Shown here: piece by piece, positions 1-64,000 of the stretch
Layout: the number at the start of each line of letters is the position of its first letter
How positions within the stretch are numbered: the first letter of the stretch is position 1
Origin: Bifidobacterium breve
GTDB lineage: Bacteria > Bacteroidota > Bacteroidia > Flavobacteriales > Flavobacteriaceae
Direction: 5' to 3'
NCBI GenBank assembly: GCA_943323545.2
Contig: CALPIE020000001.1
Location: 4,347 to 68,346 of the forward strand
DNA length: 64,000 nucleotides
Translations under genes and position numbers: made by a program
The notes under the pieces: generated by a model
What the model saw: only the letters and a program-made list of their open reading frames with translations
The model's database searches: none
What the model was told of the DNA's origin: nothing

Positions 1-72
1 AATGTTATTTAATTAGTTTTATAATTGTTAGATTTTATTTTTTTTTAAATTATGATATTTTAACATTTTCAT

Positions 73-103
73 TTTGTTAATTCATTTATTGGTATTACTT
101 TTG
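73..103 (+). promoter_or_regulatory. Bacteroidota sigma70 promoter (-33 TTTG / -7 TAnnTTTG) of the OmpA gene
   Basis: TTTG at 73-76 and TACTTTTG at 96-103, 19-bp spacer, upstream of ATG 140. Confidence 0.7.
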
Positions 104-139
104 TCCAAATTGTATTTTATAATCTAACAAAAAACAAGT

Positions 140-1555
140 ATGAAACATCTTAACAAATTATTTGCTTTATTGATGCTATTAGGATTAAGTTCACAAGCTC
201 AAGACAGTAACAACAAATGGGCTATTGGGTTTGGTGCAAACGCAGTAGATGGAGCTAGAGTAAGTGCAGCTTCTAAAGTAGAGGACCAGTTTTCTCAATA
301 TTTTGATGCAAGACATTATTGGAATATTGTTCCATCTGTGTCTTATGTAACGGTTTCTAGACACGTTGGTAGTAATTTTTCTTTCGGATTAACAGGATCT
401 GTTAATAAATTATCAAAACTTGTAAGCGAAAGAACCTATGACCCAATAACAAATACTAACGATTATGTTGTTAGTAATCCTGGAGATTTAGCTTATTATT
501 CTCTTGACGGTGCTATTAAATATAGCTTTATGGGCTTACTTAAGTCAAAAGTTATCGACCCTTCTCTTCAAGCAGGTGGAGGTTACACTTGGATTGGTGA
601 TGAAGCTAAAGGTGGAACTGTTAATGCAGGTGTTGGTTTAACACTATGGTTTACTGAACAAGTAGGTCTTTCTTGGGTTTCTAGCTATAAATATTCTTTT
701 GATTCTAGAGAAAATAGTTCTTCTATCCCAACTCATTTACAACATTTTGCTGGTTTAGTTTTCAAATTTGGAGCTAAAGATACTGACGGAGACGGAATAT
801 ATGACAAAGATGATGCATGTCCAGAAGTTGCTGGTTTAAAACAATTTAATGGTTGTCCAGATACTGATGGTGATGGTATTGAAGATAGTAAAGATGGTTG
901 CCCTAATGATGCAGGTACAGTAGAAATGAATGGATGTCCTGATACAGACGGTGACGGTGTTGCTGATAAGGATGATGCTTGTCCAGAAGTTGCTGGTTTA
1001 AAATCTTTTGGTGGATGTCCTGATACAGACGGTGATGGTATTGCTGACAAAAATGATAAATGTCCAGAAGTAAAAGGTCCTAAAGAAAATAATGGTTGTC
1101 CTTATGCTGATAGAGATGGAGATGGAGTTCTTGACAAAGATGACAAATGTCCAGATGTAAAAGGGACAGCAGCTAATAAAGGTTGCCCAGATGTTTCTGA
1201 AGAAGTTGTTAAAAAATTGAATGACTATGCTAAAACTATTTTATTTGATTCAAATAAAGATTCATTCAAACAACAAACATTCCCAGTATTACAAGCAATT
1301 GCTGCAATTTTAAAAGAATATCCAAGTTCTAAATTCAGTATTGAAGGTCATACAGATAGTGATGGTAAAGAAGATTTTAACCAAAAATTATCAGATGCTA
1401 GAGCTAATGCTGTAAAAAAATATTTAATCGAGCAAGGTATTGACGAATTTAGATTGTCTGCATTAGGTTATGGAGAATCTAGACCAATTGATGTTAATAC
1501 TACTGATGCTGGTAAAGCTAACAATAGAAGAGTTGAAGTTAAATTAGTAAAATAA
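140..1555 (+). CDS. OmpA family outer-membrane protein with thrombospondin type-3 (Ca-binding) repeats
   Basis: Signal peptide, beta-barrel-like N-terminus, repeated DTDGDGxxDxxDxCP units, C-terminal OmpA domain (IEGHTDS...NRRVE). Confidence 0.95.
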
Positions 1556-1576
1556 TTTATTCTAAATAATTTTAAG

Positions 1577-1606
1577 AAACGCCTCGATTTATCGGGGCGT
1601 TTTTTT
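1577..1606 (+). terminator. Rho-independent terminator
   Basis: AAACGCCTCGA-ttta-TCGGGGCGTTT stem followed by a T run. Confidence 0.85.
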
Positions 1607-1617
1607 ATTTTTATAAA

Positions 1618-4374
1618 ATGGTAAATAGAACTTTTATTGAGCAAATTGCAAGTGTACTTTTATTAGACTATTCTAATAAATTAACTAATACCATAATTGT
1701 ACTTCCCAATAGAAGAGCAAAAGTTTTTCTTATAGAATCGCTTAAAAAGCAAACCACTAAAACCATTTTCTCTCCCGAAATAATAAGTATCGAAGATTTT
1801 ATCCAAGACATTGCAGGTATAAGAACTATTGATTCTGTAGAATTATTATTTGAATTCTATACTGTTTATTTAAAAATCACAGACAAGAATCCTGAAACAT
1901 TTGATTCTTTTGCAAATTGGGCAAAAACACTTTTACAAGATTTTAATGAAATAGACAGATACTTAATAGATTCAGATAAAATACTTAGCTATTTAGAAAA
2001 TATTAAAGAGATCGAACATTGGTCATTAGATTTAAACAACCGTACGGAATTAATTGATAAATATTTAATCTTTTGGAAAAAATTACCACTTTATTATAAT
2101 TCACTTTATAATTATTTACTTGAAAAAGGTATTGGATATCAAGGTTTAATATACAGAGAAGCAGATAAAAATATAAGTCATTTTGTAGAAGCCAATAAAA
2201 ACACAAAATTTGTTTTCGCTGGATTCAATGCCTTAAATAAAGCAGAAGAAAAAATCATTCAACATTTTTTAGCAATTGATAAAGCCAAAATATATTGGGA
2301 TATTGATGAAACTTTCTTAAACGATTCCTATCACGATACTGGTTTATTCCAAAGGCGATATAAGTCAACATGGCCTTATTATAAAACCAATCCATATGAA
2401 TGGATTACAACCGATTTTCAACAAGAAAAAAACATTAAGGTAATTGGTACACCAAAATCAATAGGGCAAGCAAAAATTGTTGGTGATATTGTTAAAAAAT
2501 ATAGTAACGACAAAAACGGGGAACTTCATAATGTAGCGATTGTTTTAGGGGAAGAAAGTTTATTATTGCCAATTCTTTATTCTTTACCAAACAATGTTGA
2601 TTCAGTAAACATTACAATGGGATTTTCTAGCAAGAACAATCCCGCTCAATTGCTAGTGTCAAAATTGTTTAAAATGCACACTAATGCATTGTCAAGGAGC
2701 GCAAATAGTTATGTTTTTTATTACAAAGATGTTTTAGATATTTTAACACATCCATTAATTGAATCTTTTGTTTTTGCAAATGATTTGGTAAATCTAATTA
2801 ATCAAAACAATTATACCTTCTTTCCACATAAAAAAATAGAAGAGTTGCATCCTAATGGCAACTCCCTTTTTCAATTGCTTTTTCAAAAGTGGAATTCTGA
2901 TTCAGTTACTATCCTTGAGAATTTATCACAGATTTTAGTGATAATTAAAGACAATTTGAGTCGGGATAACGAAGAAGAAAAAATAACTAATGCCTTTGTT
3001 TACTCAATTTTTAAAGTGATTAATCAGATGATTTCTTATTTTTCTTCTCATCAAAACATAAACAATATCGACACACTGCACGCCATTTATAAACAAGTAA
3101 TTGATGTTGCCGAAGTTTCTTTTGAAGGTGAGCCTTTAAACGGATTACAAATCATGGGTGTTTTAGAAAGCCGAGTACTTGACTTTGAAACGGTAATTAT
3201 TACTTCTGTAAATGAAGGTAAGTTTCCTTCAGGGAAAAGTATCAATTCTTTCATTCCTTATGACGTTAAAAAGGAATATGGTTTGCCTACAATTAAAGAA
3301 AAAGACGCCATTTATTCGTATCATTTTTATCATTTATTACAACGCGCTAAAAATGTTTATTTACTATATAATTCAGATAGTGAAGGTTTAGACGCTGGAG
3401 AAAAAAGTAGATTTATCACCCAATTGGAAGTCGAAAAACAGTTCAAACACAAAGTGTCTTTTCAAATTTACAATGCCGATGTGCCGGAAATAGCAAGTGA
3501 GCCAAAACGCATTCCTAAAACAGAAAATGTAATGCAAAGACTTGCAACCATTGCTGAGAAAGGATTTTCACCTTCTTCATTAACCACCTATATTAGAAAT
3601 CCTATTCAGTTTTATTTTCAACGCATCTTGCGTATTTCTGAAACCGATGAGGTAGAAGAAGACGTTGCCATAAACACACTAGGAACAATCATTCACAAAG
3701 TTTTAGAAGAATTGTACCAACCATTTATTGGAAGAATACTTACTGTTGAAGACATTCAGGTATGTTTCAATAAAATCGACACCGAAGTAATCAAACAATT
3801 CAAAGAAATATACAAAGAAGGGGAAATTAAAAAAGGAAGAAATTTGTTGGCATTTGAAGTCGCCAAACGCAACATTTACAATTTTTTAAAATTAGAATTG
3901 GAAGCGCTTAAAAATGGTGATGTAGTTCAGATTATTGCTTTAGAAAAACAGTTGGAACGACTTTTAGAACATCCAAAATTACCATTTCCGGTAAAAATTG
4001 CAGGAAATGTAGATCGAATTGAATTGCGTGATGGAAGCATCCGAATCATCGATTATAAAACAGGTAAAGTAGAAAAATCAAACGTAACTTTAAAACAATG
4101 GTACGGATTAACTTCCGACATTAAAAACGACAAAATAATACAAATATTAGCCTATGCTTTTATGTACGAACCTCATGCTAAAGGACAAGAAATGAAAGCT
4201 GGAGTTATCTCTTTTAAAAACCTAAAATCCGGATTTTTGCCATTTAGTTTTAAAGAAGATAAAGAAGTTATTGAGGTTATTTCTCCTGAAATAATGCAGC
4301 AATACCTAGAAGAAATAGTTGTTTTACTAAATGAAATTTTAGATGTAACCGTTCCTTTTGAAGAGAAAACTTAA
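1618..4374 (+). CDS. AddB-like protein with C-terminal PD-(D/E)XK nuclease domain
   Basis: N-terminal VLPNRRA motif, SPSSLTTY, GxVDRIE...IIDYKTG nuclease motifs. Confidence 0.85.
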   Translation: MVNRTFIEQIASVLLLDYSNKLTNTIIVLPNRRAKVFLIESLKKQTTKTIFSPEIISIEDFIQDIAGIRTIDSVELLFEFYTVYLKITDKNPETFDSFANWAKTLLQDFNEIDRYLIDSDKILSYLENIKEIEHWSLDLNNRTELIDKYLIFWKKLPLYYNSLYNYLLEKGIGYQGLIYREADKNISHFVEANKNTKFVFAGFNALNKAEEKIIQHFLAIDKAKIYWDIDETFLNDSYHDTGLFQRRYKSTWPYYKTNPYEWITTDFQQEKNIKVIGTPKSIGQAKIVGDIVKKYSNDKNGELHNVAIVLGEESLLLPILYSLPNNVDSVNITMGFSSKNNPAQLLVSKLFKMHTNALSRSANSYVFYYKDVLDILTHPLIESFVFANDLVNLINQNNYTFFPHKKIEELHPNGNSLFQLLFQKWNSDSVTILENLSQILVIIKDNLSRDNEEEKITNAFVYSIFKVINQMISYFSSHQNINNIDTLHAIYKQVIDVAEVSFEGEPLNGLQIMGVLESRVLDFETVIITSVNEGKFPSGKSINSFIPYDVKKEYGLPTIKEKDAIYSYHFYHLLQRAKNVYLLYNSDSEGLDAGEKSRFITQLEVEKQFKHKVSFQIYNADVPEIASEPKRIPKTENVMQRLATIAEKGFSPSSLTTYIRNPIQFYFQRILRISETDEVEEDVAINTLGTIIHKVLEELYQPFIGRILTVEDIQVCFNKIDTEVIKQFKEIYKEGEIKKGRNLLAFEVAKRNIYNFLKLELEALKNGDVVQIIALEKQLERLLEHPKLPFPVKIAGNVDRIELRDGSIRIIDYKTGKVEKSNVTLKQWYGLTSDIKNDKIIQILAYAFMYEPHAKGQEMKAGVISFKNLKSGFLPFSFKEDKEVIEVISPEIMQQYLEEIVVLLNEILDVTVPFEEKT

Positions 4375-4456
4375 CCGCAAAGAGTGCAAATAAAAAAGGC
4401 AAGGTTCGCTAAGTTTTTTCTTGCGAACCATGCGTAAAGCCTTTCGCACTTTGTGC
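4375..4456. repeat. Imperfect palindromic intergenic element (CGCAAAG/CTTTGCG-like units), probably a bidirectional terminator
   Basis: GCAAAGAGTGC...GGTTCGCTAAG/CTTGCGAACC...GCACTTTGTGC between convergent genes. Confidence 0.5.
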
Positions 4457-5239
4457 TCAAATTTTTTTCAAATAATCCAACATCACTTTTAACAACTTCT
4501 TTTCATTTTCAATGTGGCTCATGTGTCCGTCTTCAAAAGTCACGAGTTGTACTTTGGTTCCAATTATTTGTTCGAGATTATCTTCATATTTCAAAACACC
4601 ATCATTTTTCCCAAGAATTAACAAAATAGGAAAAGGCGCAAAGTGCAAAATAACTTCACGGTCTTTGCGGATTTTCATTCCTTCCAAAGCGGCAACGATG
4701 CCTTGTAAAGGTGTTTTTAAAGCCTCCAGTTTCACGTTTTCTATTTCTTTGACCAAACGCTCCCGATTGTCCTCACTAAACAGATTGGCAATCGATATGC
4801 GCACGAAAGTTTCATAATTTTGTTTCACTGCTTTTATTGCCCGGTTCCGATTGATTTTTCGTTCATGACTATCCGCTTTTGCGGTCGAGTTCAACAGCAC
4901 CAATCCTTTCATCACTTCTGGATACAATTCGGCAATGGCTAAGGCCACATATCCGCCCATCGAATGCCCAACAAAAACTGCTTTTCTGATTTTTAAATCG
5001 TGCAAAACGGCATGAACCATATCGGCTTGGTCTTCCATAGTGTGAACGTAACCCAAACATTCAGTCTGCCCATGTCCCAATAAATCAATTGTAATTATTC
5101 TATATTTCTTTGAAAGTTCAGGAATAAAAGCAGTCCACATTTCTTTGTTTTCCAAATAACCGTGAAGTAACACTAAAGCAGCTCCCTTTCCATAATCAGA
5201 ATAGGAGATTTTTGTGTTTTTGAAGGTTGTGGTTTTCAT
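4457..5239 (-). CDS. Alpha/beta fold hydrolase
   Basis: LLHGY, GHSMGG nucleophile elbow, C-terminal GH; ATG 5239 preferred because a TATTTTTG box lies just upstream. Confidence 0.9.
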   Translation of the reverse strand: MKTTTFKNTKISYSDYGKGAALVLLHGYLENKEMWTAFIPELSKKYRIITIDLLGHGQTECLGYVHTMEDQADMVHAVLHDLKIRKAVFVGHSMGGYVALAIAELYPEVMKGLVLLNSTAKADSHERKINRNRAIKAVKQNYETFVRISIANLFSEDNRERLVKEIENVKLEALKTPLQGIVAALEGMKIRKDREVILHFAPFPILLILGKNDGVLKYEDNLEQIIGTKVQLVTFEDGHMSHIENEKKLLKVMLDYLKKI

Positions 5240-5292
5240 AATTGCAAAAATAGATTTTAACCACCAAAGCACGAATTTTTTATCATTCTTTT

Positions 5293-5393
5293 TGTCATTT
5301 CGAGGCACGAGAAATCACATAATAACTTCAACTGCTTGATGAGATTGCTTTGCCAGTTCGCTATTGCTCGTGTCCTCATACTTCGGAATGACA
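5293..5393. repeat. REP-like palindromic element (GTCATTTCGAGG...GAGAAATC / GAGATT...CGGAATGAC)
   Basis: Terminal inverted repeats TGTCATTTCGA / TCGGAATGACA with an internal AATC/GATT stem. Confidence 0.65.
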
Positions 5394-5404
5394 AAACTAT
5401 GCAT

Positions 5405-5432
5405 AAAAAAACGGCTCACTAACGTAAACCGT
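5405..5432 (-). terminator. Terminator of pepP
   Basis: Minus strand reads ACGGTTTAC-gtta-GTGAGCCGT followed by a T run. Confidence 0.7.
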
Positions 5433-5433
5433 C

Positions 5434-5475
5434 TATTATCTATATTCTATTATCTTTTCTCTTTGTTCTATTCTC
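5434..5475 (-). repeat. Degenerate heptamer tandem array (6 units, GAnnAwA on minus strand)
   Basis: TATTATC TATATTC TATTATC TTTTCTC TTTGTTC TATTCTC directly after the pepP stop. Confidence 0.7.
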
Positions 5476-5478
5476 TCC

Positions 5479-6771
5479 CTAAGAATTCATTATCGATTCA
5501 ATTTCCTCAACTTCAATCGGGATGTTACGCATCAAATTAAAAGCGGCTCCTTTTTCCTGAATGACCATATTGTCTTCAATACGAATTCCGAATCCTTCTG
5601 CCGGAATATAAATACCTGGTTCAACTGTAAATACCATATTTGCTTGCATGGCTTCGTGCAACAATCCGTAATCGTGGGTGTCCAATCCCATGTGGTGCGA
5701 GGTTCCGTGCATGAAATATTTTTTATAGGCTGGCCAATCCGGATTTTCATTTTGAACATCGGCTTTGTCAATCAATCCCAAACCAAGTAATTCGGAAGTC
5801 ATTATTTTCCCAACTTCCACATGATATTGTTTCCAAAAAGTTCCCGGAACTAGCATTTTTGTAGCTTCATTTTTCACTCTTAAAACGGCATTGTATACTT
5901 CTTTTTGTCGGTCAGAAAAACGTCCCGAAACAGGAACCATACGCGTCATATCACTAGAATAGTTGGCATATTCTGCTCCAACATCCAATAAAATTAAATC
6001 GCCCGCTTTACATTGCTGGTTGTTTTCAATGTAATGCAACACATTGGCGTTATTCCCAGAGGCAATAATCGGCGTGTAAGCAAAACCTTTCGAACGATTG
6101 CGTAAAAATTCATGTGCGAATTCGGCTTCAATTTCGTATTCCATTATGTTGGGTTTAACGAAATTCAATACACGGCGATATCCTTTCTCAGTGATATCAC
6201 AGGCGGTCTGAATTAAATCGAGTTCTTCACTTTCTTTAATCGAACGAATGCGTTGCAAAATAGGATTCGATTTTTCGACTTTATGAGCTGGGTAATTTGC
6301 TGCCCACCATTTGATAAAACGCGCTTCACGGGTTTCGGTTTCGATACTGGCTCTGTAATGTTCGTTGGTATTGATGTACATTGTATCGGCATAAGCCATT
6401 ACTTCTTTCAAAGTTTTATGAAAATCTTGCAACCAAATCACCGTTTTTACACCCGATACTTCAAAAGCACGATCTTTTGTTAATTTTTCACCTTCCCAAA
6501 TGGCAATGTGTTCGTTGGTTTCTTTTAGGAATAGAATCTCTTTCAAATTCTCATACGGTGCATCTGGAAAAAGCAATAGAATACTTTCTTCCTGATCAAC
6601 ACCAGATAAATATAAGATATCACGATGTTGCGCAAAAGGCAACGTACTGTCGGCACTTACAGGATAAATATCATTCGAATTAAAAACAGCAACACTATTT
6701 GGTTTCATTTGCGAAGTAAATTTCGCTCTGTTTTTAATATATAAATTGCGGTCTATTTGGTGGTATTTCAT
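5479..6771 (-). CDS. pepP: Xaa-Pro aminopeptidase (M24B)
   Basis: AMP_N domain; metal ligands in LLDVGAE, SDMTR, HGTSHHMGLDTHD, TVEPG, RIEDN. Confidence 0.92.
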   Translation of the reverse strand: MKYHQIDRNLYIKNRAKFTSQMKPNSVAVFNSNDIYPVSADSTLPFAQHRDILYLSGVDQEESILLLFPDAPYENLKEILFLKETNEHIAIWEGEKLTKDRAFEVSGVKTVIWLQDFHKTLKEVMAYADTMYINTNEHYRASIETETREARFIKWWAANYPAHKVEKSNPILQRIRSIKESEELDLIQTACDITEKGYRRVLNFVKPNIMEYEIEAEFAHEFLRNRSKGFAYTPIIASGNNANVLHYIENNQQCKAGDLILLDVGAEYANYSSDMTRMVPVSGRFSDRQKEVYNAVLRVKNEATKMLVPGTFWKQYHVEVGKIMTSELLGLGLIDKADVQNENPDWPAYKKYFMHGTSHHMGLDTHDYGLLHEAMQANMVFTVEPGIYIPAEGFGIRIEDNMVIQEKGAAFNLMRNIPIEVEEIESIMNS

Positions 6772-6886
6772 AAAAATTATATTTTGTAGTTTCAAAAATA
6801 CTAAGAATCTATAGAAATGTAGTTAATAGCCTTATAAATTTTGATGAAATCTTAAAAAAGGACTATTTTTATAAAAATTTTCAATT

Positions 6887-7738
6887 ATGAAAGCAAAATT
6901 GCCGCTAGTTCTGTTTCTTTTTTCATTACTTATTCAAGCTCAAGATAAAAAAGCCTATCAACTTTTTGACAAAAACGGAAAAAAGACAACTTATAAAAAA
7001 TTATTAAAATCTGCCTTAAAAACCGAAGTGCTTTTATTTGGAGAATTCCATAATAATACTATTTGCCATTGGTTAGAATTGGAAGTGACTAAAGATATCG
7101 CCAATCAAAAAGCAGTTGTGCTTGGCGCCGAAATGATTGAAGCAGACAATCAAAAGCAATTGAACCAATATTTAAACGATGAAATAAACCAAAAAAAATT
7201 AGATTCAACTGCGCGATTGTGGCCCAATTATAAAACTGATTACAAACCTTTGGTTGATTTTGCAAAAGAAAATAAATTGCAATTTATAGCAACTAATATT
7301 CCAAGACGCTATGCTTCAATGGTTTCAAAAAAGGGATTTGAAGTACTTGAAACACTTACTACGGAAGAAAAATCTTGGATAGCACCACAACCTTTTCCAT
7401 ACGACGCTACTTTACCAGGTTATGTAGAAATGATGAAAATGATGGGAGATCATACTTCACCAAACATGCCTAAAGCACAAGCAAGTAAAGACGCAACCAT
7501 GGCCTATTTTATTAATAAAAATTTAAAACCCAATTCTGTTTTTATTCATTACAATGGAAGTTTTCATTCAGACAACTTTGACGGAATCAATTGGTATTTA
7601 AGATCCTATCATCCGAATATAAAAATCACAACCATTTCTTCAGTCGAGCAAAAAGATATTTCAAAATTAGAAAAAGAGCATTACAATAAAGCAGATTATA
7701 TTCTCGTTATAGATGAAGATGTAACAAAGACCTATTAA
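6887..7738 (+). CDS. ChaN-family (haem-uptake/iron-regulated) exported protein
   Basis: FGEFHNN, GAEMIE, Q..KDATMA and HYNGSFHS motifs; signal peptide. Confidence 0.8.
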   Translation: MKAKLPLVLFLFSLLIQAQDKKAYQLFDKNGKKTTYKKLLKSALKTEVLLFGEFHNNTICHWLELEVTKDIANQKAVVLGAEMIEADNQKQLNQYLNDEINQKKLDSTARLWPNYKTDYKPLVDFAKENKLQFIATNIPRRYASMVSKKGFEVLETLTTEEKSWIAPQPFPYDATLPGYVEMMKMMGDHTSPNMPKAQASKDATMAYFINKNLKPNSVFIHYNGSFHSDNFDGINWYLRSYHPNIKITTISSVEQKDISKLEKEHYNKADYILVIDEDVTKTY

Positions 7739-7771
7739 GTTAGTCTTACTAAGGCAATAATCTCAAAGTTT

Positions 7772-8644
7772 ATGAAAAAGATATTTTTAATTGTAACACT
7801 AACGATAATAGGGATCTCCTTTTTTTCTTGTGATAATAATGATGATATGGCTTCAGAGCCAATGTTGATAATAAAATTTAAATTTAATCCTACTCAAATT
7901 CGTTTGAATAATTTAGGACAGCCATCAACAGTTTTACCAGGAAATGCAGCTCAAACGCCAATTTTTAATACTATTTCGGCTCATTATATAGAGTTTGCTC
8001 CCAATGCATTTACTCAATTAGGACAAGGTACAATTGTTTATCATGCACCTGAAACTACTCTTGGCGGAAGTTCGGCAATCGATTTTAGTCAATCAAAAAT
8101 TGTTGCACAAGACGAATCCTTTTTAGAAATTCCTTTAAGTCAATTGGCAACTGGCAACTATGAATGGTTGCGCGTTTCGTTGTCTTATCAAAATTATCAG
8201 ATTAATTTACGTAACTCAGGGGTTGATTATGCTGGTACATTTGCTAGTTTTGTAGGCTTTAACACTTATATTGGGAATCACTCAATAGGGAACAACTTTT
8301 TTAATGTTAATGCAAACCGATCACAAGGTTATTGGGCCTTTGCATTAAATGATTTTCCCTATTCTTCATCTGGACAAGCACCTGCAAACGCCACTACAGT
8401 TCCTAATCCAATAGCGACAACTTCTCCAATTCCGGCAGGATCATGTGTGGTTACAGGACAATTCACTACTCCTTTAACGATTACTGGAAATGAAACCAAA
8501 AATGTTGTCGTAACGCTTTCACTTTCTATAAATAATAGTTTTGAATGGCACGAAATTACTACCGATGGGAAATACGAACCAGCAATTGGAGAGAATGTAG
8601 TTGACATGGGATTAAGAGGCTTAATCCCTACATTTGTAAAATAA
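7772..8644 (+). CDS. Hypothetical lipoprotein
   Basis: Lipobox FFSC followed by acidic DNNDD; beta-rich sequence. Confidence 0.75.
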   Translation: MKKIFLIVTLTIIGISFFSCDNNDDMASEPMLIIKFKFNPTQIRLNNLGQPSTVLPGNAAQTPIFNTISAHYIEFAPNAFTQLGQGTIVYHAPETTLGGSSAIDFSQSKIVAQDESFLEIPLSQLATGNYEWLRVSLSYQNYQINLRNSGVDYAGTFASFVGFNTYIGNHSIGNNFFNVNANRSQGYWAFALNDFPYSSSGQAPANATTVPNPIATTSPIPAGSCVVTGQFTTPLTITGNETKNVVVTLSLSINNSFEWHEITTDGKYEPAIGENVVDMGLRGLIPTFVK

Positions 8645-8744
8645 TAAAAGCATATTTTTCCAATTACAATTCAACAATTGTTAAACTCACTTTAAATTCA
8701 TTATAAATTACAACGAAAAGGTTGTAGTTAATTGCAAATAGCCT

Positions 8745-8752
8745 TATTTTTG
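8745..8752 (+). promoter_or_regulatory. -7 box of the sdhCAB promoter
   Basis: TATTTTTG about 30 bp upstream of the sdhC ATG. Confidence 0.55.
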
Positions 8753-8781
8753 TTTGATTTTTTAATAAATTTTACTCAATT

Positions 8782-9447
8782 ATGGCAGAATCTTCAATGT
8801 TAAAGTCTTCTATTGCTAAAAAAGTAGCTATGGCACTTTCTGGACTTTTCTTAATTACCTTCTTATCACTTCATTTTTTTATAAATCTCATTTCAGTAAT
8901 CGACCAAGACACATTTAATGAATTTTCTCATTTTATGGGAAATAATGGATTGATACAATTTGTAATGCAACCAGTTTTAATAATCGGAGTGGTTTTTCAC
9001 TTTGTAATGGGATTTGTATTAGAATTAAAAAATAGAAGCGCTCGTCCAATTTCGTATGCCAAATACAATGGTGCAGCAAATTCTTCTTGGGCTTCAAGAA
9101 ACATGATTATTTCAGGTTTGGTAGTTTTGGCTTTTTTAGGATTGCATTTTTATGACTTTTGGATTCCAGAAATGGTTTACAAATATGTAGATGTAAATCC
9201 GATAGACGAAACACGTTATTTCACTGAGTTAGTACATAAATTTGAAAGTCCTGTTCGTACTGGTTTGTATTGTTTGTCATTTTTACTTTTGTCACTACAC
9301 TTATGGCACGGTTTCAATTCGTCTTTCCAATCGGTTGGATTCAATAATAAATTTTCAAAATCTTTACACAAATTAGGATATGCGTTTGCAATAGTAGTTC
9401 CTTTTGGATTCATTTTTATTGCATTATTTCATCATTTTAATCATTAA
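8782..9447 (+). CDS. sdhC: Succinate dehydrogenase/fumarate reductase cytochrome b subunit
   Basis: Five TM helices with haem-ligand His residues; first gene of the operon. Confidence 0.93.
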   Translation: MAESSMLKSSIAKKVAMALSGLFLITFLSLHFFINLISVIDQDTFNEFSHFMGNNGLIQFVMQPVLIIGVVFHFVMGFVLELKNRSARPISYAKYNGAANSSWASRNMIISGLVVLAFLGLHFYDFWIPEMVYKYVDVNPIDETRYFTELVHKFESPVRTGLYCLSFLLLSLHLWHGFNSSFQSVGFNNKFSKSLHKLGYAFAIVVPFGFIFIALFHHFNH

Positions 9448-9453
9448 TATCAT

Positions 9454-11463
9454 ATGAAATTAGATTCTAAAATACCAGAAGGTAACATTTCTGACAAATG
9501 GACCGATTATAAAGACCATTTAAAGTTAGTAGCGCCAAATAATCGTCCAAAAATTGATATTATTGTTGTTGGAACGGGCTTAGCTGGCGCGTCGGCTGCC
9601 GCTTCTCTTGGTGAAATGGGCTACAATGTAAAAACATTTTGTTTTCAAGATTCGCCGCGTCGTGCTCATTCTATAGCTGCTCAAGGCGGAATCAACGCTG
9701 CAAAAAATTACCAAAATGATGGAGATAGTACATTTCGTTTGTTTTATGATACCATAAAAGGGGGCGATTATAGAGCACGTGAAGCTAATGTGCATCGCTT
9801 AGCAGAAGTTTCATCAAATATCATCGATCAATGTGTAGCACAAGGAGTCCCTTTTGCTCGTGATTATGGGGGATTATTAGATAATAGATCATTTGGAGGA
9901 ACTCAAGTTCAACGTACATTTTATGCCGCTGGACAAACAGGTCAACAATTATTATTAGGTGCTTATTCTGCTTTATCAAGACAAATTGGTTTAGGACATG
10001 TAAAAATGTATAACCGTCACGAAATGCTCGAATTAGTAAAAGTTGATGGAAAGGCACGCGGAATTATAGCACGTAATTTAGTTACCGGTGAATTAGAAAG
10101 ACATTCTGCTCATGCTGTTGTAATTGCAACGGGGGGTTATGGAAATGTATATTTTCTCTCTACAAACGCCATGGGAAGTAATGTTACAGCAGGTTGGAAA
10201 ATACACAAACAAGGTGCTTTATTTGCCAATCCTTGTTTTGTTCAAATTCATCCAACGTGTATTCCAGTTCATGGAACCAATCAAGCAAAATTGACTTTAA
10301 TGTCAGAGTCTTTAAGAAATTCTGGACGTATTTGGGTGCCTAAGAAAAAAGAAGATGCACAAGCCATTCGTGAAGGAAAATTAAAACCAACTCAATTAGC
10401 AGAAGAAGATAGAGATTACTTTTTAGAAAGAAAATATCCTGCATTTGGAAATTTAGTACCGCGTGATATCGCATCCAGAGCAGCAAAAGAAATGTGCGAT
10501 CAAGGTCACGGAATAGAGGCAAACGACACCAATGAAGGCGTTTATTTAGATTTTGCAACAGAAGTTCAAACCAAAGGAAAACAAGCTGCTTATGCTAAAG
10601 GAAATCACAATCCTTCAGACGCTGAAATAACTGCTTTAGGAAAGCAATGGCTGGAAGAAAAATACGGTAATTTGTTTACTATGTATCAAAAAATTACTGA
10701 TGAAAATCCCTATGAAACACCAATGAAAATATACCCAGCTGTGCATTATACTATGGGAGGTGTTTGGGTTGATTACAATTTACAATCTACAATCCCAGGA
10801 TGTTTTGTTGCTGGAGAAGCCAATTTTTCTGATCACGGAGCAAATCGTCTAGGAGCTTCAGCTTTAATGCAAGGATTGGCCGATGGCTATTTCGTATTGC
10901 CTTATACAATTTCTAATTACTTAGCAGACGAAATCCGAACCGGAAAAATTGCCACCGATACAGCCGAATTTATCGATGCAGAAAGACGCGTGCAAGAAAC
11001 TATAGATACTTTTATTAAAAACAAAGGATCTAAAACAGTCGATCATTTTCACAAACGATTAGGATTGATTATGTGGAATAAAGTCGGAATGGGCAGAAAT
11101 GAAGCCGGCTTAAAAGAAGCGATTACTGAAATTGCAGCTTTAAAAGAAGAATTTTATAAAGAAGTTTACGTTCCTGGAAGCGCCGACGAATTAAATCCCG
11201 AATTAGAAAAAGCGCTGCGCGTTGCTGATTTTATCGATTTAGGACAGCTAATGGCAAGAGATGCTTTACAAAGAAACGAATCATGCGGAGGTCACTTCCG
11301 TGAAGAATACCAAGATAGTGAAGGAGAAACATTACGAGATGATGAAAATTTCTCTTTTGTAGGTGCTTGGGAATACAAAGGGAACGATATTAACCAATCA
11401 GAACTTCATAAAGAACAATTGAAATACGAGTTTATTAAAATTGCAGCTCGTAATTATAAGTAA
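9454..11463 (+). CDS. sdhA: Succinate dehydrogenase/fumarate reductase flavoprotein subunit
   Basis: GTGLAG FAD motif, [21 protein letters not shown]. Confidence 0.97.
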
Positions 11464-11490
11464 TTAGGCAATAGCCAAGAGGCAATAGCA
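11464..11490 (+). repeat. Heptamer array A (left flank of the four-helix-bundle gene)
   Basis: TTAGGCA ATAGCCA AGAGGCA ATAGCA. Confidence 0.75.
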
Positions 11491-11865
11491 ATGACGGTAA
11501 TAAAATCATATAAGGATTTATTAATTTGGCAAAAAGGAATTGATATAATTATTAAATTATATGAATTAGTTGAAGGATTTCCAAAAGAAGAAATATATGC
11601 TTTAACTAGCCAACTAAAAAGAGCAGCAATTTCAATATCTTCCAATATTGCGGAAGGATATGGAAGAAATTCTACTCAAAGTTATATCCATTTTGTGAGT
11701 ATTTCTAGAGGTTCTTTATTTGAATTAGAAACACAATTAATAGTTGCCCAAAAATTGAAATTCATTAAAAATGAAACTTTATTTTCTGATTTAATGAATC
11801 AAATTACAGAAGAAAGTAAAATGATAAATTCATTTATAAATAAATTAGAATCTAGTAAAAATTAG
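11491..11865 (+). CDS. Four helix bundle protein (23S rRNA intervening-sequence protein family)
   Basis: YKDLLIWQK, FPKEEIYALTSQLKRAAISISSNIAEGYGR and RGSLFELETQL signature. Confidence 0.93.
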   Translation: MTVIKSYKDLLIWQKGIDIIIKLYELVEGFPKEEIYALTSQLKRAAISISSNIAEGYGRNSTQSYIHFVSISRGSLFELETQLIVAQKLKFIKNETLFSDLMNQITEESKMINSFINKLESSKN

Positions 11866-11900
11866 TTACTAATGCCTTTTGCCTAATGGCTATTGGCTAA
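11866..11900 (-). repeat. Heptamer array B (inverted relative to A and C)
   Basis: TTACTAA TGCCTTT TGCCTAA TGGCTAT TGGCTAA. Confidence 0.75.
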
Positions 11901-11910
11901 AATAAACATT

Positions 11911-12672
11911 ATGAGTGCAGCAAAAAACATCAATATAAACCTTAAAATTTGGCGTCAGAAAAACGCTAAAGCAAAAGGAAGCATGGAAACATACAAATTA
12001 GATAATGTTTCTACCGCTAGTTCATTTCTAGAAATGTTAGATCAATTGAACGAAGAATTAATTAATGACAAAAAAGAGCCAGTGGCTTTCGACCATGATT
12101 GTCGCGAAGGAATTTGTGGTATGTGTTCGCTATACATTAACGGACGTGCACACGGACCAGATACCGGAACCACAACTTGTCAATTACACATGCGTAAATT
12201 TAATGATGGAGATACCATTTATATTGAGCCATGGAGAAGTAAAGCATTCCCAGTAATTAAAGATTTAGTGGTAGATAGAAGTGCTTTCGATCGAATTCAA
12301 CAAGCAGGAGGTTTCGTTTCCGTAAACACTTCTGGAAGAACGATGGACGCGAATGCCATTCCAATTCCAAAACACGATGCAGACAAATCCTTTGAAGCAG
12401 CAGCTTGTATCGGTTGTGGTGCTTGCGTAGCAAGTTGCAAAAATGGTTCTGCGATGTTGTTCGTCGGAGCTAAAGTATCGCAATATGCTTTGCTTCCACA
12501 AGGGAAAGTAGAAGCAACTGCTCGTGTTTTAAACATGGTACGTCAAATGGATGAAGAAGGATTCGGAAATTGCACCAATACAGGTGCTTGCGAAATCGAA
12601 TGTCCAAAAGGTATTTCGTTAGAGAATATCGCTCGAATGAATAGAGAATATTTATCGGCGAGTTTGAAATAA
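11911..12672 (+). CDS. sdhB: Succinate dehydrogenase/fumarate reductase iron-sulfur subunit
   Basis: [20 protein letters not shown] and [12 protein letters not shown] clusters; ATG at 11911. Confidence 0.97.
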
Positions 12673-12707
12673 AAAGTCAATAGCCATAAGACAAGAGGCA
12701 TTAGTTA
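12673..12707 (+). repeat. Heptamer array C after sdhB
   Basis: AAAGTCA ATAGCCA TAAGACA AGAGGCA TTAGTTA. Confidence 0.7.
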
Positions 12708-12738
12708 ACGCATTCTGTAATTGGGATGCGTTTTTTTT
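12707..12738 (+). terminator. Terminator of the sdh operon
   Basis: AACGCATTCTG-taa-TTGGGATGCGTT plus T run. Confidence 0.8.
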
Positions 12739-12790
12739 ATTGTTAAAAAAGTCAAATCAAGTATCTTTACTTAACATCAGAAGTAACCTC

Positions 12791-13630
12791 ATGAAAAAAA
12801 TTGTCTTTTTACTATTCACTTTTTTGTTTTTTAGTTGGTATAGCATTGCTCAAACGCTTAAGGTAATGACATATAACATTCGCTACGACAATCCCAAGGA
12901 TGGCGAAAATGCTTGGCCGAATCGTAAAGATTTTTTCTTATCGCAGTTGGTCTTTTACGCACCGGATGTTTTCGGAATTCAGGAAGCACTTCCCCATCAA
13001 GTCAAAGACATTGCCACTTTTCTTTCCAATTACAGTTACATCGGAATTGCCAGAGACGGCATCGAAAAAGGAGAATCTTCCAATATATTTTACAACAAAG
13101 ATCGTTTGGAAATGATTAATCAAGATACCTTTTGGTTGTCTGAAACTCCCGATGTCATTTCAAAAGGTTGGGATGCTGCACTCAATAGAATCTGCACTTA
13201 CGGGTTGTTTAAAGATAAGAAATCAAAACAACTGTTCTGGATTTTCAACACGCATATGGATCACATTGGCGAATTGGCGCGAACCAATTCTATTCAACTT
13301 ATACGTTACAAAATAAAAACCCTCAACACCAAAAATTATCCGGTGCTTTTTATGGGCGATTTTAATTCCGAACCCACAGAGGACAGAATCATCAATCTCA
13401 AAAAAGAAATGATAGACAGCAAAGATGCTTCCGAAGAAATTCCCTTCGGTCCATCAGGAACCTTCAATGCATTCAAACACAATGAACCCGTGACCAAACG
13501 AATCGATTATATTTTTTTTTCTAAAGAACATCCAATCAAAGTGAAGAAATACGGCGTTTTAAGCGATTCAAAAGACTTAAAATACCCATCTGACCATTTG
13601 CCTGTTTATATCGAAATTAATTTTAATTAG
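12791..13630 (+). CDS. Exported endonuclease/exonuclease/phosphatase (EEP) family protein
   Basis: MTYNIRY, GIQE, NTHMDH, MGDFN, RIDYIF, SDHLPV. Confidence 0.9.
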   Translation: MKKIVFLLFTFLFFSWYSIAQTLKVMTYNIRYDNPKDGENAWPNRKDFFLSQLVFYAPDVFGIQEALPHQVKDIATFLSNYSYIGIARDGIEKGESSNIFYNKDRLEMINQDTFWLSETPDVISKGWDAALNRICTYGLFKDKKSKQLFWIFNTHMDHIGELARTNSIQLIRYKIKTLNTKNYPVLFMGDFNSEPTEDRIINLKKEMIDSKDASEEIPFGPSGTFNAFKHNEPVTKRIDYIFFSKEHPIKVKKYGVLSDSKDLKYPSDHLPVYIEINFN

Positions 13631-13637
13631 ATGTTTT

Positions 13638-13727
13638 TGGGCGTTTTAACAGGCTATCCGCTTTATCTTTTGCATGTCCGATTGCCATCGGACCATACAA
13701 AAGGATATCGCTGCTATCCTGAACGCA
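13638..13727 (+). repeat. Structured intergenic repeat family A, copy 1
   Basis: GGCGT...GGCTATCCGCT..ATCTTTT...AAAAGGAT..CGCTGCTATCC...ACGCA, homologous to 24424 and 35438. Confidence 0.75.
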
Positions 13728-13764
13728 AGAAAATTTTACTATATTTGAATTGCAATTTTTCCAC

Positions 13765-16596
13765 ATGAAACCATTACAATTTTTAGGAGTTTTACTACTT
13801 CCTGTAGCTATTTTCAGTCAAAATCTTCATCAATACGTCAATCCCATGATAGGAACTGGAGGTCACGGCCACACCTATCCTGGAGCCACAGTACCTTTCG
13901 GGATGGTACAACTCTCTCCCGATACTAGAATAGATGGAAGTTGGGACGGTTGTTCGGGATATCACTACGACGACACCACGATTTACGGATTTTCACACAC
14001 CCATTTAAACGGAACGGGCTGTACCGATTATGGAGATATCATGTTGATGCCAACCATGGGAGAACCCAATTTCAATCCAAAGGAATACGGTTCGAAGTTT
14101 TCCCATTCCAATGAAAAAGCAACTGCTGGGTTCTATACTGTTAAGTTAGACAAGCACAACATCGATGTCAATTTAACCGCTTCCACACGCGTTGGATTTC
14201 ATCAGTATACTTTTAATAATGCAGGACAAGCTAACATCATCCTCGATTTGAACCATCGCGACAAATTGCTATATGGCGATGTGAAAATTATCGATAGTAA
14301 AACCATAGAAATTTTACGAAGAAGCGAGGCATGGGCGAAAGACCAATACGTTTATGCCCGAATTGAGTTTAGCAAATCGATGCAAATTAATAAAGCGGTA
14401 GCCAATCAGGAAAATAGAAAAGATTTCTTTTCAGGAACAGTTTTAAAAATTAGCTTTTCAAAACAAGTACAAAAAGGAGAAAGAATTCTAGTCAAAGTAT
14501 CACTTTCGCCAACGAGTTATGAAGGAGCAAAACTAAACATGTCTGAAATTAAAAACTGGGATTTCAATAAAGTAAAAGAAGATGCTGAACAACTTTGGAA
14601 TAAACAACTTTCAAAAATTGAAGTAACCGAATCCGATAAAGATAAACTATCAATTTTTTACACTGCTTTGTATCACACCATGTCACAACCCAATATCGCA
14701 CAAGACATCGATGGGAAATACCGCGGAAGAGACAATCAAATTCACCAAGCAGAAGGATTCGATTATTATTCGGTGTTCTCACTTTGGGACACGTTTCGCG
14801 CAGCACATCCCTTATATACGTTAATCGAAAAGAAACGCACTGCCGATTTCATCAATACCTTTCTAAAGCAATACGAACAAGGCGGACGATTGCCCGTTTG
14901 GGAATTGGCGTCGAACGAAACCGATTGCATGATTGGGTACCATTCCGTTTCAGTAATAGCTGATGCAATGGTAAAAGGCATCAAAGGATTTAATTACGAA
15001 AAAGCGTTCGAAGCTGCAAAACACTCCGCGATGCTTGATCATCTAGGATTAGAAGCATACAAAAGGCAAGGTTTTATTTCTATGGATGATGAACACGAAA
15101 GCGTTTCTAAAACCCTAGAATATGCTTACGACGATTGGTGTATTGCTCAAATGGCATTTATTTTAAACAAAAAAGAAGACTACGATTATTTCATGAAACG
15201 TTCCCAAAGTTGGAAGAACGTCTTTGATTGGAATGTCGGATTCATGCGTCCAAAGAAAAATGGCGGATGGGACAAACCTTTTGATGCTCGTGAAATCAAT
15301 AATAATTTCACAGAAGGCAATTCGTGGCAGTATTCGTACTTTGTACCACAAGACATTATCGGAATGGTTGCTGCTTATGGCGGAAACCAAAAATTTGAAG
15401 CCAAACTCGACGAAATGTTCAATAGCGAAAGTAAAACTACGGGTCGCGAACAAGCCGATGTTACGGGTTTAATTGGGCAATACGCTCACGGAAACGAACC
15501 TAGCCATCACATGACGTATTTGTACAACTTCATCGGCAAACCAGAAAAGACAACAGAAAAAGTACATTTTATTTTAGATAATTTCTACAAAAATGCACCA
15601 GACGGATTGATAGGCAATGAAGACTGTGGACAAATGAGCGCTTGGTATGTGTTAAGTTCGATGGGGATTTATGCAGTAACTCCGGGAAAGGCAGAATGGA
15701 GTTTGACAGTGCCCTATTTTAAAAACATAAAAGTAAATCTAGAGGACGGGAATATGAAAGAAATTAGCCCTGAAATGGTTCCTGGCGAGAGAAGCTATTT
15801 TGGGTTAAACCGTCCAGAACAATCTAATAATTTTGGATACGAATTTATTATTCCAGTTCCGGTTATTCTGGCAGAAAGTAAATCGTTTAAGGACAAGCTG
15901 ATGATTTCAATGGAGAATAACGATTTTAATAACAGATACAATCCGTATGTAGCTAAAATAAAGTATAAGATTGAAGATGAAACACAAAAAACAACTGATT
16001 TTAAAATCTATAGTGAACCTTTTGAAATAAACACATCATCTACAATTACGGCCTATTCTGTTATCAGTGTAGATGCAAAACTAGGTGGAAGCAGTCGTGT
16101 TTCAGCTACCTTCTTCAAAAAGCCAAACAACTATACTATAACTATTAAATCAACTTACGATAAACAATACCACGCAGGCGGACCAGATGGATTACTAGAC
16201 GGAATCAATGGTACAGAAAACTGGCGCAAAGGTGATTGGCAAGGCTATCAGGGACAAGATTTTGAATCCACTATCGATTTACAAATCGAAAAAAACATTT
16301 CGGATTTCAACGGAACATTCCTGCAAGATTCTCGTTCGTGGATATTAATGCCAACAAAAGTCGAATACTATGCATCTACTGATAATGTCAATTTCACGTT
16401 GGTGGGAACTGTCAACAATACTATAGATCCAAAAGAAACCGAAAACAAAATCACCAATTTCAGCTTCAAATCCAACAAGGAAATCAAAGCAAAATACATC
16501 AAAGTCAAAGCCTACAACTTCGGTAAATTACCCGAATGGCATCAAGGTGCTGGAGGCGAGGCTTATATTTTTGTAGACGAAATTACAATTAAATAA
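13765..16596 (+). CDS. GH92 alpha-mannosidase family glycoside hydrolase with C-terminal FN3-like/F5-8-like domains
   Basis: VNPMIGT, PFGMVQLSPDT, SLWDTFR, HGNEPSHH, GNEDCGQMSAWY. Confidence 0.93.
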   Translation: MKPLQFLGVLLLPVAIFSQNLHQYVNPMIGTGGHGHTYPGATVPFGMVQLSPDTRIDGSWDGCSGYHYDDTTIYGFSHTHLNGTGCTDYGDIMLMPTMGEPNFNPKEYGSKFSHSNEKATAGFYTVKLDKHNIDVNLTASTRVGFHQYTFNNAGQANIILDLNHRDKLLYGDVKIIDSKTIEILRRSEAWAKDQYVYARIEFSKSMQINKAVANQENRKDFFSGTVLKISFSKQVQKGERILVKVSLSPTSYEGAKLNMSEIKNWDFNKVKEDAEQLWNKQLSKIEVTESDKDKLSIFYTALYHTMSQPNIAQDIDGKYRGRDNQIHQAEGFDYYSVFSLWDTFRAAHPLYTLIEKKRTADFINTFLKQYEQGGRLPVWELASNETDCMIGYHSVSVIADAMVKGIKGFNYEKAFEAAKHSAMLDHLGLEAYKRQGFISMDDEHESVSKTLEYAYDDWCIAQMAFILNKKEDYDYFMKRSQSWKNVFDWNVGFMRPKKNGGWDKPFDAREINNNFTEGNSWQYSYFVPQDIIGMVAAYGGNQKFEAKLDEMFNSESKTTGREQADVTGLIGQYAHGNEPSHHMTYLYNFIGKPEKTTEKVHFILDNFYKNAPDGLIGNEDCGQMSAWYVLSSMGIYAVTPGKAEWSLTVPYFKNIKVNLEDGNMKEISPEMVPGERSYFGLNRPEQSNNFGYEFIIPVPVILAESKSFKDKLMISMENNDFNNRYNPYVAKIKYKIEDETQKTTDFKIYSEPFEINTSSTITAYSVISVDAKLGGSSRVSATFFKKPNNYTITIKSTYDKQYHAGGPDGLLDGINGTENWRKGDWQGYQGQDFESTIDLQIEKNISDFNGTFLQDSRSWILMPTKVEYYASTDNVNFTLVGTVNNTIDPKETENKITNFSFKSNKEIKAKYIKVKAYNFGKLPEWHQGAGGEAYIFVDEITIK

Positions 16597-16642
16597 TCTC
16601 TGTGTCTCCTCTGTGAACGCTGTGTAAAATAGAAAAAAAACC

Positions 16643-17410
16643 ATGAAAACAGCACTAATCCAAACGGCATTATCGTGGGAAAATCCCAGTGAAAACAGAA
16701 GTTTACTTCAAGAAAAGATAAACTCTATTTCGCAATATGTCGATATAATTATTTTGCCAGAAATGTTTACTTCTGGTTTCACCATGAATCCCGAAAAAGT
16801 CGCTGAAACCATGCAAGGCGAAACGATTTCTTGGTTAAAAAATTTGGCTAGAAGTAAAAATTGCGCCATAACGGGTAGTTTAGTTATTCAAGAAAACGGA
16901 AAGTATTTTAACCGCTTGGTTTTTGTTTTTCCGTCAGGAGAAATTCAACATTATGACAAAAGACATTTATTCACGTTAGCCGGCGAAGATAAAGTGTATA
17001 CAGCTGGTTCTGATAAATTAATTGTAAAGTATAAAGGATTTAATATTTGTCCGCTTATTTGTTACGATTTGCGCTTTCCTGTTTTTGCAAGAAATGTAGA
17101 AGATTATGATGTATTGGTATATGTAGCCAATTGGCCAAAACCACGTGTTAACGCTTGGGATATTTTACTAAAAGCACGCGCTGTAGAAAACATGAGTTAT
17201 GTTATTGGTGTGAATCGAATAGGTTCAGACAATAATAATTTGGAATATACAGGTCATTCACAAGTAGTCGATTTTCTTGGAAATTACATTCAGGAACCAC
17301 AAGAAAACGAAGGTATTTTTATTGTGGAATTTGATAAAGAGAAATTGAATGAAACCCGACAAAAATTACCGTTTTTAAACGATAAAGATAGTTTTGAAAT
17401 AAAAATTTAG
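16643..17410 (+). CDS. Nitrilase-family omega-amidase (YafV-like)
   Basis: LPEMF, YDKRHLF and ICYDLRFP give the catalytic E-K-C triad. Confidence 0.9.
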   Translation: MKTALIQTALSWENPSENRSLLQEKINSISQYVDIIILPEMFTSGFTMNPEKVAETMQGETISWLKNLARSKNCAITGSLVIQENGKYFNRLVFVFPSGEIQHYDKRHLFTLAGEDKVYTAGSDKLIVKYKGFNICPLICYDLRFPVFARNVEDYDVLVYVANWPKPRVNAWDILLKARAVENMSYVIGVNRIGSDNNNLEYTGHSQVVDFLGNYIQEPQENEGIFIVEFDKEKLNETRQKLPFLNDKDSFEIKI

Positions 17411-17437
17411 TTTAAGCTTTTTGGTTAAAATACCAAT

Positions 17438-17495
17438 GCACCGCCTAGCTCCTTCGCTAAAAAAGCCCACAGGGCTATTTTTTAATGCTCGGCCC
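17438..17495 (-). repeat. Hairpin repeat family C, copy 1 (overlaps the stop codon of the Ig-like gene)
   Basis: Minus strand GGGCCGAGCATTAAAAAATAGCCCTGTGGGCTTTTTTAGCGAAGGAGCTAGGCGGTGC aligns with 31387-31444. Confidence 0.7.
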
Positions 17496-19088
17496 ACCCA
17501 CATCAAAAGGCTGTTCCACATCCCAATTTGCCCTGACATCAATTTCTTTCGGGAAATAAATTACTTCCTCGCTTAATCGTTTTTCTAAATAACTTCCTGG
17601 TGTCCAAAGGCCATCTATGTCGTCATCATAAATCAATCGCAGGGTAAATTTTGCAGGTTCTACTAAATTAAAATTTATTGTTGTTTCTTTTTCGGAATAA
17701 TGGGTTGCTAGTATTTTTCCATCTTTATCTGTTAATTCTACAATTACAGGAAATCGTTTTACTTTTTCTAAAACAACTTTTAAATTTCCATAATCTGTTG
17801 TGTTTTGAGTTGTAAACGAATATTTTAAAGTATCATTTCTGTTTTCATAATAATCGGTAAAAGCGCCTGGAAAAACAGTAATGGCATATTTTTCCAAAGG
17901 TTGTCTCTCAAAATCAAAAACCAATTGTTGGTTCCACTCCTCATAATTGGTTTTAAATTTAACATTTGAGGAATCTTTGCTAATAATCTTGATTTTAGAA
18001 TTGTCAATATTAACTAAGGGGGTGGAAGAATTAATAATAAATTTTTCTCTAAAAGGCAAAACACCACCTCGTTGCATCGAAAAACTCATGGTGTCATTTT
18101 TCTGATCTTTTAGTTTCAAAACAAAACTTGTATTCTTTTTATATTTTAAAACTGTAATGGCAATCGAATCGTTTTTTATAGGCTTAAACCAAATTTGTAA
18201 CGAATCTTTTTTTGGTAATTTAGTTATCTTAAACGGAATGGCTTCATTACCTTTTCTAACTTCATATTTTACATCTTTTAAATCACCTTCATATCCAAGA
18301 GTAGCTCTATTTCCAGAAGATTGACTTGGTTTAAAGACATTAAAAGGAAGTCTTTCTTTAAACAATTCCAATTGGTATAACGTGTCATTCGGAACCGTAA
18401 TATAATCTTTAATAAATCCAATTTTATCGCTTTTCGGATTGAATTTATTGTTTTTATTTTCGTCTTTTAATGCAATCAATCGGTATTTTCCTTGCTTTAA
18501 ATTTTCTAATGTTACTATAGTCAAACTGTCTAATGAATTCGTTATGTACTTCGGCGTTTCCTTATAAATAGTAGAATCATTGTACTTTTCATTCACTTCA
18601 TACAACAAAAACGAAATAAATTTGTCCATTTTTTTCTCCAATGCATCTTTAAAAGTTGCTTTTAAAGCCAATGAATCGATGTAATTTCCTGTCGAAAAAA
18701 CATATTTAAATTGCCCCAAAGCGTTGCCTTCATTATTGTCTTCAATACTTTGCCCAAAATTAAAACTATAGGTAGTATTCGGCTGCAAACTGTCTTTTAA
18801 CTTAATGGTAATGAATTTACTAGCATTTATAGGTAAAATTTCTGGAGTTCTTTTCATAGGAGGTGAAACAATCAGCTGTTTACCAACATTCTTAAGTTTT
18901 ATATACTCATTAAAATACAATTTTATCTCTTTTCCCTTAAAGTTTACAGTACCATTTTTAGGCAAACTACTACGTAAAATCGGAGCCAATGTATCTTTAG
19001 AACCGCCAGTAATAGTACCTCTTTTAGCGCAACCAATTACAGAAAGCACCAAAATTAACAGCAAACATTTAAATAAAGTGTGTGACAT
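17475..19088 (-). CDS. Ig-like domain (Big_5)-containing lipoprotein
   Basis: Lipobox IGC-AKRGTITGGSKD..P, conserved Bacteroidota family adjacent to comF. Confidence 0.8.
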   Translation of the reverse strand: MSHTLFKCLLLILVLSVIGCAKRGTITGGSKDTLAPILRSSLPKNGTVNFKGKEIKLYFNEYIKLKNVGKQLIVSPPMKRTPEILPINASKFITIKLKDSLQPNTTYSFNFGQSIEDNNEGNALGQFKYVFSTGNYIDSLALKATFKDALEKKMDKFISFLLYEVNEKYNDSTIYKETPKYITNSLDSLTIVTLENLKQGKYRLIALKDENKNNKFNPKSDKIGFIKDYITVPNDTLYQLELFKERLPFNVFKPSQSSGNRATLGYEGDLKDVKYEVRKGNEAIPFKITKLPKKDSLQIWFKPIKNDSIAITVLKYKKNTSFVLKLKDQKNDTMSFSMQRGGVLPFREKFIINSSTPLVNIDNSKIKIISKDSSNVKFKTNYEEWNQQLVFDFERQPLEKYAITVFPGAFTDYYENRNDTLKYSFTTQNTTDYGNLKVVLEKVKRFPVIVELTDKDGKILATHYSEKETTINFNLVEPAKFTLRLIYDDDIDGLWTPGSYLEKRLSEEVIYFPKEIDVRANWDVEQPFDVGGPSIKK

Positions 19089-19157
19089 GTACAACAAATT
19101 TCAAGTCACAAAATAACAATTATATTTAGTGGAAACGAAATCTTTTATTATTTTATT

Positions 19158-19345
19158 GGGAGCTGATACCTGCTTTCCATTCCAGTCTTATTTCAACATG
19201 GCTTTTTTCTATGATTAAAAAGTAACTTTCTTTTAAATTCAAGAAAAAATAGCCATGTTCTCATAAGTATTTCCATTGCACACGGGTGAAGCGAATTGAC
19301 CGAATACAAAATCAAAATTATTATATCATGAGGTAATCAGGGCTA
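19158..19345 (+). repeat. Degenerate, interrupted repeat related to family A (GGGAGC..CCTGCTTTCCATT...TTTCCATTGC/AATCAGGGCTA)
   Basis: Internal ACATGGCT/AGCCATGT stem; same overall layout as family A, with an insertion. Confidence 0.5.
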
Positions 19346-19376
19346 AAGAATCCGTTAAAACAGATGAAATTACATC

Positions 19377-20057
19377 TTACTGCGTCATTGCCATACAAAC
19401 AATACTTACTTTCGCATCCGGAATTTTAAGCAAAGCCCTCGAACAAACCTCCAATGTAGCACCTGTGGTAATAATATCATCAATCAATAAGAAATGCTTG
19501 CCAATCATGGCTTCATCATAAACCACATCAAAAACAGCGGTATTTAATTCCGATCGTTTCAACAACGATTTTTTGGTTTGCGTTTTAGAATACACTTTTC
19601 GAACCAAAACACTGTCGTTATATGGAATATCCAAACTTTTCGACAACGATTTTCCAAAAGTTGTAACTTGATTGTAACCGCGTTGGTTTAACTTTTTAGG
19701 ATGCAAAGGAACCGGAATAATGCAATCAATTTGTTTTATTTGCGCAACGTTTTTTAATTCTTCCGCATACCATAATCCAATCATTTCGCCAATTTCTTCA
19801 TGTCCTTTGTATTTCAATTTGTGAATCATCTCTTGAACGATTCCCTTTTTCTGAAAATGAAATAAAGCCGCACCAAATTCAATAGGAATTCTTCCGTAAA
19901 ATTTTGAAATCGCTTCGTTTTTTGGATTGTTATGAAAATTGGTAAGTGGAATCTCGTGGCGACAAACGGTACAAAGTACCATTTCATCAGTTAGTAAAAA
20001 GGAATTACAACCACAGCAAACTCTAGGGAAAAACAAATTAATTAGGCTTTGAAACAT
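19377..20057 (-). CDS. comF: ComF family protein (double Zn-ribbon + PRTase fold)
   Basis: CxxC...CxxC, RGYNQ, LLIDDIITTGAT. Confidence 0.9.
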   Translation of the reverse strand: MFQSLINLFFPRVCCGCNSFLLTDEMVLCTVCRHEIPLTNFHNNPKNEAISKFYGRIPIEFGAALFHFQKKGIVQEMIHKLKYKGHEEIGEMIGLWYAEELKNVAQIKQIDCIIPVPLHPKKLNQRGYNQVTTFGKSLSKSLDIPYNDSVLVRKVYSKTQTKKSLLKRSELNTAVFDVVYDEAMIGKHFLLIDDIITTGATLEVCSRALLKIPDAKVSIVCMAMTQ

Positions 20058-20143
20058 GATAGATGGCTTAGATAACGATAAAATTAAATAAAAAAACAAT
20101 TCATTTCAATATTTAGTTTCACTTTTTATATTTTTGCACCATT

Positions 20144-21688
20144 ATGGCAAAACAAGAAGATTTATTTAAGAATGTAGTTTCGCATGCAAAAGAATACGGA
20201 TTTATTTTTCCGTCAAGCGAAATATACGACGGACTAAGTGCAGTATACGATTACGCACAAAACGGAGTTGAATTAAAGAAAAACATCCGCGAATACTGGT
20301 GGAAAGCGATGGTTCAAATGCACGAAAACATTGTCGGCCTCGACGCCGCGATTTTGATGCATCCAACAACATGGAAAGCTTCTGGTCACGTTGATGCCTT
20401 TAACGATCCATTAATTGATAACAAAGATTCGAAAAAAAGATACCGCGCCGACGTTTTAATTGAGGATTACGCCGAAAAATTAAACCTGAAAGCCAAAAAA
20501 GAAATTGAAAAAGCACGCGAGCGTTTCGGCGCTTCATTTGACGAAGAGCAATACAAAACGACCAATCCACGGGTAATGGAATACCTATCGAAAGAAAGAG
20601 AAATCCTTGAAAGAATGGGACGTTCACTAGGTGCTGGCGATTTGGAAGAAATAAAAGCGTTAATCGAAGAATTGGAAATTGCCGATCCGGAAACGGGTTC
20701 AAGAAACTGGACAGAAGTGCGTCAGTTTAACTTGATGTTCGGAACCAAATTAGGGGCTTCCGCTGATACCGCAATGGATTTATACCTTCGTCCGGAAACG
20801 GCACAGGGAATTTTCGTCAATTTCTTAAACGTACAAAAATCGGGGAGAATGAAAATTCCATTTGGAATTGCACAAACTGGTAAAGCGTTTCGAAATGAAA
20901 TCGTTGCACGACAATTCATTTTCCGTATGCGCGAATTCGAACAAATGGAAATGCAATTCTTTGTAAAACCCGGCGAAGAAATGAAATGGTACGAATACTG
21001 GAAAGATACACGATTAAAATGGCATTTATCACTCGGATTAGGAAAAGAGAACTACCGTTTTCACGATCATGAAAAATTAGCACATTACGCGAATGCTGCC
21101 GCAGATATCGAATTCAATTTCCCTTTCGGATTCAAGGAATTAGAAGGAATTCATTCAAGAACCGACTTCGATTTGAAAGCACACGAACAATACTCTGGTA
21201 AAAAAATGCAGTATTTTGATACAGATGAGAACAAAAATTACACACCGTATGTGGTAGAAACTTCGGTTGGTTTAGACAGAATGTTCTTAGCTGTTTTTGC
21301 AACTGCCTTGCAGGAAGAAACCTTAGAAGACGGTTCTACAAGAACTGTTCTTCGATTGCCATCTGTGTTAGCACCTACAAAAGCAGCGGTTTTACCATTA
21401 GTAAAAAAAGATGGTTTGCCAGACGTAGCTCAAAAAATCATCGACGATTTGAAATGGGACTTCACAGTAGCTTACGATGAAAAAGATGCAGTTGGTCGCC
21501 GTTACAGACGTCAGGATGCTTTAGGAACGCCATTCTGTATTACAGTAGATCATCAGACATTAGAAGATCAAACCGTAACGATTCGCCATCGTGATTCAAT
21601 GAAACAAGACCGCGTTAAAATTGCTGATTTAAAAGGAATTATTAATGATGAGGTTTCAATGAGGAATTGGTTATTGCGAACTAAATAG
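20144..21688 (+). CDS. glyQS: Glycine--tRNA ligase (alpha2 type)
   Basis: LRPETAQGIF, FRNEI..RQFIFRMREFEQME, anticodon-binding C-terminus. Confidence 0.96.
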   Translation: MAKQEDLFKNVVSHAKEYGFIFPSSEIYDGLSAVYDYAQNGVELKKNIREYWWKAMVQMHENIVGLDAAILMHPTTWKASGHVDAFNDPLIDNKDSKKRYRADVLIEDYAEKLNLKAKKEIEKARERFGASFDEEQYKTTNPRVMEYLSKEREILERMGRSLGAGDLEEIKALIEELEIADPETGSRNWTEVRQFNLMFGTKLGASADTAMDLYLRPETAQGIFVNFLNVQKSGRMKIPFGIAQTGKAFRNEIVARQFIFRMREFEQMEMQFFVKPGEEMKWYEYWKDTRLKWHLSLGLGKENYRFHDHEKLAHYANAAADIEFNFPFGFKELEGIHSRTDFDLKAHEQYSGKKMQYFDTDENKNYTPYVVETSVGLDRMFLAVFATALQEETLEDGSTRTVLRLPSVLAPTKAAVLPLVKKDGLPDVAQKIIDDLKWDFTVAYDEKDAVGRRYRRQDALGTPFCITVDHQTLEDQTVTIRHRDSMKQDRVKIADLKGIINDEVSMRNWLLRTK

Positions 21689-21702
21689 ATTGCAATTCAA
21701 AT

Positions 21703-21759
21703 AAAAAAAAGCCGCAGATTCACTGATTATATTTTAAATCAGCGAATCTGCGGCTTTTT
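21703..21759. terminator. Long bidirectional hairpin between convergent glyQS and arsR-like genes
   Basis: AAAAAGCCGCAGATT..CTGATT / AATCAG..AATCTGCGGCTTTTT. Confidence 0.8.
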
Positions 21760-21772
21760 ATCCCAACTCTAA

Positions 21773-22090
21773 CTAATCTTGAGCCTTAAACTGAATTTCT
21801 GTCAACAAAAAACCTTTTACTTTTTCCCACGTTTTTTCGTTTATCGAATAAGAAATGTTATTTCCGATGTCTTTTCCTTTAATTAATTTCACGCGTTTTA
21901 ATTCAGATAAGTGTTTTGAAACGGTAGATTGTGCCAAAGGCAAAACTTCTAAAAAATCGCCACAAACACATGATTTTGATTGCAACAATAGTTGTATAAT
22001 TTTCAGTCGAGCTGGATTTCCTAATGCTTTTAAAATATCGGCTGTTTCATTGATTTTAAAGGCAAAACCAAAAGTTTTTGTAATTCCCAT
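21773..22090 (-). CDS. ArsR/SmtB family transcriptional regulator
   Basis: KALGNPARLKI, SCVCGD, LAQSTVSKHL. Confidence 0.9.
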   Translation of the reverse strand: MGITKTFGFAFKINETADILKALGNPARLKIIQLLLQSKSCVCGDFLEVLPLAQSTVSKHLSELKRVKLIKGKDIGNNISYSINEKTWEKVKGFLLTEIQFKAQD

Positions 22091-22675
22091 ATCGCTATAA
22101 TATCATACTTTATTTAAATTAAAAAATTGGATTCATTCTTTGATTCCATATGCAATTAAGTAGCAGCTACTTTTTATCAATTACGTTTATCAAAAAATCA
22201 AATCGATACAAATCTACTAAAAGTTTGTAATAGTAAATAAAAGAAGTAAAAATTGCGCTGAATATAAAAGATAAACTAATTAAAATCAATTATATAGCTG
22301 AATAATATTTAGGTGCAATATCGCAATATAGTAATAACTAAAATGTAATGGCTATGTACAGTAAACAAATCAAATGGACTTTTTTATAAATTAGAAAAGT
22401 GAAAAAATAAAGGTAAAATCAAATAGTAATTGTTAATTACTTCTTCAGTTTTTTATCAAAAATTGTCTGAAAAGGTTAATTATAAAGGCATTTTCGAAAA
22501 AATGTGTGTCATTCATCGGCTTAATTCCCCATACATCTAATAGTTGAAAACTTGTAATTCAGAAAGAGGAATCATCAAATTTATTAAAGTATTTTAGACT
22601 CGGAATAACGATTTTTTAATTATTATTTCATTTAGTCCCCAAGACTATCGTATAATAAACTTAATTATCTGATGC

Positions 22676-23683
22676 TTGCCTCAATCAAACAGGGAAGTAT
22701 TGAATAAGATAACTTTTATTATCATTGATGACAATCAAAACAATGTTTTGAAAACAAAAGCAGTTGCTGAAAGTTTCCAAGGCCTTGAATTTGTTGCTTC
22801 TGCTGCCAACTATGATGATGGATTGGATTGTGTTTTAGAATACAAACCTGACATCGTTTTTTTAGGAATAAATCCAGAAAATAAATCGTCAGACATTTCA
22901 TTGCGATTAATTAATGAATTATATCGTTTTTTACCTCAAATTCCTAGAATAATTGTTACTGCTCTCAATGAGAATTTAGCTTACGAAGCCATAAAATACG
23001 GTGTTTTTGATTATTTAGTTCAGCCAATTCAACAGAAAGACATTCGCAAAACAATCGCCCGTTTAAACAGAGATTTAAATAGCGACACGTCTTTAACTTC
23101 CAATATTCTTTTCGAAGAAAAAGTAATTCAGCAAATCATCGATGCTCCGGAGGAAAATTATGCTGAAGAAGAAGAGATAGATATTCCACAAAACAAAACC
23201 GAAATCAGCGAAGATATTCCAGAAAAAATCGAAGATGAGGCAATTACAGTGGAAAATAAGTCAGAAAAAACGAATTTATCAGCAATCGAAGCCCATCATG
23301 AAGTTACATTTACTAACGGAAATTCCGCCACTAAACCACTTATTATTTGCGTAAAATCGTATGGCGATTATCGATATATCCATGCGACGGATATCTGTTA
23401 TCTCCAAGCCGATAACAATTCAACCGATATACATCTGAGTTCTGGCGAAATGATTACCGCTTTTAAAACGCTTAAACACTTTGAAGGCGTAATGAAATAT
23501 CCTTTTGTGCGAATCCACAATAGTTATATCGTCAACATCGATTTTGTATCACGTATTCACACTGGTAATGCGGTTTGTCATATAAAAGACACCACTACAA
23601 AACTCCCGTTTTCCAAATCCTACAAAGAAAACATTGACGCTATTATTGCTACTATTGCTTCCGGAAATTATTTAGAAATTTAG
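22676..23683 (+). CDS. LytTR-family regulator with atypical receiver domain and acidic linker
   Basis: N-terminal receiver (IIIDD; DIVFLGIN, Gly at the phospho-Asp position) and C-terminal LytTR (YLQADNN, FVRIHNSYIVN); start codon uncertain (TTG 22676 or 22700). Confidence 0.88.
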   Translation: MPQSNREVLNKITFIIIDDNQNNVLKTKAVAESFQGLEFVASAANYDDGLDCVLEYKPDIVFLGINPENKSSDISLRLINELYRFLPQIPRIIVTALNENLAYEAIKYGVFDYLVQPIQQKDIRKTIARLNRDLNSDTSLTSNILFEEKVIQQIIDAPEENYAEEEEIDIPQNKTEISEDIPEKIEDEAITVENKSEKTNLSAIEAHHEVTFTNGNSATKPLIICVKSYGDYRYIHATDICYLQADNNSTDIHLSSGEMITAFKTLKHFEGVMKYPFVRIHNSYIVNIDFVSRIHTGNAVCHIKDTTTKLPFSKSYKENIDAIIATIASGNYLEI

Positions 23684-23725
23684 TGCGTTTTTTGTTTTTG
23701 AAATAAATTTTCATAGTTTCACATT

Positions 23726-24397
23726 ATGGAAAACAAATCAGTAAACATTCTAATGGTTGATGATCATACGCCTATTATTGAAGGATACAAATCAATTTTG
23801 TCCTATAATAAGTCGGGGTTTTCCATAATCACAAAAGAAGCAAATGACTGTGAATCAGCATACAAAATAATAACAAATCCGAGTAATGCTATTCTTTTTG
23901 ATTTGGTTTTTATTGATGTTACGTTGCCGCCATTTATCGAAAAAAATATTCACTCCGGAGAAGATTTGGTTCCCTTTATAAAAGAAAATTTACCAAATGC
24001 AAAGATTGTTATTCTTACTTCACACACCGAATCGTTGGTTTTATTTCGCATTCTAGACAACTGTAAACCAGATGGTTTATTGGTGAAAAGTGATTTTTCA
24101 TCCGAAGAGTTTTTAGTTGTTTTTGATACTATTTTGAGCGGCGAAAAGTACTACAGTAAAACCGTTTTAAAACACAGTAAAGACGTTTTAGAAAATCGTA
24201 AATTTTTAGATCATTACAACATTCAAATCATCATTTTGCTTTCTCAAGGCATTAAAACAAAGAACCTTCACGAACATTTGCATCTTTCTGTAAGTGCTAT
24301 CGATAAAAGAAAAGCGGTAATAAAAATATTTTTCGGCATCGAAAAAGGAACCGATGAAGACATACTTCGCGAAGCCAGAAAACAAGGATTCATTTAA
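23726..24397 (+). CDS. Response regulator, receiver + LuxR/NarL-like HTH
   Basis: MVDDH, DLVFIDV, C-terminal LSQG..LHLSVSAIDKRK. Confidence 0.9.
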   Translation: MENKSVNILMVDDHTPIIEGYKSILSYNKSGFSIITKEANDCESAYKIITNPSNAILFDLVFIDVTLPPFIEKNIHSGEDLVPFIKENLPNAKIVILTSHTESLVLFRILDNCKPDGLLVKSDFSSEEFLVVFDTILSGEKYYSKTVLKHSKDVLENRKFLDHYNIQIIILLSQGIKTKNLHEHLHLSVSAIDKRKAVIKIFFGIEKGTDEDILREARKQGFI

Positions 24398-24423
24398 AAC
24401 ATTTTCTTATCAAGTATTTTTTT

Positions 24424-24570
24424 TGGCGTTCCCCGATAGATAAAAATAAGTTGATAAACGTAGTTTTTACAAATCGGGGCCGGGCTTTTCGCTACAATCT
24501 TTTTTGCTCCGCCAGTTCGCTTCGCTCGTGCCGTTCCTCAAAAAGGATTTCCACTGCAATCCCTAACGCA
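24424..24570 (+). repeat. Structured intergenic repeat family A, copy 2
   Basis: TGGCGTTCCCC...GGGCTTTTCGCTACAATCTTTT...AAAAGGATTTCCACTGCAATCCCTAACGCA. Confidence 0.8.
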
Positions 24571-24593
24571 AACCTGTTTTTAAATAAAAAATA

Positions 24594-24638
24594 TACAGAA
24601 AAACTGTAATTTTTATTTTATACACTTCTTTAATTTTA
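24594..24638 (+). promoter_or_regulatory. Palindromic operator TACAG-N5-CTGTA with downstream -7-like box, copy 1
   Basis: 24-bp identity with 25386-25409; TAATTTTA begins 37 bp after the palindrome start. Confidence 0.65.
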
Positions 24639-24717
24639 CTTCAATAACAAAATAAAATATATAATCCTGCCAATTTGTTTTCGACGACACAAACCAGGAT
24701 TGCAATAATTAAAAATT

Positions 24718-25380
24718 ATGAAAAACTTTTCATTTGGCGCTATAGTCATACTTCTTTTATTTGGTACAAATTCCCTTAGCCAAACCACAATAAAAGAACA
24801 ATTAAAGACCTTAGAACAAAGCGTCGCTGCCACAAAACCAAACACGTATGTCTTTAACGTTGAAAGACAAAAAAGTGTGAGTATCTATGATTCTATAGGA
24901 TTAAAAGCCTGTCAATGTTTAGATTCTTTAATCGCATTTGTTGCAACCCAAAAGCAAATGGCTGCTGCCACTTTCGATCTTAATGTAAAACCCTATCTAG
25001 AAAAAAAGCTACTCGAAAGGAATATGGAAACACTTGATTTCTCTGATGAAGAAGACCTTATATATGAAAGTTTTATAAACGTATTGAATTATAACAATGC
25101 TATACCTACTGTACAATTATATGAAGATTTCATTGTAAAAAATTACAAAAATCAGGTGCTAATGTCAAATATCTTAACGGTTCTATCCTATATCAAACAT
25201 ACTTGTTTTTATTTATCGAATGAAGTTAGTGATCCGACTTTTAAATATACTATCCATTGTTTTAGAGAAGATGTATTATCATATAACGTTTTCAATTGGA
25301 AGGTTTTTGCGATACATCCAGGTGCAATGTTAATTTGGTCGATAGCAGCTTGTGCCTGGGATGCTAAATTTGAAAAGTAA
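24718..25380 (+). CDS. Exported hypothetical protein with hydrophobic Cys/Trp-containing C-terminus
   Basis: Signal peptide; C-terminal C...NWKVFAIHPGAMLIWSIAACAWD. Confidence 0.7.
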   Translation: MKNFSFGAIVILLLFGTNSLSQTTIKEQLKTLEQSVAATKPNTYVFNVERQKSVSIYDSIGLKACQCLDSLIAFVATQKQMAAATFDLNVKPYLEKKLLERNMETLDFSDEEDLIYESFINVLNYNNAIPTVQLYEDFIVKNYKNQVLMSNILTVLSYIKHTCFYLSNEVSDPTFKYTIHCFREDVLSYNVFNWKVFAIHPGAMLIWSIAACAWDAKFEK

Positions 25381-25385
25381 AAATG

Positions 25386-25430
25386 TACAGAAAAACTGTA
25401 ATTTTTATTGTAACCGACTTTTTAAATTTA
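25386..25430 (+). promoter_or_regulatory. Palindromic operator TACAG-N5-CTGTA with downstream -7-like box, copy 2
   Basis: TACAGAAAAACTGTAATTTTTATT; TAAATTTA at the same 37-bp offset. Confidence 0.65.
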
Positions 25431-25544
25431 CCAAATCATAATAAAAAGTTTTTAAAATAGAAACATAGCCGAATACACGCCAAAATTTGAATTTCGATTT
25501 CATCTAGCGCTATGTTTCTATTTGTTATCTTAAAATACTTAAAA

Positions 25545-25814
25545 ATGAAAACAAGTAACAACAATAGAATTCAAATTTTAGAATTTTTGCCACTTATTTT
25601 AATAGTCATTTATAAAATGGCAATTCAAACCAATGCAAGTATAAATCATCAAGATAAAATGATTGTGATGTATGTTTTTATTGCCATTTCTACAGTAGTG
25701 TTTGGCTATTTATTAATGAGAGACAAAAACACAAATGCTAAAAGTATTGTAAGTATTGTTATACTAGTTTCCTTAATAATAGTTTCTTGTTTTCTTTTTT
25801 ACTATAAAAAATAA
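25545..25814 (+). CDS. Small 3-TM membrane protein
   Basis: Three hydrophobic segments and a basic C-terminus; ATG 25545 in AT-rich context (alternative start 25512). Confidence 0.65.
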   Translation: MKTSNNNRIQILEFLPLILIVIYKMAIQTNASINHQDKMIVMYVFIAISTVVFGYLLMRDKNTNAKSIVSIVILVSLIIVSCFLFYYKK

Positions 25815-25877
25815 AGTAGTTAAAATTATATATTTATAGCTGTAAAAAATTGTTGAAAGTGATAACATATAAACACA

Positions 25878-27911
25878 ATGATTAAAACTTCGAAATATTT
25901 CTTTTTGATTCTGACACTAATGTTTTTTAGTTGCAACAAAAAAGCCAACTCAAACTTAGATGAAGCCAACAACGATTCGATTGCTAAATATTTGAAATTG
26001 GCGGGGAATGATTCGTTGGCTTTTCCGCTTCGTGATAAATACAATCAGAAGGCATTTTCGTTGATTGATTTGGGAAGGAATGATACGGTGGTGAGATGGT
26101 ATTTATGTCAAGCGGCTATTAATTTTAGTATAACAAAAAATAAATCACAGTATTATAAAATAAGTAAACTACATTTTAATAAATCAAAGGAAGCAAAAGA
26201 TACTCTTAATTTAGCAAGGTATTATAGGTATCGAGGGGGTTATTTTAAAAATAATACCAAACAGTTTGATAGTATGTTTTATTATTATACTAAAGCTGAA
26301 AAATTTTATAAAAGAACAGTTGATTATGAAGGATTATCAAGAGTTTACTTATTTAAAGGACATGCTCAATTTAATATTGATGACTATTTAGGCGCTGAAC
26401 TTTCAACTAATCAAGCGTTTAATATTATAAAAAAAAGAAAAGAAGATAGATTTACATATAGCGTGTTAAATCAATTGGGTAACATTGCCCACAATTTAAG
26501 ACATTATAATCATGCTATTAAGTTTCATGAAGAATCATTAAAATTAGCGAAAAGATTAAACTTGTCTGCAAGATTATATAACATGGATTTTATTAAAACT
26601 AGTTTAAATAATATTGGAAATTCTTATAAGGAGCAAAAAAAATATAGAAAGGCAATATATTATTTTGAGAAAGCTCTTTCAGATAAGAAAGAAATTAATG
26701 AAGATATATTAACTTATGCTTATTTATTTACGAATATTGGTTATTCAAAAATGCAATTAAAAGAATATTCTCAATTACCAAATTTATTTGAAAAAGCTAT
26801 AAAAATTTATGATAGTTTAGATATTAAAAATGAGTGTTCTTTGAGTTATGTGTATTTATCTGATTATTATTTTAGAATAAAAGACACTTCAAAAGCCATT
26901 TCCTATTCTGAAAAAGCATTACAAATTGCTAAAGAGTCAAAAGCACCTTATTACTATTTAATTGCATTAAGTCATGCTGGTTTTGTAAATAAATCAAAAG
27001 CTTCAAAATATATCAAAGAATACCACGAAAAGAATGATAGCATTCAATTTGAACAACGAAAAGTTCGCAATCAATTCTATAAAATCCAACTTGAAACCGA
27101 TGAAATTACCCAAGAAAAAGAGGCCGCAATAAAACAAAAGTGGGTGCTTTCCTCAACAATAGCGGGAATTCTGCTTATCGTAATATTGCTATTTATAATT
27201 CACAGACAACGCGCCAAACAAAAGGAGCTACAATTATTGCAGCTACAGCAAAAAGGCAATGAAGAAATTTACCATCTTATGCTCAACCAACAAGCAAAAG
27301 TAGAGGAAGCGCGCCAAATAGAAAAAAAACGCATCGCTTTAGAACTCCACGACGGAATTATGAACAAATTAGCCAGTACCCGACTCAATTTGTTTGTACT
27401 GTCTAAGAAAAATGATCCAGAAACCATCAATAAATGCTTGACTTATATTGAAGACATTCATCATATCGAAAACGAAATACGTAATGTGTCACACGAGCTA
27501 AATCAGGAACTCTTTACCGAAAAAGACAGTTTTAAAACACTTTTAAAGCAGTTTGTTGCCGAACAAAACAGTCATTTGAAAACCAATTACGAACTTCAAA
27601 TAGATAAAAACATCAATTGGGAGTTGATTTCTAGCGAAATAAAAATGCATTTGTACCGCATTATTCAAGAAGCTATAAACAATAGTAACAAACATGCAAA
27701 AGCTACAAAAGTGATTATTTGTATTACTATGGATGAAAACCAACTTTGTATGTCGATAACAGACAACGGAATTGGTTTCGATTCCCAAAAAACAAAAGAA
27801 GGCATTGGGTTATTAAACATACAACAACGCATTCACTCTTTAAACGGAACGCTTTCTATCGAATCAAAAGTAAAAAAGGGTACAGTTATTTATTTAAAAA
27901 TCCCATTTTAA
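25878..27911 (+). CDS. TPR-repeat sensor histidine kinase (HisKA_3 + HATPase_c) 1
   Basis: Lipobox-like FFSC, TPR repeats (LNQLGNI, LNNIGNSY), one TM, ELHDG H-box, QEAINN..KHA, DNGIGF, GIGL. Confidence 0.92.
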   Translation: MIKTSKYFFLILTLMFFSCNKKANSNLDEANNDSIAKYLKLAGNDSLAFPLRDKYNQKAFSLIDLGRNDTVVRWYLCQAAINFSITKNKSQYYKISKLHFNKSKEAKDTLNLARYYRYRGGYFKNNTKQFDSMFYYYTKAEKFYKRTVDYEGLSRVYLFKGHAQFNIDDYLGAELSTNQAFNIIKKRKEDRFTYSVLNQLGNIAHNLRHYNHAIKFHEESLKLAKRLNLSARLYNMDFIKTSLNNIGNSYKEQKKYRKAIYYFEKALSDKKEINEDILTYAYLFTNIGYSKMQLKEYSQLPNLFEKAIKIYDSLDIKNECSLSYVYLSDYYFRIKDTSKAISYSEKALQIAKESKAPYYYLIALSHAGFVNKSKASKYIKEYHEKNDSIQFEQRKVRNQFYKIQLETDEITQEKEAAIKQKWVLSSTIAGILLIVILLFIIHRQRAKQKELQLLQLQQKGNEEIYHLMLNQQAKVEEARQIEKKRIALELHDGIMNKLASTRLNLFVLSKKNDPETINKCLTYIEDIHHIENEIRNVSHELNQELFTEKDSFKTLLKQFVAEQNSHLKTNYELQIDKNINWELISSEIKMHLYRIIQEAINNSNKHAKATKVIICITMDENQLCMSITDNGIGFDSQKTKEGIGLLNIQQRIHSLNGTLSIESKVKKGTVIYLKIPF

Positions 27912-28133
27912 TTCCTTAATCAAACTTTTATACTTAAAGGATTCATTGATTTTGTTCTATTGAGTCTGTAGGTTTCTACTACTTCTTCATTCACAACTCC
28001 AAGATTATCTACAACAATCATCGACCAACTACACTTTTATTAAATAATTTATTTTTAAAATGTTGATTTTCAATATTTTAAGTTTATGAATTTTCTTTTT
28101 ATACTCCGAAAAACCACTTGGTTTTATAAATTG

Positions 28134-28184
28134 TTCATTCACCCTAATTTGCTATTCATTCACTCACAAACGGCGTTCATCTAC
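28134..28184 (+). promoter_or_regulatory. Three 9-bp direct repeats at 21-bp period (putative LytTR binding sites)
   Basis: TTCATTCAC 28134, TTCATTCAC 28155, TTCATCTAC 28176; a further TTCATTCAC at 27986. Confidence 0.7.
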
Positions 28185-28227
28185 CATATACACTATAAAG
28201 TATATCAATAGAACTCCAATGCTATAG

Positions 28228-28235
28228 TAGATTTG
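28228..28235 (+). promoter_or_regulatory. -7 box of the peptide-gene promoter
   Basis: TAGATTTG matches TAnnTTTG; no TTTG at the expected -33 position. Confidence 0.6.
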
Positions 28236-28321
28236 TCGAGTAAAAGCCTCAAAGAGTTGATGGCAAATCAAATGGCTTTTCTAAAATTAAAGTATAACAA
28301 AAAATATAAAACTTAGAAATT

Positions 28322-28564
28322 ATGAAAAAATCGTTATTAATAATCGGATTGTTCTCTTTAATGATGGTGTTGACATCATTTACGTCTCCTAATGAGACTG
28401 GAGGGAATAAAACAATAGGTGAATTTACAACAGGTGGTAATAAAACAGTAGGTGAATTTACAACTGGAGGTAATAAAACAATAGGTGAATTTACAACTGG
28501 AGGTAATAAAACAATAGGTGAGTTTACATACGAAACAGGTGGAAATAAAACTATAGGAGAATAA
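28322..28564 (+). CDS. Small secreted multi-core peptide precursor (5x TGGNKT[I/V]GE)
   Basis: Sec-type signal peptide, synonymous variation among the 33-bp repeats, own promoter and terminator. Confidence 0.85.
   Translation: MKKSLLIIGLFSLMMVLTSFTSPNETGGNKTIGEFTTGGNKTVGEFTTGGNKTIGEFTTGGNKTIGEFTYETGGNKTIGE
28397..28561 (+). repeat. Coding 33-bp tandem repeat, 5 units
   Basis: AC(T/A)GG(A/T)GGnAATAAAAC(A/T)(A/G)TAGGnGA units; one 6-bp insertion before the last unit. Confidence 0.9.
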
Positions 28565-28588
28565 TAAATTTAATTTTTTATATAATTG

Positions 28589-28621
28589 AAAAGCTGTTGT
28601 ATTTACAACAGCTTTTTTTTT
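28589..28621 (+). terminator. Terminator after the peptide gene
   Basis: AAAAGCTGTTGTA-tt-TACAACAGCTTTT plus T run. Confidence 0.88.
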
Positions 28622-28658
28622 GTCAAAAAAACACTATTTTTGAAAAAAAATAAAATTT

Positions 28659-30704
28659 TTGAGAAAATATAATTTCATATTAATATTTTTTTTCTTATTC
28701 GGATGTAAAGAAAATAAGAAACAAATAAAAATATTAAATGTTACACATGATAGCATTTCATATTTTCTTGATAGGGCAAATAGAAATTTAGAAAAAGATA
28801 TCAATAAAAGTTATGTTTTTTATAAAAAAGCTTTAAAATATTCTGATGAAATTACAAATGATTCCCTTAGTAGAGATTGTCTTTTTAAAATAAATTATGG
28901 CTTTTATAAACTAAAAAAGTGGGAAGATTTTAAAGAATCCTCTAAAATCTTACTAGAATATTCAATAGAAAGTAAAGATACTTTCCATATTGCACAAGTA
29001 TACAGATATAAAGGTAATTATTATAAAAACACATCTTTAAATGATAGTGCTTTTTATTATTATATAAAAGCTGAAAAATTATTTGATAAAATCAATGATA
29101 AAATCAATTTAGCAAATATTTTAACTAATAAAAGTGTTGTTCAATACAATACTGGAAATTATAATAGTGCAGATAAAACATTAACCCAATCATATTTTTT
29201 ATTAAAAAATTCAGAAGATAAAAATAAATTTTTTGAATGTTTAATCATGATGGGTGTAATTTCAAATGAAACAAAAAATTATGAACAGGCAATTGAATAT
29301 TACAATAAAGCATTAACAATTGTTAGGGAAAATAAAATAAAAACATCAATATTTGAAGAAGCTACGACATTAAATAATTTAGGTTATAATTATCAAAAAA
29401 TTGAGAATTATAATGAAGCAATAAAAAATTATAATTTAGCTTTAAAAGATAAAGAATTGGAAAATTCTTTGCCAGATTTATATAGCCTTCTAATTGATAA
29501 TCTTGCATATTCTAAATTTAAAATTAGAGACTTTAACAACATTCCAGATTTATTTTATAAAGGCTTAAGAATTAGAGAAAAAATAAATTCACCAACATTA
29601 ATTATTTTAAGTAAAATACATTTATCGGAGTATTATTTTGATAAAAAAGATTTAATATTATCTAAAAAGTTTGCAAATGAAGCTTTAAGACTATCTAAAG
29701 AAACTAAAAACACAAGAGATGTTTTAGCATCTTTAAAACAGGCTTCTAATGTTGATGCTGTTAATTCTTCAAAATTATCTAAGGATTATATTCGAATTAG
29801 TGACAGTATTAATGAAGTTGAAAGAAAGTCACAAGAAAAATTTGCCCGTCTTGAACTCGAAACGGAAGAAATTAAAGAGGAAAATACTCAACTATCTCAA
29901 AAAAATAGGACAATTCTAAATTACTTTATTAGCGCAATAATAATTGGAGGATTTTTATTTTTTGCGAGAACACAGCGATCACGATCAAGAGAATTAACAC
30001 TCAAACAATCCCAACAACAAGCCAATGAAGAAATATACCGACTTATCATTTCCCACCAAAATCAGCTTGAAGAAGGTAGAGATTTAGAAAAAAAACGACT
30101 CTCAAAAGAATTACACGACGGGGTTCTTGGCCGTTTGTTTGGACTTCGTCTCAACCTAGACGGTTTAAACAATAGCGATGATGAAATTTCAAAGCAACAA
30201 CGATTGGATTATCTTAACGAGCTGCAACTTATAGAGCAAGATCTTCGCGATATTTCGCATGAGTTAAACAGAGAGAACTTGGTGTTAATAAATAACTTCG
30301 TTGCCATCATCAATAACTTATTAGAACAACAAGCTAAAATAAATCCTGCCAAAATAAAAGCGATTATAGCTGACGATATCGATTGGGAAATATTGCCCAA
30401 CACTGCTAAAATTAATTTGTACCGAATTCTACAAGAAGCGCTGCAAAATATTAATAAACACGCTGAAGCTAAGAATATTTTAATCCATTTTAGAAAAGAT
30501 AAAAAAGGGAATTTGCTCTTTAATATTGAAGACGATGGGAAAGGTTATGATTTGAATAGCAAAAAAAGCAAAGGAATCGGAATGAAAAATATAGTGTCGA
30601 GAACACAACAATGTAATGGAATTATAGATATTAAATCGGAAATAGGAAAAGGTTCAAAAATTATTATTACTTTTCCACTCGAAAATAAAACCATAAAAGT
30701 TTAA
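28659..30704 (+). CDS. TPR-repeat sensor histidine kinase (HisKA_3 + HATPase_c) 2
   Basis: TTG start, lipobox-like LFGC, TPR repeats, TM, ELHDG H-box, QEALQNINKHA, DDGKG, GIGM. Confidence 0.92.
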   Translation: MRKYNFILIFFFLFGCKENKKQIKILNVTHDSISYFLDRANRNLEKDINKSYVFYKKALKYSDEITNDSLSRDCLFKINYGFYKLKKWEDFKESSKILLEYSIESKDTFHIAQVYRYKGNYYKNTSLNDSAFYYYIKAEKLFDKINDKINLANILTNKSVVQYNTGNYNSADKTLTQSYFLLKNSEDKNKFFECLIMMGVISNETKNYEQAIEYYNKALTIVRENKIKTSIFEEATTLNNLGYNYQKIENYNEAIKNYNLALKDKELENSLPDLYSLLIDNLAYSKFKIRDFNNIPDLFYKGLRIREKINSPTLIILSKIHLSEYYFDKKDLILSKKFANEALRLSKETKNTRDVLASLKQASNVDAVNSSKLSKDYIRISDSINEVERKSQEKFARLELETEEIKEENTQLSQKNRTILNYFISAIIIGGFLFFARTQRSRSRELTLKQSQQQANEEIYRLIISHQNQLEEGRDLEKKRLSKELHDGVLGRLFGLRLNLDGLNNSDDEISKQQRLDYLNELQLIEQDLRDISHELNRENLVLINNFVAIINNLLEQQAKINPAKIKAIIADDIDWEILPNTAKINLYRILQEALQNINKHAEAKNILIHFRKDKKGNLLFNIEDDGKGYDLNSKKSKGIGMKNIVSRTQQCNGIIDIKSEIGKGSKIIITFPLENKTIKV

Positions 30705-30709
30705 CAACA

Positions 30710-31387
30710 ATGCCCCACCAAAATATTAAAGTCTTAATCGTAGATGATCATCCTTTTATCATTCAAGGATATGAAAATGTGATTAATAGATTTCCTAATA
30801 AAAAAATAGAATTCACTATTTCAAAAGCAGTCGATTGCAAATCGGGTTACGAAATCATAATGAATGACAACGGAGAAACTTTCGATATTGCTTTTTTAGA
30901 CGTCAGTATGCCTGTTTATTTAGAAAAAGACATTCATACCGGAGAAGATTTAGCCAAATTACTTAACAAAGAAATGCCCGATTGTAAGATTGTTCTGCTA
31001 ACAATGCACTCGGAAAGTTTGAAAGTCCAAAAAATAATAGATGAAATTAATCCACTTGGCTTAGTCATCAAAAACGATTTGACTTTTGATAATATGTTGT
31101 TGGCCATCGAAACGGTTATAAAAGGTGAAAAATATTACAGTGATGCAGTAATTAAATTTTTAAACCAACAACAAAAAGAAAAAATCTACGTCGATGTCAT
31201 CGACAGACAAATTCTTCACTTTTTAAATAAAGGAATTCCAGCAGGAGATGTGGCTTTGTACATTCCAATTTCATCCAGTTCGGTAAAAACCAGAATTGAA
31301 AATATGAAAGAACTTATAGGAAAAACCGAATATACCGATAAAGAATTAGTTGCTGAAGCTAAAGAAAACGGAATGATGTTAAAATAG
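30710..31387 (+). CDS. Response regulator, receiver + LuxR/NarL-like HTH (paralog of 23726)
   Basis: IVDDHP, DIAFLDVSMP; shares IH(S/T)GEDL with the paralog. Confidence 0.9.
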   Translation: MPHQNIKVLIVDDHPFIIQGYENVINRFPNKKIEFTISKAVDCKSGYEIIMNDNGETFDIAFLDVSMPVYLEKDIHTGEDLAKLLNKEMPDCKIVLLTMHSESLKVQKIIDEINPLGLVIKNDLTFDNMLLAIETVIKGEKYYSDAVIKFLNQQQKEKIYVDVIDRQILHFLNKGIPAGDVALYIPISSSSVKTRIENMKELIGKTEYTDKELVAEAKENGMMLK

Positions 31388-31444
31388 GATCGAACGTCAA
31401 AAAACAGTCTGGCAGACTGTTTTAGTGAAGGGGCCAGACGGCGC
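31387..31444 (+). repeat. Hairpin repeat family C, copy 2
   Basis: AAAACAGTC-tggca-GACTGTTTT stem plus AGTGAAGGGGCCAGACGGCGC; homologous to 17438-17495. Confidence 0.7.
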
Positions 31445-31452
31445 AAGGGCAC

Positions 31453-31478
31453 AATCCTCTTAATGGAGAGGATTTTTT
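31453..31478. terminator. Hairpin terminator between convergent genes
   Basis: AATCCTCT...AGAGGATT followed by T run. Confidence 0.6.
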
Positions 31479-31479
31479 C

Positions 31480-32526
31480 TTATTCTTCCAAAGCATCCCA
31501 GCCTCTAGCTTTCAAAGGAATTTTAGTATTCGCTCTCGTAATTAAATGACAACCTTCACTTTCCTGAACCATATGACCAATTACCGTAAAATTCGGATTG
31601 GCTTTTATCTTATCAAAATCTTCTAAAGCAATTGTAAACAATAATTCATAATCTTCACCACCGTTTATCGCGACAGTAGTTCCGTCAATATTGAATTCCT
31701 CACAAACATTTATAAACTGAGGATCAACTGGAATTTTCTCTTCAAATAGATTACAACCCACCTTACTTTGCTTGCAAATATGAATAATTTCAGAAGACAA
31801 TCCATCAGAAATATCTATCATTGAAGTTGGTTTTACTTCTAGTTTTTCTAATAAAAGTCTAATATCATGACGCGCTTCTGGTTTTAATTGGCGCTCAATT
31901 AAATAAGTGTATGCATCCAAATCAGGTTGGTTATTTGGGTTCACTTGAAACACTTGTTTCTCTCTTTCTAATACCTGTAATCCCATGTATGCCGAACCTA
32001 AATCACCAGTTACCACCAATAAATCGTTTTCTTTAGCTCCATTTCTGTATACAATTTCATCTTCATTTGCTTCACCAATCGCTGTGATTGAAATTATTAA
32101 CCCTTTTTGGGATGAAGTTGTGTCGCCACCAATTACATCTACATTATAAAATTTAGCAGCGTGTGCAATTCCGTCAAATAATTCTTCTAAAGCTTCCAAC
32201 GGAAATCGATTTGAAACCGCCACCGAAACTGTAATTTGTGAAGGCTTGGCATTCATTGCACAAATATCAGATACATTTACAACCACTGCTTTGTAACCCA
32301 AGTGGCGCAAAGGCATATACGACAAATCAAAATGAACGCCTTCGATTAATAAATCGGTAGAAACGAGTACTTTTTTAGCTGCAAAATCCAAAACAGCAGC
32401 ATCATCGCCTATACTTTTTAAAGTGGAAGCTTGTTTTACATCAAATCTTTTTGTCAAATGGTCAATCAAACCAAATTCACCCAATTGTGAAAGTGAAGTA
32501 CGTTGCGGATTTTTATCTTCTATCAT
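31480..32526 (-). CDS. thiL: Thiamine-monophosphate kinase
   Basis: GEFGLI, IGDDAAV, EGVHF, NVSDICAM, DISDGL, GGEDYELLFT. Confidence 0.96.
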   Translation of the reverse strand: MIEDKNPQRTSLSQLGEFGLIDHLTKRFDVKQASTLKSIGDDAAVLDFAAKKVLVSTDLLIEGVHFDLSYMPLRHLGYKAVVVNVSDICAMNAKPSQITVSVAVSNRFPLEALEELFDGIAHAAKFYNVDVIGGDTTSSQKGLIISITAIGEANEDEIVYRNGAKENDLLVVTGDLGSAYMGLQVLEREKQVFQVNPNNQPDLDAYTYLIERQLKPEARHDIRLLLEKLEVKPTSMIDISDGLSSEIIHICKQSKVGCNLFEEKIPVDPQFINVCEEFNIDGTTVAINGGEDYELLFTIALEDFDKIKANPNFTVIGHMVQESEGCHLITRANTKIPLKARGWDALEE

Positions 32527-32626
32527 GTCGCAAAGGTACGAAGGTTTTTTGTTTGCTACAAAGTCGCTATGACGCTTAGTTTTTTTATCTTTATTAATTC
32601 AATCTAAATTTTTTAAAAATGCATTT

Positions 32627-33556
32627 ATGAAAAATCACCAAATTATAACATTAACTATAAATCCATCTTTGGATAAGAGCACGCATTTCAAAGGATTAAT
32701 TCCCGAACAAAAAATGCGATGTGAAGTACCACGATATGATGCGGGTGGTGGTGGAATTAATGTGTCTAAGGCCATTTCTAAATTGGGAGGGAGTTCTATT
32801 TGTGTGTTTACTTCTGGAGGTTCTTCAGGCGAAAAGTTAACAACTTTAATTGGGGAAGAAGGATTAGAATACATCACTATAAAAACTAAAAACTGGACAA
32901 GAGAAAATTTTATAGCTTTTGATACATCAACCAAATCACAGTACAGATTCGGATTTCCAGGCAACGAATTATCAATTGATGAACAAGATAAAATTAAAGC
33001 AACTATAAAAGAACTAAAATCAGAGTATTTAATTTTAAGCGGGAGTTTGAACAATGGATTAGCATCTAATTTCTATCAAGAAATAGCTGAAATTGCAAAA
33101 GCATCAGGAACAAAAGTAATAGTTGACACTTCTGGAGAAGCATTGCGGAAAGTTTTAGAAACAGGGGTCTATTTAATTAAACCAAATATTGGAGAACTAG
33201 CAAAATTAATTGGTGTAGAGCGACTGGAATTGCCCGAAGTAGAAAAAGCCGCAAAAAAATTAATTGAAAACGGAAGCGCCGAAATTATAGTCGTATCACT
33301 CGGAGCCGATGGTGCAATTTTAGTTGCCAAAGACGAAACTCATTTTGTAAAAGCACCTAAAGTTGAAAAGAAAAGTACAGTTGGTGCGGGCGATAGCATG
33401 GTAGGTGGAATGGTTTGGGCTTTATCACAAAATAAAACACTAAAAGAAGTTTTACAATTTGGTGTTTGCTGCGGAACTGCTGCCACAATGAACGAAGGAA
33501 CGCAACTTTTTAAGGTCGAAGATGTCCAAAAACTATTTAAAGAAATGCAAAAATAA
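32627..33556 (+). CDS. 1-phosphofructokinase/PfkB family hexose kinase
   Basis: T.NPSLD, GGGGINVS, IKPN..EL, STVGAGDS. Confidence 0.92.
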   Translation: MKNHQIITLTINPSLDKSTHFKGLIPEQKMRCEVPRYDAGGGGINVSKAISKLGGSSICVFTSGGSSGEKLTTLIGEEGLEYITIKTKNWTRENFIAFDTSTKSQYRFGFPGNELSIDEQDKIKATIKELKSEYLILSGSLNNGLASNFYQEIAEIAKASGTKVIVDTSGEALRKVLETGVYLIKPNIGELAKLIGVERLELPEVEKAAKKLIENGSAEIIVVSLGADGAILVAKDETHFVKAPKVEKKSTVGAGDSMVGGMVWALSQNKTLKEVLQFGVCCGTAATMNEGTQLFKVEDVQKLFKEMQK

Positions 33557-33578
33557 ACCCAACAACGTAAGTCATCGG

Positions 33579-33613
33579 GTTTTTCTTTGTTCTTTTTTCT
33601 TTGTTCTTTTTTC
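33579..33613 (-). repeat. Heptamer tandem array after the lepA stop
   Basis: TTTGTTC/TTTTTTC alternating, next to hairpin 33555-33582. Confidence 0.6.
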
Positions 33614-33618
33614 TCATA

Positions 33619-35415
33619 CTAATCATTCAACTTCAATACCGCCATAAAAGCTTCTTGCGGAATCTCAACATTTCCTACCAAACGCATTCGCTTTTTCCCT
33701 TTTTTCTGTTTTTCAAGAAGTTTTCTTTTTCGAGAAATATCACCGCCATAACATTTAGCAGTAACATCTTTACGTAACGCTTTTATCGTTTCACGTGCAA
33801 TGATTTTTGCGCCAATAGCAGCTTGAATCGGAATATCAAATTGTTGTCTCGGAATTAATTCACGTAATTTCTCACACATTTTTTTACCTATATTATAGGC
33901 ATTACTTTCGTGAATCAGAGCAGAAAGTGCATCTACAGATTGTCCATTCAATAATACATCCAGTTTCACTAATTTCGAAGCTCTCATTCCAATTGGAGAA
34001 TAATCAAACGACGCATATCCTTTAGAAACCGTTTTCAATCGGTCGTAAAAATCGAATACAATTTCTGCCAAAGGCATGTCGAAATTCAATTCGACTCTTT
34101 CGGTAGTTAAATACGTTTGATTCGTAATAACACCCCGCTTTTCAATACACAAACTCATTACATTTCCAACATAATCAGATTTGGTAATGATGGTTGCTTT
34201 GATGAAAGGTTCTTCCACTCGGTCTAATCGTGAGGGTTCAGGTAAGTCGGAAGGATTGTTTACCACAATACCAACTTCAGGCTCTTTTTTAGTATAAGCC
34301 AAGTAAGAAACGTTAGGAACCGTAGTAATAACAGTCATGTCATACTCACGTTCTAATCGTTCTTGTATAATTTCCAAATGCAGCATTCCTAAGAATCCAC
34401 ATCGGAAACCAAATCCCAATGCTGCCGAACTTTCTGGTAAAAATACCAACGAAGCATCGTTCAATTGGAGTTTTTCCATCGACGAACGCAAATCTTCATA
34501 ATCATCAGTGTCAACAGGATAAATTCCGGCAAAAACCATAGGTTTAACATCCTCAAATCCCTTAATCATATTGGTAGTTGGCGTTTTCGCATCGGTAATC
34601 GTATCTCCAACTTTAACTTCTTTCGCTTCTTTAATTCCGGAAATTAAATAACCAACATCACCAGTAGATATAACATCTTTTGGCACTTGGTTCAACTTCA
34701 ATGTTCCTACTTCGTCAGCAAAATATTCATTGCCGGTTGCCATGAATTTGATTTTTTGCCCTTTTCTGATTTCGCCATTTTTTACTCTAAAAATAACTTC
34801 AATTCCACGAAACGGATTGTAATGTGAATCGAAAATTAAAGCTTGTAATGGTTCGTCTTTAACCCCTTTTGGTGGTGGAATTTTTTCAATAATCGCAGCC
34901 AATATATTTTCAACACCAAAACCAGTTTTTCCAGAAGCGTGAATAATATCTTCCAATTTGCATCCCAATAAATCGATAATATCATCGCTCACTTCTTCAG
35001 GATTGGCACTTGGCAAATCGACTTTATTCAACACCGGAATAATTTCCAAATCATTTTCCAAAGCCAAATACAAATTAGAAATCGTTTGTGCTTGTATACT
35101 TTGCGCTGCATCAACAATCAAAAGCGCTCCTTCACACGCGGCAATCGAACGTGAAACTTCATAACTAAAATCAACGTGTCCCGGCGTATCAATAAGGTTT
35201 AAAATATAATCTTCCCCTTTGTAATTGTACTCCATTTGAATAGCGTGACTTTTTATGGTAATACCACGTTCCCGCTCTAAGTCCATGTTGTCAAGCAATT
35301 GTGCTTTTTCTTCACGAGCGGTTACGGTTTGTGTGGTGCCAAGAAGTCGGTCGGCAAGTGTACTTTTTCCGTGGTCAATGTGTGCAATAATGCAAAAATT
35401 TCTAATATGCTTCAT
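33619..35415 (-). CDS. lepA: Elongation factor 4
   Basis: [40 protein letters not shown]. Confidence 0.98.
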
Positions 35416-35437
35416 TTTCTTTTTCTGACAATTTTAT

Positions 35438-35551
35438 TGGCGTTCCCCTGCGGGTTGGGCTTTTCGCTATATCTTTTGTTTGCTTACGCCTGTTCGCTAT
35501 CGCTCGAGTCGTTACTCTTCACAAAAGGATACCGCTGCAATCCCTAACGCA
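35438..35551 (+). repeat. Structured intergenic repeat family A, copy 3 (in the lepA leader)
   Basis: TGGCGTTCCCC..GGGCTTTTCGCTATATCTTTT...AAAAGGATACCGCTGCAATCCCTAACGCA. Confidence 0.8.
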
Positions 35552-35809
35552 ATCTACCTAATAATAAGGAATTAATCGGCAAATATACGCTAAAGTTACA
35601 AGTTCAAAAGAGATACACCTAAAATAATTAGGTGCTTTTCAATTAAAAATAAAATACGCTATTTATCGTATTTCAATAATTGTTAAACGTCCTTAGTTTA
35701 GCGCTTCATTCGTATAATCAAAAAAAAAGACAAAAGTAAAAAATCAACTTACTTGTGAGTGTAAGAAAAAAAAGTAAATTTGTTCAAACAAACCTTAAAA
35801 TTTTTAACA

Positions 35810-36418
35810 ATGAAAAAAGTAGTAGTAGCATTAGTCTTTTTTGCATCGTCAATGATGATAGCACAAAAAATGGAAGTTGAAAAAGGCGATTTTGCTTTTT
35901 TAAATGGTCAAACAACTGTTAATGTTGAATTTGATTACAGTAAATTAACGTTAATGAAAGAAAACAAAACCGAAGCACAATACATTTCTGAAAGAGCCGC
36001 TGATTTAAACGAAAAAAACAAAGGAGTTGGCGATGTTTGGAAGAAAAAATGGGAAGGTGCGAAAACAGCCATTTGGAATCCAAAATTTTTAGAGTTGGTA
36101 AATATTGTTTTAGCAAAAAAAGATAAAAACCTAAGTTTTCAAGAAGATTTGACTTCTGCAAAATACACTTTGATTGTTCAGGCTACATGGATTTTCCCAG
36201 GTTGGGATGCCATGGTGATGAAACAACCAGCAAAAGTTTCAACTACTTTGAAGTTCGTTGAAACAGCAAACAGATCAAATGTCGTTTTAGAGATATCAAC
36301 TAAAGAAGCTCCTGGTGACCAATGGGGAAATAACTTCAGTAACGAATCAAGAATTGGTGAAGGTTTCGCCAAAACAGGAAAATCACTAGCAGGTTATATT
36401 ATAAAAAACACAAAATAA
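35810..36418 (+). CDS. Exported hypothetical protein (paralog of 36499)
   Basis: Signal peptide; TAAATTTG box at 35775; shared motif AKYT..V..TWI.PG...PAK.S. Confidence 0.8.
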   Translation: MKKVVVALVFFASSMMIAQKMEVEKGDFAFLNGQTTVNVEFDYSKLTLMKENKTEAQYISERAADLNEKNKGVGDVWKKKWEGAKTAIWNPKFLELVNIVLAKKDKNLSFQEDLTSAKYTLIVQATWIFPGWDAMVMKQPAKVSTTLKFVETANRSNVVLEISTKEAPGDQWGNNFSNESRIGEGFAKTGKSLAGYIIKNTK

Positions 36419-36437
36419 CATTTGCCTAAATATAATT

Positions 36438-36466
36438 AAAAACCTTAGTCTAACTAAGGTTTTTTT
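36438..36466 (+). terminator. Terminator
   Basis: AACCTTAG-tctaa-CTAAGGTT plus T run. Confidence 0.8.
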
Positions 36467-36498
36467 GTTTTCTAATTTAAAAAAAATACATTTGTTTC

Positions 36499-37104
36499 AT
36501 GAAAAAACAGTTATTTTTTATGACATTATTTTTTATGTCGTCACTACTTTATAGCCAACGGTTTGATATTTTATCAGGAGATTTAAAAAATGTAAAGGGA
36601 ATTACCGAATACCATTGTACTTTCGATTATAAAGACATGCAAGTCAACGGATTTGAATCGGAGGCCGCGTTTCTCAAAGAAAAAATAGCCAAAAGGCAAA
36701 AGTATGATGATGGTAAAGATTTAAAAGGTAAAGCCGTTCAATTTGAAAAAGATTGGTTTGAAGATCGTTTTAATAAATACGAACCTGCTTATATCAATTA
36801 TTTCAACGCACGCCTTGAAAAAGAAAAGGTAAAAGCGGTTATAAATCCAGCAGCCAAATATACCATGAATGTGAAAACAACGTGGATTTATCCCGGTTAT
36901 GAATTGGCACAAGTAGAACCCGCAAAAATAAGTGCTATTATCACTATTTTTGAAACTGCCAATCCTTCCAATGTGCTATTGGCTATCGAATTCGACAAAT
37001 CAATAGGAATTGTGAAAGATTACCGAAAACAAGGCGATCGAATAGTTGGAGCTTATGAAAAATTAGCCAAAAACATTACGTTACAAATGAAACGATTTCT
37101 ATAA
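36499..37104 (+). CDS. Exported hypothetical protein (paralog of 35810)
   Basis: Signal peptide; shared motifs with the upstream gene. Confidence 0.8.
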   Translation: MKKQLFFMTLFFMSSLLYSQRFDILSGDLKNVKGITEYHCTFDYKDMQVNGFESEAAFLKEKIAKRQKYDDGKDLKGKAVQFEKDWFEDRFNKYEPAYINYFNARLEKEKVKAVINPAAKYTMNVKTTWIYPGYELAQVEPAKISAIITIFETANPSNVLLAIEFDKSIGIVKDYRKQGDRIVGAYEKLAKNITLQMKRFL

Positions 37105-37136
37105 AAAAAACCTTAGCTATATGCTAAGGTTTTTTT
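37103..37136. terminator. Bidirectional terminator overlapping the 3' end of the convergent gene
   Basis: A8-CCTTAGC-tatat-GCTAAGG-T7. Confidence 0.75.
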
Positions 37137-38376
37137 GTGCTTCTTTTTCGCTATTGATCATATAGGCCATGTTCTTGACCACATTGTCGTGTTTTTTTAC
37201 AAACGGATTCGTTTCATCCCAAACATAGCCTGCTAAAACAGCACATATTTTTTCTTTCACATCTGGATTTTCAGGTTGGTGAAAAAATAAGGTTTGTAAA
37301 TTTCCAGTGTACCATTCTTTTACATAGGTAGTAAAAACACCAATACCTCTTCGCATGTAGCCTGTAAATTCGGTTTCCCAATCTACTGCTATTCCTTGAG
37401 ATTCTTTGATGTATAATTTTGCAGCCAACATACCCGATTCGGTAGCAAATGCTACTCCTGATGAAAATACAGGATCTAAAAATTCAGAACTGTTTCCCGT
37501 TAAAGCAAAACCATCACCATACATTCTTTTTACCGAACGCGAGTAATTTTCTAATTTCACAGGTTCAAAGTTAAAAGGAACATCTCCAAATCGTTTGATG
37601 TAGTACTCAGATAAATTTACGGCATTGTTCAAGGCCTCTCGAGTATCATTATTTTCAGAAAGTGCATTGATAAAATGCGTAGGTCCAACAACACCCAAAC
37701 TTGTATTTCCATTCGAAAAAGGAATAACCCACAACCAAACTTCGGTCTCTAAAATATCAAAAGAAATTAGTGTTCCCTCTTCGCCAGCTGGTCGGTTTAC
37801 GTCTACAACATGGGTAAATATAGCCGAATGGGGGTCTAATTTTGAAGGCGTATCTAAATCTAAAAGTCGCGGTAAAACCCTTCCGTAACCGCTTGAATCA
37901 ATTACAAAATTGGCATGGACTTCTTTTAAGTTTCCATTCACATCTTTTATTACAGTAATCGATTTTTTACCTTCAAAAGAAATCGAAACCACTTCCGATT
38001 CAAATTCCAAATCAATGCCTTTACGAATTACTTCTTGAGCCATAGTATTGTCAAAATCAGCTCTTGGCACTTGCCACGTCCAATCCCAACCCTCACCATA
38101 TTTTTTACTAAAATCAAAAATGCAAATTTCTTCTCCTCGAATAAAACGGGCACCTAACTTCTTTTCAAAATTCATGGCATCTAATGATTCAAACAAACCA
38201 GCTTCTGCAAAGTGGTCCATTACACGAGGAATAAGGCTTTCTCCTACTACAAGTCTCGGAAATTTGGTCTTTTCTACAATCTTCACTTTCACATTATTAT
38301 TATGAAGGTAAGAGGCCGAAACACATCCTGAAGGACCAGCTCCAATTACCAAAACATCAACAAACTCCTTTAACAT
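37117..38376 (-). CDS. FAD-dependent oxidoreductase, flavin-dependent halogenase-like
   Basis: GAGPSG, FPR..VGES, WLWVIP (WxWxIP), FLDPVFSSGV. Confidence 0.8.
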   Translation of the reverse strand: MLKEFVDVLVIGAGPSGCVSASYLHNNNVKVKIVEKTKFPRLVVGESLIPRVMDHFAEAGLFESLDAMNFEKKLGARFIRGEEICIFDFSKKYGEGWDWTWQVPRADFDNTMAQEVIRKGIDLEFESEVVSISFEGKKSITVIKDVNGNLKEVHANFVIDSSGYGRVLPRLLDLDTPSKLDPHSAIFTHVVDVNRPAGEEGTLISFDILETEVWLWVIPFSNGNTSLGVVGPTHFINALSENNDTREALNNAVNLSEYYIKRFGDVPFNFEPVKLENYSRSVKRMYGDGFALTGNSSEFLDPVFSSGVAFATESGMLAAKLYIKESQGIAVDWETEFTGYMRRGIGVFTTYVKEWYTGNLQTLFFHQPENPDVKEKICAVLAGYVWDETNPFVKKHDNVVKNMAYMINSEKEAQKNLSI

Positions 38377-38475
38377 ATTCTTTTTTTTGTGATTAATATA
38401 CTACATTTGCCACCTCAAATTAACTACAATTTATTTTAATAAAAAAACTAAATTTGTAAAAAACGAAAAGGTTGA

Positions 38476-39996
38476 ATGAAAACTATAAATGAATATTTAA
38501 GTTTAAAAGAATTCGAATCCATAATTTTTGAAAACGAAAAAATCGACATAAGTGAAGCGGTACTGAGAAGAGTCAAAAGAAGTTTTAATTTTTTAAATGA
38601 ATTTTCGAAAAATAAGGTTATCTATGGCGTCAATACGGGATTTGGTCCCATGGCGCAATACCGCATTAAGGAAGAAGACCGGTTGCAGTTGCAATACAAC
38701 CTGATCAGGAGCCATTCGTCTGGAACTGGAAAACCGTTGGAACCACAGTTAGTTAAAGCTGCTATTCTCGCTCGACTCAATACACTTTCATTGGGGTATT
38801 CGGGTGTACATCCTTCACTTATCCATCTCATGAAAGAACTCATCAACCGAGACATCACACCACTCATTTTTGAACATGGCGGTGTTGGCGCATCAGGAGA
38901 TTTGGTACAATTGGCGCATTTGGCACTGGTACTCATTGGCGAAGGCGAAGTGTTTTATAAAGGCGAAAGAAAAGCCACATCAACTGTTTTTGCAATTGAA
39001 GGATTGGAGCCTGTCCAAGTGGAAATCCGAGAAGGTTTGGCACTTATGAATGGCACCTCGGTCATGACAGGAATTGGTGTAGTAAATGTTTACAAAGCAA
39101 ACAAACTTGCTGATTGGTCCATCAAGCTTTCATGTGCAATCAATGAAATCGTGAAAGCATACGACGATCATTTGTCTGAAGAATTGAACCATGCAAAACG
39201 CCATAAAGGGCAACGTGAAGTGGCCAAAAGAATGCGCGAGAATTTAGCCGACAGTTCGTTAATACGAAAAAGAGAAGACCATTTGTATAATGGTGAAAAT
39301 ACAGAAGACATTTTCAAGGAAAAAGTCCAGGAATATTACTCCTTACGCTGTGTTCCCCAAATTTTAGGTCCGATTTTGGAAACCATAAACAATACCGCTT
39401 CGATTTTGGAGGACGAATTCAATTCGGCCAACGATAATCCGATCATTGATGTGGAAAATCGACACGTTTACCACGGGGGTAATTTTCATGGTGATTATAT
39501 TGCACTTGAAATGGACAAACTCAAAATTGCCGTTACCAAATTAACAATGCTTGCCGAACGCCAGCTGAATTATTTGCTGAATTCAAAAATCAACGAAATG
39601 TTACCTCCTTTTGTAAATCTGGGAACTCTCGGATTTAATTTCGGAATGCAGGGCGTGCAATTTACGGCAACATCCACAACTGCCGAAAATCAAATGTTAT
39701 CCAATCCAATGTACATCCATAGCATACCAAACAACAATGACAATCAAGACATTGTAAGTATGGGAACTAACGCTGCTGTGATTACAGCCAAAGTAATTGA
39801 AAATGCTTTTGAAGTGTTGAGTATCGAATTGATAACCATTGTACAGGCTATAGATTATTTAAAGCAAAAAGAAGCTGTTTCATCGGTTACCAAAAAAATG
39901 TATGATGATGTTAGAGCCATTATTCCTACTTTTAAGGAAGATCAAGTGATGTATCCGTACATTCAAAAAGTGAAAAATTACCTTATTGAAAATTAA
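38476..39996 (+). CDS. Aromatic amino acid ammonia-lyase, probably tyrosine ammonia-lyase
   Basis: YGVNTGFG, MIO motif GASGD; closely resembles my recollection of F. johnsoniae TAL; flexirubin context. Confidence 0.88.
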   Translation: MKTINEYLSLKEFESIIFENEKIDISEAVLRRVKRSFNFLNEFSKNKVIYGVNTGFGPMAQYRIKEEDRLQLQYNLIRSHSSGTGKPLEPQLVKAAILARLNTLSLGYSGVHPSLIHLMKELINRDITPLIFEHGGVGASGDLVQLAHLALVLIGEGEVFYKGERKATSTVFAIEGLEPVQVEIREGLALMNGTSVMTGIGVVNVYKANKLADWSIKLSCAINEIVKAYDDHLSEELNHAKRHKGQREVAKRMRENLADSSLIRKREDHLYNGENTEDIFKEKVQEYYSLRCVPQILGPILETINNTASILEDEFNSANDNPIIDVENRHVYHGGNFHGDYIALEMDKLKIAVTKLTMLAERQLNYLLNSKINEMLPPFVNLGTLGFNFGMQGVQFTATSTTAENQMLSNPMYIHSIPNNNDNQDIVSMGTNAAVITAKVIENAFEVLSIELITIVQAIDYLKQKEAVSSVTKKMYDDVRAIIPTFKEDQVMYPYIQKVKNYLIEN

Positions 39997-40014
39997 TCAT
40001 AAATCAATAAAATC

Positions 40015-41127
40015 ATGAAAAAACTATTCTTTCTAATGGTGTTGTTTTCTCAATTTGTGAACTCTCAAGAGTTGGCATTGGTAAAAAAAGACGGAAAGTT
40101 TGGCTACATTTCTAAAACGGGAGATTTTGCAATTCAATCCAAATTTAAAGTGGCTAAAAATTTTTCTGAAGGTTTAGCAGCTGTAGAAGAAAATGAACGA
40201 TGGGGTTTTATCAATTCAAAAGGCGATTGGGCTATTCCAGCTACTTTTAATGAAGTGAAATATTTTAATAGTGGATTTTGCGTGGTTTTAAAAGATAAAA
40301 AATGGTTTTACATTAATAAAAAAGGAGAGACAGTAACTTCTCCCGATACCGAAAAAGTATTTGATTTTGAAGATGGAATTGCTTTTATTAAACAAAACGA
40401 TAAAATTGGTTTGATCAATACTAAAATGGCTGTTGTAGTAGAACCTAAATACGAAGTAATTAAATCGTTTGAAAACGGTTTTGCTCGAGTTAGAAATAAT
40501 GATCGTTGGGGAATTATTGACAATACAGGAAAAGTGATAGTCGATATTATCTACGACGAAATCGGAAACTATTTCAAAAACACAACTTGGGCAAAAAGTG
40601 GAACTGCTTTTGGTTTGGTCATCGCCGGAAAATTTAAAGCCATCGATGGAGTTGATAAAATATGGGATTTTCATACACAAGATCTTACCTATGCTAAAAA
40701 AAATGATAAAATTGGTTTTATCGACTTAAAAGGAAATTGGGCTATCGAACCAAAATTTGATAAAGCCAGAGCCTTTGTAAAAAATTTAGCGCCAGTTTAC
40801 GTTGGTAAAAAATGGGGTTACGTTAATTTGCAAGGGAAAATGATTATCGATCCAACCTATGAAGATGCAGAAATTTTCAGCAAAGAAGGTTTGGCACCAG
40901 TAAAAGATAAAAAATGGGGCTTTATAAATGAGTCAGGTAAAATGGTCATTCCTACACAATACGATATTTCGGCTGGCGGTGTTTTTGCACTTTTTAAAGA
41001 CGACGAAAAAGGTTTTGTAAACGGTTTAGCACGTGTTAAAAACGAAAAGAAATGGGGTTTTTTAAAGACCGACGGACAAGTTTTAGGTGCTCAATGGTTT
41101 GAGAATGCCGAATTGTTTCAGAAATAA
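40015..41127 (+). CDS. WG repeat-containing exported protein
   Basis: Repeated F.EGLA.V....KWGFI...G units; signal peptide. Confidence 0.9.
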   Translation: MKKLFFLMVLFSQFVNSQELALVKKDGKFGYISKTGDFAIQSKFKVAKNFSEGLAAVEENERWGFINSKGDWAIPATFNEVKYFNSGFCVVLKDKKWFYINKKGETVTSPDTEKVFDFEDGIAFIKQNDKIGLINTKMAVVVEPKYEVIKSFENGFARVRNNDRWGIIDNTGKVIVDIIYDEIGNYFKNTTWAKSGTAFGLVIAGKFKAIDGVDKIWDFHTQDLTYAKKNDKIGFIDLKGNWAIEPKFDKARAFVKNLAPVYVGKKWGYVNLQGKMIIDPTYEDAEIFSKEGLAPVKDKKWGFINESGKMVIPTQYDISAGGVFALFKDDEKGFVNGLARVKNEKKWGFLKTDGQVLGAQWFENAELFQK

Positions 41128-41239
41128 AAAATAAGTAATTTATCGTATTGCACCGTTATTTTCAAAAGTGTTTTTTTGAATTAAAAAGGGAACTTTTCCA
41201 AGCATTCGCAACACGAAATAAATCAATAATCCAATAGTT

Positions 41240-41971
41240 ATGAAATATGCATTGGTTACAGGAGGTTCAAGAGGAATCGGAAGTGCGATTTGTAAAAAAT
41301 TAGCAGTAGATACCGACTATCATATTTTAATTAATTACCAATTCAATAGTGAAGCTGCCGAACAAACAAAAAGTGAAGTTATGGCTCTTGGTGCTTCAGC
41401 CGAAATCATTCAGTTTAACGTGGCTGATTTTGAAGAGGTAAAGTCGGCATTAACAAAATGGCAAGAAGCCAATCCAGAAGCGATTGTAGAAGTAATTGTA
41501 AACAACGCCGGAATCACACGCGACGGACTTTTTATGTGGATGACTCCCGAAGATTGGAGCAATGTAGTAAACACCAGTTTGAACGGGTTTTTCAACGTAA
41601 CCAATTTCTTCATCCAAAAAATGTTACGAAATAAATACGGCCGCATCGTGAATATGGTATCTGTTTCAGGAGTGAAAGGAACAGCTGGTCAAACTAATTA
41701 TTCGGCTGCAAAAGGAGCTGTTGTAGCAGCCACCAAAGCATTAGCACAAGAAGTTGCTAAACGAAATATAACGGTAAACGCTGTAGCTCCTGGTTTTATC
41801 AAAACCGATATGACCAATCAATTAGACGAAAAAGAATTAATTAAAATGGTTCCAGTTAATCGTTTTGGAGAAGCCGAAGAAGTAGCCGATTTAGTGAGTT
41901 TTCTGGTGTCAAGAAAAGCAAGCTATATTACAGGCGAAATCATCAATATTAATGGAGGAATTTATTCCTAA
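41240..41971 (+). CDS. fabG: 3-oxoacyl-ACP reductase
   Basis: TGGSRGIG, NNAG, YSAAK, NAVAPGFI. Confidence 0.92.
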   Translation: MKYALVTGGSRGIGSAICKKLAVDTDYHILINYQFNSEAAEQTKSEVMALGASAEIIQFNVADFEEVKSALTKWQEANPEAIVEVIVNNAGITRDGLFMWMTPEDWSNVVNTSLNGFFNVTNFFIQKMLRNKYGRIVNMVSVSGVKGTAGQTNYSAAKGAVVAATKALAQEVAKRNITVNAVAPGFIKTDMTNQLDEKELIKMVPVNRFGEAEEVADLVSFLVSRKASYITGEIININGGIYS

Positions 41972-41987
41972 TAAAAAATTGTAGATA

Positions 41988-43214
41988 ATGAATAATAGAG
42001 TTGTCATTACCGGAATGGGAATTTATTCTTGTATAGGAACTTCATTAGACGAAGTGAAAGAATCATTATATAATGGTAAATCTGGTATTACAATTGACCC
42101 AGAGCGCAAAGAATTCGGATTTCAATCGGCATTAACAGGAATGGTTCCGAAGCCAGATTTAAAAGAATTGCTCAACAGAAGACAAAGAATAAGCGTAGGA
42201 GAAGAAACCGAGTACGCCTATATGGCAACAATTGAAGCATTAAAAAAAGCCAATATTGACGACACTTTTTTCGACGAAAATGAAGTCGGAATAATGTATG
42301 GAAACGACAGTGTTTCTAAAGCAATCATCGAAGCTACAGATATAATAAGAGACAAAAAAGATACTTCTCTAATAGGTTCAGGAGCCATTTTCAAATCGAT
42401 GAACTCAACTGTCACAATGAATCTTTCTACAATTTTTAAGTTAAGAGGGATTAATCTTACTATAAGCGCAGCTTGTGCTAGCGGTTCACATTCTATCGGA
42501 TTGGCTTATTTTTTAATAAAAAGCGGATTTCAAAAAATGATTATTTGTGGTGGAGCACAAGAAATTAATAAATATGCCATGAGTAGTTTTGATGGATTAG
42601 GTGTTTTTTCTCCAAGAGAATATGAGCCCTCAAAAGCATCAAGACCTTTCGATTCAGCTCGCGACGGATTGGTGCCAAGTGGTGGAGGTGCCACTTTAAT
42701 ATTAGAAAGTTACGAGTCAGCTAAAGAAAGAGGCGCTACTATAATTGCTGAGGTTGTTGGTTACGGATTTTCTTCTAATGGCGGCCATATTTCTACGCCT
42801 AATGTTGAAGGCCCAGCAACTGCAATGAAGCGTGCATTAAACGAAGCAAATGTAAAACCAAATGAAATAGATTATATAAATGCACATGCTACTTCAACCC
42901 CTGTTGGAGACTCAAATGAAGCAAAAGCTATTTTTGAAGTTTTTGGAGAAAGCAATCCGTATGTAAGCTCTACTAAGTCAATGACAGGACATGAGTGTTG
43001 GATGGCTGGCGCCAGTGAAGTGATATATTCGATACTTATGATGCAAAATGATTTTATCGCACCAAATATCAATTTAGAAAACCCAGATGAAGATTCTGCA
43101 AAATTAAATTTGGTTAAAACTACGTTAAATAAAAAAATTGATATATTTTTGTCGAATTCCTTTGGATTTGGCGGAACAAATTCCGCATTAGTTATTAAAA
43201 AGTTTAAAGAATGA
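41988..43214 (+). CDS. Beta-ketoacyl-ACP synthase (FabB-like)
   Basis: SAACASG, NAHATST, KSMTGH, SNSFGFGG. Confidence 0.93.
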   Translation: MNNRVVITGMGIYSCIGTSLDEVKESLYNGKSGITIDPERKEFGFQSALTGMVPKPDLKELLNRRQRISVGEETEYAYMATIEALKKANIDDTFFDENEVGIMYGNDSVSKAIIEATDIIRDKKDTSLIGSGAIFKSMNSTVTMNLSTIFKLRGINLTISAACASGSHSIGLAYFLIKSGFQKMIICGGAQEINKYAMSSFDGLGVFSPREYEPSKASRPFDSARDGLVPSGGGATLILESYESAKERGATIIAEVVGYGFSSNGGHISTPNVEGPATAMKRALNEANVKPNEIDYINAHATSTPVGDSNEAKAIFEVFGESNPYVSSTKSMTGHECWMAGASEVIYSILMMQNDFIAPNINLENPDEDSAKLNLVKTTLNKKIDIFLSNSFGFGGTNSALVIKKFKE

Positions 43215-43468
43215 TGAGTAAAGACGAAATAATTGAGAGAATGATTGACTTCATGGTTGATGAATTTGAAGTTGATGCCGAGACCATCCAACCAGAAGCT
43301 AATTTAAAGGACACCCTTGGATTAGACAGTTTGGATTATGTTGATTTGGTAGTTTCTATCGACGCTAATTTCGGCGTAAAATTGGTAGAAGCTGATTTTG
43401 TTGGAATTGCATCATTCCAAAGTTTTTACGACTTGATTGAAAACAAGCTCAAACTTAAAGTTGCCTAA
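43211..43468 (+). CDS. Acyl carrier protein
   Basis: LGLDSLD phosphopantetheine site. Confidence 0.92.
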   Translation: MMSKDEIIERMIDFMVDEFEVDAETIQPEANLKDTLGLDSLDYVDLVVSIDANFGVKLVEADFVGIASFQSFYDLIENKLKLKVA

Positions 43469-44349
43469 TGGCAAAATGGGATGGCAAATCAAGAGGAACG
43501 GTATTAGGATATAGAATTTTCGTTTTTTTTATAAAAAAGGCGGGAATAAAAACCGCATACTTTATTCTATATTTTGTTGCCGCTTATTACTTTCTTTTTC
43601 TTAAAAAGAGCAATCGTGCCATTTTTTATTACTTCCACAAACGCTTGGGTTATTCGTATTTCAAATCGAAAAGAATGGTTTATAAAAGCTATTACACTTT
43701 TGGACAAACCATTTTGGATAAAGTTTCGATTGCTGCAGGAATGCGTAATAAATTCACCTACGAATTTGACGGAGTAGAAAAATTAATAAAATTATTAGAA
43801 GCTAAAAAAGGAGGCGTACTCATTAGCGCTCACATAGGAAATTTCGAAATAGCCGAACATTTTTTTAGCGAAATAGATGTCGATTTTCAGATTAATCTAG
43901 TTACCACCGATTCAGAACATTCGGCAATTAAAAATTATCTCGAAAAGATTTCAAAAAAATCAACAATAAAATTTATTTTTATTAAAGACGATTTATCTCA
44001 TATTTTTGAGATAAACGCCGCTTTGGCTCGAAATGAATTGGTTTGTTTTACTGGAGACAGGTATTTTGAGGGAGTAAAATCATTGCAAGAAGTATTTCTC
44101 GGTGAAACTGCCAACTTCCCATCTGGTCCATTCCTTATTGCCTCTCGTTTAAAAGTCCCCGTGGTTTTTGTTTATGTAATGAAAGAACCTAACTTGCATT
44201 ATCATTTGTATACACGAGAAGCTCACGTCACCCATCGCGACGAAAAAGCATTGCTAAAGGGCTACACAGAAAGTGTGGAATCGATGTTAAAAAAATACCC
44301 GCTACAATGGTTCAATTATTTCGATTTTTGGGACAAATTTAAAGAGTAA
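43468..44349 (+). CDS. LpxL/lipid A biosynthesis-like acyltransferase
   Basis: SAHIGNFE, GDR, YPLQWFNYFDFW. Confidence 0.88.
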   Translation: MAKWDGKSRGTVLGYRIFVFFIKKAGIKTAYFILYFVAAYYFLFLKKSNRAIFYYFHKRLGYSYFKSKRMVYKSYYTFGQTILDKVSIAAGMRNKFTYEFDGVEKLIKLLEAKKGGVLISAHIGNFEIAEHFFSEIDVDFQINLVTTDSEHSAIKNYLEKISKKSTIKFIFIKDDLSHIFEINAALARNELVCFTGDRYFEGVKSLQEVFLGETANFPSGPFLIASRLKVPVVFVYVMKEPNLHYHLYTREAHVTHRDEKALLKGYTESVESMLKKYPLQWFNYFDFWDKFKE

Positions 44350-44413
44350 ACAATAATTAAAACTATCATACACTTTCCAGTTATTTGTATTTTAGTCCAA
44401 CACAAAAATAAGT

Positions 44414-46072
44414 ATGGAAGAATTTGATGCAATAATTATTGGTTCAGGTGTTGGTGGCTTGGCGACTGCCATTTGTTTAGCGAGAGCTGGAAAAAAAGTA
44501 GTGGTTCTCGAACAACATTATGTGCCTGGCGGATGGAGCCATAGTTTTACGCTTAACGGACATCGTTTTAGTCCGGGAGTTCATTATGTTGGACTTATAG
44601 ATGAAGGTGATTCGACAAATGAAATGTACCGAGGATTGGGAATTGCCAACGATATGGTTTTCTTCCGGATGAATCCAAATGGCTACGAGCATTGTTTAAT
44701 CGATAAAGAAACTATTGATTTACCGGCTGGAATTGAAAACTTAAAAAAAGCGCTTACAACGCGTTTCCCTAAAGAAGAAAAGAACATCAATGAATACGTT
44801 TCTCTTGTAGAAAAAGTAAATTACGAATTACAACTCATGCCAAAATTGAAAGGTTGGTGGCAAAAAATAACGGTTCCTTTTAGAACCAAACATTTCGGAA
44901 AATTTACGCTTTTCCCACTCAAAAAAGTCATTGGCTGGCACATCAAAGATGAATTGCTGAAAACGGTTTTAAATATTCAATGTGGCGATCACGGATTATC
45001 ACCCAACAGAGCTTGTTTCCCAGTGCATTGCTCTGTGATGAGTCACTATTTTAACGGCGGTTTTTATCCCATGGGCGGCGGTGGCGGTATAGTAAAAGCA
45101 ATGACTAATGGTGTAAAAAGAAATGGTGGAGAAGTACGGGTAAAACAAGATGTCGAAAAAATCCTTATCGAAAATAATAAAGCAATCGGTGTACAACTGA
45201 AAGATGGTCAAAAACTGTTTGCTAAAACTATTGTTTCCAACGCCGATCCATCTATAACCTATTTGAATCTGGTCGGAAAAGAAAATTTAAGCAAAAAATT
45301 AATCGCCAAATTAGCCAAAACAAAATATTCAGTTACTTCCTTAATTTTGTTTCTAACTTTGGATATGGATGTCACACAACATGGCATCGATTCGGGAAAC
45401 GTATGGATGTTAAAAGACGAAAATCTCGACGCTCATTTCGAAGATTTAATGGTTGGCGATATTGCCGGAGGAGAAGAATTTCCTGCACTTTTCATGAGTT
45501 GTACTACACTTAAAGATCCCGTTAGTTTTAATGGAAGGCATCACAACTTTGAAATTGTAACGTACATCAACTACGATAATTTACCACACTTTAGTAATGA
45601 AAATGACTACCATTCTGAAGACTACAAAGTATTCAAAGAAAAGGTGATTGCAAAGTTTTTGAACAATCTTGAAAAAATTATTCCAGGAGCGAAACAACAT
45701 ATTGTTCAAGCCGAACTAGGAACTCCGAAAACCAACGAATTTTACGTTAATTCAACAAAAGGGAATGTATATGGTACTGAGAAAACCTTGAGTCAAGTCG
45801 GGCCATTTTCCTTTAAAAATAAATCAGAAATCGAAAATTTATATCTTTGTGGCGCTAGCACACTGTCGCATGGTGTAGGCGGAGCGACACATTCTGGAGT
45901 TGCGGCAGCGTCCTTAATTTTAAATTGCGATAGATCCGACTTGTTAATTGAAGATGCCAATCAAAAAATCCGAATTTACGACGCTGAAGATCAAACCACT
46001 TGGCCCGATTGGGTTCATGTGAAACGATCGGATAAAGTCAGAAAATTTAAAGAAATACAAACGAATTCCTAA
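44414..46072 (+). CDS. Phytoene desaturase-like NAD(P)/FAD-dependent oxidoreductase
   Basis: IIGSGVGG, LEQH..PGG, YPMGG, ENLYLCG..HGVGG. Confidence 0.8.
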   Translation: MEEFDAIIIGSGVGGLATAICLARAGKKVVVLEQHYVPGGWSHSFTLNGHRFSPGVHYVGLIDEGDSTNEMYRGLGIANDMVFFRMNPNGYEHCLIDKETIDLPAGIENLKKALTTRFPKEEKNINEYVSLVEKVNYELQLMPKLKGWWQKITVPFRTKHFGKFTLFPLKKVIGWHIKDELLKTVLNIQCGDHGLSPNRACFPVHCSVMSHYFNGGFYPMGGGGGIVKAMTNGVKRNGGEVRVKQDVEKILIENNKAIGVQLKDGQKLFAKTIVSNADPSITYLNLVGKENLSKKLIAKLAKTKYSVTSLILFLTLDMDVTQHGIDSGNVWMLKDENLDAHFEDLMVGDIAGGEEFPALFMSCTTLKDPVSFNGRHHNFEIVTYINYDNLPHFSNENDYHSEDYKVFKEKVIAKFLNNLEKIIPGAKQHIVQAELGTPKTNEFYVNSTKGNVYGTEKTLSQVGPFSFKNKSEIENLYLCGASTLSHGVGGATHSGVAAASLILNCDRSDLLIEDANQKIRIYDAEDQTTWPDWVHVKRSDKVRKFKEIQTNS

Positions 46073-46199
46073 AAATTTCAATTAAATTTGAAATTCAAAA
46101 ATCTTTATATCAAATCGCTAACAATAAAATAGTTTTTGTAAAAAAACCTACTATAAAAGCGATTCCAAATGACCAATAAAGAGCAATAAAAATATTCTT

Positions 46200-47102
46200 A
46201 TGAAAAGCGTTCTGGTTATTTATTATTCGCAATCGGGACAACTCGAATCTATTGCAAGAAACATTGCCAAACCATTAGTAAATTCTGATGAAATTCAAGT
46301 TACTTTTCACGAAATTCTATTAGAAAAACCATTCCCATTTCCATGGAATAAAGAAGCATTTTTTGATGCTTTTCCGGAATCGTTTTTACAAATTCCGACA
46401 CAAATAAAACCAATCCCACAGCACATTCTAAACACTAAATATGATTTGATTTTATTACATTATCAAGTTTGGTATTTATCGCCATCCATCCCTATAAATT
46501 CCTTTTTAAAATCGCCTGAAGCGAAAACAATTATAGAAAATACACCAGTAATAACTATTAATGGCTCTCGAAACATGTGGGTAATGGCACAGGAAAAAGT
46601 AAAAATGTTGTTACAGAATAACAATGCAAAATTGGTAGGAAATATTGCTTTAGTAGATAGAGCGCCGAATCTAATAAGCGTAATAACGATTGTAGAATGG
46701 ATGTTTTCGGGTGTGAAAAAGAACTATTTAGGTATTTTTCCATTGCCTGGCGTTTCCAAAAAAGACATCAACGAAGCATCAAAATTCGGAGAAGTGATTC
46801 AATTCAATTTGATTAATAATTCTTTAGAAAAACTACAATTGCAGCTAGTTAATATAGGAGCAGTTAGAATAAGCTCTTACTTGGTTAAAGTGGATAAAAC
46901 TGCAAATAAGATTTTTTCTAAATGGTCCAACTTTATAATAACAAAGAAAAAATCAAGAAAAAATTGGCTAAAAATGTTTAATCTTTATTTGTTGCTCGCA
47001 ATTTGGTTAATTTCGCCAATTGTATATATATTGCACGTTTTTATGTATCCTCTTAAGAAAAATAAAATAAAACGAGAAGCCCAATATTATCAAGGGGTTT
47101 AG
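46200..47102 (+). CDS. darA: Dialkylresorcinol condensing enzyme
   Basis: YYSQSGQL, FPFPW..FFDAFPES, YQVWYLSPS, RNMWVMAQ. Confidence 0.9.
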   Translation: MKSVLVIYYSQSGQLESIARNIAKPLVNSDEIQVTFHEILLEKPFPFPWNKEAFFDAFPESFLQIPTQIKPIPQHILNTKYDLILLHYQVWYLSPSIPINSFLKSPEAKTIIENTPVITINGSRNMWVMAQEKVKMLLQNNNAKLVGNIALVDRAPNLISVITIVEWMFSGVKKNYLGIFPLPGVSKKDINEASKFGEVIQFNLINNSLEKLQLQLVNIGAVRISSYLVKVDKTANKIFSKWSNFIITKKKSRKNWLKMFNLYLLLAIWLISPIVYILHVFMYPLKKNKIKREAQYYQGV

Positions 47103-47118
47103 AAGATTAAACAGAAAT

Positions 47119-48252
47119 ATGTTTGAAGTATTTATAACAAAAACCGGAAAATATTTACCTAATGAAGCCATTTTTAATGATGAAATGGAAGATTATTTGG
47201 GACTTATTAATGAAACAACATCAAAAGCAAGAAGGATAATCCTAAGAAATAACAAAATTGTTAGTCGCTACTATGCGATTGATAAAAAAGGAAATAGCAC
47301 ACATAATAACGCCGAATTAACCAAAAATGCCATCGAACAATTGTACGACGAAAGTTTTACAGCTCAAGATATGGAATTGCTTTCGTGTGGAACTTCTACA
47401 CCAGATAATTTACTCCCTTCCCACGCTGCAATGGTGCATGGATTATTGAAAAATAAATCAGTCGAACTAAATTCTTCTTCTGGAGTATGTTGCGCAGGTA
47501 TGAATTCTCTTAAATTTGGCTATTTATCTATAAAAGCTGGAAATACTAAAAACGCAGTTTGCACAGGCTCAGACAAAATTTCTAGTTGGTTAATGTCAGA
47601 CAAATACGAACAAGAAATTGTCAATTTAAAAAATTTAGAAGAACAACCCATCGTGGCTTTCAAAAAAGATTTTTTACGTTGGATGCTGTCCGATGGAGCA
47701 GGCGCTTTTTTATTAGAAAATAAACCTAAAGGGCCAATTTCTCTTAGAATAGATTGGATGGAAGCTTATTCTTATGCCTATGAAATTGAAGCTTGTATGT
47801 ATGCAGGCGGAGATAAATTAGAAAATGGCGATATCAAACCTTGGAGCGATTACCATCCAGATCAATGGTTAAAAGAATCCATTTTTGCAATCAAACAAGA
47901 CGTAAAATTATTAGACGCATTTATTTTAAATAAAGGTGCTGAGAGTATGACCGACGCTTTAAATAAAAATGGAATCACTTCCGACCAAATCGATTATTTT
48001 TTACCACATGTTTCTTCTCACTTTTTTGTGGAAGGCCTAAAAAAAGCATTTCACAAAAAAGGAATTGATATCCCAAATGAAAAATGGTTTATGAACTTGG
48101 CACGAGTTGGAAACGTTGGAGCGGCATCAATTTACCTTGCTTTAGATGAATTGATGACTTCCGGAAAATTAAAAAAAGGCGATAAAATTTTATTATCAGT
48201 TCCTGAAAGCGGAAGATTTTCTTATGCCTACGCTTATTTAACTGTTTGTTAA
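47119..48252 (+). CDS. darB: Beta-ketoacyl-ACP synthase III (DarB/StlD family)
   Basis: GVCCAG, FLRWMLSDGAGA, PH.SS, GNVGAAS, VPESGRFS; directly after darA. Confidence 0.88.
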   Translation: MFEVFITKTGKYLPNEAIFNDEMEDYLGLINETTSKARRIILRNNKIVSRYYAIDKKGNSTHNNAELTKNAIEQLYDESFTAQDMELLSCGTSTPDNLLPSHAAMVHGLLKNKSVELNSSSGVCCAGMNSLKFGYLSIKAGNTKNAVCTGSDKISSWLMSDKYEQEIVNLKNLEEQPIVAFKKDFLRWMLSDGAGAFLLENKPKGPISLRIDWMEAYSYAYEIEACMYAGGDKLENGDIKPWSDYHPDQWLKESIFAIKQDVKLLDAFILNKGAESMTDALNKNGITSDQIDYFLPHVSSHFFVEGLKKAFHKKGIDIPNEKWFMNLARVGNVGAASIYLALDELMTSGKLKKGDKILLSVPESGRFSYAYAYLTVC

Positions 48253-48257
48253 AAAGT

Positions 48258-48692
48258 ATGGAAACAACAATCCCAATCTTTGATACCTCGTTTGTTGAAA
48301 ATTTAATTCCACAAAAATTTCCTTTTGTAATGGTGGATAAAATGTATGCATATACTGAAACTTCAATTGTATCAGGTTTAAAAATCAAAAACAATAATAT
48401 TTTTTTTAGAGATGAAAATTTGGCGGAATCGGGATTAATTGAACACATGGCGCAATCAGTTGCTTTACACACAGGTTATCAGTTTTTTTTAAAGAATGAA
48501 CAAGCGCCGACTGGATATATTGGTTCAATCAAGGAAATTGAAATCAAAAAACTTCCGAAACTAAACGATGAAATTATTACAACAGTATCTATTCTTCATG
48601 AGTTTGGCGGAATAACATTGGTTGATATTGTTACCAAACTTAATGATATTGAAATTGCTGCAGGTCAGATGAAAACAATTTTAGCTAAATAA
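48258..48692 (+). CDS. Hotdog-fold 3-hydroxyacyl-ACP dehydratase-like protein
   Basis: LIPQKFPFVMVD, GLIEHMAQS. Confidence 0.82.
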   Translation: METTIPIFDTSFVENLIPQKFPFVMVDKMYAYTETSIVSGLKIKNNNIFFRDENLAESGLIEHMAQSVALHTGYQFFLKNEQAPTGYIGSIKEIEIKKLPKLNDEIITTVSILHEFGGITLVDIVTKLNDIEIAAGQMKTILAK

Positions 48693-48694
48693 AA

Positions 48695-49162
48695 ATGGAT
48701 AAAACCATCGATATTAAACATTTTTTACCGCATCAACCGCCGATGTTGATGGTTGATAAATTTATTGATATTGATGATCAACAAGTTGAAACCATTTTTG
48801 AAATAAAAGCGGATAATATTTTTGTTAATAATGAAGCATTTGCAGAAGTCGGATTGGTAGAAAACGCAGCTCAAACTTGTTCTTCAATTGTGGCACAGAG
48901 TTATTTCCTCGACGAAAATCACCAACAAAAAAACAATGTAAATGTTATCGGATTTATTAGCGCTATTAAATCTGTAAAAATTCACTCGTTACCTAAAGTT
49001 GGAGCTACAATAACTACTAAAGCGAATTTAATATCCAAATTTATTACCGACGACTACAGTTTGTGTACGTTAACTTGTAAAACATATAATAATCAAGCTA
49101 TAATTTTAGAAGGTGAAATTAATTTGTTTATTCAAGAAGTCAAAAAGGGTTGCAACAGCTAA
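48695..49162 (+). CDS. Hotdog-fold 3-hydroxyacyl-ACP dehydratase-like protein
   Basis: LPHQPPMLMVD, GLVENAAQT. Confidence 0.82.
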   Translation: MDKTIDIKHFLPHQPPMLMVDKFIDIDDQQVETIFEIKADNIFVNNEAFAEVGLVENAAQTCSSIVAQSYFLDENHQQKNNVNVIGFISAIKSVKIHSLPKVGATITTKANLISKFITDDYSLCTLTCKTYNNQAIILEGEINLFIQEVKKGCNS

Positions 49163-49194
49163 ATAATATACTTTACTTTTAAATCGGAAATCAA

Positions 49195-49599
49195 ATGAAA
49201 AAAGAGGAAGTACCGCAAGACAAAAGCAACCTTTCAAAAAGCAGCATTAAAGAATTGATTTATGCTACCGACGAAAATGGTAATTATACAACTGCACTCA
49301 GCTCAGGTTGGGAACCAAAAACCATAGCACTTTCAAACTCTATTGATGAAATTAACGAGCGAATCGCTTTCGCCAAGCTGCAAGTTACCATCGGAGAAGT
49401 GAGTCCGATTGTTTATTTTATGGAAGTAAACAAAATGGATGTTGGCATTCTTGCAAGTTATGTAGGTAAATGGAAATGGCAAGTCAAAAGACATTTCAAA
49501 CCTAATGTTTTCAAAAAATTAAACGATACAATGCTTAAGAAATACGCCGATGCATTTAACATATCAGTAGTAGCATTAAGAAATTATAATCCCCAATAA
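49195..49599 (+). CDS. Conserved hypothetical protein of flexirubin clusters
   Basis: MKKEEVPQD, SSGWEPK, SPIVYFME, WQVKRHFKP. Confidence 0.75.
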   Translation: MKKEEVPQDKSNLSKSSIKELIYATDENGNYTTALSSGWEPKTIALSNSIDEINERIAFAKLQVTIGEVSPIVYFMEVNKMDVGILASYVGKWKWQVKRHFKPNVFKKLNDTMLKKYADAFNISVVALRNYNPQ

Positions 49600-50597
49600 T
49601 GGAAACCAAATTCACACATCACCAATCGGCGCATTGCGAAAATGGTGTAGCTTCCAATTTGTTAAAGCACAATGGTTTGAAAATAAGTGAGCCGATGGTT
49701 TTCGGAATTGGCTCCGGACTATTCTTTGTTTACTTACCCTTTTTAAAAGTCAATTTTGCGCCTGCAATAAGTTACCGCCCGATGCCCGGAATTATCTTTA
49801 ATCGATTGGCGAAACGTCTTGGTTTGAAAATTAAAAGAATTAAATTTTCCAACGAAAGCAGTGCCGTAAAAGCATTGGATGAGAATTTAAAAAATAATAT
49901 TCCAACCGGTTTGCAAGTCGGCGTTTTTAACTTAACGTATTTTCCAGATGAATATCGTTTTCATTTCAATGCCCATAATTTAGTCGTTTACGGAAAAACC
50001 GATACCCACTATCTTATCAGTGACCCTGTTATGGAAAACGCAACCACATTAACACACGCCGAACTCAATAAAGTGCGTTTTGCTAAAGGTGCTTTTGCGC
50101 CAAGAGGGCAGATGTATTATCCAATTCATATTCCAGAACATATCGATTTGAAGAAAGCAATTCTTAAAGGAATAAAAAATACATGTCGCGATATGTTGGC
50201 TCCAGCACCCATTATCGGAGTTCGCGGAATTCGATTAGTGGCTAGAATGATAAAAAAATGGCCAGCCAAACACGGAACTAAAAAAGCCAATCATTACCTG
50301 GCTCAAATTGTCAGAATGCAAGAAGAAATTGGAACGGGTGGTGGTGGATTCCGATTTATATATGCTGCTTTTTTACAAGAAGCGGCAGTCATTTTAGGAA
50401 ATGAAAAACTTAAAGAATTGGCCGCCGAAATGACGATTATCGGAGATGCATGGCGCGATTTTGCTGTCAATGCCTCTCGAATATATAAAAATAGAAGCAC
50501 ACAAGAAGACGCTTACAATACTGTTGCCGATGAATTGTTGGCAATTGCCGACAAAGAAGAAGCATTTTTCAAAAAATTAAAATTGGCGATTAGCTAA
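49599..50597 (+). CDS. BtrH N-terminal domain / papain-like peptidase family protein
   Basis: AHCENG, HFNAH, QEEIGTGGGGFR. Confidence 0.8.
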   Translation: METKFTHHQSAHCENGVASNLLKHNGLKISEPMVFGIGSGLFFVYLPFLKVNFAPAISYRPMPGIIFNRLAKRLGLKIKRIKFSNESSAVKALDENLKNNIPTGLQVGVFNLTYFPDEYRFHFNAHNLVVYGKTDTHYLISDPVMENATTLTHAELNKVRFAKGAFAPRGQMYYPIHIPEHIDLKKAILKGIKNTCRDMLAPAPIIGVRGIRLVARMIKKWPAKHGTKKANHYLAQIVRMQEEIGTGGGGFRFIYAAFLQEAAVILGNEKLKELAAEMTIIGDAWRDFAVNASRIYKNRSTQEDAYNTVADELLAIADKEEAFFKKLKLAIS

Positions 50598-50602
50598 ATT
50601 AT

Positions 50603-51355
50603 TTGCAACCCATTATCCAAATACAATCCTTATCTAAAAAGTACAAAGATGCTGATGCGTTTTCATTGAACGATTTAACTTTGACCATAAACGAAGGTCA
50701 GATTTTCGGCTTACTCGGACCAAATGGCGCGGGGAAAACAACGCTTATTTCGATGTTATGCGGCTTGATAAAACCAACATCTGGAAGTTTTACGATTAAC
50801 AATTTGATGTATGCTGACAATGCCTTGGAAATCAAAAAAACAATTGGTGTTGTGCCACAAGAATACGCCTTATATCCAACCTTAACCGCCAAAGAAAACC
50901 TGCTTTATTTTGGAAGTATGTACGGTTTGAAGGGCAAAGAACTCAAAAACAAAGTAAATCAATCGCTCGATTTTTTAGGGTTGTTAAAGTTTGCAGACAA
51001 ACGGGTTGAAACCTTTTCAGGAGGAATGAAGCGCAGAGTAAATTTGATTGCTGGTATTCTACACAATCCAAAAGTGCTTTTTTTAGACGAACCAACTGTA
51101 GGTGTCGACGTGCAATCTAAAAATGCCATTATCGATTACCTGAAGCAATTGAATACTTCAGGAACCACTATCATTTATACATCGCATCATTTATCAGAAG
51201 CAGAGGATTTTTGTACCGATATTGCCATCATCGACAGAGGAACTATTTACGCTAAAGGAACACCAAAAGAACTAATTTCGAATACACCAAATGCCCGAAA
51301 TTTAGAAGATGTTTTCATAGCATTAACAGGAAAAGAACTGCGCGATGATGTATAA
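50603..51355 (+). CDS. ABC transporter ATP-binding protein
   Basis: GPNGAGKT, FSGGMKRR, LDEPT. Confidence 0.95.
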   Translation: MQPIIQIQSLSKKYKDADAFSLNDLTLTINEGQIFGLLGPNGAGKTTLISMLCGLIKPTSGSFTINNLMYADNALEIKKTIGVVPQEYALYPTLTAKENLLYFGSMYGLKGKELKNKVNQSLDFLGLLKFADKRVETFSGGMKRRVNLIAGILHNPKVLFLDEPTVGVDVQSKNAIIDYLKQLNTSGTTIIYTSHHLSEAEDFCTDIAIIDRGTIYAKGTPKELISNTPNARNLEDVFIALTGKELRDDV

Positions 51356-52625
51356 ATTAGCCATGTCGATTTACAAAGAATTTTTGCTGCTGAAACGCGA
51401 TTTCGGTGGCGTTATCATTCTTTTTGTGATGCCGTTGGTTTTGATTATTGCAGTTACTTTAATTCAAGACAGTACGTTTAAAAAAGTGAGTGATGTCAAA
51501 ATTCCAATATTAATTGTCGATAATGATAAAGGCAAAGTGTCGCAATCAGTGATGGAAAACCTTCATAAAGCGGATGCATTCTTAATAATTAATCAGATAG
51601 ACAATCTTTCTATTACAGAGATTCAGGCAAAAGAAGCAGTGTTTAAAGGGAAATACCAATTGGCTATTGTCATTCCTGAAAATTTGAGTTCCGATTTGCA
51701 AACGAAAATCGAACAAAACGTCAACAAAATAGTGAGTAGCTTTTCAGAACCAGACACCACCAAAACCAATTCTCCAAAAGCAATTTACCAAAAGGAAGTC
51801 AAATTGTATTTTGATCCTGCCGTGCAATTGAATTTTAAAAACGCCGTCATGAGTTCGATTGACAAGATGATTTCTCAAATCGAAACCCAATCGATTTATA
51901 CTTCTTTCCAAGAACAATTAGGCGAAAATGTAGCTGCTTTTGAACAAGAGAGTTTTATCAAGTTTAAAGAAATTGCACCGAAAATAAACGATGAAGAAAT
52001 CATTCCTAATTCTGCACAACACAACGTTCCGGCGTGGACACTTTTTGCAGTATTTTTTATAGTTATTCCGCTTTCCATTAATATTGTAAAAGAAAAAAGT
52101 CAAGGAACTTTTGTGCGATTACGAACCAATCCAGTTCCTAATACAATAGTTTTAGCAGGAAAAACGGTGATGTATAGCTTCATTTGTATGGTTCAATTTT
52201 ACATGATGATTTTGGTTGCGGTTTTTGTATTTCCAAAAATTGGATTACCAGCACTTAACATCGAAGGTAATTTAATTTTAATGAGTATAGTGGCACTTTT
52301 TTCTGGATTAGCAGCCATCGGTTTCGGAATATTAATCGGTACAATCGCCAAAACACAAGAACAATCCGCACCATTTGGTGCTACCGCCACTATCGTTTTA
52401 GCGGCAGTTGGTGGCGTTTGGGTTCCGGTTTTTGCGATGTCGAAAACCATGCAACTCATCGCGCATTGTTCACCTATGAATTGGGGATTAAATGCATTTT
52501 ATGATGTACTTTTGCGCAATGGGACCATCATTGATGTCGTTCCCGAATTAAGTTTATTATTTCTATTTTTTATAATCACATCAACTCTAGCCATTATATA
52601 TGATAAGAAGAAAAGAGCAGTTTAA
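51345..52625 (+). CDS. ABC-2 type transporter permease
   Basis: One N-terminal TM, periplasmic loop, five C-terminal TMs; EKSQGTFVRL. Confidence 0.9.
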   Translation: MMYKLAMSIYKEFLLLKRDFGGVIILFVMPLVLIIAVTLIQDSTFKKVSDVKIPILIVDNDKGKVSQSVMENLHKADAFLIINQIDNLSITEIQAKEAVFKGKYQLAIVIPENLSSDLQTKIEQNVNKIVSSFSEPDTTKTNSPKAIYQKEVKLYFDPAVQLNFKNAVMSSIDKMISQIETQSIYTSFQEQLGENVAAFEQESFIKFKEIAPKINDEEIIPNSAQHNVPAWTLFAVFFIVIPLSINIVKEKSQGTFVRLRTNPVPNTIVLAGKTVMYSFICMVQFYMMILVAVFVFPKIGLPALNIEGNLILMSIVALFSGLAAIGFGILIGTIAKTQEQSAPFGATATIVLAAVGGVWVPVFAMSKTMQLIAHCSPMNWGLNAFYDVLLRNGTIIDVVPELSLLFLFFIITSTLAIIYDKKKRAV

Positions 52626-53049
52626 TGAAGTCCCCGCATTGACCGTTTCAAAAGATATCCGTGTACGTTTTAACGAAACCGATCCTTTGGGAATTGTGTG
52701 GCATGGAATCTACATCACTTATTTTGAAGATGGTCGTGAAGCTTTTGGACGTGAACACGGTATTTCGTATCTCGATGTGCAGTCACACGGATTTACAACT
52801 CCAATTGTGAAATCCGTTTGTGAACACAAATTATCATTGCGCTATGGCGATGTAGCGCGAATTGAAACGACCATAATCGATTCGCCAGCCGCCAAAATGA
52901 TTTTTAGATATACGATTTATGATACCAAAAATGAAGTGGCATGTACTGGTGAAACGGTACAAGTTTTTCTTGATAGCAACAATGATTTGATGTTAACCAA
53001 TCCGCCATTTTATGAAGATTGGAAACGAAAAGTAGGATTGTTAAAATAA
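52600..53049 (+). CDS. Acyl-CoA/ACP thioesterase (4HBT family)
   Basis: VRFNETDPLGIVWHG.Y..YFEDGRE. Confidence 0.9.
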   Translation: MIRRKEQFNEVPALTVSKDIRVRFNETDPLGIVWHGIYITYFEDGREAFGREHGISYLDVQSHGFTTPIVKSVCEHKLSLRYGDVARIETTIIDSPAAKMIFRYTIYDTKNEVACTGETVQVFLDSNNDLMLTNPPFYEDWKRKVGLLK

Positions 53050-53052
53050 AAT

Positions 53053-54195
53053 ATGCTCAAAAAAATCTACATAACGCACACCAATTGCATCACTCCATTA
53101 GGGTTTGATGTGGCTGCGAATGTAGCAAACATTGTGAATGGTGTTAAGGGTATTCAAAAACACCAAGATTCGGCCTTACTAAAATTGCCTTTTTATGCAG
53201 CGATTGTAAATGATATTGATTTGGACATGGCTTTCGCCGAAATTACGCAGTCGGATTCGTACACCAAACTCGAAAAAATGATGATTTTGGCTTTGCATCC
53301 GATGGTTGAAAAAGCAAAAGTTAACGAACGAACAGCGTTTATTCTTTCTACAACAAAAGGGAATATTACCGCTTTAGAAAATCACAACAATCCTATTGAA
53401 GCCGCTCAATTGCATACCTTGGCTAAAAATGTGGCTGATTTTTTTGAATTTAAAACACAACCAATCGTAGTTTCAAATGCTTGTGTTTCGGGCCTATTAG
53501 CCGTTTCGGTTGCTAAAAGAATGATTCAAAGTGAGTTGTACGACAATGCATTTATTGTGGCAGGCGATTTAGTTTCGGAGTTTGTTTTGTCGGGTTTCAA
53601 TTCGTTTCAAGCCATGAGTTATGCTCCTTGTAAACCATATTCTGCCAATCGAACAGGTGTAAATTTAGGCGAAGCCACTTCGGCAGTTTTAGTTACTTCT
53701 GTAAAAGAAAATGCTAAAGTTGAAATTGTAGGCGATGGTTCCATTAACGATGCCAATCACATATCAGGGCCGTCTCGAACTGGAGAAGGATTGTACCGAA
53801 GCATTCAAAGTGCAATGAACGAAGCCAACGTAAATTCAGAAGACATTGATTATATTTCGGCACACGGAACCGCAACTCCCTTTAATGATGAGATGGAAGC
53901 GATTGCGTTTAACCGATTGGGTTTGCAACACGCTCCTATAAACAGTTTAAAAGGATATTACGGCCACACTTTGGGCGCTTCGGGATTGCTCGAAACTGTC
54001 ATCGGAATCGAATCAATGCTAAACAATACATTATTTGTTTCTCTAGGATTTGATGAAATGGGCGTAAGCGAACCAATCAATATTATACAGAAAAACGAAG
54101 AAAAAAACATACAGTATTTTCTCAAAACAGCATCAGGTTTTGGGGGTTGCAATTCCGCAGTAGTATTTAAAAAAGCGTTATCTAGTGGAAAATAA
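53053..54195 (+). CDS. Beta-ketoacyl synthase
   Basis: SNACVSG, SAHGTAT, GHTLGA, SGFGG. Confidence 0.9.
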   Translation: MLKKIYITHTNCITPLGFDVAANVANIVNGVKGIQKHQDSALLKLPFYAAIVNDIDLDMAFAEITQSDSYTKLEKMMILALHPMVEKAKVNERTAFILSTTKGNITALENHNNPIEAAQLHTLAKNVADFFEFKTQPIVVSNACVSGLLAVSVAKRMIQSELYDNAFIVAGDLVSEFVLSGFNSFQAMSYAPCKPYSANRTGVNLGEATSAVLVTSVKENAKVEIVGDGSINDANHISGPSRTGEGLYRSIQSAMNEANVNSEDIDYISAHGTATPFNDEMEAIAFNRLGLQHAPINSLKGYYGHTLGASGLLETVIGIESMLNNTLFVSLGFDEMGVSEPINIIQKNEEKNIQYFLKTASGFGGCNSAVVFKKALSSGK

Positions 54196-54799
54196 AAACT
54201 TCATACACTCTTTTTGTACCATCGAACAAAATAAAATTTGTTTAAATGGTAAAGTAGTTTTTGAAACCGAAGCCTCGCTTTTTAATGAATTTTCTAAAAA
54301 GGCTTACCATCATTTTAAAATAAATTATCCTAAATTTTTTAAGATGGACAATTTGAGTAAACTAGCTTTTATTGCTTCAGAACTCATTTTAAATCAAGTA
54401 GTTGAATCTGAAAAAGAAAACAACATTGCCTTGGTTTTTGCTAACAAATCATCGAGTTTAGATACTGACGTGAAGTACCAAGACTCGATTTCGGATGGAG
54501 AAAATTACTTTCCGAGTCCGGCCGTTTTCGTGTATACACTCCCCAATATTTGCCTCGGAGAAATAGCAATCAAAAACCAATTGAAAAGTGAAAATTCTTT
54601 CTTTATATTTGAAGCGTTCAATTCGGCATTTATGATGCAATATGCCAATGTGCTTTTTAACACAAAAAAGGCAGAAAAAGTACTTTGCGGTTGGGTCGAA
54701 TATTATCAAGAAGATTACAAAGCTTACTTGTATTTGGTTACCAAAGAAGGAACAACAGAACACAACATAAACAACATAGTAACAGCATATACTAATTAA
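54185..54799 (+). CDS. Short ketosynthase-like/chain-length-factor partner
   Basis: YPKFFKMD.LSKL, PSPAVFVYTLPNI; no catalytic His residues. Confidence 0.75.
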   Translation: MENKNFIHSFCTIEQNKICLNGKVVFETEASLFNEFSKKAYHHFKINYPKFFKMDNLSKLAFIASELILNQVVESEKENNIALVFANKSSSLDTDVKYQDSISDGENYFPSPAVFVYTLPNICLGEIAIKNQLKSENSFFIFEAFNSAFMMQYANVLFNTKKAEKVLCGWVEYYQEDYKAYLYLVTKEGTTEHNINNIVTAYTN

Positions 54800-54801
54800 A
54801 T

Positions 54802-55059
54802 ATGGAAGCATTAAAGCAAGAATTAAAAGGGAAAATTATCGAAGTTTTAAATTTAGAAGACATCAGTGTAGCGGATATTAACGATAACGATCCATTGTTT
54901 GGTGACGGTTTAGGACTCGATTCTATAGACGCTTTGGAGCTTATCGTTTTATTGGATAAGGACTACGGAATCAAATTGGTCGATCCGAAAGAAGGGAAAA
55001 CCATTTTCCAATCGATTGAGACAATGGCTAATTATATTACTGCTAATAGAACAAAATAA
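54802..55059 (+). CDS. Acyl carrier protein
   Basis: LFGDGLGLDSIDALE. Confidence 0.93.
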   Translation: MEALKQELKGKIIEVLNLEDISVADINDNDPLFGDGLGLDSIDALELIVLLDKDYGIKLVDPKEGKTIFQSIETMANYITANRTK

Positions 55060-55060
55060 T

Positions 55061-55160
55061 TTTGGATTGTTAGACTTCTTAGACCTTTTAGACTTCTTAG
55101 AAATGAAAGTTTAAAAGGTCTAAGAAGTCTAAAAATCTAAGAAGTCTAAGATAGTCTAAC
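55061..55160. repeat. Inverted pair of 9-mer tandem arrays (TTAGACTTC / GAAGTCTAA)
   Basis: Three to four left units and five right complementary units around a short loop. Confidence 0.85.
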
Positions 55161-56360
55161 ATGAACAAAGGTGTCGCCATAACCGGAATGGGAATTATTT
55201 CTGCTATCGGAAATTCGGTAGAAGAAAATTTCAATGCATTAATTAATGGTCAAAAAGCAATTACGACTATTGCTAATATTGACACCGTTCACAAAAATGT
55301 GATGATGGTTGGTGAAATTAAAAAAACTAACGACCAATTAGCACACGAACTTGGACTTTCGCCTGAAAATAATTTCTCAAGAACTGCGATGATTGGAGCA
55401 ATTGCCGCCAAACAAGCGTTGGAGAATGCCGGAATTACTTCAATTAACGAATACAAAACGGGATTGATTTCTGCCTCGAGTGTGGGCGGAATGGACATGA
55501 CCGAAAAATACTATTACGAATATTTCGAAAATCCAGACGTGGTGAAATACATCAGCGCACACGATGGAGGTGATGTGGCTCAAAAAATAGCAGAAGAATT
55601 AGGTTTAAAAGGATTGGTAACTACGATTAGTACCGCTTGTTCGTCGGCAGCCAATTCGATTATGTTGGGAGCGCGATTGATTCAATCGGGAAAATTAGAT
55701 CGTGTAATTGTTGGAGGAACTGATGCTTTGGCGAAGTTTACCATCAACGGATTTAAAACGTTAATGATTTTATCCGACTCCTATAACACACCATTCGACA
55801 ACGACCGTAAAGGATTAAACCTTGGTGAAGCTGCCGCTTATTTAGTGTTGGAATCAGACGAAATCGTAGCCAAAGAAAACAAAAAAGTACTCGCAAGAGT
55901 AGCGGGTTTTGGCAATGCGAATGATGCTTTTCACCAAACTGCTTCTTCCGAAAATGGCGACGGTGCTTTTTTAGCAATGGAAAAGGCATTTCAAGTTTCA
56001 GGTTTACAACCCAATCAAATCGATTATATCAACGTACACGGAACCGCAACTCCAAACAATGATTTGTCAGAAGGACGAGCCATTATTCGAATTTACGGTG
56101 AAGAAAACGTTCCCGATTTCAGTTCGACAAAACCGTATACGGGGCATACTTTAGCCGCAGCGGCAGCCATCGAAGCAGTTTATAGTGTGTTGGCAATTCA
56201 GAACAATGTGGTTTTTCCGAATTTGAATTTTAAAACACCAATGGCCGAATTCCATATGATTCCGCAAACGACATTAAAACATAAAAACATCGATCACGTA
56301 TTGTCCAATTCTTTTGGATTTGGCGGCAATTGTTCGACCGTAATATTTTCAAGAAACTAA
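55161..56360 (+). CDS. Aryl polyene-type beta-ketoacyl synthase
   Basis: STACSS, NVHGTAT, GHTLAAA, SNSFGFGG. Confidence 0.92.
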   Translation: MNKGVAITGMGIISAIGNSVEENFNALINGQKAITTIANIDTVHKNVMMVGEIKKTNDQLAHELGLSPENNFSRTAMIGAIAAKQALENAGITSINEYKTGLISASSVGGMDMTEKYYYEYFENPDVVKYISAHDGGDVAQKIAEELGLKGLVTTISTACSSAANSIMLGARLIQSGKLDRVIVGGTDALAKFTINGFKTLMILSDSYNTPFDNDRKGLNLGEAAAYLVLESDEIVAKENKKVLARVAGFGNANDAFHQTASSENGDGAFLAMEKAFQVSGLQPNQIDYINVHGTATPNNDLSEGRAIIRIYGEENVPDFSSTKPYTGHTLAAAAAIEAVYSVLAIQNNVVFPNLNFKTPMAEFHMIPQTTLKHKNIDHVLSNSFGFGGNCSTVIFSRN

Positions 56361-57424
56361 TGAAGAAAACATACATCAATGGCGTAGGTTGTGTTTCGGC
56401 TCAAAAAACAATGGAAACTGTTTTTTTGGAAGAGGTAGTTTGTAATGAGAATGAAAATGTACTTCCGATACAAGTCCCAGTTTACAAAGATTTTATTTCT
56501 CCCGTTGCGATTCGTAGAATGGCAAAAGGTGTTAAAAACGGCATCGTAGCTTCGGCAACCGCTATGAAAGAAGCGAATGTTGAATCGTTGGATGCAATAA
56601 TTACAGGAACCGGAATGGGTTGTATTGAAGATTCCGATAAGTTTTTGAAAGCATTAATCGATAATAACGAAGAATTCTTAACACCAACTTCGTTCATCCA
56701 ATCGACGCACAATACCGTTGGTTCTCAAATCGCGTTGGGTTTGCAATGCAAAGCCTATAATTTTACGTATGTGAATGCAGCAGTTTCTTTTGAATCGGCA
56801 ATTATGGATGCCAAAATGCAAATCGAAACCAACGAAGCTTCCACAATTCTAATTGGCGGTGTGGATGAAATGAGCGATTATACAGCCAAATTATTTCAAT
56901 TAGCGGGTTTTATAAAAAAAGAAAGTGATGCCCCGTTTTCAGTTTTAGATTCGAAAACGACTGGAGCCGTTTACAGCGAAGGAGCGACTTTCTTTGTTTT
57001 GGAAGATAAAAAAACAACGTCTACGTATGCTGAAATTGTCGATGTTGCGATGATCAATCAATTGAATGTTGATGAAGTTGAAAACGAAATCCAAGCCTTT
57101 TTAAAATCCAATAATCTACAAGTTAGCGATATAGACGTTGTAGTTTTAGGATACAACGGCGATGTTAACTACGACAATTATTACAAGAATTTATCTGATA
57201 ACATATTTGCCAACATACCGCAAGTCTACTACAAACATTTGAGTGGCGAATACAATACAGCTTCTGCGTTCGGGTTGTGGATTGGTTCGAAAATCATCAA
57301 AACGCAGCAAATTCCAGATGTGTTGAAAGTCAACAAGCTTGAAAAAGCAACGTATAAAAACATCCTTTTATACAATCAATACAAAGGAATCGACCATAGT
57401 TTTACCTTAATTTCTAAATGTTAA
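56360..57424 (+). CDS. Ketosynthase chain-length factor
   Basis: RRMAKG, PTSFIQSTHN; lacks the catalytic Cys; coupled to the upstream KS. Confidence 0.82.
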   Translation: MKKTYINGVGCVSAQKTMETVFLEEVVCNENENVLPIQVPVYKDFISPVAIRRMAKGVKNGIVASATAMKEANVESLDAIITGTGMGCIEDSDKFLKALIDNNEEFLTPTSFIQSTHNTVGSQIALGLQCKAYNFTYVNAAVSFESAIMDAKMQIETNEASTILIGGVDEMSDYTAKLFQLAGFIKKESDAPFSVLDSKTTGAVYSEGATFFVLEDKKTTSTYAEIVDVAMINQLNVDEVENEIQAFLKSNNLQVSDIDVVVLGYNGDVNYDNYYKNLSDNIFANIPQVYYKHLSGEYNTASAFGLWIGSKIIKTQQIPDVLKVNKLEKATYKNILLYNQYKGIDHSFTLISKC

Positions 57425-58194
57425 GTCACAGAAAAATAAATGTCATTTTTCTAACACTTGTTCTGTTGTTATTGGTTTTGAGTTTCTGGATAACAGTAAA
57501 GTGGTGGTATTTTTTAGTGCTTTTGAGTTTCCGGTTTCTATTTCTTTTAGTAGGTTCGTCTTTCATCCAACTCAATTATCATGTTAAAGCCTATTGTAAA
57601 AATCCAAATGAAAAAGAAAAGAAAATCGCATTGTCTTTTGATGACGGACCACATCCAATCACTTCACAAATTCTTACTTTACTAAAAGAATACAACGCCA
57701 AAGCTACTTTTTTCTGTATCGGTAAAAACATCGAACAACATCCCGAAATTCTCAAACAAATTTTTGAAGACGGACACGTTATTGGGAATCATTCATATTC
57801 CCATTCTCATTTTTTTGATTTTTATAGAAAAGACAGAATTGTCAAAGAATTACAAGATACAAATGCAGTCATTTACAATATAATTGGTAAGAAAGCCCGT
57901 TTTTTTAGACCACCATATGGCGTGACCAATCCTTCTATTGCCAAGGCTTTAAGCATTACCCAACACCAAGTTATTGGATGGAACATTCGCTCTATGGATG
58001 GCATTATTAAAAACGAGAAAATTATTTACAACCGAATTGCCAAACGTATAGCCCCAGGATCAGTTGTGCTTTTGCACGATACTTCTGCCACTACTGTTAG
58101 GGTTTTGGAACAGTTATTGTTATTTTTGCGCGCCAATAAATACGAAATTGTTGGCATTGAAGAATTATTAGACCTAAATGCCTATGAAAATTAG
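57418..58194 (+). CDS. Membrane-anchored polysaccharide deacetylase (CE4)
   Basis: SFDDGP, GNHSYSH, FRPPYG, LLHD. Confidence 0.92.
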   Translation: MLSHRKINVIFLTLVLLLLVLSFWITVKWWYFLVLLSFRFLFLLVGSSFIQLNYHVKAYCKNPNEKEKKIALSFDDGPHPITSQILTLLKEYNAKATFFCIGKNIEQHPEILKQIFEDGHVIGNHSYSHSHFFDFYRKDRIVKELQDTNAVIYNIIGKKARFFRPPYGVTNPSIAKALSITQHQVIGWNIRSMDGIIKNEKIIYNRIAKRIAPGSVVLLHDTSATTVRVLEQLLLFLRANKYEIVGIEELLDLNAYEN

Positions 58195-58819
58195 TAACTA
58201 TTTATTGATTTTTTTGTTGACAAGCAAAAGTTTGTTTGTTGTTTCACAGGAACAAAAAATGTCGGAAAGCGAAATCACTTCATTCAAACAATCGGTGAAT
58301 GCAGTCGCTAAAAAAATTACTACTATATCAAACGATTTTGTGCAATATAAACACATGGACTTTTTATCAAAAGACATTGAAACTTTAGGTAAAATGTATT
58401 TCAAAGAGCCAAATACTTTAAAATGGCAATACAAAAAACCCTACAATTATTCGATTGTATTTAAAAACGGTAAAATCTTAATTGATGATGAGGGTAAGAA
58501 AAGTTCTCACGATATTGGGAACAGTAAGATTTTCGGAAAAATAAACAAACTAATTGTGGGAAGCGTTAGCGGCAATATGTTCGATGACAAAGAATTTACC
58601 ATTAGTTTTTTCAAAACCAAAACCAACAATATTACACGATTAATTCCGAAAGACGCAGCATTAAAAAAATACATCAAACAAATTGAACTGACTTTTGACA
58701 ATGATGATTTTACGGTGATTCAAGTTAAACTAATTGAATCTTCAGATGATTTCACTCGAATCGTTCTTAAAAACAAGACTTTAAATGCAAAAATCGACGA
58801 TTCTATTTTTACTAACTAG
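58184..58819 (+). CDS. LolA-like outer-membrane carrier protein
   Basis: DFVQYK, G.MYFKEP..LKWQY..PY. Confidence 0.82.
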   Translation: MKISNYLLIFLLTSKSLFVVSQEQKMSESEITSFKQSVNAVAKKITTISNDFVQYKHMDFLSKDIETLGKMYFKEPNTLKWQYKKPYNYSIVFKNGKILIDDEGKKSSHDIGNSKIFGKINKLIVGSVSGNMFDDKEFTISFFKTKTNNITRLIPKDAALKKYIKQIELTFDNDDFTVIQVKLIESSDDFTRIVLKNKTLNAKIDDSIFTN

Positions 58820-59426
58820 TTGCATTGCAGTTGTTTTTTTAGCTTCTTGTTCCTCGCTTAATTTGGTTCAAGACTATAATAAAGTTCCAATTGAAAATAC
58901 AATTTTTCAAAATACGTATTTTGCCAATCCAGAAATCGATTACGTTTACAAAGCTAATATTACTGTTTATGGAAATGAATTAACGGGAATTTTTATCGCC
59001 AAAAAAATAAATGAAACAACACACAGGGTAGTTTTTACCACAGAATTTGGCAATAAGTTATTGGATTTCGAAATTTCAGAAAACGATTTTAAAATCAATT
59101 CCATTGTAGATGATTTGAATAGAAAAATACTCATCAACACTTTAAAAAACGATTTCAGATTACTGTTAAAAAACGATTTTTTGATTGCCGAAAAATACGA
59201 AAATGCTACAAATCGAGTTTATAAAAATAAAGATGGCAAAAATTTAAACTATCTTTTTAGCTCTAAAACAGATGAAAAATTGTACAAAATAGCCCAAGCA
59301 TCAAAAACAAAAGAAAAAATAAATATAAGTTTTACATCAGAAAACAATATTTTTGCAGATACTATTATAATTCAACATTATAATCTAAAATTACGCATCG
59401 AGTTAAATTATTTTAAACAAAATTAA
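58785..59426 (+). CDS. Hypothetical lipoprotein
   Basis: Lipobox LASC; RVVFTTEFGNKLLDF. Confidence 0.75.
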   Translation: MQKSTILFLLTSCIAVVFLASCSSLNLVQDYNKVPIENTIFQNTYFANPEIDYVYKANITVYGNELTGIFIAKKINETTHRVVFTTEFGNKLLDFEISENDFKINSIVDDLNRKILINTLKNDFRLLLKNDFLIAEKYENATNRVYKNKDGKNLNYLFSSKTDEKLYKIAQASKTKEKINISFTSENNIFADTIIIQHYNLKLRIELNYFKQN

Positions 59427-59437
59427 ACCAGATAAAA

Positions 59438-60064
59438 ATGAAAAAGATTTTAATTATTACCGCGTTAACTTTTTTCGGAATGACTCAAGCACAGGTAACT
59501 TTTAAACCAGGATTAAGAGGAGGTGTTAATTTCTCTCACTTTACAAAAGGAGATGATTCCAACAATTATTACTATGATAATAACGGAAACTATGTAAGCA
59601 GTCCAAATGGAGATAAATTTGAATCAAAAACCGATTTCTATCTAGGATTTTATGGTGCTTTACGCCTTACAAAATATTACACTTTACAACCTGAAGTGGA
59701 TTATTCAAGACAAGGTTCGGTTTACAAAAACAATAACGGGTCTAACGAACAATTGGATGTTTCTTATTTGTCAATTGCGATTGCTAATAAATTTACTTTT
59801 TCGGATAAGTTTAACGTACATCTCGGACCGACAATAGACTTTGTCGTTGACGATAATTTTGATACAGACAATGAGGTTGATTTAGCTTTTTTTCTTGGAG
59901 CAGGATATAATTTCACTAAAAATTTTGGAATTGAAGCTAGAGTTAAAAAAGGGATTATTCCAGTTATTGACAGATATTATACAGGTTTTAATAACGATTA
60001 CAGTAGCACTCACAGCAATGTTGTTTTTAGTATTGGAGCAACCTACACATTCGATTTAAAATAA
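59438..60064 (+). CDS. Outer-membrane beta-barrel (PorT-like porin family) protein
   Basis: Signal peptide, G.RGGVN, LQPEV.YS.QG, terminal GATYTF. Confidence 0.82.
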   Translation: MKKILIITALTFFGMTQAQVTFKPGLRGGVNFSHFTKGDDSNNYYYDNNGNYVSSPNGDKFESKTDFYLGFYGALRLTKYYTLQPEVDYSRQGSVYKNNNGSNEQLDVSYLSIAIANKFTFSDKFNVHLGPTIDFVVDDNFDTDNEVDLAFFLGAGYNFTKNFGIEARVKKGIIPVIDRYYTGFNNDYSSTHSNVVFSIGATYTFDLK

Positions 60065-60069
60065 AAATA

Positions 60070-60444
60070 ATGTTATTAAAAGACTTTTACACCATAAAAT
60101 CAATAGATAAAAAAGATGACCATAATTACGTGGTCATACTTTTTATAAATGAAAAGCACGATGTTTTTAAAGGACATTTCCCTGGAAATCCAATCATGCC
60201 AGGGGTTTGTATGATGCAAATCATCAAGGAACTTACCGAGCAAATTACCAATACTACTTTAGTAATGCAAAGTCTTTCGAATGTGAAATTCATGGCGTTA
60301 ATCAATCCGTTTGTAACTCCCGAATTAAAGCTGGAATTAAACATTACTTCCACCGAAGACGATACAATCAAAGTTAAAAACACTGCCTATTTTGACCAAA
60401 CAATCGCTTTGAAATTAGGAAGTGTTTATAAAAAAATAGCGTAA
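60070..60444 (+). CDS. 3-hydroxyacyl-ACP dehydratase (FabZ/ApeI-like)
   Basis: FKGHFPGNPIMPGVC. Confidence 0.9.
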   Translation: MLLKDFYTIKSIDKKDDHNYVVILFINEKHDVFKGHFPGNPIMPGVCMMQIIKELTEQITNTTLVMQSLSNVKFMALINPFVTPELKLELNITSTEDDTIKVKNTAYFDQTIALKLGSVYKKIA

Positions 60445-60926
60445 TGAAAATTTTCTTTTCTTTTTTAGTGCTGTTGGTTTTTGCCAACAATCCCAATCTT
60501 GCTGAAATTAGAAAAGCATTTCCATCAGCTGCAACTTCTGAAATTAGTGCGAAAGCATTTGCTTCAAAACTGGCTGATGTCACTTTAGAAGATAAAACGA
60601 TTACAGCATATAAAGGCGCATCTATAACCATGGTGTCAAGATTTAAAAAGAAAGTTTCTGAAAAAATAAGTACTTTTAAAGAAGGAAGTAAACTTATAGA
60701 ATCGGCCGTTGCTAGCGAACCGAACAACATTGAAATTCGTTTGATTCGTTTGAGCATTCAGGAAAATGTTCCTGGAATTGTGAAATACAAGATGAACATT
60801 AAAGACGATGCAGCTTTTATTCTAAAACACTTCAAAGAGCAGAACAATATATTGAAAGATTATATTAGAAGTTTTGTTTTGCAATCGAAAAGTTTTTCGG
60901 CAGAAGAAAAACTGACTTTCAAATAG
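60444..60926 (+). CDS. Exported helical hypothetical protein
   Basis: Signal peptide; EIRLIRLSIQENVP motif. Confidence 0.7.
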   Translation: MKIFFSFLVLLVFANNPNLAEIRKAFPSAATSEISAKAFASKLADVTLEDKTITAYKGASITMVSRFKKKVSEKISTFKEGSKLIESAVASEPNNIEIRLIRLSIQENVPGIVKYKMNIKDDAAFILKHFKEQNNILKDYIRSFVLQSKSFSAEEKLTFK

Positions 60927-60936
60927 CAAAGAAAAA

Positions 60937-62118
60937 ATGGAAGCTACTTTAAACGTTATTGACAAAATCAATTCGCTCAAAGTTTGCGTTATTGTGCCTA
61001 CGTACAATAATGAAAAAACTTTAAAACGCGTTTTAGATTCGGTTTTGACGTTCACTTCCAATATTATTATCGTTAACGATGGTTCTACTGATACGACGGC
61101 GACTATTTTAAAAGACTATTCGAATTTAGTGCAAATCCACCACGCTAAAAACTCAGGAAAAGGAACGGCACTTCGCAACGGATTTAAAAAAGCCATTGAA
61201 CTAAATTACGAGTACGCGATTACCATTGATTCTGATGGACAACATTTCGCCTCCGATATTCCCACTTTTATTGAAGCCATCGAAAAGGAGCAAAATGCTT
61301 TACTTATCGGAAGTCGTAACATGACAACCGATGACGTTCCTAAAAAAAGCAGCTTCGGTAATAAATTCTCCAATTTTTGGTTTTGGTTTGAAACCGGTAT
61401 CAAGCTCGAAGACACGCAATCGGGTTATCGTTTGTATCCATTGCAACTCATTCCGAGAAAGTATTTCACTAACAAATTCGAATTCGAAATTGAAGTGATT
61501 GTACGTTCGGCATGGAAAGGAATTCCAGTGAAAAATATTCCAATTCAAGTGTTGTACGACCCAACAGAACGCGTTTCACATTTTCGTCCATTTAAAGATT
61601 TCACTAGAATAAGTATTTTAAATACGATCTTGGTTTTAATTACATTGCTTTACATCAAACCAAGGGATTTTTTTTTTAATTTTAAAAGAAAAGGAATAAA
61701 GCGTTTTTTTTTAGAAAACATACTTCACAACGAAGACAGTAATGCCAAAAAAGCACTGTCAATTGCATTAGGAGTTTTTGTTGGAATTTCGCCTTTTTGG
61801 GGGTTTCAAACGCTGATTGTTTTAGCATTAGCGGTACTATTGCGATTGAATAAAATAATAGCATTTGCATTTTCCAATATCAGTTTTCCGCCTTTTATTC
61901 CGTTTATAATTTATGGTTCTTTAATAATGGGAAGCTATTTTGTTGCTTCCGATACTTCCATTTTATTCGATAAATCAATAACGCTAGCAACGATTCAAAA
62001 CCACATTCAGCAATATGTGATAGGAAGTTTTGTTTTGGCAACAATTACAGCTGTTTTTTTTGGAACTATTGCATACCTACTTTTGTTATTTTTTACTACT
62101 TTTAAAAATAAAAAATAA
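60937..62118 (+). CDS. GT2 glycosyltransferase fused to a DUF2062 membrane domain
   Basis: VPTYNN, VNDGSTD, DSDGQH, DTQSGYRLYP; hydrophobic C-terminus. Confidence 0.88.
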   Translation: MEATLNVIDKINSLKVCVIVPTYNNEKTLKRVLDSVLTFTSNIIIVNDGSTDTTATILKDYSNLVQIHHAKNSGKGTALRNGFKKAIELNYEYAITIDSDGQHFASDIPTFIEAIEKEQNALLIGSRNMTTDDVPKKSSFGNKFSNFWFWFETGIKLEDTQSGYRLYPLQLIPRKYFTNKFEFEIEVIVRSAWKGIPVKNIPIQVLYDPTERVSHFRPFKDFTRISILNTILVLITLLYIKPRDFFFNFKRKGIKRFFLENILHNEDSNAKKALSIALGVFVGISPFWGFQTLIVLALAVLLRLNKIIAFAFSNISFPPFIPFIIYGSLIMGSYFVASDTSILFDKSITLATIQNHIQQYVIGSFVLATITAVFFGTIAYLLLLFFTTFKNKK

Positions 62119-62121
62119 AGG

Positions 62122-64000
62122 ATGCCTGATTTTTTAAGCGCAATGTATACTTATCTGAATAAGAGAAAGTTATTTTCTGTTATTCTGTTTGCTACAATCC
62201 TTTTTATACTTGGATTTTTCGCAAAACAACTTCAGTTTAGCGAAGACATCACACGACTTATTCCAACCAACGACAAAACCAATACAACTGCAAAAGTTTT
62301 AAATCAGCTGAATTTTGCCGATAAAATCACGATAAAAATCAGCGTCAAAAAAGACGGAACTCCTGAAGACTTATCAGAAGCAGCGAATCTTTTTTTAAAC
62401 GATTTGGAGGCAAGATGCAAAGACTATGTGGGTGAAGTGCAAGGTAAATTAGATGAGAAAAACCTACAGGAAACCTTCGATTTTGTCTATAATAATCTTC
62501 CTTTATTTTTAGATTCTAACGATTATGCGACGATTCAAAATAAAATTCAAAATGACAGTATCGCCAAAATAGTTGCGGCCGATTACAAATCGTTAATTTC
62601 CCCAACCGGAATGGTGACGCGCGATTTTATTCTAAAAGATCCACTGGGAATATCATTCATCGCCTTGAAAAAAATGCAGCAATTGAGCATTGGAGATGAT
62701 TTTACACTTCAAAACGGATTCGTAATTACCAAAAATAAACAGCATTTATTGCTTTTTGTAACACCAAAATTGCCGACCAATGAAACCGATAAAAACACTC
62801 TTTTTGTTGCGCAATTAAACAGTATTAAAGACAAAATCAACCAACAGTTTAAAGGAAAAGTAGCGTTGAGTTTTTACGGCGCTACACCAGTTGCCGTTGG
62901 AAATGCCACCCAAATAAAAGCCGATGTAAAATGGACCTCTATTTTTGCAACGGCTGCCTTAATTTTATTGTTGGTGTTTTTTTACAGAAACATCACATCA
63001 CCACTTCTCATTTTTGTTCCTTCTGTATTTGGAGCTGCTTTCGCACTGGCCGTTTTGTATTTTATGAAAGGAAGTATTTCGGCAATTTCACTCGGAATAA
63101 GCTCTATTTTATTGGGAGAAACGACCGATTATGCAATTTATGTTCTAACGCATTTGCGAAATAATAAAGATGTGAAATTGTTGTATAAAGACATTACCAA
63201 ACCACTAATTTTATGCGGTGTTACAACGTCGATTACATTTCTATGTTTGTTTTTTGTAAAATCGGAAGCGTTGAAAGACTTGGGAATTTTTGCTGCTTTG
63301 AGTGTTACTTCAACAGCTGTTTTTTCATTGATGTTAATTCCGCTATTGTATAAATTCAAATCAGGTAGTCCGCAAGAAATCATTCCACTTCATAAAGAAA
63401 AAGAAACACTACTCGACAAGATAAACGCCTATTCCTATCATAAAAATAAATTTTTGATATTGGCAATCATAGCGTTATTAATTGTTTGCATATTCAACTA
63501 TTCTAAAGTTACTTTTAATAACGATTTAGCCTCGCTGAATTTTGTTTCTCCCGAATTAAGACAAACCGAAAAAGACCTCGAAAACATCACCGATGGCGAT
63601 TCAAAATCAATTTACCTCGCTTCTTATGGAAATGATTACGAAACGGTTCTGAGCAATAATAACAACTTGTTTAACATCTTAAGTCAACAGAAAGACAACA
63701 ATCAAATTGTCAATTTTAGTTCGGTGGGCGGATTGGTTTTTTCTAAAGAAAAGCAACTTCAAAAAATTCAGGATTGGAATTCTTTTTGGGACGAAGCAAA
63801 AAAAGAAATAGTCAAAAGCAGATTGATTGCCAACGGAACGTCTTTCGGATTTAAAGCCACTACTTTCAATCCATTTTACGAACGATTAGAACAAGATTTT
63901 AAAACCATTTCGATTGCGGATTATAAAAAAGTAACCGCCTTTTTCATAAACGAATTTGTTTCTGAAAAAAACGGATTTTATACGGCATCAACATTAATTA
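62122..64000 (+). CDS. MMPL/RND-like exporter of the flexirubin cluster (partial, truncated by the window end)
   Basis: ATG 62122 begins MPDFLSAMYTYLNKRK...EDITRLIP...FADKI; DPLG motif and multiple TMs; absent from the ORF track because no stop falls in the window. Confidence 0.85.
   Translation, partial: MPDFLSAMYTYLNKRKLFSVILFATILFILGFFAKQLQFSEDITRLIPTNDKTNTTAKVLNQLNFADKITIKISVKKDGTPEDLSEAANLFLNDLEARCKDYVGEVQGKLDEKNLQETFDFVYNNLPLFLDSNDYATIQNKIQNDSIAKIVAADYKSLISPTGMVTRDFILKDPLGISFIALKKMQQLSIGDDFTLQNGFVITKNKQHLLLFVTPKLPTNETDKNTLFVAQLNSIKDKINQQFKGKVALSFYGATPVAVGNATQIKADVKWTSIFATAALILLLVFFYRNITSPLLIFVPSVFGAAFALAVLYFMKGSISAISLGISSILLGETTDYAIYVLTHLRNNKDVKLLYKDITKPLILCGVTTSITFLCLFFVKSEALKDLGIFAALSVTSTAVFSLMLIPLLYKFKSGSPQEIIPLHKEKETLLDKINAYSYHKNKFLILAIIALLIVCIFNYSKVTFNNDLASLNFVSPELRQTEKDLENITDGDSKSIYLASYGNDYETVLSNNNNLFNILSQQKDNNQIVNFSSVGGLVFSKEKQLQKIQDWNSFWDEAKKEIVKSRLIANGTSFGFKATTFNPFYERLEQDFKTISIADYKKVTAFFINEFVSEKNGFYTASTLI

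Follow-up and report, generated by a model that had tools for sequence, protein, structure and literature searches.

The window analysed here is a stretch of 64,000 nucleotides from a bacterial genome (G000, 87% complete), whose gene content and codon style suggest a freshwater Flavobacterium as the host. It contains the genes sdhC, sdhA and sdhB, with a small gene enclosed by two arrays of inverted 7 bp units lying between sdhA and sdhB and a third array following sdhB. The features of the region are as follows.

8782-9447: sdhC, which precedes sdhA (TIGR02046 match)
9454-11463, + strand: sdhA, the host gene 5' of the cassette (NF005749, 1143 bits)
11449-11463, + strand: sdhA tail, the last four codons and the stop, holding a CGT (Arg) and AAG (Lys) pair
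11464-11490, + strand: arm A, the left arm, four heptamer units of consensus WWAGSCA spanning from the sdhA stop to the start of the next ORF
11491-11865, + strand: gene for a four-helix-bundle protein of 124 aa, the IVP gene (PF05635 / TIGR02436)
11866-11900, − strand: arm B, the right arm, five units in inverted orientation
11911-12672, + strand: sdhB, host gene (NF005746, 432 bits)
12673-12707, + strand: arm C, a solo left-type arm, five units of the A/B repeat family, which takes up the interval from the sdhB stop to the terminator
12707-12740, + strand: intrinsic-terminator-like hairpin (12707-12732) with a T run

Arm A, the IVP gene and arm B make up a cassette of 437 bases, and GC content is 22-27% in the insert as against 31-46% in the flanking genes. 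The last unit of arm A overlaps the ATG of the IVP gene at 11491, and the end of arm B is separated by 10 nt from the ATG of sdhB at 11911, a start that is consistent with the sequences of relatives. No inverted repeat in the region is longer than that of B and C (31 nt, 87%), and A and B come next in length (25 nt, 84%); of 35 positions, 7 differ between C and the reverse complement of B. Sequence and profiles therefore confirm the preliminary description of this DNA in its reading of an AT-rich IVP-family gene between sdhA and sdhB with arrays A and B and then C, in its unit-by-unit alignment of B with C, and in placing B about 10 nt from the sdhB start. Terminator-like hairpins resembling the one at 12707-12740 are also present 3' of sdhB in many relatives, and a search of Rfam gave no matches within 11300-12900. 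Further arrays of period 7, made of other unit families, are located in the window at about 33575-33617, 5423-5477 and 28176-28206.

The IVP protein covers the whole of the PF05635 profile (E 7.8e-36, 123 bits, cut-off 33.8) and also matches TIGR02436 (E 4.8e-37, 126.5 bits, cut-off 24). To our knowledge PF05635 is a family without known function. In the profile search only four-helix-bundle families matched the enclosed protein, with no transposase or nuclease domain. Its closest solved relative is the five-chain XCC0516 (PDB 2GSC; E 1.2e-21), from which the protein is predicted to be five-subunit. It is under purifying selection, with dN of 0.05-0.06 against dS of 0.39-0.75 in three pairs (dN/dS about 0.07-0.12). 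Two connections drawn earlier for this family agree with the accessible parts of the literature, namely its occurrence in 23S intervening sequences (IVSs) excised by RNase III, which matches the Coxiella IVS (PMC4990558), and its resemblance to the Avd protein of DGRs (PMC10053308), although the Avd profiles remain below threshold for the IVP protein (NF033474 24 bits against 80; PF22296 20.5 against 40). The accessible part of PMC10910872 mentions the family in a legend only.

Heptamer arrays and related cassettes across the genome

All six PF05635 genes in G000 are flanked by their own inverted arrays of 7-9-mers, which represent five or six distinct unit families. Many other arrays form hairpins that enclose no gene, and there are hundreds of such gene-less copies. 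By period, G000 has 225 arrays of period 7 and 80 of period 8, with 29, 91, 72, 23 and 16 for periods 5, 6, 9, 10 and 11 respectively, and at a looser threshold 396 of 504 arrays are intergenic while 89% of the DNA is coding. The modal number of units per array is four (95 of 167, with five units in 32), in a detection that favours four. The repeat family of A, B and C accounts for 13 intergenic arrays in G000 at a chain score of at least 6, C having a score of 5; among them is a gene-less hairpin on contig C29 that is flanked by convergent genes.

The arrays are oriented with respect to the adjacent genes, G-rich after stops (90 vs 15) and C-rich before starts (92 vs 9). Transcription polarity was considered as the cause and rejected, because an inverted repeat reads identically on either strand and because arrays also occur between convergent genes (18 of 180 pairs) and divergent genes (17 of 231 pairs). 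Stops in all three frames were considered as a purpose of the arms: the G-rich strand has no surplus of them (47% vs 47%), and the C-rich strand does have one (43% vs 24%).

Among 39 cassettes, similarity of the protein tracks the sharing of units even across different junctions: a repeated 5-mer is common to 49%, 19% and 10% of different-junction pairs in three bins of protein identity, from at least 55% at the top to below 40% at the bottom. As protein and arms are linked, this covariation may be plain co-inheritance. A simple rule of one protein for one unit is disfavoured because some genomes hold many family arrays without a close homolog of the IVP protein, as in G046 and G048, with 27 and 45 unit-pattern matches respectively. 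The nearest other subfamily (58-68%; 14 loci) has a related unit and is found mostly at another junction, where two genes of about 190 and 193 aa adjoin, which we take to be gmk and nadD.

Several other arrangements of this general kind were observed. Two other small genes have inverted arms of their own (G000:C23:8237-8611 and C62:2903-3316) and are presumably GxxExxY and DUF559 nucleases, and the host genes at C9:3687-4958 and C12:2062-4206 are bracketed by repeats of such small-gene arm families. On G000:C117, at about 1000-6000, at least six small co-oriented ORFs each have complementary 5' and 3' flanks with a short core in common, a series that we presume to be akin to an integron-like cassette array. 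At L175:1482-1743, L181:2184-2451, L183:1-1543 and L186:1426-1699 family arrays are read in frame as the starts of proteins, giving lysine-rich and hydrophobic stretches that are signal-peptide-like.

Pairing of the arms and the place of array C

Folding of the transcript predicts that B can pair with A or with C, as had been proposed for this locus. The predicted B·C duplex (-43.0 to -45 kcal/mol) is about 13 kcal/mol stronger than A·B (about -31 to -32 kcal/mol). The value of -43.0 kcal/mol for B·C compares with a mean of -10.0 and a best of -21.6 in 1,000 shuffles of C, and that of -30.7 kcal/mol for A·B with a mean of -10.3 and a best of -27.8. In the full-length MFE structure (11440-12760; -329.1 kcal/mol) B pairs with C, and when C is blocked B pairs with A (-316.2 kcal/mol). 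A transcript ending before C, at 11960, is predicted to have B paired with A, with about 21 pairs expected. Thus an A·B stem of 21-26 pairs (-31.9 kcal/mol), with several internal mismatches, is predicted to form on the nascent mRNA.

The alternative pairings could be read as an RNA switch, in which processing or translation would be controlled by an exchange of B between its partners A and C; because B is paired in both states, the target of such a switch would more plausibly be the start codon of the IVP gene, freed when B moves to C. The dominance of B·C in the full-length fold is as a switch would have it, and C ranks first among the 3' flanks of 1,896 gene ends as a partner for B, 13 of which reach -25 kcal/mol. 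The three-arm layout is seen again in L113 and, mirrored around gmk, in L157-L159, and in G000 the number of host genes bracketed by complementary flanks, sdhB included, is 4 of 1,371 against 0.6 expected. However, C is present at only two of the seven cassette loci of the A/B repeat family and is absent from the closest cassettes, while four of six scored C arms occur without B (six of eight if two weaker ones, judged by eye, are added). C is an equally good partner for B arms from genomes that lack C (-44.6 and -43.5 kcal/mol), two distant family arms in G000 pair with B nearly as well as C does (-44.3 and -42.6 kcal/mol), and a matrix of B against C pairings reveals no advantage for own partners. 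Moreover, the A·B stem would form some 770 nt of transcription before C exists. The excess of bracketed genes does not recur in three other genomes, with 0 of 440, 1 of 404 and 0 of 208 against 0.27, 0.05 and 0.09 expected (in total 1 of 1,052 against 0.41). With C untied to the cassette, B and C not co-adapted and neither covariation nor a G·U bias to be seen, the B/A versus B/C processing switch of the preliminary description is not upheld by these comparative tests, and we regard a switch as very unlikely.

A general design in which host genes are bracketed by pairing arms was likewise tried and rejected, as it was found in none of seven strongly detected cases and in 5 of 74 neighbour pairs (p 0.076); scored by duplex energy, the four cases in G000 were not replicated in 2 Mb from the three other genomes. 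Bracketing is seen in three of six cases in G042, but all belong to one cluster.

Since C is the best partner for B among 1,896 gene ends, its position beside the cassette is unlikely to be random, and its rank is not fully explained by random landing. Arrays of the same family are found at neighbouring junctions in L150, L154, L157, L158 and L159, and the spacer that separates sdhB from its terminator is occupied by different REP-like hairpins in L037, L038, L009, L026, L050, L058, L071, L077, L130, L024, L120, L122 and L064. C is likely a locally copied arm, or a stray one that would have landed in this insertion-prone, repeat-prone spacer, and not the partner of an RNA switch; the three-array arrangement looks incidental.

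Whether the arms behave as RNA stems or as sites recognised by a protein bears on a second reading, that of an intervening sequence in mRNA, whereby RNase III would cut the A·B stem, so that the sdhCAB message loses the IVP frame and sdhA and sdhB are split apart. The predicted stem would be available once B is transcribed, G000 has a gene with an RNase III domain, and there is a precedent in the Coxiella IVS, where, in the accessible part of the report, a 28-bp terminal stem with heptamers before the ORF is cut by RNase III (PMC4990558). The density of arrays per kb is also about half as high between divergent genes (0.41 vs 0.83-0.90). On the other hand, the internal mismatches of the A·B stem count against such a reading, as do two comparisons that draw mostly on gene-less hairpins and not on cassettes. 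The sense strand shows no preference for G·U over A·C, with totals of 39 and 46 (24 vs 27 in 35 hairpins, and 15 vs 19 in the 19 hairpins of G046 and G042, G150 yielding none). When arms are swapped between hairpins, partner arms match no better than other arms of the family (+0.16 of 24, p 0.71; 25 of 27 hairpins had a comparison pool). We consider the mRNA intervening sequence a possible but doubtful explanation, and one that can hold together with the mobility model described below.

The pattern of change within the arms is suggestive of recognition unit by unit. When the three close cassettes are compared by eye, A and B vary independently of each other at their free positions, which gives no sign of upkeep of RNA pairing. 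In a contig about 94% identical to the window (runs X8 and X10, from one study) C differs at 9 of 35 positions, none of them at the fixed A, G, A positions (P about 0.006). A kept unit core fits recognition of the units by a protein, or a rewriting of the arms unit by unit. We infer that the IVP protein binds the arms, largely by analogy; the accessible part of a report on Avd describes binding to an RNA stem-loop whose bases insert between the five protomers (10.1101/2023.10.23.563531).

Cassettes and empty junctions at sdhA-sdhB in relatives

The comparison of filled and empty sites that had been suggested earlier was carried out on 135 sdhA-sdhB loci, consisting of 30 (five from other families), 25 new ones and 80 picked among the matches listed; the search behind the added loci matched 207 of 221 genomes, and 134 loci remained after L110, with no called start, was dropped. 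Among these 134 junctions 51 are empty, 63 have short inserts (47 of which fold into at least 14 pairs), 12 contain IVP cassettes, five contain other ORFs and three were unscored. The 12 cassettes are of two kinds: seven have arms of the A/B family and proteins 58-100% identical, and five are distant, with a protein 36-39% identical and a different unit. In the nearest relatives among the loci examined, L037 (97.6%) and L038 (96.8%), the junction measures 12 nt and there is no C, while the closest cassettes among these loci, L042 and L045 (86-89%), have A and B without C. In contigs from DNA runs the cassette is intact wherever the sequence is identical, and empty junctions appear only in contigs that are not assignable to this species. 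Unrelated ORF inserts of 600-760 nt lie at the junction in L012, L054, L066, L070 and L073, so that this junction accepts several kinds of insert.

The carriers L007, L042 and L045 are not sisters on the sdhB tree, in which bootstrap support is not fully settled, and yet a feature of the adjoining sdhA gene accompanies the cassette. In 60 loci of the same sdhB clade the pair CGT and AAG is found at the end of sdhA in all three carriers and in none of the 57 other loci, of which two have CGT alone and four AAG alone. Both changes are synonymous, the non-carrier state being AGA and AAA. Fisher's test gives 3e-5 for the link, a value that is overstated since kin are not independent. Three carriers stand behind this shared tail, and convergence of the two codons, which also extend a small local hairpin, is possible; the second clade has no comparably clean codon link. 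The simplest reading of a tail shared by non-sister carriers points to a cassette that arrives with about 12 bases of sdhA, that is, to transfer with a short flanking tract, and no long co-conversion tracts are seen in the flanks. In the second clade a different cassette in L134 stands in place of the hairpin seen in its sister L121; the flanks are 92-100% identical and no hairpin remnant is left, which fits replacement of the whole junction. The IVP gene has a lower dS than sdhB (0.39-0.75 vs 1.0-1.6), but this is weak evidence for transfer because the gap narrows when the comparison is made on the roughly 25 four-fold sites (0.32-0.52 vs 0.44-0.55).

The same distribution might be explained by long residence of the cassette at the junction, with vertical inheritance and repeated loss that left hairpins, solo arms or clean gaps, and with no need for ongoing transfer. 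The two IVP clades with arms of the A/B family match the two sdhB clades, the identity of the cassettes (85-89%) is near that of the flanks, and arm-only relics are present in L011, L053 and L061. In L014, where the junction is empty, CGT persists together with the four initial bases of arm A, possibly the footprint of a lost cassette. Vertical inheritance would nevertheless need many independent exact losses together with reversion of the two codons to AGA and AAA (as in the sisters L037, L038, L046 and L049), and it sits poorly with the distant cassette that is found at the same junction nested among hairpin-only sisters. We judge it unlikely.

A non-autonomous transposon, with the arms as terminal inverted repeats moved in trans by the transposase of an IS and the IVP gene as cargo, seems more improbable still. 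Inverted ends and hundreds of gene-less copies are what would be expected of it, and the TAA found at either end of the cassette might represent a target duplication of 3 bases, although such a duplication is indistinguishable here because the right-hand copy coincides with the end of the inverted repeat, and the known empty sites come from other species. Subfamilies are however faithful to one junction (sdhA-sdhB or that of the 190/193-aa pair), cassettes displace the earlier content of a junction instead of adding to it, and the shared tail sits within sdhA.

The proposal of a transposase-less mobile element in the preliminary description is thus supported, given the patchy occurrence of the cassette, the 12-nt empty junctions of the nearest relatives and the shared sdhA tail. 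We favour, with somewhat better than even confidence, a junction-replacing cassette whose protein likely recognises its own units and for which C is a stray arm and not a switch partner. In this model recombination across the junction would swap in the cassette along with the last few codons of sdhA between lineages of the genus, the exchange being horizontal and presumably by homologous recombination. The IVP protein would recognise its own 7-base units, by analogy to Avd and the 2GSC pentamer, and the gene-less hairpins and solo arms would be derivatives of cassettes. A more speculative extension, which we put forward tentatively, is that of a transposase-free selfish element in which a five-subunit Avd-like protein reads an arm of five by seven bases and drives a site-faithful 'junction homing' in which an empty gene junction is converted along with about 12 bases of the upstream gene, its cast-off arms, C included, being the source of the unexplained heptamer arrays of bacteria. 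The match of five units to five subunits is a loose one, as the modal count of units is four.

Relation to known elements

The cassette resembles the 23S IVS of Coxiella burnetii with S23p, which in the accessible part of its description has a PF05635 gene in a terminal stem, heptamers before the start codon and a length of about 430 nt (PMC4990558). It differs in lying between the protein genes sdhA and sdhB and not inside a 23S rRNA gene, and also in having heptamer arrays for both arms, a protein subject to purifying selection, gene-less copies throughout the genome and a stem whose excision would be a prediction. In the open-access main texts that were searched, no description was found of PF05635 genes with inverted heptamer arms outside rRNA. 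The locus is a real and apparently undescribed variant of the IVS design, behaving as a junction-specific mobile cassette.

Avd and XCC0516 are relatives of the IVP protein in sequence, and according to the accessible parts of the reports they form five-chain rings of four-helix bundles (PDB 2GSC; 10.1101/2023.10.23.563531, PMC10053308). Unlike in DGRs, the neighbours of the IVP gene are sdh genes with no adjacent reverse transcriptase, and the protein falls under the Avd cut-off. The one match to a reverse transcriptase profile (PF00078) in the 87% complete genome (L172, G000:C179:1479-1883) is on another contig, within an open frame of 1,077 codons.

REP/REPIN sequences with RAYT, and MITEs, are dispersed intergenic inverted repeats with many gene-less copies and a rare gene-bearing form. 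The cassette family is similar in having dispersed inverted repeats that are mostly gene-less, and arms A and B are comparable to the terminal inverted repeats of MITEs and IS-derived elements. In contrast to these systems, the arms are tandem heptamers, the enclosed protein has no match to an HUH (Y1) transposase, and the cassette stays at a single junction and apparently takes codons of the host along.

In many bacteria intergenic regions are enriched in heptamer arrays, for which there is no agreed cause (PMC4692102, PMC4679880). According to the accessible parts of these reports, intergenic arrays in Xanthomonas and Nostoc (PMC4692102) and in Beggiatoaceae and Bacteroidetes (PMC4679880) mostly have four units and lie near stop or start codons, often as inverted pairs, with 70 in X. 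campestris; within their main texts, to which the comparison applies, the term 'four-helix' is absent, so that nothing there was seen to connect the arrays with PF05635. The present arrays differ from the published ones in comprising many unit families side by side, every one of them linked to a subfamily of the protein.

This locus contributes a clue to mobility, together with the tests on the arms. It ties heptamer arrays to PF05635, with empty, hairpin-only and gene-bearing states that are comparable at one junction. As leads to mechanism, a few codons of the upstream gene seem to move along with the cassette, and the arms act like recognition sites that are read unit by unit and not like co-evolving RNA stems.

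Follow-up and report, generated by a model that had tools for sequence, protein, structure and literature searches.

Signalling circuits built on peptide pheromones belong to the textbook biology of Gram-positive bacteria. In the ComQXPA system of Bacillus subtilis the peptide gene is immediately followed by genes for a HisKA_3-type kinase and a NarL-type regulator, and the peptide and the N-terminal part of the sensor co-vary as pherotypes while the kinase is conserved; the system also has a ComQ prenyltransferase, a modified tryptophan in the peptide and a polytopic sensor. The AgrD core carries a cysteine (or serine) thiolactone/lactone. Receptors of the RRNPP family are described as intracellular proteins of 250-500 aa (PMC10075063), and intragenic core duplication is described for phr and nprX (PMC5199041). 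PMC11053733 states that no signal is known for the Bacteroidota kinase FimS, suggests a polypeptide, and in the section relied on describes no peptide partner.

The locus reported here is a single-copy, genus-wide candidate circuit in a diderm phylum and, judged from its sequence and that of its relatives, is likely to encode a kin-specific, quorum-sensing-like peptide signalling system. No report of such a system in this Gram-negative group was found in a literature search, which left subscription papers mostly outside, so that its absence is unproven.

Layout and distribution of the locus

The window (the whole stretch of DNA analysed, 64,000 nucleotides) was annotated from its open reading frame list and with Pfam. 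All eight genes proposed by a sequence-only reading are present on the + strand in the order it gave. The features of the locus are as follows:

22700..23683, + strand: LytTR regulator, a pseudo-receiver without phospho-Asp; core gene (Pfam receiver and LytTR)
23726..24397, + strand: RR1, NarL-like response regulator with D/T/K intact; accessory (Pfam receiver)
24474..24572, - strand: Flavo-1 RNA element (Rfam RF01705, 45.1 bits against a gathering score of 42)
24594..24608, second copy at 25386-25400, no strand: TACAG-N5-CTGTA palindrome, candidate RR1 site (putative function)
24718..25380, + strand: a1, accessory gene of a variable cassette; product of 220 aa, predicted to be secreted, without a family
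25548..25814, + strand: a2, accessory gene for a hydrophobic membrane protein of 88 aa; where it occurs (4 loci) a1 is always present too
25878..27911, + strand: HK1, TPR, HisKA_3 and HATPase_c; accessory, with lipobox-type Cys, TPR ectodomain and one predicted TM
28136..28186, + strand: three 9-bp direct repeats with a 21-bp period, LytTR-type site
28228..28235, + strand: TAGATTTG, Bacteroidota -7 promoter box match, 41 nt past the repeats
28322..28564, + strand: precursor of the peptide, 80 aa, with five cores behind a predicted Sec signal
28588..28617, + strand: intrinsic terminator-like hairpin in the gap between the peptide gene and HK2
28659..30704, + strand: HK2, TPR, HisKA_3 and HATPase_c, likely cognate receptor; core gene
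30710..31387, + strand: RR2, NarL-like response regulator with D/T/K intact; core gene (Pfam receiver)
31453..31474, + strand: terminator-like hairpin at the end of the locus

The lytTR reading frame is extendable upstream to a TTG at 22676, but TTG 22700 is the more likely start because relatives start there. No Pfam family scored above cut-off for the peptide ORF, a1 or a2. Rfam miRNA matches at 21699-21763 were rejected, with scores far under the gathering score.

Comparison of the Flavobacterium loci gave a conserved core of lytTR, the peptide gene, the TPR kinase HK2 and RR2 (the last in 133 of 141 loci), and in most genomes nothing lies between lytTR and the peptide gene. RR1, the accessory genes and HK1 form an insertion in about a fifth of loci (RR1 in 24 and HK1 in 27 of 141), so that the compact locus originally described held for its order, while these genes fall outside the conserved core.

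The peptide signal sequence was matched in 202 of 401 genomes of the genus Flavobacterium, and roughly half of the Flavobacterium species covered had a tiny predicted-secreted-peptide gene, usually with core repeats. The predicted linkage of peptide and kinase was kept across genomes: a kinase followed the peptide gene in 137 of 141 loci, the four misses being contig ends, and where loci were chosen by lytTR alone a small secreted ORF and then a kinase were found in 19 of 20. When the signal-peptide profile was searched against 400 genomes of the family, only the same-genus match among 18 was convincing; the module of other Flavobacteriaceae genera was therefore found via the kinase, and its peptides are mostly of the lipoprotein type (21 of 28 other-genus loci).

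The peptide precursor

The 80-aa ORF has a hydrophobic N-terminus, with a predicted Sec signal of about 20-22 aa, and contains five copies of TGGNKT[IV]GE at spacings of 33, 33, 33 and 39 nt, the fifth ending at the C-terminus of the precursor. Only 4 of 6743 short ORFs in the genome passed a signal-plus-repeat filter and this one alone had a long tandem core, which argues against a chance ORF. Comparison of repeat copies within 87 genes (pN 0.045, pS 0.28) indicates that the core repeats are under purifying selection. The nearest ESM Atlas clusters comprised unnamed Bacteroidota proteins (78-86 aa) that shared no Pfam family.

Multiple core copies were found in 113 of 140 precursors, and 74 distinct cores were counted among 106 loci. 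The cores are polar, rich in Gly and 8-15 residues long, and 2 of the 141 mature regions contain Cys; the window peptide contains neither Cys nor Trp. Each unit of class A, the peptide class of the window, opens with GG, so cleavage after GG is possible. In 127 of 136 loci the stop codon of the peptide gene is followed by a stable hairpin. In RNA-library contigs from a strain near locus L156 the peptide ORF was covered in 4 of 4 runs, these having been selected by that stretch, and two contigs share a start base 41 nt before the ATG, although neither level nor transcription is readable from contigs.

An antimicrobial or competition peptide, with HK2 as a self-sensor for immunity or further weapons as in Blp/Pln systems, would be compatible with diversifying selection and would suit cassettes that join secreted proteins with small membrane proteins, like toxin-immunity pairs. 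The short, Gly-rich, polar and almost Cys-free cores, the core locus without modification enzyme, exporter or immunity gene, and PADLOC matches to nothing but a generic TPR render it most improbable.

HK2, the likely receptor, and covariation of its TPR domain with the core

HK2 is a protein of 681 aa with a lipobox-type Cys16, about 7-8 TPRs and one predicted TM near 418-437; an N-terminal lipobox-type Cys was present in 133/133 HK2 sequences. Catalytic residues are intact in HK2 and RR2, and from its sequence RR2 is the likely phospho-acceptor of HK2. The HK2 TPR sequence matched RapF (4i9c, E 6e-4), its model is an all-helical solenoid (pLDDT 92.7) and the array has invariant Asn columns; sequence match and modelled secondary structure together suggest a structural likeness to RRNPP receptors. 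When the complex of peptide residues 48-80 and the HK2 TPR (alignment A2) was predicted, the score was 0.02 and the mark 0.32, a result counted neither for nor against binding.

Covariation of peptide and TPR, proposed as a check by the sequence-only reading, was found in two forms, an exchange of blocks and an excess of identity at groove positions. The conserved parts are the signal peptide, the promoter and the kinase domain; core and HK2 TPR are swapped as one hypervariable block. Among pairs with kinase identity of at least 0.90, TPR identity was 33-48% at core similarity of 0.45 or less and 71-95% at core similarity of at least 0.79. In five pairs the DNA was 77-94% identical across the promoter and signal peptide; identity was mostly 27-70% for the core-to-TPR stretch and mostly above 80% for the kinase. 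Over 38 disjoint close pairs, TPR identity correlated with the similarity of the cores (rho 0.79), while the values for kinase (0.08), signal peptide (-0.06) and RR2 (0.06) were near zero; the first value is partly a between-class effect, because the correlation was absent from the 18 disjoint close pairs inside class A (rho 0.13), and inside class B the kinase correlated as well (0.58, against 0.66 for the TPR). In 65 of the 80 loci where the two differ, the nearest neighbour by TPR beat that by kinase for peptide likeness. In L072, the closest relative, the TPR is still 59% identical although the core is a different one.

TPR positions 2, 5, 6, 9, 12 and 13 are ligand positions (PMC1261162). 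In distant genomes with like cores (small 'same core' sets of 16 and 10 non-independent pairs), identity at these positions was 0.67 versus 0.36 in class A and 0.74 versus 0.52 in class B, while on the convex face it was 0.38 versus 0.28 (A) and 0.40 versus 0.34 (B), and in the kinase 0.60 versus 0.59. After controlling for the kinase and for the remainder of the TPR, the groove signal was strong in class B (0.30, 0/500 permutations) and weak in class A (0.09, 22/500 permutations). Peptide similarity thus appears to follow the groove positions of the HK2 TPR, not the convex face or the kinase.

As the peptide and TPR genes adjoin, part of the correlation is due to co-transfer alone. It could be supposed that peptide and TPR do not interact, the co-variation coming from one recombining stretch and the kinase sensing something else; the two lie 100-300 nt apart with breakpoints common to both, and the partial correlation in class A is small. 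However, the identity in excess clusters at groove positions and in TPRs 2-5, with next to none on the convex face or in the kinase, and the pairing is kept across genera despite a change of precursor from lipoprotein to Sec type, which makes this account very unlikely.

The LytTR regulator and the promoter

In the LytTR receiver of the window, the phospho-Asp is replaced by Gly and the conserved Lys by Gln. In the genus set the acceptor column was E in 124, G in 2 and a gap in 1 of 127 sequences, and never D; D was found in one other-genus locus (L246). A LytTR protein without phospho-Asp is therefore not an AgrA-type output of the kinase, and the agr-like wiring first suggested had to be abandoned.

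The TAGATTTG match was made to the Bacteroidota -7 box consensus, and in 135 of 141 loci the triple-repeat motif is followed by a -7-like box at a distance of 40 or 41 nt. LytTR-type sites are direct repeats with a 21-bp period before a peptide promoter (PMC2766830), and the pseudo-receiver LytTR likely binds such repeats in the promoter of the peptide gene, going by the motif. The triple repeat at 28136-28186 is the single such full motif in the genome assembly of the window, and a wider LytTR regulon was rejected on this count; a degenerate pattern searched in five other genomes gave one site, at the peptide gene, in three and none in two. A search for a conserved RR2 site before lytTR yielded no genus-wide motif and no RR2 target gene. 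A sigma-70 scan was at chance level (59 versus 55.5).

The accessory RR1-HK1 module

RR1 is likely the partner of HK1. The groove residues of HK1 are variable and its TPR varies largely independently of the peptide core, with a weak link (0.19, p 0.03) compared to that of HK2 (0.25, p 0.009; n=23). Both kinases had been put forward as receptors; on these results only HK2 is the likely cognate one. No HK1-specific peptide was found. A separate lipoprotein peptide was sought among six small lipoprotein-like ORFs of the assembly (87% complete), none of them convincing, and cassette family c2, directly before HK1, was rejected as its ligand since it follows the kinase domains (rho 0.71, 0.67) and gave a partial correlation of 0.00 with TPR1 (n=14). 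The TACAG-N5-CTGTA palindrome had three exact copies in a genome scan and no enrichment over other spacings. The HK1 groove was equal to a foreign HK2 type at 18 (L071) and 22 (L084) of 36 positions, and RR1, cassette and HK1 likely constitute a second, accessory sensor for other peptides.

Proposed circuit

On balance we favour a circuit in which a precursor with five 9-residue copies is exported, cut and bound by the HK2 groove, with RR2 as output, in kin-specific and probably cell-to-cell signalling. The precursor would be exported to the periplasm by Sec and cut by a protease, taken as unlinked because none is encoded in the locus, with a mature unit that would end as the C-terminal copy does. 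A single core unit would be bound in the TPR groove, phosphotransfer would run from HK2 to RR2, and the non-phosphorylatable LytTR protein would bind the triple repeat and activate the peptide operon. The core would also have to cross the outer membrane, for which the locus encodes no route.

This last step bears on a different account, in which the peptide acts on HK2 inside the producing cell as a periplasmic partner or inhibitor, as CpxP or MgrB do, with no density signal; the kinase would be switched by loss or cleavage of the peptide (envelope leak, protease activity, secretion stress). The covariation results speak for pairing, not diffusion, a Sec-exported peptide in a diderm stays periplasmic where it has no exit, and the mostly lipoprotein precursors of other genera may be tethered. 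A private sensor would, however, gain little from 74 block-swapped cores or from several copies per precursor, the terminator would raise peptide mRNA above kinase mRNA, and HK1 grooves like foreign HK2 types suit signals of other cells; we regard this account as unlikely. As to the secreted peptide originally held to be sensed by extracytoplasmic TPRs, linkage, block swap, groove covariation and the LytTR-type repeat give it strong support from comparison for HK2, while for HK1 it was not borne out.

More doubtful than the circuit itself is its extension to a family-wide peptide language of the Flavobacteriaceae, with amplification of the signal by a constitutively 'on' LytTR that RR2 gates, eavesdropping by RR1-HK1 and a cassette of secreted proteins. 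If true, lineages would have cores of their own, at least 74 dialects in one genus, read by a periplasmic TPR kinase, HK1 would read the peptides of other lineages and turn on the cassette, and the ligand class would be named for Bacteroidota TPR kinases such as FimS. As receptor, ligand sequence, operator and specificity groups are readable from the DNA, the circuit proposed for the locus is testable with a few synthetic 9-14-mers.

Comparison with known systems

The locus resembles ComQXPA in its HisKA_3 kinase, NarL-type regulator and co-varying peptide and sensor region. It differs in having no ComQ prenyltransferase, no Trp in the window peptide, a Sec-type multi-copy precursor, a TPR ectodomain and a single TM where ComQXPA has a polytopic sensor, and a diderm host.

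With the RRNPP systems (Rap-Phr, NprR-NprX, PlcR-PapR, AimR-AimP) it shares an adjacent, predicted Sec-type propeptide and a TPR-array receptor. Core repeats are the rule here and occasional there, and HK2 exceeds the RRNPP receptors in size, has a TM and a fused HisKA_3 kinase, and carries its TPRs, by prediction, outside the inner membrane.

LytTR and 21-bp-period repeats (putative sites) before the peptide promoter, and a hypervariable peptide-sensor block, are shared with agr, ComCDE, Blp, Sil and Pln, whereas the kinase of the locus is a HisKA_3 type with TPRs. Unlike in agr, ComCDE and Blp, the LytTR protein is not phosphorylatable, although the natural Glu at its acceptor position resembles the active mimic ComE D58E (PMC4005675). 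There is no thiolactone Cys in the window peptide and no AgrB among the eight ORFs, the core locus having no further gene, which sets it apart from agr; the hydrophobic Sec-type signal, in place of a double-glycine leader, and the lack of a C39 exporter in the locus set it apart from ComCDE, Blp and Pln.

FimS-FimR of Porphyromonas gingivalis is likewise built on a Bacteroidota kinase with a periplasmic TPR array, and the NCBIfam FimS model NF053520 matched both kinases (E 1.8e-9 and 7.1e-11), though at 36.5 and 41.1 bits, below the model's cut-off of 600. Two TM helices are drawn for FimS, while each kinase here has a single predicted TM and a lipobox-type Cys. The peptide is a candidate ligand class for Bacteroidota TPR sensor kinases, of which FimS has its signal stated as unknown in the cited part of PMC11053733. 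In this locus an RRNPP-like TPR groove is combined with a membrane kinase, and a LytTR protein without phosphorylation capacity is included; the circuit would operate in the manner of ComQXP/agr, through a TPR receptor of RRNPP-like type, and is a member of none of these systems.

Gene content and distribution

All eight open reading frames (ORFs) proposed by the sequence-only reading were found in the window, on the forward strand and in the order given there: lytTR, RR1, accessory genes a1 and a2, HK1, the peptide gene, HK2 and RR2. The locus is flanked on one side by what we take to be glyS and a small ArsR-like gene, and on the other by a convergent gene, presumably thiL. Domain searches bore out the proposed LytTR regulator (receiver plus LytTR) and the two TPR kinases (TPR, HisKA_3 and HATPase_c; 33% identity between the two), while RR1 and RR2 were receivers whose top NCBIfam matches were NarL-type, all far under cut-off. 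Every catalytic residue examined in HK1, HK2, RR1 and RR2 was intact. Further features of the window were as follows:

21773-22090, reverse strand: regulator that we assume to be ArsR-like, between glyS and lytTR and divergent from lytTR; L003, a locus from another genome, has one too
22672-22704: short ORF from an out-of-frame ATG, overlapping the lytTR start
24474-24572, reverse strand: Flavo-1 RNA element in the RR1-a1 interval, scoring over the gathering threshold
28136-28186: three 9-bp direct repeats with a 21-bp period, upstream of the peptide gene (motif scan)

A similar ATG lies ahead of the TTG/ATG start of lytTR in many relatives, and translational control is possible.

HK1 as query returned 13 loci, from Flavobacterium, Flavobacteriales or Bacteroidota records. 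Within the window's genus, 202 of 401 genomes were hit by a 32-column profile built on 12 precursor N-termini, with a single hit in almost every one. The window and 140 of the 150 matches listed (55 further matches lay beyond these; the window's own genome and nine matches near contig ends were omitted) gave a set of 141 loci. A TPR kinase gene lay 3' of the peptide gene in 137, the remaining four stopping within 160-439 nt; a response regulator lay downstream in 133 and lytTR upstream in 133, with HK1 present in 27 and RR1 in 24. Judged from this gene content, lytTR-peptide-HK2-RR2 is the conserved core and RR1-cassette-HK1 an insertion. Because these loci had been chosen by peptide, 20 more were picked by LytTR domain; a small secreted ORF followed by a kinase was present in 19, the twentieth being a tandem lytTR copy.

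HK2 homologues occurred in 193 of 301 family genomes. In the best 28 loci outside the genus, the kinase was preceded by a small ORF with a signal sequence in 22 (automatic filter) or 27 (by eye), against 3/317 control long ORFs; 21 of those inspected were lipoprotein-like, and multi-copy precursors were seen in L214, L224, L247 and L248. The linkage of small signal-peptide ORFs to TPR-HisKA_3 kinases is kept within the genus and among these best loci outside it, and the locus is real and conserved. At E 1e-22, the LytTR query used detected an orthologue in 19 of 28 Flavobacteriaceae genomes, and detected none in 372 genomes of other families.

HK2 ORFs were short (377-493 aa, stop to stop) in 4 of 137 loci (L073, L084, L086, L094); these are signal-blind variants or else errors of assembly. 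Downstream of HK2, a second kinase-like stretch or RR1-like regulator was seen in L086, L091, L093, L096-L098, L101, L103-L106, L108, L114, L115, L121, L138 and L194.

The peptide precursor

In the 80-aa peptide ORF, a hydrophobic N-terminus is followed by five TGGNKT[IV]GE units, and the fifth runs up to the stop codon. The units carry many third-position differences and one amino-acid difference; repeat codons minus the anchoring 5-mer gave pN 0.045 and pS 0.28 (87 relatives), and a stricter count of flanks only gave 0.17 and 0.34 (112 genes). Third-position differences and pN below pS therefore indicate that the repeats are selected as protein. Precursors were 52-129 aa long, and 113 of 140 readable ones were multi-copy, with the unit end no more than two residues from the C-terminus in 93 of the 113. 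Automatic extraction, with a few cores mis-framed (e.g. L173), yielded 74 cores (<0.75 similarity) from 106 loci, in two classes: A, the window's, with units beginning xGG, and B, with units ending in a K/R-x-D motif. A stable hairpin followed the peptide stop in 127 of 136 loci.

Several large genomes (L142-L147, L155-L157, L160, L164-L169, L175, L186-L191, L195, L201) had two unlike cores per precursor, both ending in K/R-x-D, as would be expected for signals that duplicated and then diverged.

Covariation of peptide and HK2

Over 90 loci, peptide similarity co-varied with the HK2 TPR region (partial rho 0.24, controlled for kinase, glyS and RR2) but not with its kinase domain (-0.01). L070 and L083 have kinases 97% identical, TPRs 39% identical and different cores, and among close relatives DNA identity drops right after the signal peptide and returns near the TM helix. 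In 38 disjoint pairs, core similarity gave rho 0.79 with TPR, 0.08 with kinase, -0.06 with signal peptide, 0.25 with lytTR and 0.06 with RR2. By class, disjoint pairs gave a TPR rho of 0.13 in A (n=18), and 0.66 with a kinase rho of 0.58 in B (n=21), a split which counts against this pattern. All-pair partials, in which kin are not independent, were 0.25 (A) and 0.60 (B), either reached in 0/500 permutations.

To tell binding from co-transfer, the predicted ligand-facing groove was read at TPR positions 2, 5, 6, 9, 12 and 13, reported as ligand contacts (PMC1261162), on seven hand-assigned registers. In distant pairs (kinase <70%), like cores went with much greater sharing at groove than at convex-face positions: groove identity for like cores versus others was 0.67 versus 0.36 in class A (convex face 0.38 versus 0.28; 16 like-core pairs) and 0.74 versus 0.52 in class B (convex face 0.40 versus 0.34; 10 like-core pairs). 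With the kinase and the remaining TPR positions as controls, the signal from the groove was 0.09 in A (22/500 permutations) and 0.30 in B (0/500), and the convex-face signal -0.02 and -0.17. The groove closest to the window's belonged to L167, a locus whose core is similar and whose genome is distant (kinase 66%). The HK2 ectodomain was modelled as a helical solenoid (pLDDT 92.7, pTM 0.86) and its sequence matches RapF and LGN. On these comparisons, peptide and HK2 very likely form a ligand-receptor pair.

HK1 and the accessory cassette

Sensing by both TPR kinases had been proposed; TPR and groove covariation favours it for HK2, whereas HK1 appears the weaker receptor candidate, with a partial core link of 0.19 versus 0.25 (n=23) and with 71-74% of the TPR region shared among the window, L072 and L079 despite three different cores (41-59% in HK2). 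The Asn-rich groove is retained in HK1 but variable within, and resembled a foreign HK2 type in 2 of 25 loci (18 and 22 of 36 positions; window maximum 14). Tandem HK1 copies (two in L079 and L109, at least three full-length in L189) occurred with one RR1 or none seen.

Varied predicted secreted proteins with a common leader are encoded in the cassette; genes for small membrane proteins come after some of them, and the cassette is plausibly an output of RR1. An operon on another contig (G000:C8:628-4120, reverse strand) encodes a 137-aa secreted protein whose signal peptide is of the cassette type, a 378-aa lipoprotein bearing a DTG motif, which we take to be aspartyl-protease-like, and two further ORFs. 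The palindrome found before a1 and a2 also precedes this operon, and in L006 and L088 similar secreted protein-lipoprotein pairs form part of the RR1-HK1 cassette; the operon is a candidate RR1 target or processing protease. Two loci carry one 232-233 aa ORF between HK1 and the peptide gene (L005:3371-4069, L008:8316-9017), and G000:C68:3010-4581 encodes a 523-aa TPR protein weakly similar to HK1 and HK2, with no kinase match.

Regulation

In nearly all 141 loci the triple-repeat score (40 bits at the 5th percentile) far exceeded that of shuffled sequence (at most -24), and a box resembling the Bacteroidota -7 promoter consensus lay 40-41 nt past the repeats in 135 under a loose pattern. The site occurs once in the window's assembly. 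LytTR domains are reported to bind 9-bp repeats 12 bp apart (PMC2766830), and the domain is strongly conserved among loci; from the sequence, there is a good likelihood that LytTR binds these repeats. Of 127 loci, 124 have Glu as the receiver acceptor residue; two, one of them the window, have Gly, and the window's receiver is also without the conserved Lys. ComE D58E is described as a dimeric mimic that is active (PMC4005675), and by analogy LytTR with its natural Glu may be constitutively able to bind. Kinase output might reach LytTR by heterodimerisation with RR2, by release from RR2 or by independent activation.

Discussion

We consider it highly probable, from the covariation, that the peptide is the cognate ligand of HK2 and, given ligand status, rather likely that the signal acts between cells; the locus is probably a peptide cell-to-cell system. 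The peptide would be exported, processed and passed through the outer membrane, its core may either activate or inhibit, and the circuit would act on presumed targets.

At the level of titles and abstract openings, no description of such a peptide/TPR-kinase system was found in the literature searched, in keeping with the earlier suggestion that no example is characterized in the phylum. In the excerpts retrieved, RRNPP_detector was applied to Firmicutes only (PMC10075063) and two Flavobacterium papers only count or mention LytTR genes (PMC5395568, PMC10057207). The locus departs from each of ComQXP, agr, Rap-Phr and FimS in at least one defining feature, and the 'agr-like circuit' of the sequence-only reading does not describe its wiring. 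Its genetics resemble those of ComQXP and agr, its proposed ligand recognition and its duplicated cores those of Rap-Phr (PMC5199041), and its receptor build that of FimS (PMC11053733).

Follow-up and report, generated by a model that had tools for sequence, protein, structure and literature searches.

A conserved triple direct-repeat array of LytTR type upstream of a multi-copy peptide gene in Flavobacteriaceae

Peptide pheromone loops are textbook knowledge for Gram-positive bacteria. In the agr system, the peptide and the sensor domain of its receptor form a variable cassette, and Bacillus ComQXPA joins a HisKA_3 kinase and a NarL-type regulator to a polymorphic peptide-receptor cassette, NarL/VraR-type regulators being the usual partners of HisKA_3 kinases. 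The sites of LytTR regulators are, according to the available part of PMC6193735, normally direct repeats of 9 bp with 12-bp spacers. Receivers without the phospho-acceptor aspartate have been discussed as being constitutively active or as forming heterodimers with a canonical partner (PMC12632262, accessible text), and for the kinase FimS of Porphyromonas gingivalis a polypeptide was suggested as the signal (PMC11053733, accessible text). For the Flavobacteriaceae, an abundant family of soil, freshwater and sea, no peptide pheromone loop is described in the literature searched.

The array reported here is located between glyS and thiL in a window of 64,000 nucleotides, i.e., the whole stretch of DNA that was analysed. 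The gene order of the locus is LytTR, an insert (RR1, two small proteins and HK1), boxes, peptide, HK2 and RR2, whereby LytTR, peptide, kinase and regulator constitute the core and the insert is lineage-specific. The features are as follows.

22512..22541, + strand: a different two-box element with a 20-bp period, upstream of the LytTR gene and recurring elsewhere in the genome
22676..23683, + strand: aspartate-less receiver plus LytTR DNA-binding domain, the likely reader of the boxes
23726..27911, + strand: lineage-specific insert with RR1, a 220-aa exported protein, a 100-aa membrane protein and the TPR kinase HK1, outside the conserved core
27986..27994, + strand: isolated TTCATTCAC copy, conserved tail absent
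28134..28151, + strand: box 1 of the putative operator (9-mer 28134-28142 plus conserved tail)
28155..28172, + strand: box 2, the best conserved of the three (9-mer 28155-28163 plus tail)
28176..28193, + strand: box 3, nearest to the promoter and most degenerate
28228..28235, + strand: sigma-A -7 element TAGATTTG, 72 bp after the unit start of box 2
28322..28564, + strand: peptide precursor of 80 aa, a hydrophobic signal sequence without Cys followed by five near-identical units of 11-12 residues
28588..28622, + strand: intrinsic terminator 3' of the peptide gene (hairpin and T run)
28635..28642, + strand: second, canonical TAnnTTTG box, likely the own promoter of the kinase-regulator pair
28659..30704, + strand: HK2, with lipoprotein-like N terminus, TPR superhelix ectodomain, one transmembrane helix, HisKA_3 and HATPase
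30710..31387, + strand: RR2, a NarL/VraR-type response regulator with Asp and Lys intact and a drifting helix-turn-helix

The box array and its promoter

A preliminary description of this DNA had reported three 9-bp repeats with 12-bp spacers, and these are present as claimed, TTCATTCAC starting at 28134 and 28155 and TTCATCTAC at 28176. The conserved unit comprises about 17 bp rather than 9, with conserved tails on boxes 1 and 2, and box 2 is the one closest to the boxes of marine and paralogous modules. Taken alone, the 9-mer is not enriched, as the window holds 7 matches as compared to 4.0 +/- 2.0 in shuffles, 10 out of 100 of which reach 7 matches; genome-wide, TTCATYYAC is found at 225 sites. 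Given this frequency, and with any one of 16 periods allowed, the expected number of triples per genome is 7e-6, a value which overstates the significance since the motif was defined from the same site. A scoring matrix built from 36 loci of other genomes yields 19.4, 19.7 and 14.9 bits for boxes 1, 2 and 3 respectively, and the window locus supplies the two highest-scoring pairs found anywhere in the assembly, with 39.1 and 34.5 bits, the runner-up pair at any spacing of 17-26 reaching 26.4 bits. The earlier proposed scan for TTCATYYAC-N12-TTCATYYAC returned, as near-exact 21-bp pairs in the 2.53-Mb assembly (G000), the window locus twice and one weak site, and within the assembly such a triple array is unique to the window locus. 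A search of G000, which is 87% complete, gave no second target for the boxes, and the off-locus pattern matches examined in other genomes (19 and three more, leaving out one in G334 and the second matches of G108 and G409) all fall inside reading frames. The extra TTCATTCAC copy at 27986, which had been listed along with the array, exists; it is devoid of the conserved tail and scores -1.9 bits as compared to 14.9-19.7 for the three boxes. Considering this score and the 22 exact copies of TTCATTCAC in the assembly, it probably arose by chance and has no evident role.

The TAGATTTG -7 box was likewise described correctly, locating to 28228-28235 with TTTG absent at the -33 position of the peptide promoter. 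Transcription of the peptide gene would start near 28240, and as the sigma-A box of F. psychrophilum spans -12 to -5 (PMC9723704, accessible part), the boxes come to lie at about -106 to -47, which is where an activator would be expected to sit. Altogether 79 loci were collected, the named relatives being Flavobacterium and other Flavobacteriaceae, and 39 loci of the Flavobacterium type (window included, one duplicate dropped) were compared. In 39/39 of these a TAnnTTT(A/G) box is found at a distance of 71 or 72 bp downstream of box 2, its last base being A in 35 loci and G in four, and the -33 TTTG is absent in 39/39. A terminator consisting of a hairpin and a T run was identified 3' of the peptide gene in 43/43 loci, and a TAnnTTT(G/A) box between terminator and kinase in 34/43. 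Terminator and second -7 box taken together mean that the operator would drive or amplify the peptide alone. A Sigma-70 promoter scan, which is unsuited to this phylum, gave 9 sites as compared to 6.0 +/- 3.2.

The stretch separating the LytTR gene from box 1 (window 23684-28133; also L004, L007, L008 and L031) is an insertion hot spot, where additional regulators and TPR kinases accumulate together with small exported proteins. In the window, identical TACAG-N5-CTGTA inverted repeats are found upstream of the 220-aa and 100-aa genes (24594-24608 and 25386-25400). The assembly holds three of them, the third (C8:4105) preceding a similar exported protein, and L112, a module without LytTR, has the repeat before its peptide gene as well; it is likely the operator of RR1. 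The motif of the 20-bp-period element recurs in G000 at C39:16672, C54:308, C45:4266, C7:29997 and C181:1838, where it precedes the canonical LytTR regulator of C39, a DnaA-like gene and large exported proteins. Possibly it is the site of the C39 regulator, and the copy upstream of the LytTR gene is a possible outside input to that gene.

Conservation of the array and its probable reader

The spacing first described for the window proved to be conserved in orthologous loci. In a free search, box 1 was found at -21 from box 2 in 37/39 loci and box 3 at +21 in 30/39, whereby most of the box-3 misses are a variant that aligns earlier by one base; at +21, conservation reaches 97-100% in four of the box-3 columns across the 39 loci. 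L048, whose box 1 is poor, had to be shifted by 4 bp by hand. Beyond this type, three related boxes occur in 22/22 loci of marine Flavobacteriaceae, where the period of 21 was assumed, and in 5/7 loci of the paralogous module, which has its canonical TAnnTTTG at +71. With a matrix derived from Flavobacterium loci the identical register was hit in 4/7 paralogous and 12/22 marine promoters, each of these with a -7-like box at +70/71, and an unbiased repeat search covering 21 periods chose period 21 in 41/79 LytTR-module promoters and in 1/6 others. The reading that the repeats arose by chance in A+T-rich DNA, for which the lack of enrichment of the single 9-mer may be cited, is already refuted by this fixed-spacing conservation across the family and retains a negligible probability: the backwards-pattern control gave only 8 matches in 201 genomes, and a mis-spaced pattern with a 22-bp period occurs in 12 genomes, 12 of its 13 places having been examined and all of these lying inside reading frames.

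Several loci depart from this arrangement. L216 and L217 keep LytTR, peptide, kinase and regulator and truly lack the triple box; an inverted repeat lies upstream of their -7 box, which suggests that they have switched to control by the NarL-type regulator. No triple box is present in L105 and L107, and L119 has retained the -7 box and lost the boxes, though a divergent LytTR is encoded elsewhere in its genome. L212 has two peptide-kinase units behind a single LytTR; the units differ in their peptides, and each possesses a triple box of its own. The triple of L222 and L223, read by eye, resides directly behind LytTR and farther from the peptide; in these two and in L101 triple and -7 box behind LytTR are followed by a short terminated stretch without recognised peptide gene, which is possibly a small RNA or a small ORF. 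In L067-L074 a possible fourth box, resembling the Flavobacterium box 1, was identified inside the 3' coding end of LytTR, 21 bp upstream of box 1.

The LytTR gene ends no more than 20 bp from box 1 in 15/39 loci and no more than 400 bp from it in 27/39, the stop being farther away in the remaining 12, the window included, and in 21/22 marine loci it directly precedes box 1. This LytTR type is found in 163/201 sampled genomes of the genus, in 11/17 genomes of the family and in 0/233 other genomes of the phylum sample (E 1e-22). A close LytTR ortholog is encoded in 127 of the 201 genus genomes and a divergent one in 36; 38 have none. The box-2/3 pattern matches 101 of the 201, namely 96/127, 2/36 and 3/38 respectively, counts which are not independent and overstate the co-occurrence as the genomes are related; at least three of the 96 are off-locus chance matches, and the three LytTR-less matches each carry a mismatch and sit in a reading frame. 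Exact box-2/3 matches number 64 in the 201 genomes, all within the 127 with a close ortholog and none in the other 74. In a held-out test, for which 17 of 19 kinase loci in LytTR-less genomes were newly taken (two were already included) and in which a peptide was called in 13 LytTR-less loci, one of them probably wrongly, box and promoter geometry was found in 0/13 LytTR-less promoters as compared to 15/19 beside a divergent LytTR, the four misses being L216, L217, L222 and L223.

The LytTR domain aligns to the LytTR domains of AgrA (profile match, E 4e-8). Over the 39 loci the mean identity amounts to 80% for the LytTR DNA-binding domain and to 51% for the RR2 recognition helix, which falls as low as 15%. 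In the LytTR protein of the window a long acidic linker, at residues of about 140-220, separates pseudo-receiver and LytTR domain; its length is very variable, the proteins having about 240 to 360 aa. The proposal of a LytTR-type operator that is recognised by the protein encoded at 22676 is well supported by the conservation of the array, by ancestral adjacency and by co-occurrence, and it is very probable, judged from sequence comparison, that this protein binds the boxes. Another reader, either RR2 or one of the two further LytTR proteins of the genome, would be conceivable because RR2 is the likely phosphorylation partner of the kinase, because G000 does encode two further LytTR domains, and because the module does without boxes in L216 and L217. 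This reading is very improbable, as the RR2 recognition helix varies widely among loci which share the same boxes, as NarL-type modules without LytTR have no boxes (0/13) and in part bear inverted repeats instead, and as the canonical C39 LytTR has the different 20-bp-period motif before its own gene.

Peptide, receptor kinase and aspartate-less regulator

The peptide precursor belongs to no Pfam or NCBIfam family and has no match in 50,697 phage records. Precursors consist of a conserved signal sequence, with Cys in 0/43, and of species-specific units, which are repetitive in 31/39 peptides; those of the marine and paralogous modules are lipoprotein-like. In one clade (L091-L095, L132 and L136) each precursor holds two differing units rather than identical repeats, and these units each end in a K-K/R-L/V/I-D-like motif. 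A RiPP reading was rejected, as the conserved locus holds no modifying enzyme, and no dedicated maturation or export gene of the AgrB or ComAB type was found in the conserved core. The HK2-type kinases possess a hydrophobic N terminus with Cys in 42/43 cases and a hydrophobic helix before the kinase core, and the His is retained in 43/43. In the model of the HK2 ectodomain (pLDDT 91) the fold is a TPR superhelix similar to LGN, Rap and NprR, with a TM-score of 0.69 to RapI, and RR2 resembles VraR and NarL.

Comparison of close relatives revealed where the module varies. L011 and L012 are 99% identical in LytTR, RR2 and the kinase cytoplasmic part as compared to 44% in the ectodomain, L035 and L036 show 95-99% elsewhere and 46% in the ectodomain, and in both pairs the peptides differ; for L022 and L036 the relation is reversed, with 79% in the ectodomain, 64% in the cytoplasmic part and peptides alike. 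In four close pairs the DNA identity drops from about 95% to about 50% at the signal-peptide end and recovers just before the transmembrane helix, so that the boxes fall outside the swapped cassette. The partial correlation between peptide and ectodomain amounts to 0.51 (0/500 permutations), the 741 pairs not being independent, and owing to their adjacency the two would be expected to be transferred jointly even if they did not bind each other. Judging from these comparisons, peptide and TPR ectodomain are swapped jointly as one cassette, the signature of a pherotype, and the peptide is probably the ligand of HK2.

As to how such a signal would reach the promoter, autoinduction in the manner of AgrA or ComE, as initially put forward, is not supported as stated, since the phospho-acceptor Asp of LytTR is absent in 94/97 homologues, being Glu, Gly, Asn or other, and the three homologues with Asp are without the conserved Lys. 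By sequence, LytTR is an aspartate-less receiver, i.e., an atypical response regulator as defined in the accessible part of PMC12632262, while Asp and Lys are intact in 111/111 NarL-type regulators examined. The kinase thus cannot activate LytTR by usual phosphotransfer, and any feedback must be indirect. The pseudo-receiver of LytTR has a mean identity of 56% over the 39 loci and stays beside kinase and regulator across the family, and the receiver of RR2 is better conserved than its DNA-binding part (67% vs 53%).

The preferred model, to which we assign a probability of about 0.5, is a closed positive autoinduction running via boxes, peptide, HK2, RR2 and LytTR. LytTR would bind the three boxes and activate, rather than repress, the weak sigma-A promoter of the peptide gene, whose stand-alone mRNA would yield a secreted multi-copy peptide. 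The precursor would be processed into single units which pass the outer membrane and bind the matched HK2 ectodomain in a strain-specific manner, whereupon HK2 would phosphorylate RR2. Phosphorylated RR2 in turn may switch the LytTR pseudo-receiver, in the simplest form by a receiver-receiver heterodimer, and the presumed positive sign of the loop would result in autoinduction.

Alternatively the loop may be open, meaning that LytTR drives the peptide constitutively at a rate set by its own level and that the peptide acts via HK2 and RR2 on other genes without feedback. Such a circuit would fit with the Glu found at the phospho position in 58/68 Flavobacterium-type homologues, a possible phosphomimic (PMC12632262, accessible text), with the separate 20-bp-period element upstream of the LytTR gene, the C39 regulator gene and other genes, and with the kinase having its own canonical promoter. 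It is considered unlikely, as Gly, Asn and others replace Glu in the window's clade and in the marine and paralogous groups, and as both the retention of the pseudo-receiver beside kinase and regulator and the higher conservation of the RR2 receiver speak against it.

Rap proteins are inhibited by their peptides, and with Rap-type TPR domains a peptide inhibits as often as it activates. The feedback may be negative or cell-autonomous, whereby the LytTR-driven peptide would stay periplasmic (or, where it is a lipoprotein, on the outer membrane) and would inhibit the kinase; the circuit would then report leakage, proteolysis or kin contact rather than cell density. The signal sequence brings the peptide into the compartment of the receptor ectodomain, the conserved locus has no exporter or protease gene, the marine and paralogous peptides are lipoprotein-like, and the closest folds include Rap proteins, all of which agrees with this version. 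A private signal gives however little reason for swapping cassettes from strain to strain or for several identical copies per precursor (31/39 repetitive), which renders it rather improbable.

Returning to the closed positive loop, a more far-reaching reading was considered, according to which the Flavobacteriaceae would possess true quorum sensing or kin recognition by peptides, with pherotypes that can be swapped. Its parts would be a multi-copy precursor resembling that of a fungal pheromone, a kinase onto which an RRNPP-like TPR domain has been grafted, RR2 and a LytTR amplifier. Here phosphorylated RR2 would turn on a LytTR whose only job is the amplification of the signal through the triple operator. 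Taken as a whole, this reading is tentative.

Significance and comparison with known systems

A description of the module was not found in the literature searched, most subscription papers being beyond the reach of that search. In the accessible transcriptome tables of F. psychrophilum (PMC9723704) the module was not identified in 4 LytTR and 14/15 kinase rows, and a split kinase of the same source, THC0290_1309/1311, was rejected as its neighbours are others; the accessible parts of PMC10197871 and PMC5395568 do not describe the locus. New here are the operator, its family-wide geometry, its dependence on LytTR and the boundaries of the cassette. The boxes would be what turns on a peptide signalling system of Gram-negative bacteria which is likely specific to the strain, and the operator offers a ready reporter, given a promoter of about 110 bp, a synthesisable peptide and strain pairs which differ almost only in peptide and receptor. 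Cultured environmental strains with the module include F. aquatile LMG 4008 (L019) and F. cheonanense (L036). Thereby peptide-based counting or kin recognition in these bacteria, the signals perceived by FimS and other TPR kinases of the Bacteroidota, and the switching of an aspartate-less regulator become testable.

The module shares with agr and ComCDE/BlpCRH a LytTR regulator, direct repeats two turns apart before the peptide promoter (spacing as in the available part of PMC6193735) and a membrane kinase, and as in agr/com the peptide and the receptor sensor domain vary together as a cassette. It differs in its Gram-negative host, in a Sec-type signal instead of AgrB or double-glycine export, in several copies per precursor, in a TPR ectodomain with a HisKA_3 kinase in place of a polytopic sensor, in a LytTR without phospho-Asp accompanied by an extra NarL-type regulator, in a peptide gene terminated before the kinase and in having three boxes. 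Without phospho-Asp and dedicated exporter it is not a member of these systems, but would work like them.

With the LRS (HdrRM and BrsRM; PMC6193735, available part) it would have in common a phosphorylation-independent activation by LytTR via 9+12 bp repeats near the promoter. An LRS is a two-gene operon with the repeats upstream of it, in which a membrane inhibitor restrains the LytTR regulator and the regulator activates the operon that encodes it, whereas here a pseudo-receiver regulator would target a peptide gene and has a kinase and a second regulator as partners; the triple follows the LytTR gene and precedes that of the peptide, and no conserved membrane inhibitor was found.

FimS-FimR of P. 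gingivalis likewise involves a Bacteroidota kinase with a periplasmic TPR sensor, and the accessible text of PMC11053733 describes no peptide ligand, LytTR partner or operator for it. Residues 113-421 of HK2 show a weak similarity to the FimS model (E 7e-11), and membership of the FimS family (NF053520) was rejected with 41.1 bits as compared to a cut-off of 600. The TPR superhelix adjoining a Sec-exported propeptide recalls the RRNPP systems (Rap and NprR), whose receptors are cytoplasmic and need re-import of the peptide, while here the TPR domain resides outside the inner membrane, fused to the kinase. ComQXPA resembles the module in combining HisKA_3 kinase, NarL-type regulator and polymorphic peptide-receptor cassette; the module differs by the lack of a prenyltransferase, by its TPR sensor and by a dedicated LytTR activator of the peptide gene. 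As in WhiI-BldM and CmrT-CmrR (PMC12632262, accessible text), finally, an atypical regulator is encoded with a canonical kinase-regulator pair, whereby the partners in those systems share one DNA-binding family and here a LytTR-NarL pairing would be formed.

Follow-up and report, generated by a model that had tools for sequence, protein, structure and literature searches.

The window, i.e., the whole stretch of 64,000 nucleotides that was analysed, is placed in Flavobacterium by its named relatives and contains a small propeptide gene between two TPR kinase genes. The gene order is LytTR regulator (22676), NarL-type regulator, two small ORFs, HK1 (25878–27911), propeptide, HK2 (28659–30704) and RR2 (30710); the gap between propeptide and HK2 is 94 bp. 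Features of the locus (positions of the window):

22676–23683, + strand: LytTR-family regulator whose receiver is atypical in having no phospho-acceptor Asp; candidate for binding to the triple repeat
28135–28185, + strand: three direct repeats of 9 bp at 21-bp intervals (TCATTCACC at 28135, TCATTCACT at 28156, TCATCTACC at 28177); predicted regulator site
28228–28235, + strand: Bacteroidetes −7-like promoter box, TAGATTTG
28322–28564, + strand: gene of the 80-aa propeptide; a leader resembling a signal peptide (about aa 1–21), then five cores
28397–28423, + strand: core 1, TGGNKTIGE
28430–28456, + strand: core 2, TGGNKTVGE
28463–28489, + strand: core 3, TGGNKTIGE
28496–28522, + strand: core 4, TGGNKTIGE, with FTYE, the longer spacer, after it
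28535–28561, + strand: core 5, TGGNKTIGE, stop codon directly after it
28400–29990 (approximate), + strand: hypervariable specificity cassette, spanning the cores, the terminator and the sensor domain; identity falls past the leader and recovers at kinase residue ~440
28588–28617, + strand: intrinsic terminator (13-pair stem), 3' of the propeptide gene and 5' of HK2
28659–30704, + strand: sensor histidine kinase HK2, 681 aa (TPR_12, HisKA_3, HATPase_c)
30710–31387, + strand: NarL-type response regulator RR2, phospho-acceptor Asp intact

Propeptide gene: Translation of 28322–28564 gave the 80-aa product of the original prediction, a leader that on inspection has a basic N-region and a hydrophobic core, and five 9-aa cores TGGNKT(I/V)GE with the spacers FT, FT, FT and FTYE, in this order; the last unit ends at GE, as had been stated, core 5 running up to the stop codon. 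The 11-aa repeat unit that had been proposed holds for units 1–3 (spacer FT) and fails for unit 4, which has two extra residues. Tandem Repeats Finder indicated a 33-bp period at 28397–28528 (4.0 copies, 91% matches, score 229). The DNA copies of the five cores differ mainly at third codon positions, again as foreseen: 6 of 7 variable columns; pS 0.46, pN 0.02. No match of the propeptide to Pfam or NCBIfam and no paralogue in genome G000 was found. Two other database entries of the gene (P0050 and its cluster member) have four cores, not five, and contigs mapped to the window break within the array; the copy number is therefore in doubt, and the difference may be due to strain variation or to assembly collapse.

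Promoter and terminator: The gene had been credited with its own promoter box and with a strong terminator, and both were recovered. The box TAGATTTG at 28228 agrees with the Bacteroidetes −7 consensus TAnnTTTG; the stem at 28588–28617 was observed once vs 0.2 in shuffles (13 pairs, −17.4 kcal/mol, z −5.9). In the family described below, a hairpin with U-tract lies 3' of the precursor in 98 of 121 orthologues, the triple-repeat motif beat the best shuffled control in 120 of 121 promoters (the matrix was derived from these same promoters), and a −7-like box stands 39–40 bp downstream of the motif in 115 of 121. LytTR sites have a 9+12 geometry (PMC6193735, PMC5600425), and the triple repeat is predicted to be a regulator site of this type. 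Across G000 the motif gave one strong site, the propeptide promoter, and no other target was found; exact two-box matches in five other genomes were at control level, save for the orthologous promoter and simple repeats. The LytTR gene ends <450 nt before the precursor in 90 of 121 loci; here, a variable insert lies between the two. The phospho-acceptor position of the LytTR protein is Gly here and Glu in L037, L043 and L044, so that this protein is not likely to close a plain AgrA-type loop. It also has a long acidic linker, and its receiver is read as a pseudo-receiver.

Kinase HK2 and its neighbourhood: HK2 consists of a lipobox Cys16, a TPR superhelix (about aa 16–415), one TM helix (about 418–436) and the kinase part; Cys16 was found in 121 of 121 orthologues, with intact H-box and N-box. 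The lipobox Cys together with the single TM helix places the TPR domain, by prediction, in the periplasm. The sensor was modelled (AlphaFold) as a TPR superhelix with pLDDT 92; N157, N196, N240, N281 and H321 stand on successive A helices with a conservation of 57, 80, 100, 98 and 94%, respectively. In RRNPP receptors a conserved Asn grips the peptide backbone (PMC6458997), and RapF was among the weak PDB matches to the sensor profile (E 3e-8); the match to NCBIfam NF053520 (FimS) was also weak (E 7e-11, 41 bits vs cut-off 600). RR2, directly 3' of HK2 in 120 of 121 loci, is probably its cognate regulator, judging from this arrangement. Among the ORFs of 20000–37000 no modifying enzyme, peptidase or ABC exporter was found, in keeping with the earlier remark that no modifying enzyme is adjacent; the eight proteins of 22676–31387 were checked against family libraries, the other ORFs being recognised from sequence.

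Family across genomes: An HK2 orthologue (E ≤ 1e-125) was found in at least 163 of the 301 Flavobacterium genomes sampled. The loci examined were those returned by the searches and 80 of 108 further listed places; 9 duplicates were removed, and of the 133 loci with ≥440 bits 7 had no upstream DNA, leaving 126. A precursor of the MKK...LTSF type stands upstream of the HK2 orthologue in 121 of these 126 (median gap 103 bp). The five loci without a scored precursor are L115, where it is present and was missed by the script's sort; L007, with a divergent two-copy secreted peptide in the slot; L101 and L111, with a regulator upstream of the kinase in an HK1-like arrangement; and L165, in which no precursor was seen. 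In a draw across the phylum (E ≤ 1e-35), all 10 genomes of the family had the kinase, as did 3 of the 140 others; no exact match of the leader DNA to metagenome contigs was obtained, and no kinase relative in viral contigs was confirmed.

Precursors contain 1–7 cores (single in 19 of 121, multi-copy in 102, one gene with an N-run), and 99 distinct core strings were counted among 101 multi-copy genes. Homologs with another core or copy number, which the original prediction had proposed to seek, keep the same leader, and their core and copy number change in frame; frame-breaking repeat variation, named in advance as contrary evidence, was not seen in them. The stop codon falls exactly at the last residue of the shared core in 60 of 101 multi-copy genes. 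With the irregular spacers, these observations support the proposed polyprotein of short signals. Over whole units with spacers, anchored on identical core starts (77 genes), pN was 0.031 vs pS 0.30; this figure is preferred to the family-wide core value (0.009/0.34), which is biased, identity having served to define the cores. The precursor genes of L094, L102, L103 and L179 each combine at least two dissimilar cores and are candidate cases of specificity shifts in progress.

A profile search gave 661 proteins; among the 120 matches listed, all were hypothetical, unnamed or mislabelled, one of them with an incidental Pfam entry. The public labels of P0035, P0090, P0110 and P0008 ("3-oxoacyl-ACP reductase" or "general stress protein YciG") are wrong. 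Pfam and NCBIfam searches over 74 precursors gave scattered matches, no consistent family and at most 2 members per family; ESM Atlas returned unnamed or mislabelled Bacteroidota clusters (score 0.89–0.91), of low recognition value.

Where the homologous kinase is more distant, the precursor slot is taken by a small ORF for a lipoprotein or a signal-peptide protein in 36 of 52 loci, vs 46 of 536 large genes of G000 as control; ~15 or more of these 36 are lipoprotein-like. Short Gly-Gly- or Pro-rich tails were seen on small lipoproteins or secreted proteins immediately before distant TPR kinases (L018–L030, L054–L081, L196–L202), and these proteins are likely to be other ligand classes. Two Lacinutrix loci, L072 (4751–5872) and L078 (4846–5893), have five tandem single-core precursor genes ahead of a TPR kinase; the amplification there is that of a whole gene, not intragenic.

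Core ends and spacers: Cores end in D/E in 51 of 78 genes, and a hydrophobic residue follows the internal core end in 63 of 78 vs 19% background; K or R is present in 100 of 100 units. Spacers have 0–4 residues, length 2 being the commonest (51 of 131), and their length varies within single genes. The end pattern fits release by general proteases, the exact ends being predicted ones. Dipeptide trimming of the alpha-factor/Ste13 kind was considered and is not supported (within-gene spacer differences: 9 even vs 8 odd). The motif D-S/T-hydrophobic, which directs O-glycosylation, occurs in 0 of 100 units.

Co-variation of core and sensor: The core and the TPR sensor of HK2 vary as one block, and promoter, leader and kinase domain are conserved. 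For 100 multi-copy loci rho was 0.41 (core–sensor) and 0.29 (core–kinase), kin not being independent; the partial rho was 0.32 for core–sensor given kinase (0 of 499 permutations, a count overstated since kin are not independent) and 0.09 for core–kinase given sensor. In pairs with a kinase distance <0.1 the sensor distance was 0.16 where the cores were similar (17 pairs) and 0.57 where dissimilar (24 pairs). Promoter and leader correlate with the kinase domain 1.6 kb away (rho 0.74) more closely than with the cores that they touch (rho 0.33); since they track the kinase and not the adjacent core, the variable block has a boundary at each end. In the three closest genomes (L031–L033) identity was 95–97% for the HK2 kinase and 92–95% for RR2; 35–54% for the first and 47–67% for the second half of the HK2 sensor; the peptide-less HK1 keeps 69–74% in its sensor (HK1 kinase 80–86%). 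DNA identity to the three closest genomes was 80–91% in promoter and start, 35–57% in the cores and 83–95% from ~30000. In the metagenome locus L205 identity steps from 37–62% to 98–100% at residue 440 (sensor residues 201–380: 37–48%). One contig of river run X10 matches 29999–31400 with 23 differences; its ~490 further, unaligned letters hint weakly at a different sensor allele. Of the 45 well-supported splits in the sensor tree, 20 disagree with the kinase tree; in the 70 tests where the nearest neighbours differ, the core is nearer to the sensor neighbour 46 times and to the kinase neighbour 21 times, with 3 ties. The sensor columns that change most with the core, 233, 236, 239, 274, 277 and 314, lie at −1, −4 and −7 from the N/H ladder N196/N240/N281/H321 (exploratory; pairs not independent).

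Interpretation: HK2 is probably the receptor of the propeptide-derived cores, and in some form the peptide of this gene is very probably the HK2 ligand. In the explanation that we consider likely, the exported propeptide would be cut into short cores, which the adjacent kinase would bind, giving a diffusible, strain-specific cell-to-cell signal; strain specificity is suggested by the peptide changing together with the sensing part of the neighbouring kinase across species. The ligand and signal reading draws on linkage, selection on the cores, core diversity, co-variation, the bounded block, the HK1 control, tree conflict, the TPR fold and the core ends. The decisive context, absent from the original prediction, was the TPR kinase next door that co-varies with the core, with the conserved triple promoter repeat.

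The sequence of events may be pictured as follows: the propeptide would be exported by Sec and cut near LTSF by signal peptidase I; housekeeping proteases would free the cores, mostly after Asp/Glu and before a hydrophobic residue; the ~1-kDa peptide would cross the outer membrane; a core would bind along the Asn ladder in the TPR groove of HK2, which would pass phosphate to the NarL-type RR2; and the LytTR protein would control the propeptide promoter. Multiple copies may provide more signal per transcript, and one copy could drift as the others retain the old specificity. Against the signal reading stand the 21 of 70 nearest-neighbour tests that side with the kinase, the 19 of 121 single-core precursors, the lack of a linked dedicated protease or exporter among the ORFs of 20000–37000, the LytTR receiver without its phospho-acceptor Asp, the failure to find a second target of the repeat motif in G000, and the lipoprotein-like distant precursors, which would be tethered, not diffusible. 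A single shared recombination tract would, moreover, correlate core with sensor even without contact, a point against the ligand reading.

Some of these points suit a cell-autonomous periplasmic ligand, an intact multivalent chain or retained fragments that would tune the cell's own kinase and report export, proteolysis or envelope leakiness, not neighbours. The receptor domain is predicted to be periplasmic and lipid-anchored, many distant slot-holders are small lipoproteins and no exporter is linked; however, a private signal gives little reason for 99 cores in 101 genes, the swapping of alleles between near-identical kinase backgrounds is poorly explained, and spacer length varies within genes, as expected of discarded spacers. 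We consider this explanation rather unlikely. Were the gene product a low-complexity secreted or structural repeat protein, its drift could hitchhike with a sensor whose diversification has a different cause, since tandem arrays grow and become uniform without selection and adjacent DNA has a common recombination history; this is very unlikely in view of a between-copy pN far below pS, irregular spacers that exclude a fixed-period fold, an adjacent leader that tracks the kinase and not the core, the much less divergent sensor of HK1, which has no peptide gene, and the two Lacinutrix loci, where a whole single-core gene is multiplied five times. A RiPP or bacteriocin precursor with several cores, its modifying enzymes encoded at another place and its product sensed by the kinase, would have the same multi-core anatomy, with GG in 88 and S/T in 96 of 100 units, and some relatives have variable ORFs for secreted and small membrane proteins close by; such a precursor is highly improbable, the leader being a hydrophobic Sec-type signal and not a RiPP leader, Cys occurring in 2 of 100 units, 20000–37000 holding no modifying enzyme or transporter, and the 74 members belonging to no consistent Pfam or NCBIfam family.

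Comparison with known systems: In Staphylococcus agr the hypervariable region covers the peptide together with the 5' portion of the kinase and is not linked to the regulator (PMC3673130, PMC8768832); the latter is of LytTR type and binds 9-bp repeats 12 bp apart (PMC5600425, PMC6193735). The present locus shares the small propeptide gene beside a membrane histidine kinase and the hypervariable cassette of peptide and sensor. A LytTR gene is linked here too and 9-bp repeats stand in the promoter, the LytTR protein being a candidate binder with an atypical receiver that has no phospho-acceptor Asp. The locus differs from agr in the Gram-negative host, the Sec-type leader and several linear cores; it has neither AgrB nor, with so few Cys residues, a thiolactone Cys; a periplasmic TPR sensor on a HisKA_3 kinase stands in place of polytopic AgrC, the linked phospho-acceptor regulator is NarL-type, and ~100 core types occur in the genus sample.

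RRNPP systems are defined by a propeptide of 10–100 aa with secretion signal next to a TPR receptor (PMC10075063). The 80-aa propeptide with its signal-like leader (by inspection), the adjacent gene and the TPR receptor correspond to this, whereas the RRNPP receptor is an intracellular protein of 250–500 aa in Firmicutes and HK2 a 681-aa membrane kinase with Flavobacterium relatives. With Rap-Phr, NprR-NprX, PlcR-PapR and AimR-AimP the system shares an unmodified linear peptide and an Asn-anchored groove, both predicted here; in contrast, the TPR domain is extracytoplasmic, re-import is not needed, and the phylum is Bacteroidota. Intragenic and whole-gene peptide duplication is described for phr and nprX (PMC5199041); multi-copy precursors, an occasional state there, are the norm here (102 of 121).

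The nearest studied kinase type is Porphyromonas gingivalis FimS of FimS-FimR, a Bacteroidota histidine kinase with periplasmic TPR sensor; by its bit score (41 vs 600) HK2 is not an orthologue. PMC11053733 gives the signal of FimS as unknown and mentions a polypeptide as its suggested ligand. Multi-core RiPP precursors have linked modifying, leader-recognition or export machinery, which was not found at the present locus.

The yeast alpha-factor precursor has a signal peptide and repeated cores with short spacers, as has the propeptide here; there is no homology, no dibasic Kex2 sites are present, and dipeptide trimming is not supported. Phr has been likened to fungal pheromone precursors (PMC5199041). 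The best reading by analogy would be an agr-like specificity cassette combined with RRNPP-like TPR recognition in a Gram-negative, with full membership of neither. PMC13220807 presents peptide quorum sensing as a paradigm of Gram-positive bacteria, and its text contains neither "Bacteroid-" nor "Flavobacter-"; no description of a multi-core propeptide/TPR kinase system was found in the literature searched (open-licence PMC and bioRxiv).

We incline to the view that flavobacteria have a genus-wide pheromone system of undescribed build (multi-core propeptide, lipid-anchored periplasmic TPR kinase, cassette-swapped peptide and sensor, at least 100 dialects) and that the small secreted or lipoprotein genes before Flavobacteriaceae TPR kinases would be the missing ligands of this receptor class. 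A candidate ligand, a core of 9–18 residues, can be read from the genome with its cognate sensor for each species, and receptor–ligand specificity is testable with synthetic peptides in culturable strains, e.g., F. aquatile (L043), which has a core of the EIGGRSQVP type. The precursors are at present unannotated or mislabelled (hypothetical, "3-oxoacyl-ACP reductase", "YciG"), and the set is a large natural experiment in signal–receptor co-evolution by repeat duplication and cassette exchange.

Insert 23726–27911: The insert carries genes for a NarL-type regulator and for the second TPR kinase, HK1, which is not preceded by a small peptide gene, along with a 220-aa ORF of secreted type and a small membrane ORF. 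It is different or missing in relatives, and two tandem HK1 copies were seen in L033, L038 and L047. Other genes stand at or near its position in L045 (263–1525), L041 (40–1977) and L052 (304–5295). The variants give, as impressions from the sequence, a bacteriocin/immunity-like pair (216-aa secreted protein with Cys/Gly/Ala-rich hydrophobic tail, and small membrane ORF), an ORF that may be a lytic enzyme or toxin-like, next to secreted proteins, and an array of paralogous 190-aa secreted proteins.
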